Shown piece after piece: positions 1 through 57,790 of a stretch of DNA of 57,790 bases (positions within the stretch are counted from its first letter, which is position 1; every line of letters begins with the position of its first letter). The position numbers and the translations under genes were made by a program. The stretch is from Gammaproteobacteria bacterium (GTDB lineage Bacteria; Pseudomonadota; Gammaproteobacteria; SZUA-152), in the NCBI GenBank assembly GCA_024276955.1, contig JAJRWE010000181.1:1-57790 (forward strand), read 5' to 3'. Below the pieces are notes generated by a model. The model was not told the DNA's origin. It made no database searches and was given only the letters and a program-made list of their open reading frames with translations.

Positions 1-760
1 GATGGGTAGCATTCGCAAAGTTACAAATATTTTCTATTCTGTTTTGTAGTTCTTTTGCTTTTGGGGGGATGTGAATTATAGTTGCATCACGGTCATCACC
101 CACATATATATCATCTGATACGCGCAGCCTGCCTACTGTGTCTGGATCGTCCATTGTGTTATTACTTAGAATTCTATGTAATTCATATAGAAGTTCAGGC
201 GTAAGTGACTCATTGGATATGTCCTTTATATATTCCATTGCATGATAATTATTAAGGATCATTGTTTCAGACTTATCACGTGGCTTACGTTTTTGCCTAA
301 GCATTTCTTTGGCTACTTTTCTAGTTGTTGCTGCACCTTCAAGCTGACTTGATGTTATTGACTCTTCAATTAATGAATTTATAAGATAAGTATCTCGTGT
401 ATTTGGGTTGGCTACTTGTTCCGTTGTTTTTAACTCTCCTCCCCCATGTACATCTATTTCATGTAATAACCGACGTACTGTATCAGGCTCGCCAAAAACG
501 AAAGAATTACCATCTTTATCTGAATGTGGAATATTTTTGTAAAGTGCTTTACGTGCAATTTTTATAGCTAACCACCATTCTTCATGATTTGACATTGCTG
601 AAGGGAGTTTTAAGTGCCTTAATTTGTCCCAGTGGTAGTACTTCCCTTTGGGGTCAGGTTTTATACCAGATGAGAATATTTCGCCCAGTTTCTCAGGGGT
701 GTGTTTGATTATATAGTCAATCAAGCTTTGAAAGCTGGGCGGGGAAGCTGGGATTTTCAC
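1..760 (-). CDS. Fic/DOC family protein, N-terminal 253 codons (3' end runs off the window start)
   Basis: Minus-strand frame is open from the window edge to GTG 760 (also GTG 802). It is absent from the ORF track because no stop lies inside the window. Translation contains YHWDKLRHLKLPSAMSNHEEWWLAIKIARK and ITSSQLEGAATT, which fits the class II Fic inhibitory motif [ST]xxxE[GN]. The catalytic HxFxxGNGR motif would lie beyond the window. Region is AT-rich. Confidence 0.75.
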   Translation of the reverse strand, partial: MKIPASPPSFQSLIDYIIKHTPEKLGEIFSSGIKPDPKGKYYHWDKLRHLKLPSAMSNHEEWWLAIKIARKALYKNIPHSDKDGNSFVFGEPDTVRRLLHEIDVHGGGELKTTEQVANPNTRDTYLINSLIEESITSSQLEGAATTRKVAKEMLRQKRKPRDKSETMILNNYHAMEYIKDISNESLTPELLYELHRILSNNTMDDPDTVGRLRVSDDIYVGDDRDATIIHIPPKAKELQNRIENICNFANATH

Positions 761-857
761 ACTTATTACCAATAAAAAATTTATTGGTAATAAGTGTAGC
801 ACCTAAAAATGCAATTTACTACCAAATCGGTATTAATTGGTAGTAAATTGGTAGTTG
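759..857. repeat. Cluster of inverted and direct repeats upstream of or overlapping the Fic start
   Basis: Perfect 18-bp arms ACACTTATTACCAATAAA-N3-TTTATTGGTAATAAGTGT (759-797). Inverted pair TTACTACCAA (816-825) / TTGGTAGTAA (837-846). Direct AATTGGTAGT at 835-844 and 846-855. Together these give five copies of ATTGGTA(A/G)T.. Confidence 0.8.
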
Positions 858-1057
858 TTAAGTTTTTATCTTGCTGATTTATATGATGTTATTAATTTAT
901 GGTAAATAATCTAACAGTTGTATTGAACGGACGTCCGCAATTTACCGACTTATACGGACGTCGGTATAAGTCCGCCGGCACAGCTTTCTCGTCGCCAGAT
1001 ACCCTCACCCTAATCAGGATATTTCCCGGAAACAAGGCGACGGTGTGTCAGGCGAGC

Positions 1058-2110
1058 CTACCCTATGGGGTCCACTTTAAGGCGATCAAGGAGCCGGGTG
1101 ACAGGGGCGGGCAGGCCACCGGGGGCGGTGTCCTGGGGGTGGTGCCACAGCCAGGTGTTGTCGTGCACGGCACGGGTTGCGATAAGGTGGGCGTGCACCG
1201 GGGTGATGTGGAGATGGAAGTGGCTGAAGGTGTGCCGCAATGGCGGCCAATGTGCGGCCTCTTCCACCTGTAACCCCCATTGCTCGCGGCCGGCTTCGGC
1301 GACGTCGCAGCCGGCAGGCAGTTCCGGCAGGCTGAGCAGGCCGCCCCAGATGCCGGTGGGCGGGCGGCGCTGCAGCAGTATCCGGCCTTCGGTGTCCTGC
1401 AGCAGGAGCATCACGGTTTCGCGCACCGGCAGAGTCTTCTTCGGCTTGCGGCCGGGAAAGTCGGCCTGTCGGCCTTCGAGGTGGGCGCGGCAGTCGGCGC
1501 TCAGCGGGCAACTTCCGCAGCTGGGCAGGCTGCGGGTACAGACCGTGGCGCCGAGGTCCATCATGGCCTGGTTGAAGCTGGCGCTGCGCTGGCGTGGGGT
1601 GAGCCGTTCGGCGTGATCCCAGAGGCCGTTGAGCACGGCGGTCTTCCCCGGCCAGCCTTCCAACGCAAAGTAGCGTGCCAGCACCCGTTTGCAGTTGCCG
1701 TCGAGGATGGCGTGGTGCTGATCCAGGGCCAGTGACAGGATAGCCCCGGCGGTGGAGCGGCCGATGCCGGGCAGGGCCTGCACCTGTTCGATGTCCTCGG
1801 GGAGGCGGCCGCCGTGTTCGTTGTGGACGATTTGCGCGGCGCGGTGCAGGTTGCGCGCGCGGGCGTAGTAGCCGAGGCCGGACCAATGGGCCAGCACCGT
1901 GTCCAGCTTCGCCGTGGCCAGTGACTCGATGTCGGGGAAGCGGGCCATGAAGCGCTCAAAATAGGGGATCACCGTGGCCACCTGGGTCTGTTGCAGCATG
2001 ATCTCCGAGATCCACACGCGGTAGGGTGTGATCTCACGCTGCCAGGGCAGGTCGTGGCGGCCGTGGCGGTCGAACCAGTGCAGCAGGCGGCGGGCGAAGT
2101 CGTCGCCCAT
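1058..2110 (-). CDS. mutY: A/G-specific adenine DNA glycosylase
   Basis: 350-aa ORF. HhH-GPD N-terminus ([19 protein letters not shown]), 4Fe-4S cluster [22 protein letters not shown]-like C-terminal domain. Confidence 0.95.
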
Positions 2111-4464
2111 CAGCGGAACAGGCCCTTGAGCGCCTTGTCCACTTCCTCCTTCACCTTTTCTTTGGCCTTTTCACGTTCCTTGACCACCGCCTTGTCGGCC
2201 TTCTCCTTAAGCTTCTTCTTCTGCCGCTCCAGTTCTTGCTTGGCCTTGGCGCCTAGCGCCGATTTGATATCCAGGCTGATCTTGGGATCGGCGAAGGACC
2301 CCTTTATGCGAATGGGGATGGCCAAACCCTTGAGTTCATCCAGCTCCTTGCCCGCCTGGCCGGTGGCGGTGTTGACGATGGTGGTGACGAGACGGTAATC
2401 GAGGCGCTCCCCGGGTAGATCCACGCTGCCCTTGCCTCGGATGCGCAGCAGCGGGGACTTGGCGTACAGATCCTTGTTGCTGACCACGCCGTCGGTGATC
2501 CTGGCGCTGGCGGACAATTCGGCGAAATCGGTTTTTTTCAGTTCCTCCGGCGGTGCCGGTTTGCCCTTCAGCTTGGCCTGGGCGCTGCGCAGCATGTGGC
2601 CGATATTGATGCCTTCGACTGCGCCGTTGAGAAATGTCATTTGTACCGTGCCGTTGAGGGTCTTCATCATCGCCTCGGGCTCGGTGCCTGCCGTGGTGAT
2701 TTTTGCCTGCAGGTTGGCGGTGCCGGAAATGGGCGCTTCATCCAGTACGTCCTTCAGCAGCGGACCCGCCTGCACGTCTTTGATTACCTCATTGAGTGCG
2801 ATCTTTGGCGTGTCACCGCGCGCGTCCATGCGGATGTCGCCGGCGTAGCTGCCGCCGTAGAGATTGGCCTGCAGCGGGTGCAGACGCAGCTGACCGTCCT
2901 TGGCCTTGATGGCCAGCAGGATGTCACTGAGGCGCGCATTGGCGGCCTTGAGTGTGCCGATGGTGATGCGGCCGTCCACATCCAGTGCACGCAGGGGCTC
3001 CAGCGGCAGGCCGGCGGCCTCCACGGCGGCACCGGCGGGCACCGGTGCGGGCGGGGTGTCGGGCTGCGGTGGCAGGTAGCGGTCCACGTCGATGCCGTCG
3101 ACGGCGAGCTTGAAGCGGATGGCGGGCTGGTCGAAGTTGCTCACGGTGGCGTTGCCGGTGAGCTGTGTATTGTCGGCGATCAACTTGAGATTTTGCAGTT
3201 TGATGGCGTCCAGTGAACCGTCGAAGGTCAGGGACAGGCTGGCCTTGTTGAGCACCTGCGGATCACTGGTTTCCGGCAGTTCGATATTGGCGCTGCCGGC
3301 CAGCTGCCGGGGCGAGAACTCCGCGATGCTGAGTCGGCCGCTGGCCTGCGGGGCGTCGATGATCTGCGTGGCGTCGAGGTTGCTGTCGATCTGCAGGCCG
3401 GCGGCCTTGATCTGCAGGGTTTTGATCGTCGCGGTCTGTCGGTCAAGATTCCACATGGCCTCCGTGGTCAGTGAAGACTCACTCAGCAGCTGGCTGGAGA
3501 GGTCGGGCGGCAGCAGGCCGGCGAGGGCCTGTGGGTCGCTGATGTCGATGCGGATGCGGGCGTCGCCGTTTTGCCATTGTTCGAGGCGCACGTCACCGCG
3601 TAGTTCCGTGCCGAGGACGTCGATCTGCAGATCGGAAACGGTGGCCTGTTGCGTGGTGAGATTGGCGGCCACCTCGGCGCCGAGGCGCAGCTTCAGCGGG
3701 CTGACAGGCAGGGTCTCGCCCTGGCTGTCGATGGTCAGCTGCAGGCCGCTGAGGCTGAGCTGTTGCAAGGCGTCGTCGATGTCGACGCGGGGGGAGAACT
3801 CGATATGGTTGCGCAATGCGGGTTCGCGGGTCGCCACGTCCAGCGAGAGGCGGATGTCCACGGGTTCGCCCAGGGCCAGGGCGCCGGTCTGCAACTGCAG
3901 GTTGTCGATGGTGATGTGCTGGCCGCCCTGCTGGTCGTCCCAGACGATGCGTGCATCGCTCAGTTCGACGCCGCCGATGGCCAGTGCCGCCAGTGGTGGT
4001 GGGCCGGATTCGCCCGTCGGTGGGGCTTTCTCAGCCGGGACTTCGGTGGCTTCCGTGGGCTGGCCGGTGAGGTCATCCCAGTTGCTGCTGCCATCGGCGT
4101 GGCGGGCCAGATTCAGCTGCAGGCCGCGCAGTAGCACGGTCTTCATTTCCAGCTGGCTCTTCAGCAACGGCAGCAGCTTGATCTTGATGTCCACCGCCTC
4201 GACCTGCGCCATAGGTTGGTCGCCAAACCCTGGTGCATTGCCCAGTCGGGTTCGGCCCAGTGTCAGGCCCAGCCAGGGAAACACGGAGAGCTGCAGATTG
4301 CCGTCGATGGTGAGTTCGCGGCCGGAGGCGTCGTGCACCGCGCTGGTGATGTCGTCCTTGTAGTCATTGGGATCGACGAACAGCAGAATGCCGATCAGGG
4401 TGAGGGCGATGAGCAGTACGGCGGCGCCCAGGGTATAAAGGGTGATCTTAAGGAATCGGGGCAT
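2110..4464 (-). CDS. asmA: AsmA family outer-membrane assembly protein
   Basis: 784-aa ORF with N-terminal TM anchor and AsmA-type N-terminus ([30 protein letters not shown]). Lys/Glu-rich C-terminal tail. Its stop overlaps the mutY ATG by 1 nt. Confidence 0.88.
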
Positions 4465-4577
4465 GGTTGCACTTCCGTGTTGGATTGATTCGGCAAGCGT
4501 AACCCATGGCGCGGTTGATTTCGATTCGCGGCGGGTGTCAGAATCGAGGTACAGTCCAATAAAAACAGTCAGGTAAT

Positions 4578-4958
4578 ATGTCCAGCACCGAAATCACCCC
4601 GGTTCAGCTTAGGGGCAATGATGGCAAGATCGCCGATGGCAAGCTGTATGCCACCCGCTATGATACCGGCGATCGTCTCCGGCGGGCGTTGCTGCGGCTG
4701 GTATTGCTGTGGGGTTTGGCCAGGGTGTCGCTGTTCATCCCCCTCGCCCACTTCGTGTTGGTGCCGGGGTTTCTCATTGCCGGGCCGGTGGTGGCGGTGC
4801 TGGCCTATCGCAGCTCGCAGGCGCGTGACCGCGCCGATGGCAAGTGCCCGCAGTGCGGGGAGGAAATCATCATCAAACTGGAAGCCCGGGACGAAATTCC
4901 CAAGTGGACCTATTGCCCGGCCTGTAACGCCGCGCTGCAGATTATGGAGTCGAATTAA
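4578..4958 (+). CDS. Hypothetical membrane protein with C-terminal CxxC..CxxC zinc ribbon
   Basis: 126-aa ORF with two hydrophobic helices followed by CPQCGEEI...YCPACNA. No family recognised. Confidence 0.6.
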   Translation: MSSTEITPVQLRGNDGKIADGKLYATRYDTGDRLRRALLRLVLLWGLARVSLFIPLAHFVLVPGFLIAGPVVAVLAYRSSQARDRADGKCPQCGEEIIIKLEARDEIPKWTYCPACNAALQIMESN

Positions 4959-5056
4959 TGCGTCCCTTTTTCGCTATTTTTGTCGTTGTTGTCATGATCG
5001 GTTCCGCGCTGACGGCGGTGGGACTGCTGTTGTTTCAGCTGGGGGTGTTTGGTTAA
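4958..5056 (+). CDS. Possible 32-aa hydrophobic micropeptide (MRPFFAIFVVVVMIGSALTAVGLLLFQLGVFG)
   Basis: Its ATG overlaps the upstream TAA (TAATG at 4956-4960). Single predicted TM helix. Below the ORF-track size cut-off. Confidence 0.35.
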   Translation: MRPFFAIFVVVVMIGSALTAVGLLLFQLGVFG

Positions 5057-5565
5057 TCCTGAACCGTTGCCAGTTGCTCGCCTGACGGCGGCTTTAGCAC
5101 CGGCAGGCAGCTGGACAGCGTCAACTGCGGGGGCTCGAAAGAGAAAGTGAAGTTACCGGCCTTGCGCAGCCCGCTGAGCCCCAGGATGTGCCGTGTACGG
5201 CCGGGAAATACGGCGGCCTCCACATCATGCAGCTCGCAGTTATCGCCCAGACGGATGACATCGAGGCGATACACGGCGACCCGCTTGCGCTGACCGTTGG
5301 CGAGGATACCGATGAGATCCCTGACGAAGCTGGCCCTGCCCTGTTCCTGCAGCATTGCCAGACTGTGTTCGTTGATGGTGTTGTAGCTGGAGCCCGTATC
5401 GACGAGAAAGTCGACCGCCCCGACCCCTGCAATCTCACCCTGCACATAAAAAGTCCTGGCACTCTTCTCCGTCATTGGCACAACGTGGCCTGCAGGCATG
5501 GCCGCAGAAGCGCCGCCCACAACAAGCAGCAACAGCCCATAAAGCAATCGCTTAACTGATATCAC
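5053..5565 (-). CDS. Secreted retropepsin-like (clan AA) aspartic protease
   Basis: 170-aa ORF with signal-like N-terminus and the active-site motif FLVDTGSS. GTG start preceded by GAGGGGA. Confidence 0.75.
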   Translation of the reverse strand: MISVKRLLYGLLLLVVGGASAAMPAGHVVPMTEKSARTFYVQGEIAGVGAVDFLVDTGSSYNTINEHSLAMLQEQGRASFVRDLIGILANGQRKRVAVYRLDVIRLGDNCELHDVEAAVFPGRTRHILGLSGLRKAGNFTFSFEPPQLTLSSCLPVLKPPSGEQLATVQD

Positions 5566-5680
5566 CGGTCATTCCCCTCTCTCGTTGTGTATGCCGCTGT
5601 ATGCAGAAAGGCGGCCTGCTTAAATCATAGTGGCAAGTCGGTGGATAATCTTGAGAGGCTGCTGAGCGCGGTTGGGGTGA

Positions 5681-5845
5681 CGACTGCATGGAGAAGGTGA
5701 GATCGGGAACCGATCAAGAGGCTGGCCTGGGCCATGCAGGAGGTAGGGCAACGCATGGAACAATTGCCGAGGCGGGCACTCAGAGCTGCTGGGCAGGTCG
5801 TTCAACCGATTAATCTAGGTTGAACATGGCTTTGGAGGTGAATTT
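5681..5845 (+). mobile_element. Group II intron-like RNA fragment (no ORF)
   Basis: 75-nt core (5681-5755) matches 57322-57396 at 66/75 positions (hand count). Looser similarity continues to about 5845 / 57478, the segment just 5' of the RT remnant at the window end. Confidence 0.45.
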
Positions 5846-5923
5846 TTGTTCTGGCCTGTTGGGGTTCACAAAAAACATTCACCCCAACCTACGTGCTGCG
5901 TGCGCACGTTCCGTTTTTCCACA

Positions 5924-7279
5924 TCAAGTATGCCGAAACAGCGCTGGCTCCAGCTGGTGGCGGTGCAGTAGCTTGTAAAAGTCGGTGCGGTTGCGCTGGG
6001 CCAGACGGGCGGCCTGGCAGACGTTGCCGCGGGTCATTTGCAGGATCTGTACGAGGTAGTCGCGTTCGAACTGGCTGACGGCCTCGCCCAGTGGCAGTAT
6101 CTCCCGGCCCTTGCCGCGCAGGGCACGCTGCACCAGGGCGGCGGAGATGACCGGGGTGGTGGTGAGGGCCGAGACCTGTTCGACGACATTGAGTAGTTGG
6201 CGGATGTTGCCCGGCCAGGGGGCGGCCATGAGCAGTTCCATGGCCTCGCGGGAGAAGGAGCGGGCCTGGCAGTTTTTGCTGCGTTGTTGCAGCTGGCCGA
6301 GGAAGTGGTTGGCGAGTAGCGGGATGTCTTCGCAACGCTCGGCCAGGGCGGGCAGCTCCAGCATGACGACGTTGAGTCGGTAGTAGAGGTCTTCGCGGAA
6401 TTCGCGTTCGTCGATGGCGGCCTCAAGGTCGCGGTGGGTGGCGGAGATGATGCGCACGTCCACCGGCAGCGCCTGGGTCATGCCCAGCGGTCGTACCTCC
6501 CCTTCTTGAAGTACGCGCAGCAGCTTGCTCTGAAATTCCAGCGGCATATCACCGATTTCATCGAGAAACAGGGTGCCGCCGTTGGCGGCTTCGAACAGGC
6601 CGGTGTGGTTGCGGTCGGCGCCGGTGAAGGCACCCTTGCGATGGCCGAACAGCTCTGACTCCAGCAGGGCCTCGGGGATGGCGGCGCAGTTGATGGCGAC
6701 GAAGGGGCCTTGGTGGCGCGGGCTGGCGGCGTGGATGGCCCGCGCCAAGCGTTCCTTACCGGTACCGCTTTCGCTCTGCACGAGGATGCTGACGTCTGTC
6801 TGTGCGACACGCCAGGCCTGTTTCAGCAGCTCGTCCATGCGCGGGCTGGCGGTGACGATCTCGCGTCGCCATGCCTGGTCTTCGTCGTCATTTCCGCTAT
6901 CGGTTTGCGGTCCGGCGTGCTGCAGGGCGGTGGCGATATTTTCCAGCAATTGCTGGCTGTCGAAGGGCTTGGTCAGGTAGCTGAACACGCCCTGGCGGGT
7001 GGCGTCCACGGCATCGGGGATGGTGCCGTGGGCCGTGAGGATGATCACCGGCAGCGAGGGGTAGCGGCTGTGCACTTCGTTGAACAGGGTGAGGCCGTCC
7101 ATGCCTTCCATGCGCAGGTCGGTGATGATGACCTGGGGCTGGAAGGTGGGCAGGCGGGCCAGGGCATGACGACCGCTGGCGGCTGCTGCCACGTCGAAAC
7201 CGGCGGCCTTGAGGCGCATGGACAGCAGCCGCAACAGGCTGGCGTCATCGTCAACCAGGAGTATCTTGCTTTGGCTCAT
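5924..7279 (-). CDS. glrR: Sigma-54-dependent response regulator, GlrR/QseF-like
   Basis: 451 aa. Receiver domain ([15 protein letters not shown]), AAA+ activator core with GAFTGA, C-terminal HTH. Near-colinear with E. coli GlrR as I remember it. Sits in a glrK-qseG-glrR gene order. Confidence 0.85.
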
Positions 7280-7883
7280 GGGCCTTTTCCCCCTCCTTGC
7301 CCGTTACTGGGTTTTCTACTGCGCGCTCCTTTGCGTTGATGTCCTGTTCGATGGACTTGAGTTGATCCAGCTGTGATTGCTGGGCCTTTACGCGCTGCCG
7401 CAGGGATGCTGTGGTGGCCTGCAGCTGCTTGAGTTTTTTTGTCAGCGCCTGTGCGTGCTGCCTTTCCTGGGCAAGGGCTTTTTCCAATGCCGCCTGTGCC
7501 GTCAGCAACCGCTGGCGTTCGGCCAGCTCGTCCGCCAGCTGCTGTGCCAGCCCTCGCTGTGGATGCCGCGCATTGGCGGGATCGGCGAGAAAACCGGCCA
7601 GCATCCTGGCGGCCTCCGTGTCGTCACGGAAGGGGACATCGGGTCTGCCGAGCAGCAGTGCCAGGCGCAGGCGGTTGCAGCTGTCGGCTGCTCCTCCGTT
7701 GGGTTGCAGGGCCTCACGCATTTCCTGCCCGGCGGTAGCGGACAGTCGGGAAGCGATGCTGTGGAATTCGAGTACATCGCCGCAATTTTCGGCCCCGGTC
7801 TGCGGCCTGCTGTCGAGTTGCAATGGCGCGCAGGCGCTCAGCAGTGATAGTGCAATAATCGCCCCGGCTTGCTGGCGGATCAT
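7251..7883 (-). CDS. Lipoprotein with coiled-coil C-terminus, QseG/YfhG-like by position
   Basis: Lipobox LLSAC. Gln/Leu-rich coiled coil (LKQLQATTASLRQRVKAQQSQLDQLKSIEQD) and an acidic/Pro tail, like E. coli QseG. Lies between the kinase and the regulator. Start chosen at ATG 7883 (alternative 7913). Overlaps the glrR start by 29 nt. Confidence 0.55.
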   Translation of the reverse strand: MIRQQAGAIIALSLLSACAPLQLDSRPQTGAENCGDVLEFHSIASRLSATAGQEMREALQPNGGAADSCNRLRLALLLGRPDVPFRDDTEAARMLAGFLADPANARHPQRGLAQQLADELAERQRLLTAQAALEKALAQERQHAQALTKKLKQLQATTASLRQRVKAQQSQLDQLKSIEQDINAKERAVENPVTGKEGEKAHEPKQDTPG

Positions 7884-7899
7884 GAAGTTACGTGCCTCT

Positions 7900-9372
7900 T
7901 TATGCATTTGCATCGTGTTCGCCTGCCAGGGGCAGGGTAACGCACAGGTGCGCCCCTGCCTTGCTGTCCTGCGCCGTGATGTCGCCCCCGTGCAGGCGGG
8001 CATAGCGCTGGGCGATGGCTAGCCCCAGCCCGGTGCCTTTGACGTGGCTGCGCGGTGGCTGCCGGCCCTGAAAAAAGGGCTCGAAAATGCGTTGCCGCTC
8101 CGCGTCGGGAATACCGGGCCCCTCATCTGTGACATCGATACGGACCTGATCGTTCTCGATATGCAGGCTGAGCCGGACCTGTCCATTCTCCGGCGAGTAT
8201 TTGATGGCGTTGGATAACAGGTTGTCGAACAGGGTGCGTAACTGTTCGCGCTCGCCGCACAGGCTAACCGCTTGCAGCTCGCTGTGCACGGAAATCTTTC
8301 GTGCCTGTAGCGCCAGGCGGTGCTTGTTGATGATCTCTGGCAGCAGTGTATGCAGCTCGACGGTCTCCTGACGCAGCAGGCTACTCTGCGCCAGGGCGGC
8401 GTTGAAGTTCAGCAGGGCCTCCACCTGCGCCTGCAGTTGGAGGCTGCTTTCGCGCAGGATGTCGGCCACTTCCGTCTGTTCACTGTTGAGTGTGCCGACC
8501 ACCTCCTCGCGCAGCAATTCCACGCCCTCGCGGATGGCCGTCAGCGGTGTTTTCAGCTCGTGGGAGACGTGGTGCAAAAAGGCCTGTTTCTGTTCATCCA
8601 GTTCGGACAGCCGCCGGCGCAGCCAGTCGAGTTGCTCGCTGAGTTCACGGATATCCTGTGGGCCGCCAACGGCTACTGCCGTCGTCAATTCGCCAGCGCC
8701 GAGATGACGGATGGCCACCCCCAGACGGCGCAGCGGGCGGCTGATGAGAATGCTGAAGACCACTGCCAGGATCAGTGCCAGCGGAATCAGCCCCAGCGCC
8801 TGCCACAGCAACTGGCGCTGCACGTCCTCAACCTGACGGGTCATGGCGTTGCTCTCTTCAGCGATCATTTGCGTAACCTCGAAGGGAATCGGGCGCGCCA
8901 GGCGGGTCAGGTCGTGCTCTTCCGTCAGCTTTTTTGACAAGCCCGACGGCAGTTTTGCGGGCATTCCGGCCACCTCGTGAAGCTTTCGGTACAGGGCCTC
9001 TTCCTGCTGGCGTAATTGCGACAACCGCTGTGCCAGGCTCTTGGTCAGCGCCAGCTCTTCCAGCTGGGCCATGGCCTTGGCGAGCTGGCTGCGCTGATCC
9101 TCATAGCGTTGCAGCACGGCGGAGTCGCGCAGCACCAGGTACTGGCCGGTGCTGCGTTCCATATTCAACACCTGGGTCATGATGATGCGGCTGGCCTCGA
9201 CTGCCCGGGATGAGTCGCGAACGGCAAGTTGCATCTGCACCGAGAGCTTGTCGATGAGCACAAAGGTATTCACCAGCGCCGCCGCGAGAGGTAGTGCGGC
9301 GAGAAAGAAGCCGATCAGCGCCAGTTGGAAAATCGAGGTGGGCAGGGTGAGCCGCATGGTGTAATTCATCAC
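7900..9372 (-). CDS. glrK: Sensor histidine kinase, GlrK/QseE-like
   Basis: 490 aa. Two TM segments, HAMP, HisKA H-box FLHHVSHELKTPLTAI, HATPase C-terminus. GTG 9372 or ATG 9369 start. Confidence 0.8.
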   Translation of the reverse strand: MMNYTMRLTLPTSIFQLALIGFFLAALPLAAALVNTFVLIDKLSVQMQLAVRDSSRAVEASRIIMTQVLNMERSTGQYLVLRDSAVLQRYEDQRSQLAKAMAQLEELALTKSLAQRLSQLRQQEEALYRKLHEVAGMPAKLPSGLSKKLTEEHDLTRLARPIPFEVTQMIAEESNAMTRQVEDVQRQLLWQALGLIPLALILAVVFSILISRPLRRLGVAIRHLGAGELTTAVAVGGPQDIRELSEQLDWLRRRLSELDEQKQAFLHHVSHELKTPLTAIREGVELLREEVVGTLNSEQTEVADILRESSLQLQAQVEALLNFNAALAQSSLLRQETVELHTLLPEIINKHRLALQARKISVHSELQAVSLCGEREQLRTLFDNLLSNAIKYSPENGQVRLSLHIENDQVRIDVTDEGPGIPDAERQRIFEPFFQGRQPPRSHVKGTGLGLAIAQRYARLHGGDITAQDSKAGAHLCVTLPLAGEHDANA

Positions 9373-9381
9373 CGGTTACTA

Positions 9382-9646
9382 GTACATCGTCAAGGCTATT
9401 TTGACGGGTTCAGTTGAACTGTCAGTGCTCGTGGCAAGGCACGTCTCGCCGCAAATGGCCATAGTCCTTTGCAAGAGGCGTAACGCTGCCATGAGTGCTG
9501 ACAGTTCAACCCTTCGGGCGATACCGTGGCGTTCCGCCACGGCGTTACAGCTTTTGACAAGGACTACGGCCATTGCCTGCAAGCTGTGCCTTGTTGCGAA
9601 ACGCCACGGTAACGCTGAACCCGTCAAAATAGCCTTGACGGTGTAC
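9382..9646. repeat. 265-bp nested foldback (MITE-like) element
   Basis: 32-nt terminal arms GTACATCGTCAAGGCTATTTTGACGGGTTCAG (9382-9413) and the inverted copy (9615-9646), 31/32 complementary. The interior halves are also inverted copies of each other. ORF-track ORFs inside it look spurious. Confidence 0.85.
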
Positions 9647-9914
9647 TCGGCAAGCTGGCTGGAGAGGCAGTGGAGTATGGCGAAATCAGAGGGTCAAGAA
9701 TGATACTCAAAAAAATAGCCCTAAAAAATCCCATCCGTGGAATCTTATTAGAGCCGAAGGCATAAATCAGAATATTTTGCCCTCTTAACGCGCGCTGCCA
9801 GTGGAGTGGCGAGCGATCGGCGCATCCCTGCGCCGTGATGGGCCCCTACTCTCTGAGAGAGAGGAAGAGTGGAATGAGTAGAGGCCGATCAACCTTTGCC
9901 GGTCAGGCAGTGGA

Positions 9915-10166
9915 TTAATTCCCGCTTTTTTCGTCCTTCGGCATGACCAGTTCAAACCTGGCAAATTCAACCTCGTCCAGCACGCCGTCTGTATTGAGGT
10001 CATAGGTGTCCCACTGTTCATTCAGCCCCGGCAGTGCGGCGGCTTCTTCCTTGCTGATGGAACCGCTTTGGTCGGTATCGGCTGTCTTGAAGGTGTCACC
10101 GGCAAAGGCCGTGCCGCTGGCCAGGGTGAAGGTGAAGAGTGCTGCAAATAGTAGTTTCTGATTCAT
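9915..10166 (-). CDS. Secreted EF-hand calcium-binding protein
   Basis: 83 aa. Signal peptide ..GTAFA, two canonical EF loops DTDQSGSISKEE and DLNTDGVLDEVE. RBS GAGGA. Confidence 0.85.
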   Translation of the reverse strand: MNQKLLFAALFTFTLASGTAFAGDTFKTADTDQSGSISKEEAAALPGLNEQWDTYDLNTDGVLDEVEFARFELVMPKDEKSGN

Positions 10167-10288
10167 GAAAGCTATCCTCTGTTAGGTCTTCGTTAGGCGT
10201 CCTTGGCAGACGTCCCTGTGTTAGCAATGCTGCTTGCGCTGAAGCTTGCCTCGATCCGATCTGTGGCATGCAACGACTACATGGCTAT

Positions 10289-10304
10289 TGCATGTCGCGT
10301 GCCA
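10289..10304 (-). promoter_or_regulatory. Sigma-54 (-24/-12) promoter
   Basis: Minus strand reads TGGCACGCGACATGCA, compared with consensus TGGCACG-N4-TTGCA. GG and GC are at exact spacing, with one mismatch. About 120 nt upstream of the EF-hand start codon. Confidence 0.8.
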
Positions 10305-10377
10305 AAATATTTAATTACTGCTTATTCAGGGAGTTAGATTATTTTGACGGGGTTTGGACGGGCTGTTGGTGGTGGTG

Positions 10378-10401
10378 CCTGTCGCCGTTTGGAGACAGGT
10401 G
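10378..10401. promoter_or_regulatory. Enhancer site 1, CCTGTCGC-N8-GACAGGTG (contains TGTC-N10-GACA)
   Basis: Read directly: CCTGTCGCcgtttggaGACAGGTG. About 85 bp upstream of the -24 element. Confidence 0.75.
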
Positions 10402-10444
10402 AAAACCCGGAGGGAGATAACTGATTGAAATACCGCTAGAATCA

Positions 10445-10468
10445 CCTGTCGCAAGATGGCGACAGGTG
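10445..10468. promoter_or_regulatory. Enhancer site 2, CCTGTCGC-N8-GACAGGTG (contains TGTC-N10-GACA)
   Basis: Read directly: (CA)CCTGTCGCaagatggcGACAGGTG. Both 8-bp arms are identical to site 1. The centres are 67 bp apart. Confidence 0.75.
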
Positions 10469-10538
10469 CCAATTTGGTGGGATAATCGGGGAGTTGATTG
10501 CTATAAATGGCCAGACGATAGGAGGACGCTAATCCGCG

Positions 10539-11147
10539 CTAACTCAGGGCAGTGAGCAATTTATTCAGCGCCTGGCCACGGTGGCTGAGGTGGTTTTTCA
10601 CCTCGGGAGACAGATCCGCTGCCGTGCAGTGCTCACCGGGAACGAAAAATACCGGATCGTAGCCGAAGCCGTTTTCGCCACTGGGCTGGCGCAGGATGCG
10701 GCCCTCCCAGGTTCCCTGGCAGATCAGCGGTGTGGGGTCTTCGGCGTGGGCCATGAAGACCATCAGGCATTGAAAGCGTGCTGTGCGCCCGGTCTCCGGC
10801 ACGCCTTTCAATGATTCCAGCAGTTTCTCGACATTGTCGACATCCGTGGCGTCCGGCCCGGCGAAGCGGGCGGAATAGATGCCGGGGCTACCGTTGAGGG
10901 CGTCCACCTCCAGTCCCGAGTCGTCGGCGATGGCGGGCAGGCCGGGGGCGCGGGCGGCGTGGCGGGCCTTGAGGATGGCAGTTTCGACAAAGCTGAGCCC
11001 GGTCTCCTCGGCGTCAGTCACGTTGAAGTCAGACTGCGGCAGGGCCTGTATGCCCAGACCACGGAGGATGTGGTTGATCTCGCGCAGCTTGCCGCGGTTG
11101 CCGCTGGCTAATACGACTTTCTCGGGCAGGGTCTTGCCGGTGCTCAT
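10539..11147 (-). CDS. rdgB: dITP/XTP pyrophosphatase (Ham1/RdgB)
   Basis: [13 protein letters not shown].. and FGYDPVF motifs. Start trimmed to ATG 11147, which has an AAGGA RBS (the ORF track extends to 11201). Confidence 0.9.
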
Positions 11148-11179
11148 TTTTCGTCCTTCTATTGTTGGGGGGTGTGTTT

Positions 11180-11336
11180 GCCACAGAGGCGCGGAGGACA
11201 CAGAGAAACAGCGATTAAAAATATAACCGCAAAGGCCGCAAAGGGACGCGAAGGCAAAAACATAAAAACTTTGCGCTCCTTCGCGGCCTTTGCGGTGAAA
11301 CCTGATTTTTCTCTGTGCTCTCCGGGCCTCTGTGGC
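11180..11336. repeat. 157-bp foldback element between rdgB and rph
   Basis: Outer arms GCCACAGAGGCGCGGAGGACACAGAGAAA (11180-11208) / TTTCTCTGTGCTCTCCGGGCCTCTGTGGC (11308-11336). Inner arms CCGCAAAGGCCGC.. (11227-) / ..GCGGCCTTTGCGG (-11295). Confidence 0.8.
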
Positions 11337-11345
11337 GCATTTACC

Positions 11346-12065
11346 CTACGACTGGCTCAGCACCTCACGCTGATGCTCGATCAGCTCGGCGATGCCGGAC
11401 TTGGCCAGCCCCAGCATGGCGTCCAGTTCATCCTGACGGAAGGCGTGGCCTTCGGCAGTGCCCTGCACCTCGATGAAGGCGCCGGCATCGTTCATTACTA
11501 CGTTCATGTCGGTTTCGGCGTTCGAGTCCTCGTCGTAGTCCAGATCCAGCACCGGGGTGCCGTTGAAGATGCCCACGGATACCGAGGCCACCTGACCGAT
11601 GATGGGGTTTTTTTTCACCTTGCCTTGATCCACCAGCCATTGCATGGCGTCGGCAAGGGCGACAAAGCCACCGGTGATCGAGGCGGTGCGGGTACCGCCG
11701 TCGGCCTGGATGACGTCGCAGTCGACGGTGATGTTGCGTTCGCCCAGGGCCTCCAGGTTGACCACTGCACGCAGCGAACGGGCGATCAGGCGCTGGATCT
11801 CCATGGTGCGCCCGCCCTGCTTGCCGCGTGCTGCCTCGCGGCCCATGCGGCTGCCGGTGGAGCGCGGCAGCATGCCGTATTCGGCCGTCACCCAGCCGCG
11901 GCCCTGGCCCTTGAGCCAGCGTGGGATGCGATCCTCGACGGTGGCGGTGCACAGCACCTTGGTGTCACCGAATTCTACCAGCACCGAGCCTTCGGCGTGT
12001 TTGGTGTAGTTACGGGTGAATTTGATGTCGCGCAATTGCTCGGCTGAGCGGCCGCTGGGTCGCAT
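11346..12065 (-). CDS. rph: Ribonuclease PH
   Basis: 239 aa; [25 protein letters not shown].. is typical RNase PH. Confidence 0.97.
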
Positions 12066-12273
12066 GGTGTGTCCTTGATCTGTGTGAATCGTTGTGGACG
12101 CGCATTATACCTGCGCGGCAGAGTGGGAGGCCAGCCGAGAGTCCGGAAGGGGCTGGACGCAGGGTTGGAATTCTGTTCTAATGCGCGGCTCTCGCGTTTT
12201 GTGGGCTTATTGTCGTCCCCGGCGTGCTGTAATAAGTAAACTGTAAAAAACAACGAATTCAGAGACTGAAGTC

Positions 12274-12510
12274 ATGGCTAAAGTATGTCAGGTCACCGGT
12301 AAGCGTCCCATCACCGGCAACAACGTTTCCCACGCTAACAACAAGAGCCGGCGCCGTTTTCTGCCGAATCTGCACTCCCACCGTTTCTGGGTTGAGAGCG
12401 AAAACCGTTTTGTCCGCCTGCGTGTTTCTGCCAACGGTATGCGCACTATCGACAAGAAGGGTATCGACGTTGTGCTGAGCGAAATGCGCAGCCGCGGCGA
12501 AAAGGTATAA
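12274..12510 (+). CDS. rpmB: 50S ribosomal protein L28
   Basis: 78 aa, [33 protein letters not shown]. Confidence 0.97.
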
Positions 12511-12546
12511 AGCGCCCACAGCGGTCCCTAAAGGAGAAAAGAAATC

Positions 12547-12702
12547 ATGCGTGACAAAATCAGACTCGTTTCCAGCGCCGGTACCGGTCATTTCTACACC
12601 ACCGACAAGAACAAGCGCAACATGCCGGAAAAAATGGAGATCAAGAAATTTGATCCTGTTGTCCGCAAGCATGTGATGTACAAGGAAGCAAAGATCAAGT
12701 GA
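12547..12702 (+). CDS. rpmG: 50S ribosomal protein L33
   Basis: 51 aa read by hand: [61 protein letters not shown]. Below the ORF-track cut-off. Confidence 0.95.
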
Positions 12703-12723
12703 GGGTGTTGAATCCCTGATAAG

Positions 12724-12750
12724 AGCCCGGTGTTTACCGGGCTTTTTTTT
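12724..12750 (+). terminator. Rho-independent terminator after rpmG
   Basis: AGCCCGG-tgttta-CCGGGCT followed by T8. Confidence 0.85.
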
Positions 12751-12835
12751 GCCCGGCTTTCTGGCATCATTGCCGCCTTGTATACGCCTGGGCTGATTGC
12801 ACAGCTGTATTCGTAAAATTTAGAGGAGTCTCTCC

Positions 12836-13414
12836 GTGTTATTACGCAAATTGTTTGTTGTCGCCTTTTTATTCTCCGCCGGTAGTAGCCTGGTCATGGC
12901 ACAGGGTCTGGATATGAATCTTGGCGACAAGAGTGCCAGCTTTCGCTACAACGCCTTCGTGGGTGGCTCGACCTTCGGCCGCACCGAGCTTAATTTTGGC
13001 GTTCTCTATAATGAAGACAAGAACCGCTATGCCGATGTCGGCCTGCTGGTGGTGGACACGGCCGGCAGCAAGGCCCCCGGCCTGGAGGTCGGTATCGGCC
13101 CCAAGGTCATGTTCATGTGGGAAGATGAGCGGGACGCCAAAGGCGCGGCGATTGCCCTGGGTGGACGCCTGAGTTTCAAGCCACAGAAGATGAAGCGCCT
13201 GCGCCTGGGGCTGGAGGGTTATTTCGCACCCAGCATCACCTCGTTCCAGGATATCGACAATGCCTACGCGCTGGAGGGGCGGATAGGCTATGAGATCCTG
13301 CCGACGGCCACGGCCTACGTCGGTTACCGCCGTATCCAGGCCTCGTTCAACAAGGGCCAGGGTACGCACGCCATTGATCAGGGCGCCTTCCTGGGCATCC
13401 AGCTCTTCTTCTGA
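12836..13414 (+). CDS. Small outer-membrane beta-barrel protein (YfaZ-like)
   Basis: 192 aa. Signal peptide, alternating beta-strand pattern, C-terminal ..GIQLFF. GTG start. Confidence 0.6.
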   Translation: MLLRKLFVVAFLFSAGSSLVMAQGLDMNLGDKSASFRYNAFVGGSTFGRTELNFGVLYNEDKNRYADVGLLVVDTAGSKAPGLEVGIGPKVMFMWEDERDAKGAAIALGGRLSFKPQKMKRLRLGLEGYFAPSITSFQDIDNAYALEGRIGYEILPTATAYVGYRRIQASFNKGQGTHAIDQGAFLGIQLFF

Positions 13415-13586
13415 TTTAAACCTGAATCCGTGACTTCATGACGGCGCATAACACAAGCTCTTGATTCCACAGCGGTTCAAAAAATGCCCGTTTAACCGAT
13501 GGGTGAAGCTAAGATTTTTTGATTCCACTGTGAAATCAATATCTTGCACTCTGCATCCGCCCTGAAGCCACGGATTCAGGTTAAAT
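13414..13586. repeat. 173-bp foldback filling the whole convergent intergenic gap
   Basis: Arms ATTTAAACCTGAATCCGTGACTTCA (13414-13438) / TGAAGCCACGGATTCAGGTTAAAT (13563-13586). Internal 10-bp direct repeat TTGATTCCAC (13461, 13519). Both flanking stop codons touch the arms. Confidence 0.8.
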
Positions 13587-14291
13587 CCTCCCTGCGCGGG
13601 CGCAGACCCAGATATCAATCTGGGTAGCGCCTGCGTCACGTAGGGTGCGCGCCAGTTCCTGCACCGTGCTGCCGGTCGTCATCACGTCATCGATGATCGC
13701 GATACGGCCTCCCAGCTTCTTTTCCACCGCAAAGGCTCCCTTGAGATTGCTGTGCCGCTGTCTGGCGGACAGCTCGGCCTGCGGTGGGGTATTACGCAGA
13801 CGCCGGCAGCTGTGGGTGTCGAGGGGTAGCTTCAGCCGCTGGCTGATAGGGTGCGCCAGCTCCAGTGACTGGTTGAAGCCGCGTTCACGCAAGCGGGCCG
13901 GATGCAGGGGGACGGGCAAAATACGGTCGGGCAGACCGTCCGTGGGATCCTCCAGCCACCGGGCCATCAGCCTGCCGAGGGTGCGAGCCAGCGCCAGTCG
14001 GCGGTTGAACTTGAGATCCTGCAACAGGTGGTCCAGCGGCGCATGATAGGCAAAGGGCGCCAGGCAGTGCTCGAAGGCCGGGGGTTCGGTCTGACAGTGC
14101 CCACAGTGCCTGCCGCGGTGGTGCGCGACTGGCAGTGGGATGGCGCAACGCTCACAGGCGACCTTGATGACGGGCAGGTCGAGACGGCAGGCGCGGCACA
14201 GATCCAGCCCGGCATCGCCCCGGTCACCGCACAGCACGCACACCGGCGCCAGCAGAATGTGCTGACTAATATTTGACCATTGGTCAATCAA
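13581..14291 (-). CDS. comF: ComF family phosphoribosyltransferase-like protein
   Basis: 236 aa. N-terminal Cys-rich finger, PRT motif IAIIDDVMTTGST. Confidence 0.85.
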   Translation of the reverse strand: MIDQWSNISQHILLAPVCVLCGDRGDAGLDLCRACRLDLPVIKVACERCAIPLPVAHHRGRHCGHCQTEPPAFEHCLAPFAYHAPLDHLLQDLKFNRRLALARTLGRLMARWLEDPTDGLPDRILPVPLHPARLRERGFNQSLELAHPISQRLKLPLDTHSCRRLRNTPPQAELSARQRHSNLKGAFAVEKKLGGRIAIIDDVMTTGSTVQELARTLRDAGATQIDIWVCARAGRI

Positions 14292-14347
14292 TTCATCCTT
14301 CCCTGGTTGACAGCTTCCCTGTGCACGCTAAGATGCAGCACATTCTC

Positions 14348-14381
14348 AGTGGTCCATACAAGCTTGTATGGGTGGACCACT
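14348..14381. promoter_or_regulatory. Palindrome in the comF/bioB divergent promoter region
   Basis: Perfect 18-bp CCATACAAGCTTGTATGG (14354-14371), flanked by AGTGGTCCA / TGGACCACT. Function unknown; candidate operator. Confidence 0.35.
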
Positions 14382-14416
14382 AGTACACCGTTAAGGCTAT
14401 TTTGTCGGTGTACTAG
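14380..14416. repeat. Solo hairpin related to the arms of the 9382-9646 foldback
   Basis: CTAGTACACCG-TTAAGGCTATTTTGT-CGGTGTACTAG. Shares GTACA.CGT.AAGGCTATTTTG.CGG and the terminal GTGTAC with the foldback arms. Confidence 0.75.
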
Positions 14417-14456
14417 TACCCCTTAAGTTTACTGCCCGATCCAAAGGAGTCCCCAT

Positions 14457-15482
14457 ATGGACAACGAAACCTACCGCCGTATCGACACCTTCACCCAGCG
14501 TATTCTCGGCGGTGGCGACATCAGTGCCGACGAAGGCCGCTGGCTGCTGGGGCTGGACCATGATTATCTGCCCTGGCTGATGGCGGGGGCCGATCGCATC
14601 CGCAAGACTTACCGTGGTAACGAGATCGAAGTCTGCGGAATCTCCAATGTACGCTCGGGAAACTGCTCCGAAAACTGCTCGTTCTGCTCGCAAAGTGCGC
14701 ATCATAAGACCTCGGCACCGGCCTATGACTACATCTCCAGCGAGGAGCTGGTGTCGCAGGCCCAGCGTGCCCGTGACTGGGGCGTGAGCGACTTTGGTGT
14801 GGTCTCCAAGGGCTGGGGTATCCGTTCGGACAAGGAGCGCAAGCAGCTGGGCGAATACTTTTCCGCCATGGACACACACTCGGACGTGGGCCGCTGCGCC
14901 AGCCTGGGTGTACTGACGCCCGATACCGCCGCCGAACTGAAGGCCATGGGGCTGGAAAATTATCACCACAATATCGAGACCGCCGAGAGCTTCTTCGACG
15001 AGGTCTGCACCACCCACACCTACCAGGAAAACATCGACACCATCCGCCACGCCCGCGATGCCGGTCTGCGTGTCTGCGCCGGTGGCATCCTCGGCATGGG
15101 CGAGAGCCTGGACCAGCGCGTCGAACTGGCCATGCAACTGCGCGATCTGGGCGTCGATTCCGTGCCCATGAACTTCCTCAACCCCGCGGATGGCACCCCC
15201 ATGGCCAACCTCGCCACCATGGAGCCCTTCGAGATCCTGCAGAGCATCGCCGTGTTCCGTTATCTGCTACCGCGCGCCGAGATCCGCATCGCCGGCGGCC
15301 GCCATTTCCTCGGCGACATGCAGTCGATGATCTTCATGGCCGGCGCATCGGCGGTGATGATCGGCGACTACCTGACCACCCACGGCCGTAGTGCCAATGA
15401 TGATCTGAAGATGTTCGACGACCTCAAGCTGAGCATCCGTGGCGATACCCAGCGCCGCCGCGCGGCCGAGACTGAAGCCTGA
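14457..15482 (+). CDS. bioB: Biotin synthase
   Basis: 341 aa. Radical-SAM CSENCSFC, typical BioB length and context. Confidence 0.97.
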
Positions 15483-15493
15483 TCCAGACCGCT

Positions 15494-16648
15494 ATGGAGG
15501 CCGAGCTCACAGCCGTGCTGGCCGAACGCCGGGCGCAGGCGCTGTACCGCACGCGGCGGGTGGTGGACGGGCCGCAGGCCCCGCAACAGGTCATCGACGG
15601 CCGTCCGGTGCTGAGCTTCTGCAGCAACGACTACCTGGGTCTGGCCAACCATCCCGAGGTGATCGCCGCCCTGCAACGTGGCGCCGATGACTATGGCGTC
15701 GGTGCCGGCGCGGCGCACCTGATCAATGGCCATGCGCGCGCCCACCATGCCCTCGAGGAAGAGCTGGCCGAATTCACCGGCCGTGAACGTGCCCTGCTGT
15801 TTTCCACCGGCTATATGGCCAACCTCGGCGTCATCACCGCCCTGCTGGGTAAGGCCGACGCCGTGTTCGAAGACCGCCTCAATCACGCCTCGCTGATCGA
15901 CGCGGGACTGCTGTCCGGCGCGCGCCTGCGGCGCTATCTGCATGCCGATCCTTCATCGTTAGACGGAGGGTTAGACAAACACCCGCAGGGTCGCCGCCTG
16001 ATCGTTACCGACGGTGTTTTCAGTATGGATGGCGATCTGGCACCCCTGCCCGCACTGGCGGCATCGGCGGCACGCAACAAGGCCTGGCTGATGGTGGACG
16101 ATGCCCATGGGCTGGGCGTACTGGGCCGCCAGGGCCGCGGCACACTGGACCATTACGGCATGGATGCCCGGGAGGTGCCGGTACTGATGGGCACCCTCGG
16201 CAAGGCCTTCGGCACCAGCGGCGCCTTTGTCGCCGGTAGCGAGGCCCTGATTGAAACCCTGATCCAGCAGGCGCGCAGTTATATCTACACCACCGCCCTG
16301 CCCCCGGCGCTGGCCGAGGCCACCCGCACCAGCCTGCGGCTGCTGCAAAGCGGCGACGAACGGCGTGAGTGCCTGGCAGCCCTGATCCGGCGCTTTCGCA
16401 ACGGTGCCAAGCAGCTGGGCCTGGAGCTGATGGCCTCGGAGACGCCCATCCAGCCCATCGTCGTCGGCGAGGCGGCGCGGGCGGTGGCGATCAGTGAGGC
16501 GCTGTTGCAACACGGCATTCTCGTCACCGCCATCCGCCCGCCGACGGTGCCCGCCGGCAGCGCACGGCTACGCGTCACCCTGTCGGCGGCGCACAGCGAG
16601 GCGCAGGTCGACCGGCTGCTCGATGCGCTCGGCGAAGTGGCCACATGA
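15494..16648 (+). CDS. bioF: 8-amino-7-oxononanoate synthase
   Basis: 384 aa. Class II aminotransferase with FSMDGD and GTLGKAFG (PLP Lys). Confidence 0.95.
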
Positions 16649-17427
16649 ACGCCACGCGGCTGTTTTGCAAAATACAGGGTGCTGGTTCCGAGCTGGTGCT
16701 GCTGCACGGCTGGGGCATGAATGCCGATGTCTGGGATGGTGTCGCACCGCTGCTGGCAAAGAACCACCGTGTTACGACGGTGGACCTGCCGGGCCACGGT
16801 CGCAGTGGCGATGCGGGTGGCGACTATTCGCTATCCACGCAGGCGCAAAAGGTGGCGGAGATCCTGCCGCCAGACGCCACCCTCGTCGGTTGGTCGCTGG
16901 GCGGTCTGCTGGCCCTCCAGTTGGCGTTAGATTTCCCGCAGCGAATCAAGGCGCTGGTGCTGGTGGCCAGCAGTCCCCGCTTCGTGCAGGCCGATGACTG
17001 GCCCGATGCCATCCAGGCCGAGGTATTGCAGGGATTTGCCGGCGAGTTGCAGACGGATTTCAAAAAGACCATCAATCGCTTTCTGGCAATCCAGGCACTG
17101 GGCAGTGAACATGCGCGCGAGGAACTGCGCCTGCTGCGTGAACGGGTATTTGTCCACGGAGAGCCGGAGCAAAAGGCGCTGGCCAGCGGGCTGAAGATTC
17201 TCATGACGACCGATTTTCGTCAGCGCCTGCCACAGCTACAGTGCCCGACACTGCTGATAAGCGGTGAACGCGACACGCTGTTTCCCGTACAGGCGGCGCG
17301 GCGCACACAGGCCCTGATTGCCAATGCGAGACTGAGTGTTGTCCGGGGCGCGGGCCATGCGCCGTTTCTCTCGCACCCTGAAGACTTTGTCAGCGCCTTG
17401 CAGGAATTTCTGGATAACGATAAATAG
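16645..17427 (+). CDS. bioH: Pimeloyl-ACP methyl ester carboxylesterase
   Basis: 260 aa. Alpha/beta hydrolase with nucleophile elbow GWSLGG. Lies between bioF and bioC. ATGA overlap with bioF. Confidence 0.85.
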
Positions 17428-18263
17428 TGAATAGTCGAACCTTATTGCACAAGCGCAGCCTGCGTGATGCCTTTGGCCGCGCCGCGGAACACTACGATGA
17501 CGTGGCCGTGCTACAGCGCGAAGTGGGCGAGCGCATCATGGAGCGCCTGCAACTGGTGCGGGTTTCGCCGCAGACCATTCTCGACGTGGGCGCGGGCACC
17601 GGCGTGTTCAGCCAGGCGCTGAGCCGGCGTTACAAAAAAGCACGCGTAGTGGCGCTGGATATTGCCCCGCGCATGCTGACGCAGGCGCGCAAGCGCAAGG
17701 GTTGGTTTAGCCGCCAGGGCTTTGTCTGTGGCGATGCCGACAGCCTGCCCATTGCCCCCGCCAGCATTGACCTGATTTTTTCCAATTTCACTCTACAGTG
17801 GTGTGGCGAACTGGATCAGGCCTTTGCAGAATTTCGCCGGGTGCTGAAACCGGGCGGCCTGCTGATGTTTTCCACCCTCGGGCCGGACACGTTGAAGGAA
17901 CTGCGGCAAAGCTGGCAGGCCGTGGATGGACGGCCGCATGTGCACGACTTCATCGATATGCACGATGTGGGGGATGCCCTGTTGCGTGCAGGCCTGAGTG
18001 ACCCGGTGATGGATGTAGAGAATTTCACCCTCGCCTATACTGACGCCATGCAGCTAATGCGTGAACTGAAGATCATTGGCGCGCACAATGCCGCCATCGA
18101 CCGCCCGCAGGGACTGACGGGAAAAGGCAGCCTTAAAAAAATGCTCTCCGCTTACGAAGACTTGCGCCGTGATGGTGTATTACCGGCCACCTATGAAGTG
18201 GTCTACGGCCACGCCTGGGGGCCGCTGGTGGCGGACAACGAAATCCGGGTGTCGTTTCCCTGA
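17427..18263 (+). CDS. bioC: Malonyl-ACP O-methyltransferase
   Basis: 278 aa. SAM motif ILDVGAGTG. GTG start overlapping the bioH stop. Confidence 0.85.
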   Translation: MNSRTLLHKRSLRDAFGRAAEHYDDVAVLQREVGERIMERLQLVRVSPQTILDVGAGTGVFSQALSRRYKKARVVALDIAPRMLTQARKRKGWFSRQGFVCGDADSLPIAPASIDLIFSNFTLQWCGELDQAFAEFRRVLKPGGLLMFSTLGPDTLKELRQSWQAVDGRPHVHDFIDMHDVGDALLRAGLSDPVMDVENFTLAYTDAMQLMRELKIIGAHNAAIDRPQGLTGKGSLKKMLSAYEDLRRDGVLPATYEVVYGHAWGPLVADNEIRVSFP

Positions 18264-18958
18264 TGGCCGGTATCTTCGTCACCGGCACCGATACCGATGT
18301 CGGCAAGACGCACATTGCGCTGGGCCTGATGGCGGCGCTACAGCAGCGGGGCCTGCGCGTTGCCGCCATGAAGCCGGTGTCGGCGGGCTGCGAGGTGGGC
18401 GGCAGCGAGACCGATCGCGGCCTGCGCAATGACGACGCCCTGCAGCTGTCGGCGCAGTCGTCGGTTTCCATCCCCTATCAGACGCTGAACCCCTACGCCT
18501 TCGAGCCCGCCATTGCCCCGCATATCGCCGCGCAGGCGGTGGGCGTGATCATGCAGCTGGACGTTCTGACTCGCGCCTGCGCGGAGATCGAAGGCCAGGC
18601 CGACGTGGTGGTGGTCGAAGGCGCTGGTGGTTGGCTGGTGCCGGTCAATGCGCGGGAGACACTGGCGGATCTGGCCGTGGCGCTGGGATTTCCGGTGGTG
18701 CTGGTGGTGGGGGTGCGTCTGGGCTGTCTCAACCATGCCCTGCTGAGTGCCGAGAGCATTCGTGCCCGCGGCCTGACGCTGGCGGGCTGGGTGGCCAATG
18801 AGATATCGACGCAGGCCGTTTGTGTCGAGGAAAATATCACCGCCCTGTCGCAGCGTCTGCAGGCGCCGCTGTTGGGGCGCGTACCCTACGACAGACGGGC
18901 CGGGGCCGAGCGCACGGCCGTCCGCCTGGATGTTGTGCCACTGCTCGCCGCGAAATAA
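18263..18958 (+). CDS. bioD: Dethiobiotin synthetase
   Basis: 231 aa. P-loop GTDTDVGKT. Start overlaps the bioC stop by 1 nt. Confidence 0.95.
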   Translation: MAGIFVTGTDTDVGKTHIALGLMAALQQRGLRVAAMKPVSAGCEVGGSETDRGLRNDDALQLSAQSSVSIPYQTLNPYAFEPAIAPHIAAQAVGVIMQLDVLTRACAEIEGQADVVVVEGAGGWLVPVNARETLADLAVALGFPVVLVVGVRLGCLNHALLSAESIRARGLTLAGWVANEISTQAVCVEENITALSQRLQAPLLGRVPYDRRAGAERTAVRLDVVPLLAAK

Positions 18959-18978
18959 TTTTATTGCCCTGAACAATG

Positions 18979-19049
18979 GTAGGAGCGGACCCCCGGGTCC
19001 GCGATGGTTTTCCCACCCTTGGCATCGCGGCCCAAGGGTCTGCTCCTAC
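18979..19049. repeat. REP-like palindromic doublet (GTAGGAGC family), copy 1
   Basis: GTAGGAGCGGACCCCCGGGTCCGCGATGG..CATCGCGGCCCAAGGGTCTGCTCCTAC, located 3' of bioD. Confidence 0.85.
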
Positions 19050-19178
19050 AACACGATACCCCGCGGGGAGGTCCATTTTTTCTGGGCATAGGCAGTTAGA
19101 GGGGGGCATTGTCCCCGATCAATGCGGTTCGCTGTCACTCACCAGCATCCTACCCAAGCTCTGTTTTCGCGGGGCCAT

Positions 19179-19231
19179 AAAAAACGGCGACACCGCAGCC
19201 GGCGACACCGCAGCCGGCGCCGCCGTTTTTT
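19179..19231. terminator. Candidate bidirectional terminator containing a 15-bp tandem duplication
   Basis: AAAAAACGGCG ... CGCCGTTTTTT, with GGCGACACCGCAGCC repeated at 19186-19200 and 19201-19215. Lies between convergent bioD and the DUF481 gene. Confidence 0.6.
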
Positions 19232-19240
19232 ATGTGCTGA

Positions 19241-19963
19241 CTACTTACCGAAGCTGTAAAGCAAGGCGATGGCGACCTCGTCGTCGACCTTTTTCTTGCC
19301 CAGCGGCACGACGGAAGAGTGGCGCAGGGTGTAACTGATCTTGGTGTGCAGGTTACCGGCGACCTGCGCGGTGAGGGCGGTGACGGAACGGGTCACGGTA
19401 CCACCCTTGTCCGTGTCGCCGATTTCCGTGGTGAGGTCCTCGGTGAACTTGGCGGTCTTGCTCACGTTCCACAATAATTTGAGGGCACCCCGAACGGTGA
19501 ATTCATTTTCGGTTTCATCAGGGGTCTTTATCTTGCTTTGCCGAGCGCCGGGGGCGACTTCGAGATCCAGAGTCACCTTATCGTTTTGTACCACGCGGTG
19601 ACCGTAACCGATGTTGGCCGTGGCGCGGTAGTCGTAGCCGCTGAAACGGTCGCCTTCGTAGCCGAGGAAGCCGAAGAAGTATCCGCGTTCCGTTATCTTA
19701 TAGTTGCTTTGGCCACTGGCAAAGTAGCGTTCGGCGGTGGTGAGACCGTCAGTGGAATTGTTGAGGGCTTCAATAGTCAGTATATTTCGCCATTTGTCGA
19801 GCTCCTGCTCGGCCTTGGCCTTGGCGTTGAGGCTGGCGGTGTCGGTGTTGCCGCCGGTCTTCACGTAGCCGAGTTCGGCCTCGCCCTTCCAGTCTGCACT
19901 GGCAATGCCCGGTGTGAGGCAGACGGCGGTCAGAATAGCAATGGAAAGTGAGTTTTTGTTCAT
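19241..19963 (-). CDS. DUF481 (YdiY-like) outer-membrane protein
   Basis: 240 aa. Signal peptide, ..DWKGEAELGYVKTGGNTDT.. and a C-terminal aromatic-rich strand. Confidence 0.8.
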   Translation of the reverse strand: MNKNSLSIAILTAVCLTPGIASADWKGEAELGYVKTGGNTDTASLNAKAKAEQELDKWRNILTIEALNNSTDGLTTAERYFASGQSNYKITERGYFFGFLGYEGDRFSGYDYRATANIGYGHRVVQNDKVTLDLEVAPGARQSKIKTPDETENEFTVRGALKLLWNVSKTAKFTEDLTTEIGDTDKGGTVTRSVTALTAQVAGNLHTKISYTLRHSSVVPLGKKKVDDEVAIALLYSFGK

Positions 19964-20036
19964 GATCGTTCCTTAGGATAATGGTCGGATTCGGCTGATG
20001 GCCAAGGGGGGAATTATAGCCTGACTGGATTTAGCC

Positions 20037-20678
20037 TTACACACCATATTGCGTGCGATAGGCGCGAATGGCGGCCAAATGACCTGCCATATCTGTCGAC
20101 TTGGCCAGATATTCCACCAGATTGTCCAATTGCACGATGCTGGCCACCTTGAGCCCGTAATCGCGTTCCACTTCCTGAATCGCCGAAGTCTCACCCTTAC
20201 CGCGTTCCTGTCGGTCCAGCGCGATCACCACCCCAGCCGGCGTGGCGCCGCTGGCCTGGATGATGTCTACGGATTCGCGCACCGAGGTGCCGGCGGAGAT
20301 GACGTCGTCGATGATCAGCACGCGGCCCGCGAGTGGTGCGCCGACGATGACGCCGCCCTCGCCGTGATCCTTGGCCTCCTTGCGATTGAAGGCATAGGGC
20401 AGGTCGCGGTCGTGGTGATCGGCCAACGCGATGGCCAGGGCCGAGGCCAGCGGAATGCCCTTGTAGGCGGGGCCGTAGATCATGTCGAACTCGATGCCGG
20501 AATCCACCACCGCCTGTGCGTAATAGCGGCCGAGGCGTGCCAGGCTGCTGCCGGTATTGAACAGGCCACTGTTAAAGAAATAGGGGCTGAGACGGCCGGA
20601 CTTGAGGGTGAACTCGCCAAAGCGCAGTACACCCACGTCGATGGCGAAGTCGAGAAATTCGTGTTGATAGTCTTGCAT
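20037..20678 (-). CDS. pyrE: Orotate phosphoribosyltransferase
   Basis: Start trimmed to [13 protein letters not shown].. (ATG 20678). PRPP motif [13 protein letters not shown]. Confidence 0.95.
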
Positions 20679-20803
20679 GACAGTCCGTCCGTATTTAGAG
20701 GGGTGGAAAAGGCCGGACATTTTAACAGACCTGCCTCCCGTGCTCACGGCGGTATCTCTCTACGGTATAATGCCGCGCTTTGTCGATTCGTCCGGAGAGC
20801 CCC

Positions 20804-21598
20804 ATGAAAGTCATCACCGCCAACGTCAACGGCATACGCGCCGCCGCCAAAAAGGGTTTCTTTGACTGGCTGGAAAGGCAGGATGCCGACGTCGTCTGCA
20901 TCCAGGAAACCAAGGCCCAGGAACACCAACTGGAGGCCGAGCACTTTTACCCCCACGGCTACCACTGCTATTACGTGGACGCGGAGAAAAAGGGCTACAG
21001 CGGCGTGGCTATCTACGCGAAGAAGAAACCGCTGAAGGTGATCACCCAACTGGGTGAAGGCTTCGAGGACATGGACGCCGAAGGGCGTTTCATCCAGGCC
21101 GACTTTGATACCGACATCGGCAAGCTCAGTATCGTGTCACTTTACCTCCCCTCCGGTTCCAGCAAGGAAGAGCGACAGCAGGTGAAATTCAGCTTCATGG
21201 AACGCTTTACCGAACGGCTCAAGGCCATGCGTCGCAAGCGCAGTGAATTCATCATCTGCGGCGACTGGAACATCGTGCATAAGGAAATCGACATCAAGAA
21301 CTGGAAGAGCAATCAGAAAAACTCCGGTTGCCTGCCGGAAGAGCGAGCCTGGCTGGATGAAGTATTCGGGCCGCTGGGTTTTGTCGATGCATTCCGCGTG
21401 GTGAATCAGGAACCCGGCCAGTACACCTGGTGGTCAAACCGCGGCCAGGCCCGGGCCAATAACGTGGGCTGGCGTATTGACTATCAGGTCGTCACCCCGG
21501 GTCTGAAAGACCGCATCAAGGCGGCGGAAATCTACAAGGAAAAGTGGTTCTCCGATCATGCGCCGCTGATCATTGAATATGCAGTAAAAATGCAGTGA
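20804..21598 (+). CDS. xthA: Exodeoxyribonuclease III
   Basis: MKVITANVNGIRAA.. with RBS GGAGA; C-terminal ..WFSDHAPL. Start trimmed from the ORF-track 20780. Confidence 0.95.
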   Translation: MKVITANVNGIRAAAKKGFFDWLERQDADVVCIQETKAQEHQLEAEHFYPHGYHCYYVDAEKKGYSGVAIYAKKKPLKVITQLGEGFEDMDAEGRFIQADFDTDIGKLSIVSLYLPSGSSKEERQQVKFSFMERFTERLKAMRRKRSEFIICGDWNIVHKEIDIKNWKSNQKNSGCLPEERAWLDEVFGPLGFVDAFRVVNQEPGQYTWWSNRGQARANNVGWRIDYQVVTPGLKDRIKAAEIYKEKWFSDHAPLIIEYAVKMQ

Positions 21599-21803
21599 GA
21601 CAAATACCAAACCGGGCCGCAAGGATAAAAAGATGACTATCTAAGTTATGTATTTTATATGCATTGACTCATGCCTAGACTTGGTCTAGATTAATATTTC
21701 ATCGGACATTTCCGCACTTTCAAGGATGAAGCATAACTTGATTTGTCATGCTTTCTAGCCTGCAAGTTCCGCCGTGCGACTAACGTTTAGTGGAGAAAAT
21801 ATC

Positions 21804-22955
21804 ATGAGCCGGAGAGTCAAGAGACTTGTCATCGTCTGTGTATCTGTCCTTTTTGGTGTTTGTTTTTCTAATGTACAGGCAGAATTATCGTCGCAGCAGT
21901 TACTGGGAAAGTTTCTTTATTTTGACGAAAATTTGTCGGAGCCCGCAGGACAATCCTGTGCCAGCTGTCATCTCCCGGATGCGGGTTTTGCTGACCCGGA
22001 TACCCATCTTCCCGTCTCTGAGGGTGTTATCCCGGGACGCTTTGGTGGCAGGAATTCCCCCAGCGCTGCCTATGCCGTGTTTTTCCCGGAGTTTAGCTAT
22101 ATCAATAACGTCGCGGTTGGTGGGCAATTCTGGGACGGCCGTGCAGCCAACCTAACCGAACAGGCCAAGGGGCCATTTCTAAACCCCGTCGAAATGAATA
22201 ACCCCAACAAAGCGACCGTCATCGCGGACATTCAGGCCTCAAGCTATGTGGGCCTGTTTGAAGATGTGTGTGGGCCTATTGTCGATGTTGATGCAGCCTA
22301 CGACTGCACAGCGGAAGCCATCGCGGCCTATGAGGGAACAGACGAGCTCAATAAATTCACCTCAAAGTTTGATCTTGTCATGGCGGGGCAGGCAAGATTT
22401 ACACGTCAAGAACGACGGGGCCGCATGTTGTTCAACGGTCGAGGTCTGTGCAGCCAATGCCACCTAAGTGGCGGCATGATGATGGGAGGAGGTGGAATGG
22501 GCGGCATGGGAGGAATGGGTGGATCATCCGGTCCTGTCCTGTTCACGGATTTCCGTTATCACAATTTGGGGTTGCCGAAAAATACCGAATACCCGCTCGA
22601 TCAGCAGCCTCCCGGCACAATCGATTTAGGGCTTGGTGCCATACTGGGCGTGACCGCAGAAAACGGCAAATTCAAGACGCCACATTTACGCAACATCGCC
22701 CAGACGCCACCCTACATGCATAACGGCCTTTTGAAGACGCTCAAAGAAGTTGTTCATTTTTATAACACGCGCGATATTCCCGGGTTATGGAATCCCCCCG
22801 AGGTAGCAGAGAATGTCGAGACCCAATTGCTGGGAAATCTTGGACTCACGAGCAGCGAAGAAGACGCCATTGTAGCGTTTATGCTGACATTTACCGATGG
22901 CTATACGCCGAGTGGCAGTGGTGGCAGCGGCGGCGGTGGTCACGGACACCGCTGA
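21804..22955 (+). CDS. Dihaem cytochrome c peroxidase / MauG-family protein with a Met/Gly-rich insertion
   Basis: Signal peptide, two CxxCH motifs (CASCH, CSQCH), CCP-type ..FTDFRYHNLG.. and ..PPYMHNG... Start trimmed to ATG 21804 (RBS GGAGA). Confidence 0.85.
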   Translation: MSRRVKRLVIVCVSVLFGVCFSNVQAELSSQQLLGKFLYFDENLSEPAGQSCASCHLPDAGFADPDTHLPVSEGVIPGRFGGRNSPSAAYAVFFPEFSYINNVAVGGQFWDGRAANLTEQAKGPFLNPVEMNNPNKATVIADIQASSYVGLFEDVCGPIVDVDAAYDCTAEAIAAYEGTDELNKFTSKFDLVMAGQARFTRQERRGRMLFNGRGLCSQCHLSGGMMMGGGGMGGMGGMGGSSGPVLFTDFRYHNLGLPKNTEYPLDQQPPGTIDLGLGAILGVTAENGKFKTPHLRNIAQTPPYMHNGLLKTLKEVVHFYNTRDIPGLWNPPEVAENVETQLLGNLGLTSSEEDAIVAFMLTFTDGYTPSGSGGSGGGGHGHR

Positions 22956-23014
22956 GACCTTCACGTATATCCTCGGCAAACGCCTGGTTTGCCCGGTATA
23001 GTTTAGTGTCAGCT

Positions 23015-23062
23015 TGTGACACCGCTCTGCGGTGTCACACATCTCGTGGCGCTCCGCGCCAC
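23015..23062. repeat. Two adjacent perfect GC-rich hairpins 3' of the peroxidase gene
   Basis: TGTGACACCGC-tct-GCGGTGTCACA (23015-23039) and GTGGCGC-tcc-GCGCCAC (23046-23062). No T-run follows. Confidence 0.7.
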
Positions 23063-23345
23063 ATCGTACACAAAGTTAGAATTTCTTTGTTTCGTAATAC
23101 CACGGTCACAGGTGGCGAGATGTCCTTTGATTATTGCGTCCTACTGGACTGAATTTACCTGATTCTGTTTGGGTTTTTAGTGTGTTTTATATTTATCAGC
23201 GTCCCAAAGCGTCGGTTCTCGCTTTGTAACATTTGTAATTCATAAGCATTACCGTCGGATGTTACAATACGAGAACTGATCCCTGACCCCAAGCTACCTT
23301 GCTTTAGCTATCCAGGTGTCAAGGCGTGTGATGAAACTGAACGCC

Positions 23346-23373
23346 AAAAAAATCCCGCATAAAAGCGGGATTT
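23346..23373 (-). terminator. Rho-independent terminator of the PEP-CTERM gene
   Basis: Minus strand reads AAATCCCGC-ttttat-GCGGGATTT followed by a T-run. Lies about 22 nt after the stop. Confidence 0.85.
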
Positions 23374-23394
23374 ATTGTGAGAAATGGAAATATA

Positions 23395-23907
23395 TTATCT
23401 GGATTTTCTTTTGCAAAATCCTAAGCCGACAAGCCCGAGTGTAAACAGTGCAAGAACTCCGGGTGCAGGAACTGGAGTCACGCAGGCAGGTTGTCCAGGA
23501 CCGCCGCAGGTTCCAAATGTGATACTGCCCATGGTTGATGAGACAGCCGCATAGTTCCAGGCATTAATATTGGATCCATGGTAAGCCACGGGCGTTAACA
23601 TTTGCCCATTGCCCTGTAAGCCAGTGGCAACAAAACCCGTTGTGGAATTGTCATTGATGCATTTTGTAGTTCCATCTGCTCGACAAGTGTCCAATCCGCT
23701 AATAAAGAGCGGCGAGGCGGAATCGACTACTGCCTGAGAAGTGGGATAACTGCCGAAAAAACCACTGAATGGATTGATATTAATGCCAGCGTTAATCTCA
23801 TTGATTCCTGATTGAAATGCATTGTGATCGGTACCTAGCACCAGGCCGCCACCACGTAAACCAAGCTGGGTCGCATAATTTTGGATCCATGAGTCTTCAG
23901 GCGACAT
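23395..23907 (-). CDS. PEP-CTERM-anchored protein, apparently 5'-truncated
   Basis: C-terminus VPAPGVLALFTLGLVGLGFCKRKSR, i.e. PEP-like motif + TM + basic tail. No signal peptide at the N-terminus, and an in-frame TGA lies just upstream of the ATG. Confidence 0.65.
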   Translation of the reverse strand: MSPEDSWIQNYATQLGLRGGGLVLGTDHNAFQSGINEINAGININPFSGFFGSYPTSQAVVDSASPLFISGLDTCRADGTTKCINDNSTTGFVATGLQGNGQMLTPVAYHGSNINAWNYAAVSSTMGSITFGTCGGPGQPACVTPVPAPGVLALFTLGLVGLGFCKRKSR

Positions 23908-24276
23908 ACCGTTTGCGTTTCATATAATGAATTCAAATACGGCTTTTTCGGTGCAGTTGAATGCTAGGCGAGCCGGCAAAGCTTGTTTGGTCTGCGTGCC
24001 ACGATGAGTTATGCAACAAACATGCCATTGGGAGCGCGTGACAGTTAACGCATTGATTGTAATGGCTTTGGTTGTCCTGTGGGATTTGATAACACCCCGT
24101 CCTGGTGCAGGAGTGTAAAAGTATCCGACATGTAGAATCTATGTAGAGGAATGGTAAGTATTACGGAGAGCAATAAAGGATTGTTGCTGTGGTGCGTCAC
24201 ATCCTCGATTTTCAAGCCGGCATTGGTGCGCAGTCGGGTGTTTAATGCTGTCAGGTATTTGATCCTGAGCGACTAA

Positions 24277-24856
24277 GTAAGGAGTAAAAAAGGGTCAGGC
24301 TCTGCCCCCTTATCCGCACAAGAGCAACATGACCAACGCTGGGCCGCAGAACTCAGCAAGTGCCCATTGGATGCAAAGCAACAAGAAGTTGATGATGCCA
24401 AAGCCGCGGGTGCACGGTTATTAGATACCTCGCGCATCCGCTATTTTAATCGGCGCTACAGCTGTCTGTTACGCGTAGGTCGCGCTGAACTGCCGGTGTT
24501 GTCCGCTGATAAAAATAAGAGATGTGGAAAAAACAGCACAAGGTCAAAAACTTCCATGACCGCCTGGTCAATCACAAGAAGGAGGTGCTGGCGTTTTTAT
24601 ACGACTTCTCGCTGCCCTTTGATAATAACCTGGCCGAGCGTGATGTGCACATGGTCAAGGTTAAGCAAAAGATCTCAGGCTGTTTTCGATCTGATCAAGG
24701 TGCAAAAACATTTTGCCGAATTCGAGGCTACATCTCTACGGTTAAAAAGCAGGGGCATAATGTCTTCAGTGCGTTGTATGATGCATTTGAAGGTGCTGCA
24801 CTGATTCCTTCCGAGGAAAAAAACTAGCACCTATAAAAGCAGGCTGAGTCGTTACT
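24277..24856 (+). mobile_element. IS66-family transposase 3' remnant (pseudogene, frameshift in an A6 run at 24527-24532)
   Basis: ..EVLAFLYDFSLPFDNNLAERDVHMVKVKQKISGCFRS..FCRIRGYISTVKKQG.. is the conserved IS66 Tnp C-terminus. The upstream part is in another frame. Only about 170 of about 500 codons are present. A possible IR end ..CGTTAC lies at 24851-24856. Confidence 0.8.
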
Positions 24857-24884
24857 GTATATTTCATGTAACAAGTTACAAAAT

Positions 24885-25310
24885 TCACGCAACGGCGGCA
24901 TGAAGTTGAGCTATAGTTTTTTCTTTTATTTTTGTGGATGAAGTTTGAGGATGATAGCTAACTTGAATGACGGACTTGCCTTCTGCATTTAAAAAAGACT
25001 CCACATCAAGGTTATGTGGAGCCTTTCCCCAATCCTCACCTATAACAAAAATGTCTACATCCAATTCTTTACAAGCTGATGTGTATTCTAATTCATAATA
25101 GGGAAGTACAATATCAACACAGCGCAATGCTTTTAACATTTCCATTCTTTGCTCAAGAGGAACAACTGGAGCATTCTTTTTATAACTTGCTACTACATTA
25201 TCTGAAGCCACACCAACTACAACTGTGTCACCTAATGTTTTGCAATGTTGGAGCAATGCCAGATGACCAACATGCAATAAATCCCAAGTTCCTACTGTGT
25301 ATATAAGCAT
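24885..25310 (-). CDS. Small cytidylyltransferase (TagD / ECT-like, HxGH family)
   Basis: 141 aa. GTWDLLHVGH (HxGH motif), length and layout of glycerol-3-phosphate/phosphoalcohol cytidylyltransferases. Low GC. Confidence 0.85.
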   Translation of the reverse strand: MLIYTVGTWDLLHVGHLALLQHCKTLGDTVVVGVASDNVVASYKKNAPVVPLEQRMEMLKALRCVDIVLPYYELEYTSACKELDVDIFVIGEDWGKAPHNLDVESFLNAEGKSVIQVSYHPQTSSTKIKEKTIAQLHAAVA

Positions 25311-25423
25311 TATTTAGTTTTCGCCCTAAATTGCAATAAATATGGTACTATAACATGTTTTTCTATGGGTTAATATGTTTCGCAGATTCAAGGTTCATAT
25401 TTCAAATACTTACAGGTGAAGCA

Positions 25424-26080
25424 ATGGCAGTCGAAAACACTGAATCTCAAGAGTTACAGCCTAACTCTATTCTTTCCTATGCTAAAGATTTGCCAAATGT
25501 TTGCTCGCTTTCCGGATTGGCTTGTACGCTTCTTGCTATTTATTTCAGTATTTCGGGCCTTTATGCAGCGGCAATGATTGGCATGATTTGGGCGGTTGCT
25601 TTTGACTGGGCAGATGGTCTCATTGCACGCAGGATGAAAGGGCGTACCGGTAACGACCGTGTTTTTGGTGGTCAACTTGATCTATTAATAGATATTGTTA
25701 GCTATGGTGTCACGCCAGCCATTTTACTTCTGAGTTATGGCAATTTTGAGCTAATCTATCTGCTCGGAGCGTTTGTGATGCTTGCTGCAAGTGCGCTACG
25801 ACTAAGTTATTTTTCAACATTCGGTCTTGCAAGCGGAACTCACTACACAGGATTGGCGTTAGATAACAACAGTATCATACTCGTTTTTATATTTTTATTT
25901 GAAGGTTTTTTTAGTCAGAGTGTTTTTTCTATTATTCTCTATGCTAGTGGTCTAAGTCTCGCTGCTTTAAATGTGTCGCAGATAAAAACACCCAAATTTT
26001 CTGGTAATCCTGTCAATGTGATTATTCTCGCTACCTATACACTGGGAATAACCGCTTCCTATGGCTGGATGCTTTTATAA
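25424..26080 (+). CDS. CDP-alcohol phosphatidyltransferase family protein (PssA-like)
   Basis: Signature DWADGLIARRMKGRTGNDRVFGGQLDLLID = D-x2-DG-x2-AR..G-x3-D-x3-D. Multi-TM. Start trimmed to ATG 25424. Low GC. Confidence 0.85.
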   Translation: MAVENTESQELQPNSILSYAKDLPNVCSLSGLACTLLAIYFSISGLYAAAMIGMIWAVAFDWADGLIARRMKGRTGNDRVFGGQLDLLIDIVSYGVTPAILLLSYGNFELIYLLGAFVMLAASALRLSYFSTFGLASGTHYTGLALDNNSIILVFIFLFEGFFSQSVFSIILYASGLSLAALNVSQIKTPKFSGNPVNVIILATYTLGITASYGWMLL

Positions 26081-26299
26081 AAAATAAATGTGGTATTTAG
26101 TTAAACCACTGAGTTATTTCATCGATATTTTGACGTGTTTTGTTTCGTTATTTATCAATCCGATAACCAAAAGCGACCATACAAGTCACACCAAATCGGT
26201 ATGATCTATAGCAAAATCATCAATTAGAATTTTCCCTTCTATTCTATTAATTACAATTGAATTACCCACTACTCATTGAATCTGTGCACAAAGGAAGAA

Positions 26300-26331
26300 G
26301 GGCGGCTACCCGTGAAGGTAGCCGCCCTTTT
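26300..26331. terminator. Strong hairpin between the island and fbp
   Basis: GGGCGGCTACC-cgtgaa-GGTAGCCGCCC then TTTT on the plus strand. A pyrimidine-rich tail follows on the minus strand, 18 nt after the fbp stop. Confidence 0.65.
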
Positions 26332-26348
26332 CCAGGTTGGCGCTTTGT

Positions 26349-27356
26349 TCAGGCTTCCTTGTGGTAGCGGATGACGCGCTCGACTTCGTTCTTGGAGCCC
26401 AGGATCACCGGAACGCGCTGGTGCAGGCCAGTGGGCTGGATTTCCATGATGCGCTCACGGCCCGTTGAACAGATGCCGCCCGCCTGCTCGACGATGAAGC
26501 CCATGGGGTTGGCTTCGTACATCAGGCGCAGCTTGCCGGGCTTGCTGGGATCGCGGGTGTCCTTGGGATACATGAAGATGCCGCCACGGGTGAGAATGCG
26601 GTAGACCTCGGCGACCATGGAGGCCACCCAGCGCATGTTAAAATCCTTGTCGCGGGGTCCGGTGGTGCCGGCCAGGCACTCGTCGATGTAACGCTGCATG
26701 GGGGCTTCCCAGTGACGCTGGTTCGACATGTTGATGGCGAACTCAGCGGTGTCCTCGACGATGGTCATGCTGGGGTGGGTGAGGATGAACTCGCCGACAT
26801 TGTGATCCAGGGTGAAGCCGTTGACGCCGTTGCCAGTGGTCAGCACCAGCATGGTGGACGGGCCGTAGAGGGTGAAGCCGCCGCAGACCTGCTCGGTACC
26901 GGGCTATAAAAAGTCTTCCGCAGTGGGGTTCTCGACGCCCTCGGGGCAGCGCAGGATGGAGAAGATGCTGCCCACGGACAGGTTAACGTCGATGTTGCTC
27001 GATCCGTCCAGCGGGTCGAAGGTCAGCAGGTACTTGCCTTTGGGATATTCCGCAGGTATTGGGTAGATGTCGTCCATCTCTTCGGAGGCCATGGCGCCCA
27101 GGTGACCGCCCCACTGATTGGCCTTGAGGAAGATGTCGTTGGAGAGGATATCGAGCTTTTTCTGGGTCTCGCCCTGAATATTTTCACTACCGGCAGAACC
27201 CAGCACACCGACCAGAGCGCCTTGGTTTACGCAGCTGGAAATCGCCTTGCAGGCGGTGACAACGTCGTTCAGCAGGGCCGTAAAATCGCCAGACGCATTC
27301 TTGGCGCCGCGCTGTTCTTCGATGATGAATTGGGTAAAGGTTTCACCAGTGTGCAT
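26349..27356 (-). pseudogene. fbp: Class 1 fructose-1,6-bisphosphatase interrupted by one in-frame TAG (codon 151)
   Basis: The two ORF-track pieces (26904..27356 and 26349..26852) are in the same frame, 1008 nt in total. Read through the stop: ..[26 protein letters not shown]... The conserved motif is FLQPG, so this is CAG to TAG at 26904-26906. Confidence 0.9.
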
Positions 27357-27549
27357 AATAGTTTCCTAGTCTCAGGGGGCTGCAAAGCCGCGTATTCTAG
27401 CAGATTCGCATCTATTTCTAAATGGATGGACGGCCTTGCATGGACCCGCCGGTTGCCAGCATCCTTTATAGTCCTTAGCATGGTGGCCATTTTTTGCCCT
27501 GCACAGACTGACGTGCTGACATTACAAGAATTGAAGAAGGGTTGAATAA

Positions 27550-28479
27550 ATGACCGAAATCGTTCGCATCGCCACCCGCAAGAGTCCCCTGGCCCTGTGG
27601 CAGGCCGAATATGTCCGTGACCGCCTGCTGGCCAAATACCCGGATTTGCAGATAGAGCTGGTGAAGATGGTCACCCAGGGTGACAAGATCCTCGACACTC
27701 CATTGGCCAAGGTGGGCGGCAAGGGCCTGTTCGTCAAGGAGCTGGAGCAGGGCATGCTGCGTGGCGAAGCCGATATTGCCGTGCATTCGATGAAGGACGT
27801 ACCGGTGGAATTTCCCGAGGGCCTGCATCTGGCGGTAATCTGCGAACGCGAGGATCCACGCGATGCCTTTGTTTCCAACACCTTTGCCAGTGTCGACGAG
27901 TTGCCACAGGGCGCCAGGGTCGGTACCTCCAGCCTGCGCCGTCAGTGCCAGCTGCGCGCCAACCGTCCCGATCTCGACATCCTCGACCTGCGTGGCAACG
28001 TCAACACCCGTCTGCGCAAACTCGACGAAGGCAACTACGATGCCATCATCCTCGCCAGTGCGGGCCTCAAGCGCCTCGGTTTTGAAGACCGCATCCGCAG
28101 CTGTCTGAGTACCGAACAGAGTCTGCCGGCCATCGGCCAGGGTGCCGTGGGCATCGAGACGCGCAGCGATGATGTACGCATCCACGAACTCATCGCCCAC
28201 CTCAACGACACCCACACCCAGACCTGCGTGCTGGCTGAACGCGCCATGAACCACCGTCTCGAAGGTGGTTGTCAGGTACCCATCGCCGGCTTCGCCGAAC
28301 TGGATGGAGCCCGTCTGCGCATGCGCGGACTGGTGGGCCGTCCCGACGGCGAGGAAGTGATTCGTGGCGAGATCGAGGGCCCGGCGGCAGAGGCCGAAAA
28401 ACTCGGTACGGCACTGGCCGACGACCTGCTGTCACGCGGTGCCGGGGCGATTCTAAAGGCGGTCTATGCCGATGCCTGA
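27550..28479 (+). CDS. hemC: Porphobilinogen deaminase
   Basis: 309 aa, ..[18 protein letters not shown]... Confidence 0.97.
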
Positions 28480-28534
28480 TGGCCGCCAAAAATCCACACA
28501 GCGCCGATTTCAGGCGAAGTAAGCGCTAACTACT

Positions 28535-29326
28535 ATGCTAGCGGACACCCGGCGCGGCGCTCTCGATGGTTATACCATTGCCGTGACCCGTCCGGCCCAC
28601 CAGGCCGACAATCTGTGTCGACTGATTGAAGCAGAGGGCGGTCATGCCCTCCGCTTTCCCGTTATCGACATCCTTCCGCCGGCCGATATCGCGCCGCTGC
28701 AGGCCCGCCTGCAAGACCTCCCCGACGACCAGCTGGCCATTTTCATCAGCGCCAACGCCGTGCACCATGCCTATCAGGCCCTTGGCGGCCAGCCGCTGCC
28801 TGAAAGCCTGCTGCGCGCCGCTGTCGGCCAGGCCACGGCCCGGGCACTGGCGGCGCACGGCCAGCCGGCCCATATCCTGCCTCCGGCACCCTATAACTCC
28901 GAGGCCCTGTTGGCCCTGCCTGAACTACAGTCGCTGCAGGGAAAGCGGGTCATCATTTTTCGTGGCGGCACTGGCCGGGCCTTGCTGGCCGATACGCTCG
29001 GTGAGCGTGGTGCGCAGGTGGATTATGCCGAGGTGTACCGTCGAATTGTGAGTTCTCTTGACCCAGAACGGTTGTATCGGGCGTGGGATAAGGGCAAGCT
29101 CGATATGATTATCATCACCAGTAATGAAGGCCTGCGGAATCTCTTTGCGAGAGTGGATGCCGGTTATCAGGAGCGTCTGTTGGGGACGACGCTGGTCGTG
29201 ATCAGTGATCGCAGCGCCACGTTGGCACAGGAACTGGGCTTCATACGTCCGGCGATTGTTGCCAGAGCGGCCAGTGACGCCGCGCTGCTTAAGGCCGCAA
29301 AGTGCTACGCGCAGGAATCGAGATGA
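28535..29326 (+). CDS. hemD: Uroporphyrinogen-III synthase
   Basis: 263 aa. Position between hemC and hemX, HemD-like length and pattern. Confidence 0.88.
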   Translation: MLADTRRGALDGYTIAVTRPAHQADNLCRLIEAEGGHALRFPVIDILPPADIAPLQARLQDLPDDQLAIFISANAVHHAYQALGGQPLPESLLRAAVGQATARALAAHGQPAHILPPAPYNSEALLALPELQSLQGKRVIIFRGGTGRALLADTLGERGAQVDYAEVYRRIVSSLDPERLYRAWDKGKLDMIIITSNEGLRNLFARVDAGYQERLLGTTLVVISDRSATLAQELGFIRPAIVARAASDAALLKAAKCYAQESR

Positions 29327-30741
29327 AAAATCAAAGCAATCAGAACAATGAGAAGAGCCCGTCAGCCAAGCCGGTAAAGGGCAAGGCCGCGGAGGACGAC
29401 AGGGATGTCGTCGATAGGGCGACGCAGGATGCCAAAGCCGAAGGCCATTCCGCCAGTGACAAGCCTGAACAAACAAAGGCGGTCACTGCGACAGACAAGG
29501 ATATGCCGAAAGTGGCTGGAAAGGCGGTGCAGAAAAAGCCTGAAACCAGCGTGGAAAAAAAGCCCCCCAACACCACGGAAAAGACGACCACCGGCGCCAA
29601 GAAAGAAGAGAAAAAGCCGCCTGACGTCTCGGCGAACATGGCCGATGTCGCTGAGATAGAAGAAACGGAAGAAAAAAAGGGCTCAGCAGGTTTGTTTGTC
29701 GCCATTCTCGCCCTGCTGCTGGCCGTCCTCACGGCGCTTGGTGTGTACTACCTTTATCTGCAGGGGCAGCAGCAGAACCAGCAGAGCGTCGCCTTGGCCG
29801 AGCGCCTTGGCGAGCTGCAGTCGAGTATTGATGCCAACCAGCAGCAACTGACACAGTTGAGTCAGCTGGAAACGCTGAAGCAGGAAATCAGCGCGATTCG
29901 CAGTGAGGTGGACAGCGCCGCCAGTGTGCGTCAGCGCATCGAAGCCGAACAGCAGACGCTGAACACGGCACTGATGGAGATGTCCACGACACTGGGTCGA
30001 ACCACCCTGGCCTGGCGTCTGGCGGAGATCGAGTATCTGCTGATTGTCGCCAATACCCGCCTCACCCTGGAGCACGACCGTCGTACGGCACTGACGGCAT
30101 TGCAGACCGCGGACCAGAAATTGCGTGCCATTGGTGATCCCGCCTTTGTGCCGGTGCGTCAGGCCATAGCCAATGAGATCACGGCGTTGAAAGCGATAGT
30201 GGAGCCTGATATTACGGGCTTGGCCCTGACCCTGGCCAGCCTGGTGGAGAAGGTGGACAGTCTGCCGTTGCGAGATACTCCGCTGGTTCGTACCGCCGGG
30301 CCAACGGTCACTGGCGGCCAGAAAGACTATCAGTCACTGGATTGGGCCGATGTTCCTAGCGCAATTTGGAAAGATATCCGTGGGTTGGTGGTCGTGCGCC
30401 GAGCGGACAAACCTATCGAGCCCCTGCGTCCACCGTCGGAAGCGTGGTATTTGCGGCAGAATCTGCAGCTGAAGCTGGAGCAGGCGCGACTCAGCCTGCT
30501 GCGCCATGACACGGCCCTGTTCCATCAGCTGCTGGACGAAGCCGCTCACTGGCTCAGGGCCAATTTTGATGAAGAGTCCGCTGCGGTGAAAGGCATGCTG
30601 GAATCTTTACAGAATCTGCAGCAGGCAGACCTGCAACCCAGCCTGCCGGATATCAGTGATTCCCTGCGCGTACTGCGCAAATACATGCAGAGCCTGGGCG
30701 TAGAGGTCGAGGCTGCACAGCGTGAGGGCAGTGAACAATGA
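29323..30741 (+). CDS. hemX: HemX-like membrane protein
   Basis: ATGA overlap with hemD. Lys/Glu-rich N-terminus, one TM, coiled-coil periplasmic part. Conserved hemCDXY order. Confidence 0.8.
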   Translation: MKNQSNQNNEKSPSAKPVKGKAAEDDRDVVDRATQDAKAEGHSASDKPEQTKAVTATDKDMPKVAGKAVQKKPETSVEKKPPNTTEKTTTGAKKEEKKPPDVSANMADVAEIEETEEKKGSAGLFVAILALLLAVLTALGVYYLYLQGQQQNQQSVALAERLGELQSSIDANQQQLTQLSQLETLKQEISAIRSEVDSAASVRQRIEAEQQTLNTALMEMSTTLGRTTLAWRLAEIEYLLIVANTRLTLEHDRRTALTALQTADQKLRAIGDPAFVPVRQAIANEITALKAIVEPDITGLALTLASLVEKVDSLPLRDTPLVRTAGPTVTGGQKDYQSLDWADVPSAIWKDIRGLVVVRRADKPIEPLRPPSEAWYLRQNLQLKLEQARLSLLRHDTALFHQLLDEAAHWLRANFDEESAAVKGMLESLQNLQQADLQPSLPDISDSLRVLRKYMQSLGVEVEAAQREGSEQ

Positions 30742-32012
30742 TCAAATTGCTGCTGATTTGTATGCTGGCGCTCATCGGTGCCGTGGTGCTGGCTCTGCTC
30801 ATCAAGGACAACCCGGGTTATGTGCTGATTGGCATTGGCACCTGGAGCGTGGAAACTTCCCTGGCCCTGCTGGTGTTCTTCCTGTTGCTGGTCTTTGCGG
30901 CCCTCTATTTCACGATTCGTTTTGTCGTGCGGCTGCTGGCTGTGCCGCGCAGCGTGGGAGGTTGGCGTAAGCACCGCAGGGAGCAAAAGGCGCAGAAAGC
31001 GCTGACCTACGGGCTCATCGAGCTGGCCGAGGGGCAGTGGCGGCAGGCGGAACGGCAGGTGCTGAAATATGCCGGACAGAGCGAAGCGCCGATACTCAAT
31101 TACCTGGTCGCCGCACGCGCCGCGCAGGAACAGGGCGCGGAAGACCGGCGAGACCGCTATCTGCAATTGGCACACCAGAACCCGGCCCAGGCCGATATCG
31201 CCGTGGGCCTGACCCAGGTGGAACTGCTGCTGAGTCAGAACCAGAAGGAACAGGCGCTGGCCTCACTGCACCGCCTGTACCAGCTGGAGCCGACACATCC
31301 GCAGGTGCTCAAGCCGCTGGGCAAATTGTACCGGGAGCTGGGCGAATGGAATAACCTCATCGAGTTGCTGCCCAGATTGCGCAAGCGCAAGGTTTTCGAC
31401 ATACAGACCCTCGACGTCATGGCGCTCGAGGCCTATACCGCCTTGCTCAAGGACAGTACCGATGTGGATGCGCTGATACAAACCTGGTCCAGGGTACCGA
31501 AGGCGCTGTGCGACGATGAGACCCTGCTGCTGACCTATCTGCAAAGACTGAGGGATTTTGGCCGGGATGGCGAGGGCGAGCCCCTGCTGCGCAGCGCCCT
31601 CAAACGCCATCGCAGCGATGACCTGCTGCGGATGTATGGCCTCATCAAGGGGCCGGATCTGACGCGTCAGCTGATTCAGGCCGAGTCATTCCTGGCGGGG
31701 CATGGACAGGATGCGACGGCACTGCTGACGGCGGGACGATTGTGTCTGCGTAACGGCCTGTGGGGCAAGGCACGCAGTTATCTTGAGGCCAGCATCAATG
31801 CGCAGCCGAATGCCGAGGCCTTGATCGAGCTGGGAACCCTGCTGGACAAGATGGGCGATCGGGAGACCGCCTTGTCTTGTTACCGGGAGGCGCTGCGTCT
31901 GGCACCCTGCTGTGAACCGCCAGTGGCCGCCGAAGTCGATGTAGTGGAGCATGTTCCGCCGGCCATTGAAGCGCCGGAAGTCGCCAAGCCGCTGGATGCC
32001 GTCAGGGCGTAA
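30738..32012 (+). CDS. hemY: HemY-like TPR membrane protein
   Basis: 424 aa. Two N-terminal TM helices, TPR repeats. Overlaps the hemX stop. Confidence 0.85.
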   Translation: MIKLLLICMLALIGAVVLALLIKDNPGYVLIGIGTWSVETSLALLVFFLLLVFAALYFTIRFVVRLLAVPRSVGGWRKHRREQKAQKALTYGLIELAEGQWRQAERQVLKYAGQSEAPILNYLVAARAAQEQGAEDRRDRYLQLAHQNPAQADIAVGLTQVELLLSQNQKEQALASLHRLYQLEPTHPQVLKPLGKLYRELGEWNNLIELLPRLRKRKVFDIQTLDVMALEAYTALLKDSTDVDALIQTWSRVPKALCDDETLLLTYLQRLRDFGRDGEGEPLLRSALKRHRSDDLLRMYGLIKGPDLTRQLIQAESFLAGHGQDATALLTAGRLCLRNGLWGKARSYLEASINAQPNAEALIELGTLLDKMGDRETALSCYREALRLAPCCEPPVAAEVDVVEHVPPAIEAPEVAKPLDAVRA

Positions 32013-32038
32013 TTCTCCCCCGTTTTGCACCTGACTAT

Positions 32039-33070
32039 TTAGTCGCCGGATTTTGGCGCCTGAAATTCAAATGCATCGGAATAGAAGCGTGCTTCATCGA
32101 GGCCCTGCTCACGGAAGGCCGCGAAGGCGGCCCTGACCATCGCCGGCGGGCCGCAGACGTAGACATCGAAGGCTGAGAAATCCTCGCCCCTTGCCGCCAG
32201 ATCCGCCATCACGGCTTCGTGTACATAACCCTTCGATCCCTGCCATTGTTTTTATGCCTCGGAAAGCACGGGCACATAGCGGAAGTCGGGGTGCTCCTGC
32301 GCCCATTTTTGCGGCAACGCATCCAGATACAGATCCGCCTCGCTGCGCACACCCCAATATAACCGCATGGACTGTGACATCCCCTCGGTAAAGGCATGCT
32401 CAAGAATGGATTTCACCGGCGCAAAGCCAGTGCCGCCGGCGACGAACAGCAGCGGCCGCGTGGAATTCTCGCGCAGAAAGAAATTACCATGCGGCCCCTC
32501 GATGCGCAGCACGTCCTTTTCCCGCAGCTGGTCGAAGATGTAGCCGGTGAAATCCCCGCCCTCGACGTGGCGGATGTGCAGCTCCAGTAAGTGGTCATTC
32601 AGCGGCATGTTGGCGATGGAAAAACTGCGCCGGCGGCCATCCTTCATTAATATATCGATGTACTGCCCGGCGAGGAATCGCAGGTGCTCGTCCTGCGGCA
32701 GCTTAAGGTAGAGCCGCATCACATCGTCGGCCAGCTGTTCCATTTTCTGTACCAGCACGGGCAGGGTTTTCAACGTCAGGCTCTCCACCGCGACGATTTC
32801 CTTGACCTCAATGATCAGGTCGGAGGCGGCGCGTGCCTGACAGAAGAAGGTCGTACCGTGTGGCATGTCCTTGGCGGCCGGAGGCGCCGGGCGATCCGTG
32901 TCATAATCCAGCTCACCCTCAAGCAACTGTCCCAGACAGGCGCCGCAGCCGCCGCTTCGGCAACCATAGGGAAAGGCGTGGCCATGACGCAGGGCGGCAT
33001 CGAGAATCGTTTCATCGGGCTCGATGTCAAAATGATGCCCACTGGGCTCGAGATATACGGTAAAAGGCAT
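32039..33070 (-). pseudogene. 2Fe-2S ferredoxin / FNR-type flavin reductase (AscD-like) interrupted by one in-frame TAA (codon 273)
   Basis: N-terminal plant-type ferredoxin (CRSGGCGACLG), FAD/NAD module (RSFSIAN, LFVAGGTGFAP). After the TAA at 32252-32254 the same frame continues for 70 codons: KQWQGSKGYVHEAV..VYVCGPPAMV..DAFEF, the conserved C-terminus. Confidence 0.85.
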
Positions 33071-33135
33071 TTTGATGGGCGACCAGAGTGGAGCGGAAAT
33101 GTGATTATGCGTGAAGCCATGGACGAGAACCACCG

Positions 33136-34008
33136 ATGAATTCTGTGTTAATAGCCGGTTGTGGTGACATCGGCCAGCGCGTGGCGCAGTTGTACCGAGC
33201 GCAGGGCGGCATCATGCGGGGGCTGGCGCGCAGCGAAACCAGTGCGGTGCGTCTGCGCGCCGGGGCCATCGAGCCCGTGCCCGGTGATTTGACGGATCGA
33301 GTGACACTGAAAGACCTGCCAACGGCGGAAGCGGTGCTTTTCTACTTTGCACCACCACCTGCACAGGGTGAGAGTGACCCCCTGTTGCAGAATTTTCTTG
33401 CTGCCATCGACCCCGCGAGGCAACCGGCGAAGCTGGTGCTGATCAGCACTACCGCCGTGTATGGCGACTGCCGGGGCGCCTGGATCACCGAGACACAGGT
33501 GCTACGGCCGCAGACCGCCCGGGGCCGGCGGCGGCTGGATGCCGAAAATACCCTGCGCCGCTGGGGACAAGAAACAGGTGTACCCTTCGTCATCCTGCGC
33601 GTCGGTGGTATTTACGGCCCCGGCCGTCTGCCCATTGCGCGGCTGGAAAAGGGCCTGCCCATTTTAAAACCGGCCGACTCGCCCTACACCAACCGCATCC
33701 ATCAGGATGACCTTGCGCGGGTTTGCAAGGCCGCGGCGGAAATGGGCGTCTCGGGAGAAATCTATAATGTCGCCGATGGCCATCCCGGCACCATGTCGCA
33801 ATACTTCATCGACGTCGCCAAGGCCCTGGGTCTGCCACCGCCGCCCATCGTATCGCGCGCCGAGGCGGAAAAGGTCATGAGCGCCGGCATGCTGTCCTAT
33901 CTGCAGGAATCGCGCCGACTGGACAACCGAAAAATGCTCGAAGAACTGGCTGTCGGATTGCGCTACCCCGATCTGGCTGCTGGCCTGGCCGCCCTGGAAA
34001 GGAATTAA
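33136..34008 (+). CDS. NAD-dependent epimerase/dehydratase family (SDR) protein
   Basis: 290 aa. N-terminal Rossmann motif VLIAGCGDIGQRV. Confidence 0.8.
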   Translation: MNSVLIAGCGDIGQRVAQLYRAQGGIMRGLARSETSAVRLRAGAIEPVPGDLTDRVTLKDLPTAEAVLFYFAPPPAQGESDPLLQNFLAAIDPARQPAKLVLISTTAVYGDCRGAWITETQVLRPQTARGRRRLDAENTLRRWGQETGVPFVILRVGGIYGPGRLPIARLEKGLPILKPADSPYTNRIHQDDLARVCKAAAEMGVSGEIYNVADGHPGTMSQYFIDVAKALGLPPPPIVSRAEAEKVMSAGMLSYLQESRRLDNRKMLEELAVGLRYPDLAAGLAALERN

Positions 34009-34052
34009 TCCCTATCCCCCCGGTCGAATGCAACAGGCCAATCGCACGTCCA

Positions 34053-34122
34053 GTAGGAGCGGCCCCTCAGGCCGCGATGGATTTCTCACCATCACTATCG
34101 CGGCCTGAGGGGCCGCTCCTAC
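34053..34122. repeat. REP-like palindromic doublet (GTAGGAGC family), copy 2
   Basis: GTAGGAGCGGCCCCTCAGGCCGCGATGG..TATCGCGGCCTGAGGGGCCGCTCCTAC. Confidence 0.85.
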
Positions 34123-34181
34123 AATAAAATCAGCGCTTCCCACAAACAGCAAACCACCAAGACAACAACGCAGAGGATGAT

Positions 34182-34535
34182 ATGAAACTCACCCGACACA
34201 CACTCCCGACTCTGATACTCAGCGCACTACTTATTTTCCCCGGCCTTGCCCTGGCCGAAGAAAGCCTCTGGGACAAAGCCAAACAGACCACCAGTAAAGG
34301 TTGGGAAGCCACTCAAAAAGGCGCCGAAGAGGCCGCCGAATGGAGCAAGGAAAAATCAGCTGATGCCTGGGACGCTACCAAGCAAGGTGCATCCAAAGCC
34401 TCCGAATGGACCCGGGAAAAGGCCGGCAAGGCCTGGCAGGCAACCCGTGAAGGCACGGCCGATGCCCTTGAGGCATTGAAGGGGAAGGATGAGAAACCGG
34501 CCGAAGAGGCCCAGCGGGACAACCGGGTTTTTTGA
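34182..34535 (+). CDS. Secreted Trp/Lys/Glu-rich repeat protein (hypothetical)
   Basis: 117 aa. Signal peptide ..GLALA, then three to four degenerate repeats of about 17 aa each, built around W-[EDQ]-A-T-x-x-G, e.g. KGWEATQKGAEEAAEWSKEKSADAWDATKQGASKASEWTREKAGKAWQATREG. Confidence 0.6.
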   Translation: MKLTRHTLPTLILSALLIFPGLALAEESLWDKAKQTTSKGWEATQKGAEEAAEWSKEKSADAWDATKQGASKASEWTREKAGKAWQATREGTADALEALKGKDEKPAEEAQRDNRVF

Positions 34536-34560
34536 TATTTTTCTAGGCGCTGTTTGGTAG

Positions 34561-34631
34561 CCTGGATGAAGCGCAGCGGAATCCAGGATGAGACGGATAA
34601 ATTTCCCGGATTGTGCTGCGCTTCATGCAGG
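34561..34631. repeat. 71-bp palindromic element overlapping the GFA gene stop
   Basis: CCTGGATGAAGCGCAGC (34561-34577) / GCTGCGCTTCATGCAGG (34615-34631), plus an inner AATCCAGG / CCCGGATT pair. Confidence 0.75.
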
Positions 34632-35030
34632 CGACCGACTGTTTGAACGCAATTGTTCATTCAGTTTTTCTACTGCCTCTTCCCAGTTACGTCCGTCAAA
34701 TTCAATCACTTCATATGACGCTGTATCCAAATCATAATCATCCAGACACCTGACATTGATGCTGTACATGCTGGGCGCCGCACGAGGACGGCTGAATGGG
34801 TGAATACCGCACACGTTGCAAAAAAAGTGCTTTGCTTCTTTTGTGTCAAATTGATACAGCACTAAATGTTCCTTCCCATCAACAAGGGTAAATTGCTCTG
34901 ACTCCACTCGATGATGGAGCGCGCCTTTTTTTGAACAGATAGAGCAATTACAAGAAACCATCTTCTTGATAATTGTGTTTACAGTAAACTTTATTCGTCC
35001 ACAATGGCAGCTTCCGTGGTATGTCTTCAT
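34623..35030 (-). CDS. GFA (glutathione-dependent formaldehyde-activating / CENP-V) family protein
   Basis: MKTYHGSCHCGRIKF..CNCSIC..FCNVCG Cys pattern. Start trimmed to ATG 35030. Lower GC than the flanks. Confidence 0.85.
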   Translation of the reverse strand: MKTYHGSCHCGRIKFTVNTIIKKMVSCNCSICSKKGALHHRVESEQFTLVDGKEHLVLYQFDTKEAKHFFCNVCGIHPFSRPRAAPSMYSINVRCLDDYDLDTASYEVIEFDGRNWEEAVEKLNEQLRSNSRSPA

Positions 35031-35179
35031 GATTTTTCTAGTGCCAGCCTTTGTTGAGAGAAGGGAGTTTGGAGAAGAGAGCCTTCTTTGCTTCCCGGGT
35101 TTTGCAAGCTCAACCATATATGGTCTCCTCCCATCTCACGATCGATACCCAACAATCGACAGATGATCCGCGGTAGGCC

Positions 35180-35345
35180 CTCCGATTTTCGGTCGCCACC
35201 CCTCGGTTTTGGTGATGCCTGACCCGCCGTTAGTTTCTCGATCCGTTTCTGGAATTGATCATTTCCCAGCATCCAGGCATTGTTGGTCGCAGTGTGGATT
35301 TTCGCAAGGATTTTTCCATATCGATCGAGTCTGACCCTATCGATC
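35180..35345 (-). pseudogene. C-terminal remnant of a RayT / IS200-like Y1 transposase
   Basis: Frame reads ..RLDRYGKILAKIHTATNNAWMLGNDQFQKRIEKLTAGQASPKPRGGDRKSE. This resembles the conserved ..G..LG...F...IE...GR....RGRPRK tail of REP-associated tyrosine transposases. No catalytic part is present. Confidence 0.35.
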
Positions 35346-35409
35346 TGCGTGAAATTCCATAATTTGGAAAACGTATAACATCGACAAACACCACTGTAAA
35401 TTGTCTGAG

Positions 35410-35703
35410 TTAATTGGCCTTGTTAGCTGTGACGTCATACAGGCTGCCAGAAACATATTTATGCAGAATACTAGCTACCAACGTTTGGTAAGGGATACCC
35501 TCTTCTAAAGCTCTTCTCTGAATTGCAGATAAATCTCTACCTGACAGCCTTATATTAATTCTCTTGTCTTTTTTGAAAGTTGCCGCTGCAGTCTGCTTAA
35601 TTGACTTCTTTCGCTCATCCGTCATAACAGATTTAAATTCACCAGATTCGTAAGCATCTAGAATTTCTTGCTTTTCTTTATCTAATTGAATTTTTTTCAT
35701 CAT
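35410..35703 (-). CDS. CopG/RHH-type antitoxin (BrnA-like, COG3514-type)
   Basis: 97 aa, ..KRINIRLSGRDLSAIQRRALEEGIPYQTLVASILHKYVSG... AT-rich. Confidence 0.7.
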   Translation of the reverse strand: MMKKIQLDKEKQEILDAYESGEFKSVMTDERKKSIKQTAAATFKKDKRINIRLSGRDLSAIQRRALEEGIPYQTLVASILHKYVSGSLYDVTANKAN

Positions 35704-35789
35704 TTCTCTCCAAAATATTGCTTGGTCGCCTTTCTGCTAGGCATCACTGTCTTGAGAAATATTTCTTCATCATTTTCAATGTAAGGCAC
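35700..35789 (-). pseudogene. BrnT/DUF497-like toxin, C-terminal about 29 codons only
   Basis: VPYIENDEEIFLKTVMPSRKATKQYFGEK* with its TGA overlapping the antitoxin ATG (ATGA). Upstream the frame hits a stop inside a 14-bp tandem duplication AATATGCAGGGGTC x2 (35802-35829). Confidence 0.4.
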
Positions 35790-35913
35790 CAAATATGCAC
35801 AAATATGCAGGGGTCAATATGCAGGGGTCATTGCTTGACCTTGCACACCTGCTACTACATTTTCGACAGATATTGTGCCGGATACCATTAAAGTAGCACA
35901 GCCAGCCAGAGAA

Positions 35914-36684
35914 TCAGGCTGTGCTGACCGGGATTACTTTTGTATTATCAGCAGCCCGCAACGATCCATCATCCAGCATTTTCAAAGTGACGAATGTTTT
36001 GTCGGGTTTGCGAATGACCGCGATTTCCCGGGAATCGGGATTGTAACGGTAGTCGAGATAGCAGTGGTCGCGGGGGTTGGCGAGGATCTTTGGGGTGAAG
36101 ATAACACCGATATCTCCCTCGCAGTGGGCGGAGCGGGGGATGAGTCCGGGGTGGCCTTCGCGGTGCAGGCGCTGGCCGATCTGTTGGCTGAGGTCGTATT
36201 CGCCGGGAGTGGCTAACTGGGGGTAGTCGGCCAGCTTGGGGCGGAAGTCGAACAGCAGGCCGTCGCATTGAACCTGGAAGATGCGGCGTTCGCCGATGAT
36301 GGTTTTCGGCGCTTGCTGGAAGTCGGCGTCGTGGAGGAATTGCAGCCAGTGGTGGGTGGTTTCGAAGATGCTGGTTTCGATGTTGTCGGCGCCGTACCAG
36401 ACGCCGAAGTTGCCGTCGGAATAACGACTGCGGGTCCAATTTTCGAACGGGTAGCGGATGGCGGCGCAGTAGCGGGCCTGCTCAAAGGGGCGGTTGATGA
36501 TAGGGGTGTCGCCGAAGTCGGCGGGTTTGGCGGTGAGTTCGGCGGCAATGGCGGTGCGCCAATCGGTGGGGTCACTGCTGAGGTCATCGAACAGATCTTG
36601 GGATTCGCGCAGGCTGACGATGTTGCGTAGCCAGTCGCCGTGGACGTCGGTGCTGCAGAGTTCGCTGAGGAGGCGGTCGATCAC
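35914..36684 (-). CDS. RES-domain toxin (NAD+-targeting family)
   Basis: 256 aa. R..E..S residues in ..[25 protein letters not shown].. and ..IPRSAHCEG... Overlaps the upstream antitoxin stop by 4 nt. Confidence 0.85.
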
Positions 36685-37097
36685 TGGCCGCGAACCTGGT
36701 CGAGGTAGCTGCGCAGCATCAGTAGGCCGGCGAAGCCGTGCTGGCGTACCACTTGCACGGGGGTGAGGTTGTCGAAGGCCCGGTTGGGTGCACGCATCCA
36801 GGCGTAGGTCAGTTCGCGGTTGTGGGGGAACAGCAGGCGCAGGGATTTGTGGATGCTGAGCAGGTGGCCGACGCGATCCAGCAGGTCGCGGTTGCCGCCC
36901 AGGGGCTGGCCCTTGCGGTAGCGGGCGAGGGTGGTGCGGCTGCCGGCGTCGAGGCCGAGCAGATCCAGTTGTTCTTCGTTGCTGAGCTGCCAGTGCTGGA
37001 ACAGCTGCATGACCATGCGGGCGAGGCCCTGGCGGCTTTCTTTGCTGTGGATATCTGGGCTGGGTGCGTGGGTGTCGTGGGGCGTGAGCAAGACCAT
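36681..37097 (-). CDS. Xre-like DUF2384 antitoxin (MbcA/ParS-type)
   Basis: ..[31 protein letters not shown].. is a typical DUF2384 C-terminus. Start trimmed to ATG 37097 with a GGAG RBS. Confidence 0.85.
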
Positions 37098-37110
37098 TTC
37101 GGGCTCCAAT

Positions 37111-37126
37111 TGTAACAACTGTTACA
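37111..37126. promoter_or_regulatory. Perfect palindrome TGTAACA-AC-TGTTACA, candidate antitoxin operator
   Basis: Lies 13 nt upstream of the antitoxin ATG, directly after a TATA(T/C)-like -10 on the minus strand. Confidence 0.55.
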
Positions 37127-37171
37127 GTATATAGCCCATATGTTGCGTGATTGCAATGTGAGAGATTAGAT

Positions 37172-37238
37172 GTGGGAGCGGTTTTAGCCGCGACAGTGTA
37201 CGGAGGAATGTTTCACTCTCAGCTGAAGCTGCTCCTAC
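37172..37238. repeat. Diverged REP-like element (GTGGGAGC..GCTCCTAC), copy 3
   Basis: GTGGGAGCGGTTTTAGCCGCGAC .. CAGCTGAAGCTGCTCCTAC. Confidence 0.6.
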
Positions 37239-37348
37239 AGCTGTTGGCAGGATGGGTTGTTCTTTCAGCAGATCACGAGTGTGGTTGGAGGACTCGCGGT
37301 AAGCGCCGGGTGCTCAACAAAATAATCAGCCGGGACTTTCTGTGGGTC

Positions 37349-39270
37349 TTAGAACAGGTCGACGTTATCTGGCAATTGGGTGTTCGTGTCGTCCTTGGCG
37401 GCGGGTTTGGTGGTAAAGCCGGCCACCAGCAACTCCAGCTGCACGGAAAACTGTGACAGGTCGCCGTTGTCAGAGATGTTCTTGCGCGCCAGCTCGGACA
37501 GGTCGCGCACGCTTTCGTCGATCTTGCAGATGTTGTCGCGTACGGTAGTGGCCAGTTCCGACTGTTGCTCAGCCTGGGCGGCGACCTGCACATTGCTGTC
37601 GCTGATGCCCTCGACGGCGGTGGCGATGAGGGCAAAGGTCTCGCCGGCGGCCTGGGTGCGCTCCAGGTTGCGAGCGGAGACGGTGGCGCTGCGGGTCATG
37701 AGTCCGACCGCTTCCTGATTGCCGGCGCGGATGGTGTCCATGAGTTTACGCACTTCATCGGTGGCATCGGTGGTGCGTTTCGAGAGGGCGCGTACCTCGT
37801 CGGCAACCACGGCGAAGCCGCGGCCCTGCTCGCCAGCCCGCGCGGCCTCGATGGCGGCGTTGAGGGCCAGCAGGTTGGTCTGATCGGCAATGGTGACGAT
37901 CATGTCCAGCACCTGGCCGACATCCTGGTGGTGTCCGGTGAGGGCGTCGATGCTTTGCTCCAGCTGTTCGATTTCGTCTTGCATTTCCTGCATGCCATCT
38001 ACGGCACTGCTGACCACAGCGCGCCCCTCCACGGCCTCACGGTGCACGTCCTGCGCAGTCTTGCTGGCACCGTAGACGGCTTCGTTTACCTGCTGGCTGC
38101 TGTCAGCCATTTGTCCGACCGTGTCGCTGAGCTGGGTGATGGCCTCAACCTGTTCTTCGATGGCGCCGCTGGTGGCCTGGGTGATTTCCTGAGCGCGCAG
38201 GCTGCTCTGGGAAAGGTTGGTGGCCACCATGAGTACTTGTTCCACAGTCTGATCCAGTTTACGTGTGAAACGGTTGAGGCACGGGCGACCTGCGCCGTCT
38301 CGTCGCGTCCGTCTTCGGGCAGGCTGACACTGAGGGCGGCAGAGCCGTCGGCGACATGCTCCATGGCCTCGGTGATGCGTGTCAGGCTGCGGCTGATGCT
38401 GCGTGCCATCAACAGGGTCATGCTGACCAGGGTGATGATCAGTATCAGGGTGCCGGTGAAGAGGATTTTGTTTTGGTCAATGCGGGCCTGTTTAATCGCG
38501 TTCAGGGTGGTTTGTACCAGCAGGTTCTGATTTTTCAGTGCCTGGCTGATGCTGTCACCCAGCGCGGCACGCAGGCCGTCATGTTCGCTGAGCCCCAGCT
38601 GGCGTTTGCTATCGACCAGATGATGGAAGCTGCCGGCATAGGTGTTGAGGTTGTGTGTTGTTTCATTGCGGTGTGACGGACTGAGTTCGGCCTGTTCAAT
38701 GGCACTAAGAAGTACGCCATGGGCGTGGTCGTATCTGTCTGCGTATTTGTTGTCCAGGCGCAGGAGAAAATCCTTTTCGTGACGGCGCATCATCAGCAGA
38801 TTGGCGAGCAGCTGATAATTACCGGTGGCGCTGAAGACGATTTCCACCTGGTGGGCGGCCGTGCGCAGGGAGCCGCGCAAGCCTTTGTTCTCGTCCAGGC
38901 CGATGGTTTGCACCAGTTTCTCCAGTTCGCTGAATCGGGAGGAGATGGTGGCCAGATCCCGATGGATACTGTCGAGGGGGCGGGTGTCCAGGTCCAGCTT
39001 GGCCATGATGTCATTCAGTTCATGCAGTTCCTCGATTATGGAACGCTGTTCGTGGAAAAAATAGTCACGGGATTCCCGGCTGTGGGTGAGCAGGTAGTTT
39101 TTCTCGGCGGCAAGGAGGGCCTGCATATCGGCCTCTACATCGACCAGCGTGATAATGCCGAGCCGCAAGAGGTCGGAGCGCTGTGTGGTGTACTGTTGCA
39201 AGGCAAGTATGAGCAGGGCAGTGGTGGTGATGACGGCCGAGAGCAGGAACAGGCGGTGTTTGATGGTCAT
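37349..39270 (-). pseudogene. Methyl-accepting chemotaxis protein with a 1-nt frameshift in the HAMP region
   Basis: The N-terminal ORF (38086..39270) carries TM1, a helical sensor and TM2 up to ..DETAQVARA. The signalling domain (..[28 protein letters not shown]..) continues in another frame (37349..38245). The expected ARAFNRF would need one extra base near 38077. Confidence 0.88.
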
Positions 39271-39439
39271 GGTGGGCCGGCTGGATTGTGTGACATGCCA
39301 GCATTAGCGGTTCTGCGAAGGCTGGCTTGAGGGTGTTATTGGCAGACCTGGCTGTGTGTTGGGCCGGGGTAGCCCATGGAATTGGCTACTTTTTCACCAA
39401 CCGGTACAATGGCCGGCCCGTTTTTGGCAGTGTGGCGTG

Positions 39440-41323
39440 ATGTTTTTTCAGGATTCATTCGAGGTGATCGTGGTCGGCGGCGGCCACGCCGGTACCGAGG
39501 CCGCGCTGGCCGCGGCGCGCTCCGGTGCGCGCACCCTGCTGCTGACCCACAATATCGACACCCTGGGGCAGATGTCCTGCAACCCCGCCATCGGTGGTAT
39601 CGGCAAGGACCACCTGGTGAAAGAGGTGGATGCCCTGGGTGGCCTCATGGGCCATGCCGCCGACCGCGCCGGTATCCAGTTCCGCCGTCTCAATGCGCGC
39701 AAGGGGCCGGCGGTGCGCGCCACCCGCGCGCAAGCCGACCGCAGCCTATATATGCAGGTGGTGCGCGCGGCGCTAGAGAATGTGCCCAATCTGCGGCTGT
39801 TTCAGCAGGCGGTGGACGACCTGATGGTCGATGGCGACCGCGTCACCGGCGTGGTGACGCAGATGGGGTTGAAATTCCGCGCGCCGACGGTGGTGCTCAC
39901 CGTGGGCACCTTCCTCGGCGGCCGCATCCACATCGGGCAGGAAAGCCACGAGGGCGGTCGCGCCGGTGATCCACCGGCCAATGCCCTGGCGCAGCGTCTG
40001 CGTGAGCTGCCCTTCCGCGTCGAACGGCTGAAGACCGGCACGCCGCCGCGCATTGACGCCAAGTCCATCGACTACAGCCAGCTCAGCGAGCAGCCGGGCG
40101 ATGACCCCATTCCCAGCTTTTCCTTCATGGCCCGGCCCGGCGACCACCCACGCCAGATCAGCTGTCACATCACCCACACCAATGCGCGAACCCACGATAT
40201 TATTCGAGCCGGGCTGGATCGCTCGCCCATGTACAGCGGTGTGATCGAGGGCGTGGGGCCGCGCTACTGCCCGTCCATCGAAGACAAGATCGTGCGTTTC
40301 TCCGATAAGGATTCGCACCAGATCTTCGTCGAACCGGAGGGATTGGCTTCGAACGAGGTCTATCCCAACGGCATCTCCACCAGCCTGCCCTTCGATGTGC
40401 AGCTGGCCCTGGTGCGCTCCATGAAGGGCTTCGAGAACGCCCACATCACGCGTCCCGGCTACGCCATCGAATATGATTTTTTTGATCCCCGTGACCTGCG
40501 CCCAAGTTTGGAGACAAAGTATCTCGGTGGCCTGTTCTTCGCCGGGCAGATCAATGGCACCACCGGCTACGAGGAGGCCGCGGCGCAGGGTCTGCTGGCG
40601 GGCATCAATGCCGCCCGACAGTCACGCGAGCAGGCGCCGTGGTCACCGCGCCGTGACGAGGCCTATCTTGGCGTGCTGGTGGACGACCTCATTACCCGCG
40701 GCACCAGCGAGCCGTACCGCATGTTCACCTCGCGCGCCGAATACCGCCTGCTGCTGCGTGAGGACAATGCCGATCTGCGCCTGACGCCCATCGGCCGCGA
40801 ACTGGGTCTGCTGGACGATACCCGCTGGGCGGTCTTTGAAACCAAGCGCGAGGCCATCGAGTGCGAGAGTCAACGCCTGCGCGAGACCTTCTTCCATCCC
40901 GGCAGCCTGGCCGACAGCGAAGCCGAGCGGGTGCTGGGCCAGGCCCTGAGCAAGGAGGCGCGCCTGTCTGAGCTGCTGAGCCGGCCCAACGTGGATTACG
41001 CCGCGCTGATAAGCCTGCCCGGTGCCGGTGAGCCCGTGAGTGACCCGGTGGTGGCCGAGCAGGTGGAGATCCAGTGCAAGTACGCCGGCTACATCGAGCG
41101 TCAGCACGAAGAGATCGAGCGCCACCGACGCCAGGAAGGGCTGCCTCTGCCGGAGGACTTGGATTATAGTCGGGTGCGTGGCCTGTCCACCGAGGTGGGC
41201 CAAAAGCTGGCCGCCCAGCGCCCGGCGACTATTGGCCAGGCCTCGCGGATTTCCGGTGTCACGCCGGCGGCGGTGTCACTGCTGCTGGTGCATCTGAAAA
41301 AACGCGCGGCCAGCGGCAAATGA
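39440..41323 (+). CDS. mnmG: tRNA uridine 5-carboxymethylaminomethyl modification enzyme
   Basis: [22 protein letters not shown].. Start trimmed from 39356. Confidence 0.97.
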
Positions 41324-41379
41324 ATCACCCCGCAGCACCAAAAGTAGGCGCTTTAGGCGAGCTGGCGGGGTATCGTGTT

Positions 41380-41448
41380 GTAGGAACGGACCCTCGGGCC
41401 GCGATGCCAAGGTGGGAAAGCCATCGCGGCCCGGGGGTCCGCTCCTAC
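41380..41448. repeat. REP-like palindromic doublet (GTAGGAGC family), copy 4 (inverted relative to copy 1)
   Basis: GTAGGAACGGACCCTCGGGCCGCGATGCC..CCATCGCGGCCCGGGGGTCCGCTCCTAC. Confidence 0.85.
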
Positions 41449-41501
41449 GGGGCCGCCGGCATGGGAAATAGAAAGCGGTAAAACCAACAAGGTAGAAAAC
41501 A

Positions 41502-41963
41502 GTGAAAAAGCTATTGGGGGTAATGACCGCCCTGCTGTTGATTAGCGGTCTGGCGCAGGCGGATGCGGATGCCGACAACGGCCTGATCAGCAAAAACAGC
41601 CGCTATAGCGTCGTGGAAACCCTGGATCGACTGGAGGATAGGCTGCGCAAAAAGGACTTCACCATCGTCCTGCGCCTGCGCCACGATACCAGTGCGGAAA
41701 AGGCCGGCCTGTCCCTGCGGCCCACGGAGCTGATACTCTTCGGTAATCCGAAAGTGGGTACTCACTTTATGATCAGCCGGCAGACTGCGGGTATCGACTT
41801 GCCCATGAAGATGCTGGCCTGGCAGGACGAGACGGGCCAGGTCTGGCTGAGCTATAACGATCCAGCCTACATCGCCCGGCGTCATGGCATCACCGATCGT
41901 GACAAGGTTGTCGCCAAGATGAGCAAGGCGCTGGACAACTTCAGCCGTCTGGCCACCGAGTAG
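41502..41963 (+). CDS. DUF302 domain protein, secreted
   Basis: 153 aa. Signal peptide ..GLAQA. ..PTELILFGNPKVGTHFM..AGIDLPMKMLAWQD.. is typical of DUF302. GTG start. Confidence 0.8.
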   Translation: MKKLLGVMTALLLISGLAQADADADNGLISKNSRYSVVETLDRLEDRLRKKDFTIVLRLRHDTSAEKAGLSLRPTELILFGNPKVGTHFMISRQTAGIDLPMKMLAWQDETGQVWLSYNDPAYIARRHGITDRDKVVAKMSKALDNFSRLATE

Positions 41964-41966
41964 CCG

Positions 41967-42632
41967 ATGCCGCTGGAGACGACCCTCGATCGGGGGTTGG
42001 AGGCGCTGGGCATCGAATGCCCGCTTGAAGTCCGCGGGCGACTGCTGGATTATGTGCGCCTGCTGGCGAAGTGGAACCGCGTCTATAACCTGACTGCGGT
42101 GCGCGAGCCGCTGGAGATGGTGCAGCGTCACCTGCTCGATAGCCTCGCGGTGTTGCCACACCTGCGCGAGTTGCAGCCGAAGCGGGTGCTGGATGTGGGC
42201 ACCGGCGGCGGCCTGCCGGGTATTCCATTGGCGCTGCTGTCGCCGCAGACCGACTTCGTGCTGCTCGACAGCAACAGCAAGAAAACCCGCTTCGTGCAAC
42301 AGGCGGTGGTCGAACTGGGTCTGCAGAATGTTGAGGTGGTGCATGCGCGGGTTGAGCAATACCATCCCGACATGCCATTCGATGTGGTCATCTCGCGGGC
42401 CTTTTCCTCACTGCGCGAGATGGTGGAGAAGGCCGGTACTTACTGCGGCAGCGATGGCATGTTGTTGGCCATGAAGGGCGCCTGGCCAGAGCAGGAACTG
42501 GCGGACCTGCCGGCGGGATTCATCCTGCGCGACTCGCAGCGGTTACAGGTGCCGGGACTGGACGAGGAGCGGCACCTGATCTGCCTGGCGCCGACGGGCG
42601 GGGCAGCGGACAATGGACGCGGCATCATATAA
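41967..42632 (+). CDS. rsmG: 16S rRNA (guanine527-N7)-methyltransferase
   Basis: 221 aa. ..WNRVYNLTAVR.., SAM motif VLDVGTGGGLPGIPLA. Confidence 0.95.
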   Translation: MPLETTLDRGLEALGIECPLEVRGRLLDYVRLLAKWNRVYNLTAVREPLEMVQRHLLDSLAVLPHLRELQPKRVLDVGTGGGLPGIPLALLSPQTDFVLLDSNSKKTRFVQQAVVELGLQNVEVVHARVEQYHPDMPFDVVISRAFSSLREMVEKAGTYCGSDGMLLAMKGAWPEQELADLPAGFILRDSQRLQVPGLDEERHLICLAPTGGAADNGRGII

Positions 42633-42657
42633 CGGGCTGACACACGGGCTGGCAAAC

Positions 42658-43434
42658 ATGGGCAAGATCATTGCAGTAACCAATCAGAAGGGCGGTGTCG
42701 GCAAGACCACCACCAGCGTTAACCTGGCGGCCTCATTGGTGGCGACGCATCGCAAGGTGTTGCTTATCGACATGGACCCGCAGGGCAACGCCACCATGGG
42801 CAGCGGCGTCGACAAGCACGCGCTGGAACGCTCCAGCTATGACGTGCTGACCGGCTCGGTGGACATTCGAGACGCCATCAGCGAAACGGGGCTGGCGGGC
42901 TATGACCTGCTGCCGGCCAACGCCGATCTCACCGCCGCCGAGGTGGAGTTGCTGCAGGTGCCGCAACGCGAACGCCGTCTGCGCGAGGCGCTCAACAACA
43001 TCAATGGCCGCTACGATTTTATTTTGATTGATTGTCCGCCGTCGCTGAACATGCTGACCCTCAATGCCCTGGTGGCGGCACAGTCGGTGATCATCCCCAT
43101 GCAGTGCGAATATTACGCCCTGGAGGGGTTGACGGCACTGGTGAATACCATCGAGGACGTGCGCGACAACCTCAATCCTTTCCTTAAGATCGAAGGCCTG
43201 CTGCGTACCATGTATGATCCGCGTAACCGCCTTACCGGTGATGTGACCGCACAGCTCAGCAAGCACTTCGGCGACAAGCTGTACCGCACGGTCATTCCGC
43301 GCAATATCCGTCTCGCCGAGGCGCCCAGTCACGGCCAGCCGGCGCTGGTGTACGACAAGGCCTCGCGCGGCGCCAAGGCCTACCTGGCGCTGGCCGGCGA
43401 AATGCTGCGGCGCGAACAAGTGGCAAACGCCTAA
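42658..43434 (+). CDS. parA: Chromosome partitioning ATPase
   Basis: MGKIIAVTNQKGGVGKTTT (deviant Walker A). Start trimmed from 42613. Confidence 0.95.
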   Translation: MGKIIAVTNQKGGVGKTTTSVNLAASLVATHRKVLLIDMDPQGNATMGSGVDKHALERSSYDVLTGSVDIRDAISETGLAGYDLLPANADLTAAEVELLQVPQRERRLREALNNINGRYDFILIDCPPSLNMLTLNALVAAQSVIIPMQCEYYALEGLTALVNTIEDVRDNLNPFLKIEGLLRTMYDPRNRLTGDVTAQLSKHFGDKLYRTVIPRNIRLAEAPSHGQPALVYDKASRGAKAYLALAGEMLRREQVANA

Positions 43435-43461
43435 CCCCTTTCATTTTTTCGGAACAGACAC

Positions 43462-44331
43462 ATGGCAGCAAAGAAAAAACGCGGCCTGGGCCGCGGCCTG
43501 GACGCCCTGCTCGGCGGGTCATCGACGGCAATGGCAGAGGCCACCACGGACACGGAACTGCGTGATCTGGCCGTCGACCTGCTGCAGCCGGGCAAGTATC
43601 AGCCACGCACCGACATGCACCCGGAAAGCCTCGAGGATCTGGCCAGCTCCATCCGTGCCCAGGGCGTGGTGCAACCCATTGTAGTGCGGGAGCTGGCCGA
43701 GGGCGGTCGCTATGAGATCATCGCCGGTGAGCGCCGCTGGCGTGCGGCACAGATCGCTGGCCTGCATGAGATTCCCTCCCTGATTCGTGTGGTGCCCGAT
43801 GAGGCCGCCATCGCCATGGCGCTGATCGAGAACATCCAGCGCGAAAATCTCAACCCGGTGGAAGAGGCCAATGCCCTGGCGCGGCTCATTGAGGAGTTCG
43901 AGATGACCCACCAGCAGGCCGCCGAGGCCGTTGGCCGATCACGCGTTGCGGTGAGCAATTTGTTGCGCCTGCTGACCCTCAACGACGACGTTCGGCTGAT
44001 GTTGGAGCGCGGTGATCTGGAGATGGGCCATGCGCGGGCATTGCTGGCGCTGGAAGGCGAGCAGCAGAGTCAGGCGGCACGTGAGGTTTCCGCCAAGGGT
44101 TATTCGGTGCGTGAAACGGAGCAGCTGGTACGCCGTCTCAGTGCGGGTACGACAGGGAAATCGACGTCAGGCAAGGCCCTGGATCCCGACATCAAACGCC
44201 TGCAGGATGACTTGGGCGAAAAGCTTGCCGCCAAGGTGATTTTTCAGCACGCCGCCAAGGGCAATGGCAAGCTGGTCATTCATTACAACAGCCTCGATGA
44301 GCTGGATGGAATCCTGCAGCACATTCAGTAA
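43462..44331 (+). CDS. parB: Chromosome partitioning protein ParB
   Basis: 289 aa, ..[11 protein letters not shown].. and ..[17 protein letters not shown]... Confidence 0.95.
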
Positions 44332-44408
44332 TTGTTTCGTGTGGTCTCAGGTCGTTAATCTCAGTGTCCAGCTCAGTCGAATTTTGTATAAATTTATCAC
44401 AAACCCGC

Positions 44409-44437
44409 TTGCTGTGGGTGCGCAGGCTGGCTATAAT
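44409..44437 (+). promoter_or_regulatory. Sigma-70 promoter of the atp operon
   Basis: TTGCTG (44409-44414), 17-nt spacer, TATAAT (44432-44437). About 30 nt upstream of the first atp ORF. Confidence 0.7.
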
Positions 44438-44466
44438 GCCCGGCCTAAATTTGGGATACGCTTGAA

Positions 44467-44673
44467 ATGAGCGAGTCCAAGAAGCCCGGGTTATTGCTCA
44501 TCGGTGTCGGTCAAATCCTGACCTCGATGATTGTGTCCGGGTTTTTGTTGGGTTACTTGCTGGATCTCTATTTGGGGACCCAGCCGATTTTCATATTGAT
44601 CTTCGGTGGCCTCGGCTTCATCGGCGGATTTCTGAAAGTCTACCGATTACTGACCGACCCGGAGCTGCAATGA
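44467..44673 (+). CDS. AtpZ/AtpI-family small membrane protein
   Basis: 68 aa with two TM helices. First gene of the atp operon. ATGA overlap with atpI. Confidence 0.6.
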   Translation: MSESKKPGLLLIGVGQILTSMIVSGFLLGYLLDLYLGTQPIFILIFGGLGFIGGFLKVYRLLTDPELQ

Positions 44674-45077
44674 GTAAGTTGGGCGCCGATCTGGCTGCCA
44701 AGGCCCGCCGGGTTGTCATCATGCAGGTGGCAATAACGACAATTGTTGCCCTGCTGTTCCTGTTTCAAGGTGCGTGGGACGCACTTTCCGCCGTTTATGG
44801 TGGACTGGCGAGTGTCTTTCTCGCCCTGCTCTCTATCCGGGGTTTCAAGCGCGCCAACGAGCATGCGCTGAACGACCCGAAGAGAAGCATGCTGATTCTG
44901 TACATCGGCGCCGTGCAACGATTTGTGGCGGTGGTGGTGTTGCTGGCGATAGGTCTGGGTGGTTTGAAGCTTGCCCCCCTGGCCGTCTTTATCGGTTTTG
45001 CGCTGGCGCAGGCAAGTTATTTGATGGGTGTTCGCGAGGGTGGCGCGAAAGCAAAGGCCACGCAACGCCCGGATTGA
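44670..45077 (+). CDS. atpI: ATP synthase protein I
   Basis: 135 aa, four hydrophobic helices. Sits directly before atpB. Confidence 0.75.
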   Translation: MSKLGADLAAKARRVVIMQVAITTIVALLFLFQGAWDALSAVYGGLASVFLALLSIRGFKRANEHALNDPKRSMLILYIGAVQRFVAVVVLLAIGLGGLKLAPLAVFIGFALAQASYLMGVREGGAKAKATQRPD

Positions 45078-45086
45078 AAACCTTGA

Positions 45087-45923
<837 letters not shown>

Positions 45924-45991
45924 AATAGAGTTTGTAGCGTTTTATTTTTATTCATTTTTTATCTTTAAACAAAATAGTAAGGAGAGTAACA

Positions 45992-46279
45992 ATGACAGCC
46001 GATATGCTTGCGACCATTTACGCCTATACGGCAGTAGGTGTGGGCGTTATTCTTGCAGCCGCCGGTCTGGGTTCCGCCATAGGTTGGGGCCTGATCTGCG
46101 CCAAGACTCTGGAAGGCATTGCGCGTCAGCCTGAGATGCGTCCGGCCCTGATGACCAACATGTTCATCTTCGCCGGCCTGATGGAGTCTTTCCCCTTCAT
46201 CATCCTGGCATTCGCCATGTGGTTCCTGTTCGCTAATCCGTTCGTCGGTGCCCTGCAAGCCGCCATTGGCGCGCTTTAA
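45992..46279 (+). CDS. atpE: F0F1 ATP synthase subunit c
   Basis: 95 aa hairpin protein, ..EGIARQPE.. loop, carboxylate in GLMESFPF. Confidence 0.95.
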   Translation: MTADMLATIYAYTAVGVGVILAAAGLGSAIGWGLICAKTLEGIARQPEMRPALMTNMFIFAGLMESFPFIILAFAMWFLFANPFVGALQAAIGAL

Positions 46280-46354
46280 TTCAAGCCGCTAACTTGGCTG
46301 ATTCTGCTGTTCTCTCCATGAGAATCGGCGGGACAAGTCGGGAGGAACGATAAA

Positions 46355-46825
46355 GTGAACATTACAGTAACGCTATTCGCACAGATGATTGCCTTTGGCC
46401 TGTTGATCTGGTTTGTCAACAAGGTCATGTGGGGTCCTCTGTCCGGGATCATGGAGGCGCGTCAGAAGCGCATCGCCGATGGTCTCGCTGCTGCGGAAAA
46501 AGGCAAGCACGAGCAAGAGCTGGCTGAAAAACGCGCGACAGAGCTTCTCAAAGAGGCGAAGGATCAGGCACAGGAAATCGTTGTCCAGGGTCAGAAGCGT
46601 GCTTCCGAGATTGTGGAAGAGGCGAAAGACACGGCGCGTGCCGAAGGTGACCGCATCGTTGCTGCGGCCAATGCCGAACTCGAGCGCGAAGTGAATCAGG
46701 CCAAGGAAGCTTTGCGTACGCAGGTCGCGGCGATTGCCGTTGCCGGCGCCGAAAAGGTTCTGAAGCGTGAGATCGACGCCAAGGCACACGAAGATCTGTT
46801 GAACGATCTGGCTACCCAGATCTGA
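46355..46825 (+). CDS. atpF: F0F1 ATP synthase subunit b
   Basis: 156 aa. N-terminal TM then a long charged helix. GTG start. Confidence 0.95.
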   Translation: MNITVTLFAQMIAFGLLIWFVNKVMWGPLSGIMEARQKRIADGLAAAEKGKHEQELAEKRATELLKEAKDQAQEIVVQGQKRASEIVEEAKDTARAEGDRIVAAANAELEREVNQAKEALRTQVAAIAVAGAEKVLKREIDAKAHEDLLNDLATQI

Positions 46826-46835
46826 GGCATACATC

Positions 46836-47372
46836 ATGGCTGAAATATCCACAATCGCCCGTCCATATGCTGAAGCGGTTTTCGAACTCGCCCAGGCCGA
46901 CGGTACGCTGAAAGCATGGTCTGAGATGTTGCAGACCGTTGCGCTGATCACCGCAGACCCTGACATGAAGGCCCTGATCGGAAACACCAGTGTCGACAAG
47001 GCCAAGCTGGCCGAGTTGATCCTGGACGTTGCCGGCAAGGCGGTCAGTGAGCAGGGCCGGAACCTGGTCAAGCTGCTGGCGGAAAATCGTCGCCTGGGCG
47101 TGTTGGGAGAAATCGCGGTGCAGTTCGAGACGCTGAAGGCTGAAGCTGAGCAGACCATCGAGGCGGAAATCGTCTCGGCGAGTAAAGTCAGCAAGCAGCA
47201 ACAGCAGAAGATCGCCGACAAGCTCAAGGCCCGCCTGGGTCGTGATGTCAGCCTGAAGTGCACCATTGACGAAAGTCTCATGGGTGGCGCCGTTATCAAG
47301 GCCGGCGACATGGTGATCGATGGATCGGTCCGCACCCAGTTAGAGAAGCTTTCCGTAGAGTTGGCCGGCTAA
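46836..47372 (+). CDS. atpH: F0F1 ATP synthase subunit delta
   Basis: 178 aa, ..IARPYAEAVFELA... Confidence 0.95.
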   Translation: MAEISTIARPYAEAVFELAQADGTLKAWSEMLQTVALITADPDMKALIGNTSVDKAKLAELILDVAGKAVSEQGRNLVKLLAENRRLGVLGEIAVQFETLKAEAEQTIEAEIVSASKVSKQQQQKIADKLKARLGRDVSLKCTIDESLMGGAVIKAGDMVIDGSVRTQLEKLSVELAG

Positions 47373-47399
47373 GCGCTGCCACGAAGAGGAATACGAAAA

Positions 47400-48941
47400 A
47401 TGCAATTGAATCCGTCTGAAATCAGTGAGCTGATTAAAAAGCGCATCGAGAGTTTCGACGTCTCCACCGAGGCGCGCAATGAAGGTACCGTGGTGAGTGT
47501 CACCGATGGTATCGTGCGCATCCACGGCCTGTCTGACGTCATGTTGGGCGAGATGGTCGAGTTCCCGGGCAACACCTTCGGTATGGCGTTGAACCTGGAG
47601 CAGGACTCCGTTGGCGCCGTGGTACTGGGTACTTACGAGCACATCACCGAAGGCGACAAGGTGAAGTGCACCGGTCGCATCCTCGAAGTCCCCGTCGGCG
47701 AGGCCCTGCTGGGCCGTGTGGTGAACTCGCTGGGTGTTGCCATCGATGGCAAGGGCCCGATCGAGTCTTCCGAGCAGTCCCCCATCGAAAAGGTGGCGCC
47801 GGGCGTTATCGAGCGTAAATCGGTGGATCAGCCAGTGCAGACCGGTCTCAAGGCCATCGACGCCATGGTGCCTGTTGGCCGTGGTCAGCGTGAGCTGATC
47901 ATCGGCGATCGCCAGACCGGCAAGACTGCTGTCGCCATCGACGCCATCATCAACCAGAAGGGCACCGGCGTTAAGTGTATCTACGTCGCCATCGGCCAAA
48001 AGGCCTCCAGTGTCGCTTCGGTGGTACGTAAGCTTGAAGAGCACGGCGCCATGGAGCACACCATCGTGGTGGCTGCCAACGCCGCCGATCCGGCCGCCAT
48101 GCAGTACATCGCCCCCTATGCCGGTTGCTCGATGGGTGAGTACTTCCGTGACCGTGGCGAAGACGCCATGATCATCTATGATGATCTGACCAAGCAGGCC
48201 TGGGCCTATCGCCAGGTTTCCCTGTTGCTGCGTCGCCCGCCGGGCCGTGAAGCCTATCCGGGTGATGTCTTCTATCTGCATTCGCGCCTGCTCGAGCGTG
48301 CATCCCGCATCAACGCCAAGGAAGTGGAACGCCTGACCAACGGTAAAGTGAAGGACAAGACCGGTTCCCTGACCGCCTTCCCGATCATCGAGACCCAGGC
48401 GGGCGACGTGTCGGCCTTCGTTGCCACCAACGTCATCTCCATCACCGATGGTCAGATCTTCCTCGAGGCCGATCTGTTCAACGCCGGTATTCGCCCGGCC
48501 ATCAACGCCGGTCTTTCCGTGTCCCGTGTCGGCGGCGCCGCACAGACCAAGATCATCAAGAAGCTGGGTGGCGGCGTGCGTCTCGATCTGGCCCAGTATC
48601 GTGAGCTGGCGGCCTTTGCCCAGTTCGCCTCTGATCTGGATGAGTCCACACGCAAGCAGATCGAACGCGGTCAGCGCGTCACCGAGCTGATGAAGCAGAA
48701 GCAGTATGCGCCGCTGTCGATTGCCGAGATGGCCTTCTCCCTGTTCGCGGCCAACGAAGGCTTCATCGATGACGTTGACGTGAAAAAGGTGGTTGATTTT
48801 GAGGCCGCTCTGCATGCATACCTGCGTGGCAGCCACGCCGACATTCTCAAGCGTATCGACGAGAGCGGTGATTTCAACGATGAAATTGCCGCCGAGATGA
48901 AAGCGGCCATCGAGAAGTTCAAGGCTTCCAGCACTTACTAG
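47400..48941 (+). CDS. atpA: F0F1 ATP synthase subunit alpha
   Basis: 513 aa. Walker A GDRQTGKT. Confidence 0.98.
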
Positions 48942-48979
48942 CCTTGTACTAACGTCGGTTAAATCGTAGGAGGCCAGCA

Positions 48980-49840
48980 ATGGCGGTCGGTAAAGAAATA
49001 CGCACCAAGGTCAAAAGCGTACAAAATACGCAGAAGATCACGCGTGCCATGGAAATGGTGGCGGCGAGCAAGATGCGCAAGGCGCAGGATCGGATGGCGG
49101 CATCACGGCCTTATGCCGATAAGATCCGCAATGTGATCAAGCACCTTGCCCATGCCCACCCGGAGTATCAGCACTCGTACCTGCAGGAGCGCGACGTCAA
49201 GCGCGTCGGATTCATTGTTGTTTCCAGCGACCGTGGTTTGTGCGGCGGCCTGAATGCCAACCTGTTCCGTACCTGTATCGGATCCCTGAAAGAATGGGAT
49301 ACGAAGAGCGTTGAAATCGATATCTGCACCATCGGCGGTAAGGCGGCGGGCTTTTTCAAGCGCGTCGGCGGCAACGTGGTTGCGGAAGCCAGCCAGCTGG
49401 GTGATGCGCCGGCCATCAATGACCTGATCGGTACGGTCAAGGTGATGCTGGATGCCTTTGACAGTGGCAAGATTGATCGTTTGTACGTGGTTTACAACGA
49501 GTTCGTCAGCACCATGGTTCAGGATCCACAAGTCGAGCAGTTGTTGCCGATTCAAGCCGACAGCGAAGAGGGGTATGCCCATCAGTGGGATTACCTCTAC
49601 GAGCCGGAAGCCAAGGAAGTGCTGACCGATCTTCTGACGCGCTACGTGGAATCCCTGGTTTACCAGGCGGTGGTGGAAAATATTGCCAGCGAGCAGTCGG
49701 CGCGGATGGTGGCCATGAAGGCCGCATCGGACAATGCCGGCGACCTCATCGACGAATTGAATCTGGCCTACAACAAGGCCCGTCAGGCTGCGATTACGCA
49801 GGAAATTTCCGAGATCGTCAGTGGCGCAGCGGCCGTATAA
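48980..49840 (+). CDS. atpG: F0F1 ATP synthase subunit gamma
   Basis: 286 aa, ..[30 protein letters not shown]... Confidence 0.97.
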
Positions 49841-49900
49841 GGACGCTTGCTGCCGGTATCCGCAGGGCGAACAGCTTTTTTGATATTTGAAGGGGACTGA

Positions 49901-51283
<1,383 letters not shown>

Positions 51284-51306
51284 GCCTCGGCTGAAGGGGA
51301 AATATT

Positions 51307-51732
51307 ATGGCTATGACCATGCATGTTGATGTCGTCAGTGCAGAGGAAGCGATTTTCTCTGGCCCTGCGAAAATGCTGTTTGCACCCGGCGTAATGGGTG
51401 ACCTGGGCATTATGCCTCGTCACGCACCACTGCTGACCCGTATCAAACCGGGTGAGGTGCGCATACTGACGCCGGATGACGAGGAGCAGTTTTACTATGT
51501 GTCCGGTGGGATGCTCGAGATCCAGCCCGAGGCGGTAACGATTCTGGCCGATACCGCGATACGTGCCAAGGATATTGATGAGGCAGCCGCGCTGGAAGCC
51601 AAGGAACGTGCCGAAAAGGCGCTGGCCGACCGCAGTGGCGAAATCGATTACGCGACCACAGAGGCAGAGCTGGCAGAGGCGCTTGCCCAATTGCAGGCCA
51701 TTCAGCGTCTGAAAAAGAAGCTGGGCCGTTGA
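51307..51732 (+). CDS. atpC: F0F1 ATP synthase subunit epsilon
   Basis: 141 aa, last gene of the operon. Confidence 0.95.
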
Positions 51733-51772
51733 GTTTTGTGTTTTAGATAAAGCGCGTTTTGGATAAAAAAAG

Positions 51773-51804
51773 AAAAAGGGCGGTTTTTTAACCGCCCTTT
51801 TTTT
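51773..51804 (+). terminator. Rho-independent terminator of the atp operon
   Basis: AAAAAGGGCGGTT-tttt-AACCGCCC followed by T7. Confidence 0.9.
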
Positions 51805-51943
51805 GTTTTGTGATTAACTGATATCCCTTTTTCCATGTTGCTGTGGTGGGCTGAACAGTTCGTCAGAATTTCTTAAGCTATCGGCAATATACTGCGCAGT
51901 TCACTTATTCCCGAATTTGTAATGTTAAGTCTGTAGGTTGCAC

Positions 51944-53317
51944 ATGAGCACACATTTGACCGTCGTTGTCCTGGCCGCAGGCCAGGGGACTCGCATGAAA
52001 TCCGACCTTCCCAAGGTGCTGCATACCATTGGCGCCCGGCCCATGCTGGCGCGTGTCATTGACAGTGCACAATCCCTGAATCCGCAGGCGATCCATGTGG
52101 TGTATGGTCATGGCGGAGAGCGGGTCAAGGAACAGCTGTCGGGCCTTCCCGTCAGTTGGATTTTGCAGTCACAGCAGCTCGGGACAGGGCATGCCGTCAG
52201 CCAGGCAATGGAAGCGATTGCGGATTTACAAACGGTGCTGGTACTTTATGGTGATGTGCCACTGATCACGTCTGCAACGCTCTCGCGGCTTGTTGATGCA
52301 GCGAAGGATAGTGGTCTGGGTTTGCTGACGGCAGAATTAGACGACCCGACCGGCTACGGACGAATCGTTCGGGACTCTGCAGGCAATGTAACGTCTATCG
52401 TTGAACAAAAGGACGCCAGCCCCGAGCAGCTGGCCATTGCCGAGATCAATACCGGCATGCTGGCGGTGAATGCGGGTCAGTTGCGTGACTGGCTGGACAG
52501 CATCGACAACAAAAACTCGCAGGGCGAGTATTATCTGACGGATATTATCGCATTGGCTGTGGAAAGCGGTGTCACAATCAATACCATCTCCACATCGGAT
52601 CTGCCGGAAATTGAAGGGGTGAATAACCGGGTTCAGCTGGCCGATCTGGAGCGGGTGTTTCAGCAGCGCCAAGCAAACCGTCTGATGCTGGAGGGTGTAA
52701 CCCTGCATGACCCGGCACGATTTGATCTGCGTGGCAACCTGAAAGCCGGGCGTGATGTCGAGATCGATATCGGCGTGCTCATCGAGGGTGAGGTGGAACT
52801 CGGCGACCGCTGCTATATTGGTCCGAACTGTATTCTCAAAGACGTGATTCTGGGTAGCGATGTGCGTGTCGAGGCCAACAGCATCCTGGAATCATCGACC
52901 CTCGGCAGCCATTGCCTGATCGGCCCATTTGCGCGTCTACGCCCGGAATGTCAGCTGGCGGACGATGTGAAGGTCGGTAATTTTGTCGAAGTGAAGAAAT
53001 CAACGGTCGACAAGGGCAGCAAGATCAATCATCTGACCTATGTGGGCGATACCCGCATGGGCGCCAATGTCAATGTGGGTGCAGGCACCATCACCTGCAA
53101 CTATGATGGCGCCAACAAGCATCTAACGGTGATTGGTGATGACGTATTCATTGGTTCGGACACCCAGCTGATCGCGCCCGTGACCATTGGTGATGGCGCC
53201 ACCATCGGCGCCGGCTCGACCATTACCCGTGATGCGCCAAGTGAGGAACTGACGCTGAGCCGCAGTGAACAGAAAAGCCGTAAGGGATGGAAGCGTCCCG
53301 TAAAGACGAAACGTTAA
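51944..53317 (+). CDS. glmU: Bifunctional GlcNAc-1-P uridyltransferase / GlcN-1-P acetyltransferase
   Basis: [20 protein letters not shown].., C-terminal hexapeptide repeats. Start trimmed to ATG 51944. Confidence 0.97.
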
Positions 53318-53343
53318 TTACTGAAAAAAATGGAATTATAGTT

Positions 53344-55176
53344 ATGTGTGGAATTGTAGGTGCCGTTGCCGATCGTGATGTCGTGCCGATTTTGCTCGAA
53401 GGTCTGAGAAGGCTTGAATATCGAGGTTATGATTCAGCCGGTATTGCTGTCCTGAATAAGGAGCAGTGCCTGCAACGGGTGCGAGCAAAGGGAAAGGTCG
53501 CAAACCTTGAAGCTGAAATGACGGGTGGCCTGCACGGCCACACGGGCATAGCCCACACGCGATGGGCGACACATGGTGTGCCGAGCCAGAAAAATGCCCA
53601 TCCGCACATCTGTGAAAATATTGTCGCTGTCGTGCACAACGGCATTATCGAAAACTATGAAGCGTTGCGTGAGCAGCAGGGTGCCACGGGGTATCGATTT
53701 ACCTCACAAACCGATACCGAAGTTATCGTCCATCAGATCCACGATTATCTGATCAACAAGGGCCAGGACCTGTTGACGGCGGTAAAGAATGCCGTCATCG
53801 ATTTTGCTGGCGCCTATGCCCTGGGTGTGATCAGCAGAGAGGAGCCTGACCACCTGGTGGCCGCGAGACTGGGAAGTCCGCTAGTGATAGGTGTCGGCAT
53901 TGGTGAATATTTCATCGCCTCCGATATGGCGGCGCTACTTCCCGTTACACAGCGTTTTATCTTCCTCGAAGATGGCGATATTGCGGACATACGCCGTGAC
54001 TCACTGACCATCTTTGATGCTGCGGGAAAACAGGTAGAGCGGCCGATCCGTGAAAGCGAGCTGCGCGCCGATTCCGTCGAGCGTGGTGAATATCGTCACT
54101 ACATGCTGAAAGAGATCTTCGAACAGCCGCGTGCGATTGCCGATACCCTGGAAGGGCGTATTGCCAGCGGCCGGGTTCTTGAGCAGGCCTTTGGCGCCGG
54201 CGCGGAAAAGATTTTTGATGATGTGCAGGGTGTTCACATCATCGCCTGCGGTACCAGTTACCATGCCGGCCTGATCGGCAAGTACTGGTTGGAATCCATC
54301 GTGGGCATTCCCTGCAGCGTGGAAGTGGCGAGCGAATTCCGCTATCGAAAGCCGGTGGTGCGCAATAACTCACTGATCGTCACACTGTCACAATCGGGTG
54401 AAACCGCCGATACCCTGGCCGGCCTGCAGGAGGCAAAGCGTCTGGGCTTTGGCCATTCCCTGTCCATTTGTAATGTCCCGGAAAGCTCGCTGGTGCGCGA
54501 GTCGGATCTGGTTTTACTGACCCGTGCGGGGCCGGAGATCGGCGTCGCCTCCACCAAGGCATTTACCACCCAGCTGGTTGCACTCATGCTGCTGGTCATC
54601 GTTCTCGGGCGGCGCAATGGTTTGAGTGCGGAAAATGAATGCCGCCTGGTCAATGAGCTGGAAAGTTTGCCAGGTAAGGTCGAGCATGTGCTGAATCTGG
54701 ATGAATCCATTCAGGAAATTTCCGAACAGTTTGCCGATATACACAATGCCCTGTTCCTGGGCCGTGGCGCCCAGTACCCGGTGGCCATGGAAGGCGCGCT
54801 GAAACTCAAGGAGATTTCCTATATTCATGCCGAGGCCTACCCGGCCGGTGAACTGAAACACGGGCCACTGGCACTGGTGGACGCAGACATGCCGGTGATT
54901 GCCGTCGCGCCTAACAATGAGCTGCTGGAAAAGCTCAAGTCGAATCTGCAGGAAGTGCGTGCCCGTGGCGGCAAGCTGATTGTGTTCGCCGGCGAGGATT
55001 CTGAAATGCAGGAGTCCGGGGGCGTGCAGGTGCTTGAGGTCGCCCCCGTGGACGATGCCATTTCACCGATTATCTATACCATCCCCCTGCAGTTACTTTC
55101 CTATCATGTCGCGGTACTCAAGGGTACAGACGTCGATCAACCGAGGAATCTGGCAAAATCGGTAACCGTTGAATAG
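53344..55176 (+). CDS. glmS: Glutamine-fructose-6-phosphate aminotransferase
   Basis: MCGIVGAV.. (N-terminal Cys), two SIS domains, C-terminal ..NLAKSVTVE. Start trimmed from 53287. Confidence 0.97.
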
Positions 55177-55229
55177 AGTGAGTCATGTAGAAGCTATGAA
55201 GGATCGCAATCCGTTACCCTATGCTATGT

Positions 55230-55500
55230 TTTTCCACCATGAAGAAAGACAAGAAAATCGAGCGGTTTATCATGGGTCCGCGAACTAACGTGGCCCCCAG
55301 ATTCTGGACAGTCGTTTAAGCTGTACCTGATCATCTTCGCCTGCAAAAAAACTAGCCGAACGATTGCTTCCTCGCTGGATAATATGCCAGGGGATTCCAG
55401 GTATCGAGATTCGCGCTCTGCGTGGCACTGACTTCCTCCCACTCTACATATGCTGGATTAGCGTAGCATGTCATTTTAAAGCCTGTTTCCACACCCTATT
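55230..55500 (+). mobile_element. Degenerate group II intron RT-related debris
   Basis: 55413-55500 is a diverged copy of 57550-57634, the stretch just 5' of the RT remnant. Multiple stops in all frames. Starts about 55 nt after the glmS stop. Confidence 0.4.
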
Positions 55501-55678
55501 CCCGCCAGGGAAATAGGATATTACAGGCTTGAAGATCCGCCGGGCGTCGCGAGTCTTTAAACCCAGTAAGCCCGAAAAAGATATTTTCAATAAAGGCAAT
55601 CACTCCATGTCTCCACCGGGCTTGTCCAGCAAACGGTTCAGATTGTGGGTTGTTCCTCACACAATCTAAGCTAATTCG

Positions 55679-56650
55679 TCAGATTTCTTTATGTTCCACA
55701 GATATGACTACACTCCCCTTTTTGTGTCCTGTATCGACATACCTGTGAGCCTCAGCGGTTTGCTCTAAAGGATAAGTTCTGTCGATGACGGCCTCAATAT
55801 CTCCAGCTTCAACACGCTCTCTAAGGAAATCCAGGGACTCTTTACTCTCACCCGCCACACCACAAATTATATTCTTTCTGGCGATTGACAATAAGTTAGT
55901 CAGCAAGCCCGTATTAATTAAAATCAATTTTCCTTGTTTTGCTAGTGACTCCTTACATTGGAGTGATGATAAATTGCCTACCGCATCAAGAATTACATCA
56001 TAGACTTCCTTATTCTTAGTGAAATCCTCTTTTGTATAATCAATAACCTTTTTTGCGCCGAGAGACTCTACCAACTCAATGTTTGATGTACTGCAAATGC
56101 CAGTTACTTCTGCTCCAAAATATTTCGCCAGTTGTATTGACGCAGTCCCTACAGCCCCGGATGCCCCATTAACAAGAACCTTTTGATCTTTTTGAATATT
56201 TGCTTTATCTCTAAGAAAGTGTATTGTCGCCAAGCCTCCAAAAATAACAGCTGCTGCTTGTTCATGGGTAATATTATTGGGTTTTTTTACCAATGCCGAA
56301 TTTTCAGATAGGCAGGTGTATTCAGCGTTAGCTCCTAACTTCATTCCTGTCGTTCCGTATACCTTATCGCCTTTTTTAAATAGTTTTACAGCTTTTCCTA
56401 CCGACTCTATTTCACCTGATATATCCATTCCAGGAATCTGGTTTCTCGGCTTTGTTAAGCCAAACACCAATCGTGTAGGTAGCCAGAAACCCATAGGAAT
56501 TTTAAAAGCACGAAGCCGACAGTCACCAGCTGTTACAGAGGATGCATGTATCTTAATTAGCACTTCATCACTATTTGGAGTAGGTTTTTCTAATTCTCTA
56601 AGCTCGAGAACTTCAGGCGCTCCATATTTTATCCATGCTATTGCTTTCAT
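55679..56650 (-). CDS. Zinc-type / MDR-family NAD(P)-dependent oxidoreductase
   Basis: MKAIAWIKYGAPEVLELRELEKP.., NGASGAVG dinucleotide motif. AAGGAG RBS 7 nt upstream of ATG 56650. The ORF-track start 56821 adds 57 spurious codons. Low GC. Confidence 0.9.
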   Translation of the reverse strand: MKAIAWIKYGAPEVLELRELEKPTPNSDEVLIKIHASSVTAGDCRLRAFKIPMGFWLPTRLVFGLTKPRNQIPGMDISGEIESVGKAVKLFKKGDKVYGTTGMKLGANAEYTCLSENSALVKKPNNITHEQAAAVIFGGLATIHFLRDKANIQKDQKVLVNGASGAVGTASIQLAKYFGAEVTGICSTSNIELVESLGAKKVIDYTKEDFTKNKEVYDVILDAVGNLSSLQCKESLAKQGKLILINTGLLTNLLSIARKNIICGVAGESKESLDFLRERVEAGDIEAVIDRTYPLEQTAEAHRYVDTGHKKGSVVISVEHKEI

Positions 56651-56716
56651 AAATCTCCTTTCGCCTACTTTGCTGTCTACTCCCCGTGGGTGAGCAGGAA
56701 ATCTGACGACCAAGCT

Positions 56717-57260
56717 GTGCGACGCAAGCGTAGCGTAGTTTGCGTCAGAACGAGCGCCTTGTGTACGCCTAGCATGGGCATGAACTAATGAGGTGAAAGT
56801 CCTCTGTAGGAAGATCACCATCCTTAGCGATTTATATCGTTATTAGATGATAACTACTAGCGAATGGCAAGGGCCAACCCACGAGGGCGGTCTGAAGGAA
56901 GCCGGATGCACCAACAGTAGACCCCATGAGGGGAACCTGCGAGCTGATGAACAAGAACATCATATGAGGCGTAGGCTGGAGGCGAGATGGCAGAGCCTGC
57001 CCCACGAAGTGCTTTGGGTACAAGACATCGAAGCCATGTGATCTAGCGGCCACCGTAAATGATGCAAAAGTGCAGTGAAAGTGCACGTCCTTATCTGGGA
57101 AGATCTGCTTAACAAGCGATCGGTAGATAACCAGTGAGGCCACTGGTCGATCAAGCCTTGGCATGCAGGGTTAATCGCCCTGCATGAGCGAATCTGATGA
57201 AAACCGATAGCGCCAGCAGGGGCAACTCTGTGGGTGATTAAACAGAAGACAGATAATTGC
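56717..57260 (+). mobile_element. Group II intron 5' RNA segment (domain I-III-like)
   Basis: Begins GTGCGAC (intron 5' consensus GUGYG). GC-balanced, stem-rich, non-coding in all frames. Contains GGTGAAAGTCC, GTGAAAGTGCACG and similar intron-like strings. Identification is by resemblance only. Confidence 0.45.
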
Positions 57261-57289
57261 TCCTGCATATTCTGCATATTCTGCATACA

Positions 57290-57790
57290 CGCCATCCTTG
57301 GCGTTATCAGCAGACGGCATACGACTCCATGAAGAAGGCGAGATCGGGAACTGATCGAGAGGCTGGCCTGGGCCATGGAGGAGATCGGGCGACGCAGGAA
57401 GCCAAAGCCGAGTAGCCAAATGCCCAGCGTAATGGCTGGGACACGGTGAAGGTCTGAACATTTAGAACAAAGGAGGGCCGTGTCACACTTGAATGCACGA
57501 ACGCCGTCTCCTTAAGGCCCCTAAAAGGGCTTTGACCTCTTAAGTTTGCGCGCTCTGCGTGGCATTGATTTCCTACCACCCTCCTGTGCTGGATTAACGC
57601 AGCATACCATTTTAATCGTGGTCTGTCCCCTATTATTGCTATTATTGTCATGGCATGGGTGTCGCGTTTTCTGACCACCAAACTAAAACTGGTTGTCAAT
57701 GAGGCGAAGAGTCGCGTGGTGAAAACCAACGACCTTCACTTTCTGGGGTTTACGTTTAGGGGAAAGAAAATTCGCTGGTCTGAGCAAGCA
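57290..57790 (+). pseudogene. Second group II intron-like segment plus internally deleted RT/maturase remnant (runs off window end)
   Basis: 57569-57790 is an open frame: ..NRGLSPIIAIIVMAWVSRFLTTKLKLVVNEAKSRVVKTNDLHFLGFTFRGKKIRWSEQA. The second half matches the conserved post-YADD region of intron RTs (RF...L.L.VN..KS.V....FLGF.F). No YADD box and only about 170 nt lie between an AAAGGAGGG RBS (57470) and this point. Confidence 0.55.

Follow-up and report, generated by a model that had tools for sequence, protein, structure and literature searches.

A GlrK-QseG-GlrR-type system appears to switch on a secreted EF-hand protein gene outside the Enterobacterales

Which gene does a GlrK-QseG-GlrR-type signaling system control when it is found outside of the enteric bacteria? 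Control of the glmY sigma-54 promoter by GlrK-GlrR was reportedly described by Reichenbach in 2009. In Enterobacterales, GlrK (QseE), QseG, and GlrR (QseF) control the sigma-54 promoters of glmY and glmZ (PMC3045617, PMC6075780); the known direct targets of QseE/QseF are glmY, glmZ, and rpoE, while the stimulus is described as unknown (PMC6075780). Here, we analyzed a 57.8-kb stretch of DNA, hereafter the window, from an uncultured gammaproteobacterium. Judged from conservation and synteny, this system, known from enterics for its small-RNA target, appears to switch on a secreted EF-hand protein in the window as well as in many non-enteric bacteria. We consider it probable that, through the enhancer and promoter at this locus, the EF-hand gene belongs to a GlrR (QseF)-type regulon.

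Promoter, target gene, and neighboring operon

The sigma-54 (-24/-12) promoter is located on the minus strand at 10289..10304 (TGGCACGCGACATGCA), with a predicted transcription start at ~10278. The minus strand from 10305 to 10288 reads TTGGCACGCGACATGCAA, carries GG at 10303-10302 and GC at 10291-10290, and deviates from TGGCAC-N5-TTGCA by one mismatch, exactly as the initial annotation of this DNA had described its near-consensus promoter. On its own, such a match is not unusual (two in the window versus ~3 expected). The distal enhancer site UAS1 (10443..10468, minus strand) is a perfect 10-bp palindrome, CACCTGTCGC-N6-GCGACAGGTG, and its TGTC-N10-GACA core (10447-10464) starts 160 bp 5′ of the promoter motif. 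The proximal site UAS2 (10376..10401, minus strand; CACCTGTCTCCAAACGGCGACAGGC) has its core at 10380-10397, starting 93 bp 5′ of the motif. Both contain CCTGTCGC-N8-GACAGGTG, at 10445-10468 and 10378-10401, respectively. The two identical-armed sites, likewise part of the initial annotation, are the only perfect TGTC-N10-GACA occurrences in the whole 57.8-kb window and lie 67 bp apart, whereas shuffled windows contain a mean of 0.59. The combination of sites with a promoter 60-260 bp downstream occurs once in the window.

The AT-rich tract noticed earlier between the sites and the promoter is present and harbors a conserved IHF-like site between UAS2 and the promoter (site 2, 10324..10336, plus strand; ATTCAGGGAGTTA, one mismatch to WATCARNNNNTTR). 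A further IHF-like site lies between UAS1 and UAS2 (site 1, 10418..10430, minus strand; TTTCAATCAGTTA, one mismatch to WATCAANNNNTTR), with most of its columns invariant in eight relatives. As at glmY, IHF-like sites are placed on either side of the proximal enhancer site (PMC3045617 is the source for both the IHF consensus and the layout in E. coli). The similarity to enterobacterial glmY/glmZ control extends to a target that adjoins the operon and to TGTC-N10-GACA sites 5′ of a -24/-12 promoter, and the positions -93 and -160 match those of enterobacterial ABS3 (-94 to -107) and ABS2 (-157 to -170), both of which are required in E. coli. In contrast to glmY, the window has two sites rather than three, and a sigma-70 promoter overlapping the sigma-54 promoter, like that of E. 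coli glmY, was not detected on the minus strand. The predicted 5′UTR of ~112 nt (10167..10278, minus strand) contains the Shine-Dalgarno sequence AGAGGA 8 nt 5′ of the ATG. A structured 5′UTR or riboswitch was ruled out, as the fold is no better than that of shuffles (z 0.1).

The gene behind this promoter (9915..10166, minus strand) encodes a protein of 83 residues with a match to Pfam EF-hand_1/5 (EF-hand_1, 33 bits; cut-off 25.4). Its two loops, DTDQSGSISKEE at residues 30-41 and DLNTDGVLDEVE at residues 56-67, follow the canonical 12-residue pattern D-x-[DNS]-x-[DNS]-G-x-[ILV]-x-x-x-E, and they occur in the sole such segment among 799 stop-to-stop segments of the window. Substitutions are distributed over the codon positions as 11/9/45, and a diverse alignment shows no variation at D30, G35, E41, and D56. 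The secreted EF-hand gene starting at 10166 that had been proposed is therefore a real gene. In the AlphaFold2 model, the protein folds into a helix-loop-strand-helix pair, with block-mean pLDDT values of 75-91 for most of the mature sequence, and the top Foldseek matches are EF-hand pairs. The N-terminus resembles a signal peptide by sequence, comprising K4, a hydrophobic core, and a putative cleavage site between GTAFA and GD. We infer from these features that the protein is exported and binds Ca2+; our best guess for its role is that of an output serving envelope or divalent-cation homeostasis.

The EF-hand gene is followed by a foldback element and then by the kinase, lipoprotein, and regulator genes, in the order given by the initial annotation. 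The glrK/qseE-like sensor histidine kinase gene (7900..9372, minus strand) encodes HAMP, HisKA, and HATPase_c domains, and its product matches no GlrK-specific model. The qseG-like lipoprotein gene (7251..7883, minus strand) has the probable start MIRQQAG... and the lipobox LLSAC; its product has no match in Pfam or NCBIfam. The glrR/qseF-like gene (5924..7279, minus strand) encodes a response regulator of the sigma-54 enhancer-binding type, comprising REC, AAA+, and HTH_8 domains. Among NCBIfam models, GlrR scores highest for this regulator at 627.7 bits, which is below the equivalog cut-off of 763, followed by NtrC at 442. Over its full length (residues 4-449), the regulator is 59-60% identical to GlrR of Enterobacter and Pantoea and has the recognition helix RNRT(D/E)FYKLL in common with enterobacterial GlrR. 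Nearly all of the 80 related loci, those of Enterobacter and Pantoea among them, keep the order kinase-lipoprotein-sigma-54 regulator. By sequence, operon order, and recognition helix, the operon appears to be orthologous to QseEGF, with a regulator that scores below the GlrR equivalog cut-off.

Co-occurrence of the promoter module with EF-hand genes

An output other than GlmY had been proposed for this locus. In agreement, Rfam searches of the window, at gathering score and at E up to 10, detected neither GlmY/GlmZ nor any other known RNA 3′ of the promoter, and the EF-hand gene is found there instead. The same search recovered GlmY at 107-140 bits in 4/4 enterobacterial control loci, and no GlmY was detected in eight further loci scanned with Rfam. 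The literature searched neither links QseF or GlrR to any EF-hand protein nor contains an earlier description of an EF-hand gene under a GlrR-type promoter, which fits the suggestion that this is an undescribed output of the signaling family. Unlike the situation in the window, GlrK-QseG-GlrR is described in the literature as enterobacterial.

Conservation of the motif and the EF-hand gene near glrK homologs had been put forward as a check, and its outcome favors the proposal. A clear EF-hand homolog is encoded in 16 GlrK-related loci, and all 16 carry the module of enhancer sites and a -24/-12 element 5′ of the gene. The distance between the sites is 66-70 bp in 14 of them, while L015 has one site and L019 a distance of ~226 bp; in the 16 loci, the -24/-12 element follows 92-96 bp past the proximal site. 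In several orthologous loci, the -12 element is weaker and deviates at 2-3 positions. Among loci flanked on each side by 1 kb or more of sequence, an EF-hand ORF is present in 30 of 43 non-enterobacterial loci, with none nearby in the other 13, compared to 0 of 10 enterobacterial loci. The loci were ascertained first via GlrK, a bias offset only partly by a small reverse lookup (n=6), in which 6/6 small two-EF-hand homologs adjoin an operon of kinase, small protein, and sigma-54 regulator (for P0061 in L084, the contig ends such that only the C-terminus of the regulator can be seen). Sites and promoter were identified by the TGTC pattern in five of these six. A linkage of every EF-hand protein to the operon is ruled out, as two four-EF-hand proteins (150-160 aa) reside in unrelated contexts.

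Could the sites belong to a sigma-54 activator other than the adjacent GlrR, or be a chance pair of palindromes? TGT-N12-ACA-like palindromes are indeed common to several NtrC-family activators. The sites nevertheless fit the GlrR consensus, which was defined experimentally (PMC3045617). Moreover, the module accompanies the EF-hand gene through three arrangements, namely upstream co-directional, upstream divergent, and downstream of glrR, yet stays within ~1 kb or less of the glrKGR operon. In the sixth locus of the reverse lookup, from Pseudoalteromonas, the site and the recognition helix are both altered, to the variant TGTTGC-N6-GCAACA and to RNRSDFYKLI. Further, the related loci contain 53 modules under loose and 36 under strict settings, as opposed to 0 in 631 kb of reversed-sequence decoys scanned for sites and promoter. 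We therefore regard a foreign activator or a chance pair as very improbable. Control by the adjacent GlrR-like activator with a secreted EF-hand protein as the product, as the initial annotation had it, is supported by conservation and synteny.

For this control by GlrR, the following sequence of events would be expected. The membrane kinase GlrK, aided by the QseG-like lipoprotein, would phosphorylate GlrR, and phospho-GlrR would occupy the two TGTC-N10-GACA palindromes, whose centers lie ~100 and 167 bp 5′ of the -24 element. Bending at the two IHF-like sites would then bring GlrR to the RpoN-containing sigma-54 RNA polymerase at TGGCAC-N5-ATGCA, where ATP hydrolysis would open the promoter near 10278. 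The resulting transcript of ~570 nt would encode the 83-aa precursor, which is predicted to be exported by Sec and cut after AFA, yielding a periplasmic single EF-hand pair of ~61 aa that presumably binds Ca2+. At its 3′ end, the transcript would carry a conserved 183-nt region of five hairpins with an intrinsic terminator.

A conserved structured RNA at the 3′ end of the unit

This 183-nt region (9709..9891, minus strand), which had escaped the initial annotation, lies directly 3′ of the EF-hand ORF, between the ORF and the foldback, and exceeds the rest of the unit in conservation, with an identity of 0.93-0.96 versus 0.74-0.93 for the ORF. It folds with a minimum free energy of -74.2 kcal/mol (z -4.3), and compensatory changes occur in 18 of 54 pairs; 98% of cells are paired, compared to 41-45% when the partners are slid. 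Hairpin 1 exposes a near-invariant CU-rich loop of 24 nt (one substitution, in L013) on a stem that covaries, whereas the long, G+C-rich terminal hairpin (~9755-9717) constitutes, with the U7 run that follows, an intrinsic terminator that is invariant in relatives. Of three GGA motifs, two are displayed in hairpin loops as GGAUG. The RNA is matched in L005 (44.5 bits) and L011 (41.6 bits), and weak full-length matches directly follow the EF-hand stop codon in loci with the EF-hand gene 3′ of glrR. A scan of metagenome contigs for the exact loop added four full copies, all from the same clade and all directly 3′ of an EF-hand gene; glrK follows downstream in three, and the fourth contig ends before the glrK position. 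Additionally, GGA-loop hairpins recur in the 3′UTRs of more distant homologs.

Because of this conserved structured RNA, the output of the promoter is probably not the protein alone. The region has the sequence features of a 3′UTR-derived sRNA of the CpxQ type, that is, a conserved structured 3′UTR that ends in the terminator of the mRNA and lacks a detectable promoter of its own, and we treat it as a candidate for a new sRNA, encoded where enterics have glmY. On an alternative reading that keeps the same promoter, the 3′ RNA would be an equal or even more important output of a dual-function EF-hand mRNA. It could act as a base-pairing sRNA through the CU-rich loop or bind CsrA/RsmA through the GGAUG loops, and would parallel CpxQ from the cpxP 3′UTR. 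While the identity, folding energy, covariation, near-invariant loop, further copies, and recurring GGA-loop hairpins all speak for this possibility, the RNA family is narrow, being clear only at a GlrK identity of at least ~73%, whereas the ORF and the module are conserved far more widely. Further, no similarity of the RNA to either GlmY or GlmZ was detected, and its structure may serve mRNA stability or termination instead. Assignment to the Csr/Rsm sRNAs was ruled out because the Rfam match to RsmW is sub-threshold (20.9 bits, E 0.59; gathering score 52), and no more than three GGA motifs are present. Target searches with the CU-rich loop within the window were uninformative, the best non-self matches being generic GA-rich stretches. 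In sum of these points, we hold an RNA of at least equal rank to be a tentative and somewhat doubtful alternative to the EF-hand protein as the main output. One CU-rich-loop match overlaps the ribosome-binding site of an aspartyl-protease-like gene at 5565 but is not convincing.

The initial annotation had also considered read-through from the promoter into the operon, and in its strongest form this would make positive autoregulation of glrK-qseG-glrR the main purpose of the promoter, with the EF-hand gene as a passenger. In the clade of the window, the EF-hand gene does lie 5′ of glrK on the same strand, and glmY-qseEGF of Proteus is reported to be one operon (PMC8745638). However, the unit ends in the strong, invariant G+C-rich hairpin and U7 run, and in the window, the foldback separates it further from glrK. 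Read-through into glrK is impossible, and cannot be the conserved function, where the EF-hand gene is divergent (L014-L017, L019, and L081) or located 3′ of glrR (L008-L010 and the Thiobacillus loci). Owing to the terminator and to these arrangements, read-through is unlikely as a designed feature, and across the loci compared, read-through autoregulation is not a conserved one; we judge autoregulation as the main purpose to be quite improbable. The foldback itself (9381..9647, strand unassigned), placed between terminator and glrK, comprises 267 bp with 33-nt terminal inverted repeats that are 97% complementary. Since all close relatives lack it and neither the window nor the loci contain another copy, it is ruled out as part of the regulatory unit and has the appearance of an insertion.

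Relation to known systems

QseE/QseF (GlrK/GlrR) has been investigated in enterobacteria, as a system for virulence and the envelope. The spread of the operon, site, and promoter architecture beyond Enterobacterales suggests that the EF-hand gene may be its original target and hints at sensing of Ca2+ or of the envelope state. At other loci, the module precedes genes for BON, DUF1328, PRC-barrel, and bactofilin proteins, which are predicted targets. Taken together, one could imagine that the EF-hand protein, often with BON-domain and DUF1328 envelope proteins, was the ancestral QseE-QseG-QseF output in beta- and gammaproteobacteria and served GlrK-QseG as a co-sensor or feedback partner, that the lineage of the window added a GlrR-dependent 3′UTR sRNA, and that Enterobacterales replaced the unit with glmY at the same position. 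We regard this scenario as speculative and rather unlikely in its entirety. If true, the QseE stimulus may concern divalent-cation or envelope status, and glmY would owe its wiring to an older output of protein plus RNA. Culturable hosts suited to testing are Thiobacillus denitrificans, T. thioparus, Pseudoalteromonas holothuriae, and Hahella, as well as E. coli by reporter transfer.

In E. coli ZraP-ZraSR, a sigma-54 two-component system has as its main target the adjacent gene of a small periplasmic metal-binding protein; activator palindromes in the intergenic DNA drive zraP, and ZraP feeds back on the sensor. The window shares with it a sigma-54 two-component system that has the gene of a small, predicted periplasmic protein as its likely neighboring target, but kinase and regulator belong to another family, ZraP is a zinc-binding chaperone of the CpxP fold, and feedback by the EF-hand protein is hypothetical. 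The top target of the envelope-stress system CpxAR, cpxP, likewise encodes a neighboring small periplasmic accessory protein, and its 3′UTR yields the conserved, terminator-ending sRNA CpxQ. Here too, the gene of a small, predicted periplasmic protein lies beside a two-component system and is followed by a conserved terminator-ending 3′UTR RNA, in our case a candidate; in contrast, cpxP has a sigma-70 promoter and a regulator of the OmpR family. By analogy to CpxP and ZraP in their own systems, the EF-hand protein may feed back on GlrK-QseG.

In contrast to glmY and glmZ, the likely target in the window codes for protein, namely a secreted EF-hand pair, and its transcript has a structured 3′UTR. 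A periplasmic EF-hand protein wired to a neighbor-encoded envelope or stress regulator is found in Caulobacter CaBP-SigV (PMC13171946), where CaBP is Sec-exported, as predicted for the protein described here. Unlike the latter, CaBP has three EF-hands in 133 aa and is coupled to an ECF sigma factor, with neither sigma-54 nor an enhancer-binding protein.

A putative σ54 promoter module upstream of a gene for a predicted secreted EF-hand protein

The EF-hand gene is preceded on the minus strand by the σ54 promoter motif TTGGCACGCGACATGCAA (10305..10288), which deviates from TGGCAC-N5-TTGCA at one position and places GG and GC exactly 10 nt apart. Upstream of this motif, two TGTC-N10-GACA palindromes on the minus strand (10447-10464, distal; 10380-10397, proximal) share the arms CCTGTCGC / GACAGGTG at a centre-to-centre distance of 67 bp, and in the distal site the palindrome is perfect over 10+10 bp. 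The promoter and the identical-armed site pair are thus present as proposed in the initial annotation. While a promoter-like match by itself is not unusual (two in the window versus ~3 expected), its combination with enhancer sites is: TGTC-N10-GACA occurs only twice in the whole 57.8 kb, both times at the EF-hand promoter, and a pattern scan finds sites plus promoter once. The same combination is absent from 631 kb of reversed decoys, compared to 53 (loose rule) or 36 (strict rule) occurrences in real related loci. Further, conserved IHF-like sites with one mismatch each are located between the enhancer sites (TTTCAATCAGTTA, 10430..10418, minus strand) and downstream of the proximal one (ATTCAGGGAGTTA, 10324-10336). 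An overlapping σ70 promoter was looked for at this promoter in the window and not detected.

The next minus-strand ORF after the promoter (10166..9915) codes for an 83-aa protein whose N-terminus resembles a signal peptide. It contains two canonical EF-hand loops, which no other of the 799 stop-to-stop segments of the window has, and matches Pfam EF-hand_1/5. The codon-position distribution of substitutions against three relatives (11/9/45) shows that the ORF is a real gene; together, these features argue for the secreted EF-hand protein that had been claimed, export being predicted. The AlphaFold2 model displays a helix-loop-strand-helix pair (block-mean pLDDT 75-91 for most of its mature part), and its Foldseek matches are EF-hand pairs, e.g., calmodulin lobes, calcineurin B, and CRACR2a.

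Downstream on the minus strand follow genes for a HAMP-HisKA-HATPase kinase (9372..7900), a lipoprotein with the lipobox LLSAC and no family match (7883..7251), and a REC/σ54-AAA+/HTH_8 regulator (7279..5924). GlrR is the top NCBIfam model for the regulator (627.7 bits versus 442 for NtrC), below the GlrR equivalog cut-off of 763. Over residues 4-449, the regulator has 59-60% identity to GlrR of Enterobacter and Pantoea, with which it also shares the recognition helix RNRT(D/E)FYKLL. A genome scan with the kinase as query yielded 80 loci; close uncultured gammaproteobacteria (Chromatiales/Ectothiorhodospiraceae-like MAGs) stand at one end of their range, and Thiobacillus, Thauera, Hahella, Enterobacter, and Pantoea at the other. 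All loci holding both genes keep the order kinase, 500-750 bp gap, regulator, and nearly all carry a lipoprotein ORF within the gap. Judged by sequence, this operon is a probable orthologue of QseEGF/GlrKGR; domains, lipobox, and gene order agree with the earlier placement of glrK-qseG-glrR downstream of the EF-hand gene.

Co-migration of module and EF-hand gene

A clear EF-hand homologue (43-95% identity, tblastn) is present in 16 of the 80 loci, with one further weak match in locus L040. TGTC-N10-GACA-type sites and a −24/−12 element, the latter 92-96 bp after the proximal site, precede all 16, so that the motif is conserved together with the gene near glrK homologues. Two sites with zero or one mismatch each lie 66-70 bp apart in 14 of these loci, the exceptions being L015 (one site) and L019 (two sites ~226 bp apart). 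The gene is found upstream of glrK and co-directional (window, L001-L005, L011-L013), upstream of the operon and divergent (L014-L017, L019), or downstream of glrR (L008-L010). Whatever the arrangement, the module always moves with the EF-hand gene, which, on sequence grounds, supports the proposed control by the adjacent GlrR-like activator.

Whole-locus scans additionally reveal module and EF-hand pair in Thiobacillus (L043, L044, L047, L049, L052, L059), Azoarcus (L060), and a gammaproteobacterial MAG (L036); in distant lineages, the product is sometimes fused to a BON domain. With a family HMM, the EF-hand ORF is detected in 30 of 43 non-enterobacterial loci (those flanked by 1 kb or more on each side) and in none of 10 enterobacterial loci. 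Conversely, small two-EF-hand homologues were collected by protein search and their coding loci looked up: 6/6 adjoin a kinase/small protein/σ54 regulator operon, one of them (P0061, L084) showing only the regulator C-terminus at a contig end. A linkage of any EF-hand protein to the operon was rejected, as two four-EF-hand proteins (~155 aa) have no such operon beside them. The reverse set includes Pseudoalteromonas holothuriae (L082, 5700-5900), where three tandem EF-hand genes diverge from the operon. Here, variant sites TGTTGC-N6-GCAACA lie ~70 bp apart, with a promoter-like element TGGCAT-N5-TTGGA ~91 bp downstream, and the recognition helix reads RNRSDFYKLI instead of RNRT(D/E)FYKLL. The paired changes in site and helix are consistent with the adjacent regulator reading these sites.

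The module also precedes other genes. Thiobacillus-type loci (L043, L053, L054, L057, L059, L061, L085, L086) carry a second enhancer and −24/−12 module ~100-150 bp after glrR, preceding a gene for a 55-aa DUF1328 (YtjA-like) membrane peptide; next come EF-hand and EF-hand-BON genes, which have a module of their own. Elsewhere, it precedes genes for a BON protein (L072), PRC-barrel proteins (L058, L076), or bactofilins (L065, L066, L075). BON, EF-hand-BON, DUF1328, PRC-barrel, and bactofilin neighbours fit the envelope-homeostasis theme of E. coli QseEF.

The read-through autoregulation of the operon suggested initially is made unlikely by a strong and conserved terminator after the EF-hand gene. 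Moreover, neither the divergent nor the downstream arrangement, two of the three, allows read-through into glrK; such autoregulation is therefore not a conserved property. In the window, a complex 267-bp foldback with nested inner repeats (9381-9647) separates terminator and glrK, its 33-nt terminal inverted repeats being 97% complementary. Since it is absent from every close relative and unique in the window, with no second copy there or in 88 loci, we regard it as an insertion, which may be MITE-like. A σ70-like match (9425..9398) lies inside the foldback.

A conserved structured RNA at the 3′ end

Starting ~24 nt after the EF-hand stop codon, a 183-nt element (9891..9709, minus strand) forms five hairpins. 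With 0.93-0.96 identity to six relatives, it is better conserved than any other part of the unit; the ORF reaches 0.74-0.93 and the DNA upstream of the enhancer 0.33-0.56. The fold reaches −74.2 kcal/mol (z −4.3 against shuffles), and RNAalifold on seven close sequences gives 54 pairs, 7 with compensatory changes. A covariance model also recovers the element in L005 (44.5 bits) and L011 (41.6 bits). In a ten-sequence alignment, itself fitted to the covariance model, compensatory changes occur in 18/54 pairs and the share of paired cells is 98.3%, versus 41-45% of cells and 2-5 covarying pairs in a slid-partner control. The stem of hairpin 1 covaries, and its 24-nt CU-rich loop AUUCCACUCUUCCUCUCUCUCAGA is near-invariant (one substitution, L013). 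The loops of hairpins 2 and 5 display CAGGGAUG and CACGGAUG, two GGAUG loops, and hairpin 5 with a U7 run constitutes an intrinsic terminator.

Four additional metagenome copies all directly follow an EF-hand gene, with glrK downstream in all three contigs extending far enough. Likewise, L008-L010, with the gene downstream of glrR, show weak full-length matches directly after the EF-hand stop codon. Because of this position, we assign the RNA to the EF-hand transcript and, from its sequence, consider it a candidate 3′UTR-derived regulatory RNA. Homologues in the divergent arrangement carry 3′UTRs with GGA-loop hairpins followed by a terminator. Among the five best sites in the window complementary to the CU-rich loop is 5565-5585 (minus strand, −23.9 kcal/mol). 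This is the ribosome-binding region of the gene closely following glrR (5565..5053), which codes for a retropepsin-like aspartyl protease; being a generic GA-rich Shine-Dalgarno sequence, it is not a convincing target.

Relation to glmY and proposed circuit

The same scan places three sites in enterobacterial loci at ~−200, −165, and −100 relative to this promoter motif, matching the published architecture, and GlmY begins 26-27 nt past the first base of this motif (Rfam). The window sites at −160 and −93 correspond in position to ABS2 and ABS3 of E. coli glmY, both reported as essential there (PMC3045617). As noted for ABS3, which is flanked by IHF-like sequences (PMC3045617), the proximal site lies between two conserved IHF-like sites. 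The initial annotation named the EF-hand protein, not GlmY, as output: the gene is present and Rfam detects neither GlmY nor GlmZ across the window, even with an E-value limit of 10, but the conserved 3′ RNA had been overlooked. This RNA occupies the position of glmY in enterics; Rfam does not place it in the GlmY, GlmZ, or Rsm families.

QseE/QseF has been described as enterobacterial, with glmY, glmZ, and rpoE as targets and the stimulus as unknown (PMC6075780). In line with the claim of an undescribed output for this family, the searchable literature yielded no paper linking an EF-hand protein to QseF or GlrR; the nearest published analogue is Caulobacter CaBP-SigV, a stress circuit that includes a periplasmic EF-hand protein (PMC13171946). 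Known QseEF probably has the same sensor, activator, binding site, and promoter class, while the output differs and is previously undescribed. It appears widespread and is possibly ancestral.

In the proposed mechanism, GlrK and QseG would lead to phosphorylation of GlrR, which would bind both palindromes and be brought by IHF-type bending to σ54 RNA polymerase at the −24/−12 element. The predicted transcript of ~570 nt, starting near 10278, would encode a Sec-exported EF-hand-pair protein of ~61 aa and end in the structured RNA. ZraP-ZraSR and CpxP-CpxAR are precedents for modulation of a sensor by a small accessory protein. Given this analogy and the tight, rearrangement-proof linkage, we infer that modulation of the sensor may be a further role of the EF-hand protein.

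Elsewhere in the window, a second σ54-like motif, TGGCATGTTTGTTGCA (24012-24027, minus strand), with no TGTC-N10-GACA nearby, precedes by ~105 nt a 170-aa ORF (23907..23395, minus strand) ending in the PEP-CTERM-like sorting signal VPAPGVLALFTLGLVGLGFCKRKSR. Rfam additionally reports a group II intron D1-D4-3 match (RF02001, 71.4 bits) at 56875-57089 on the plus strand.
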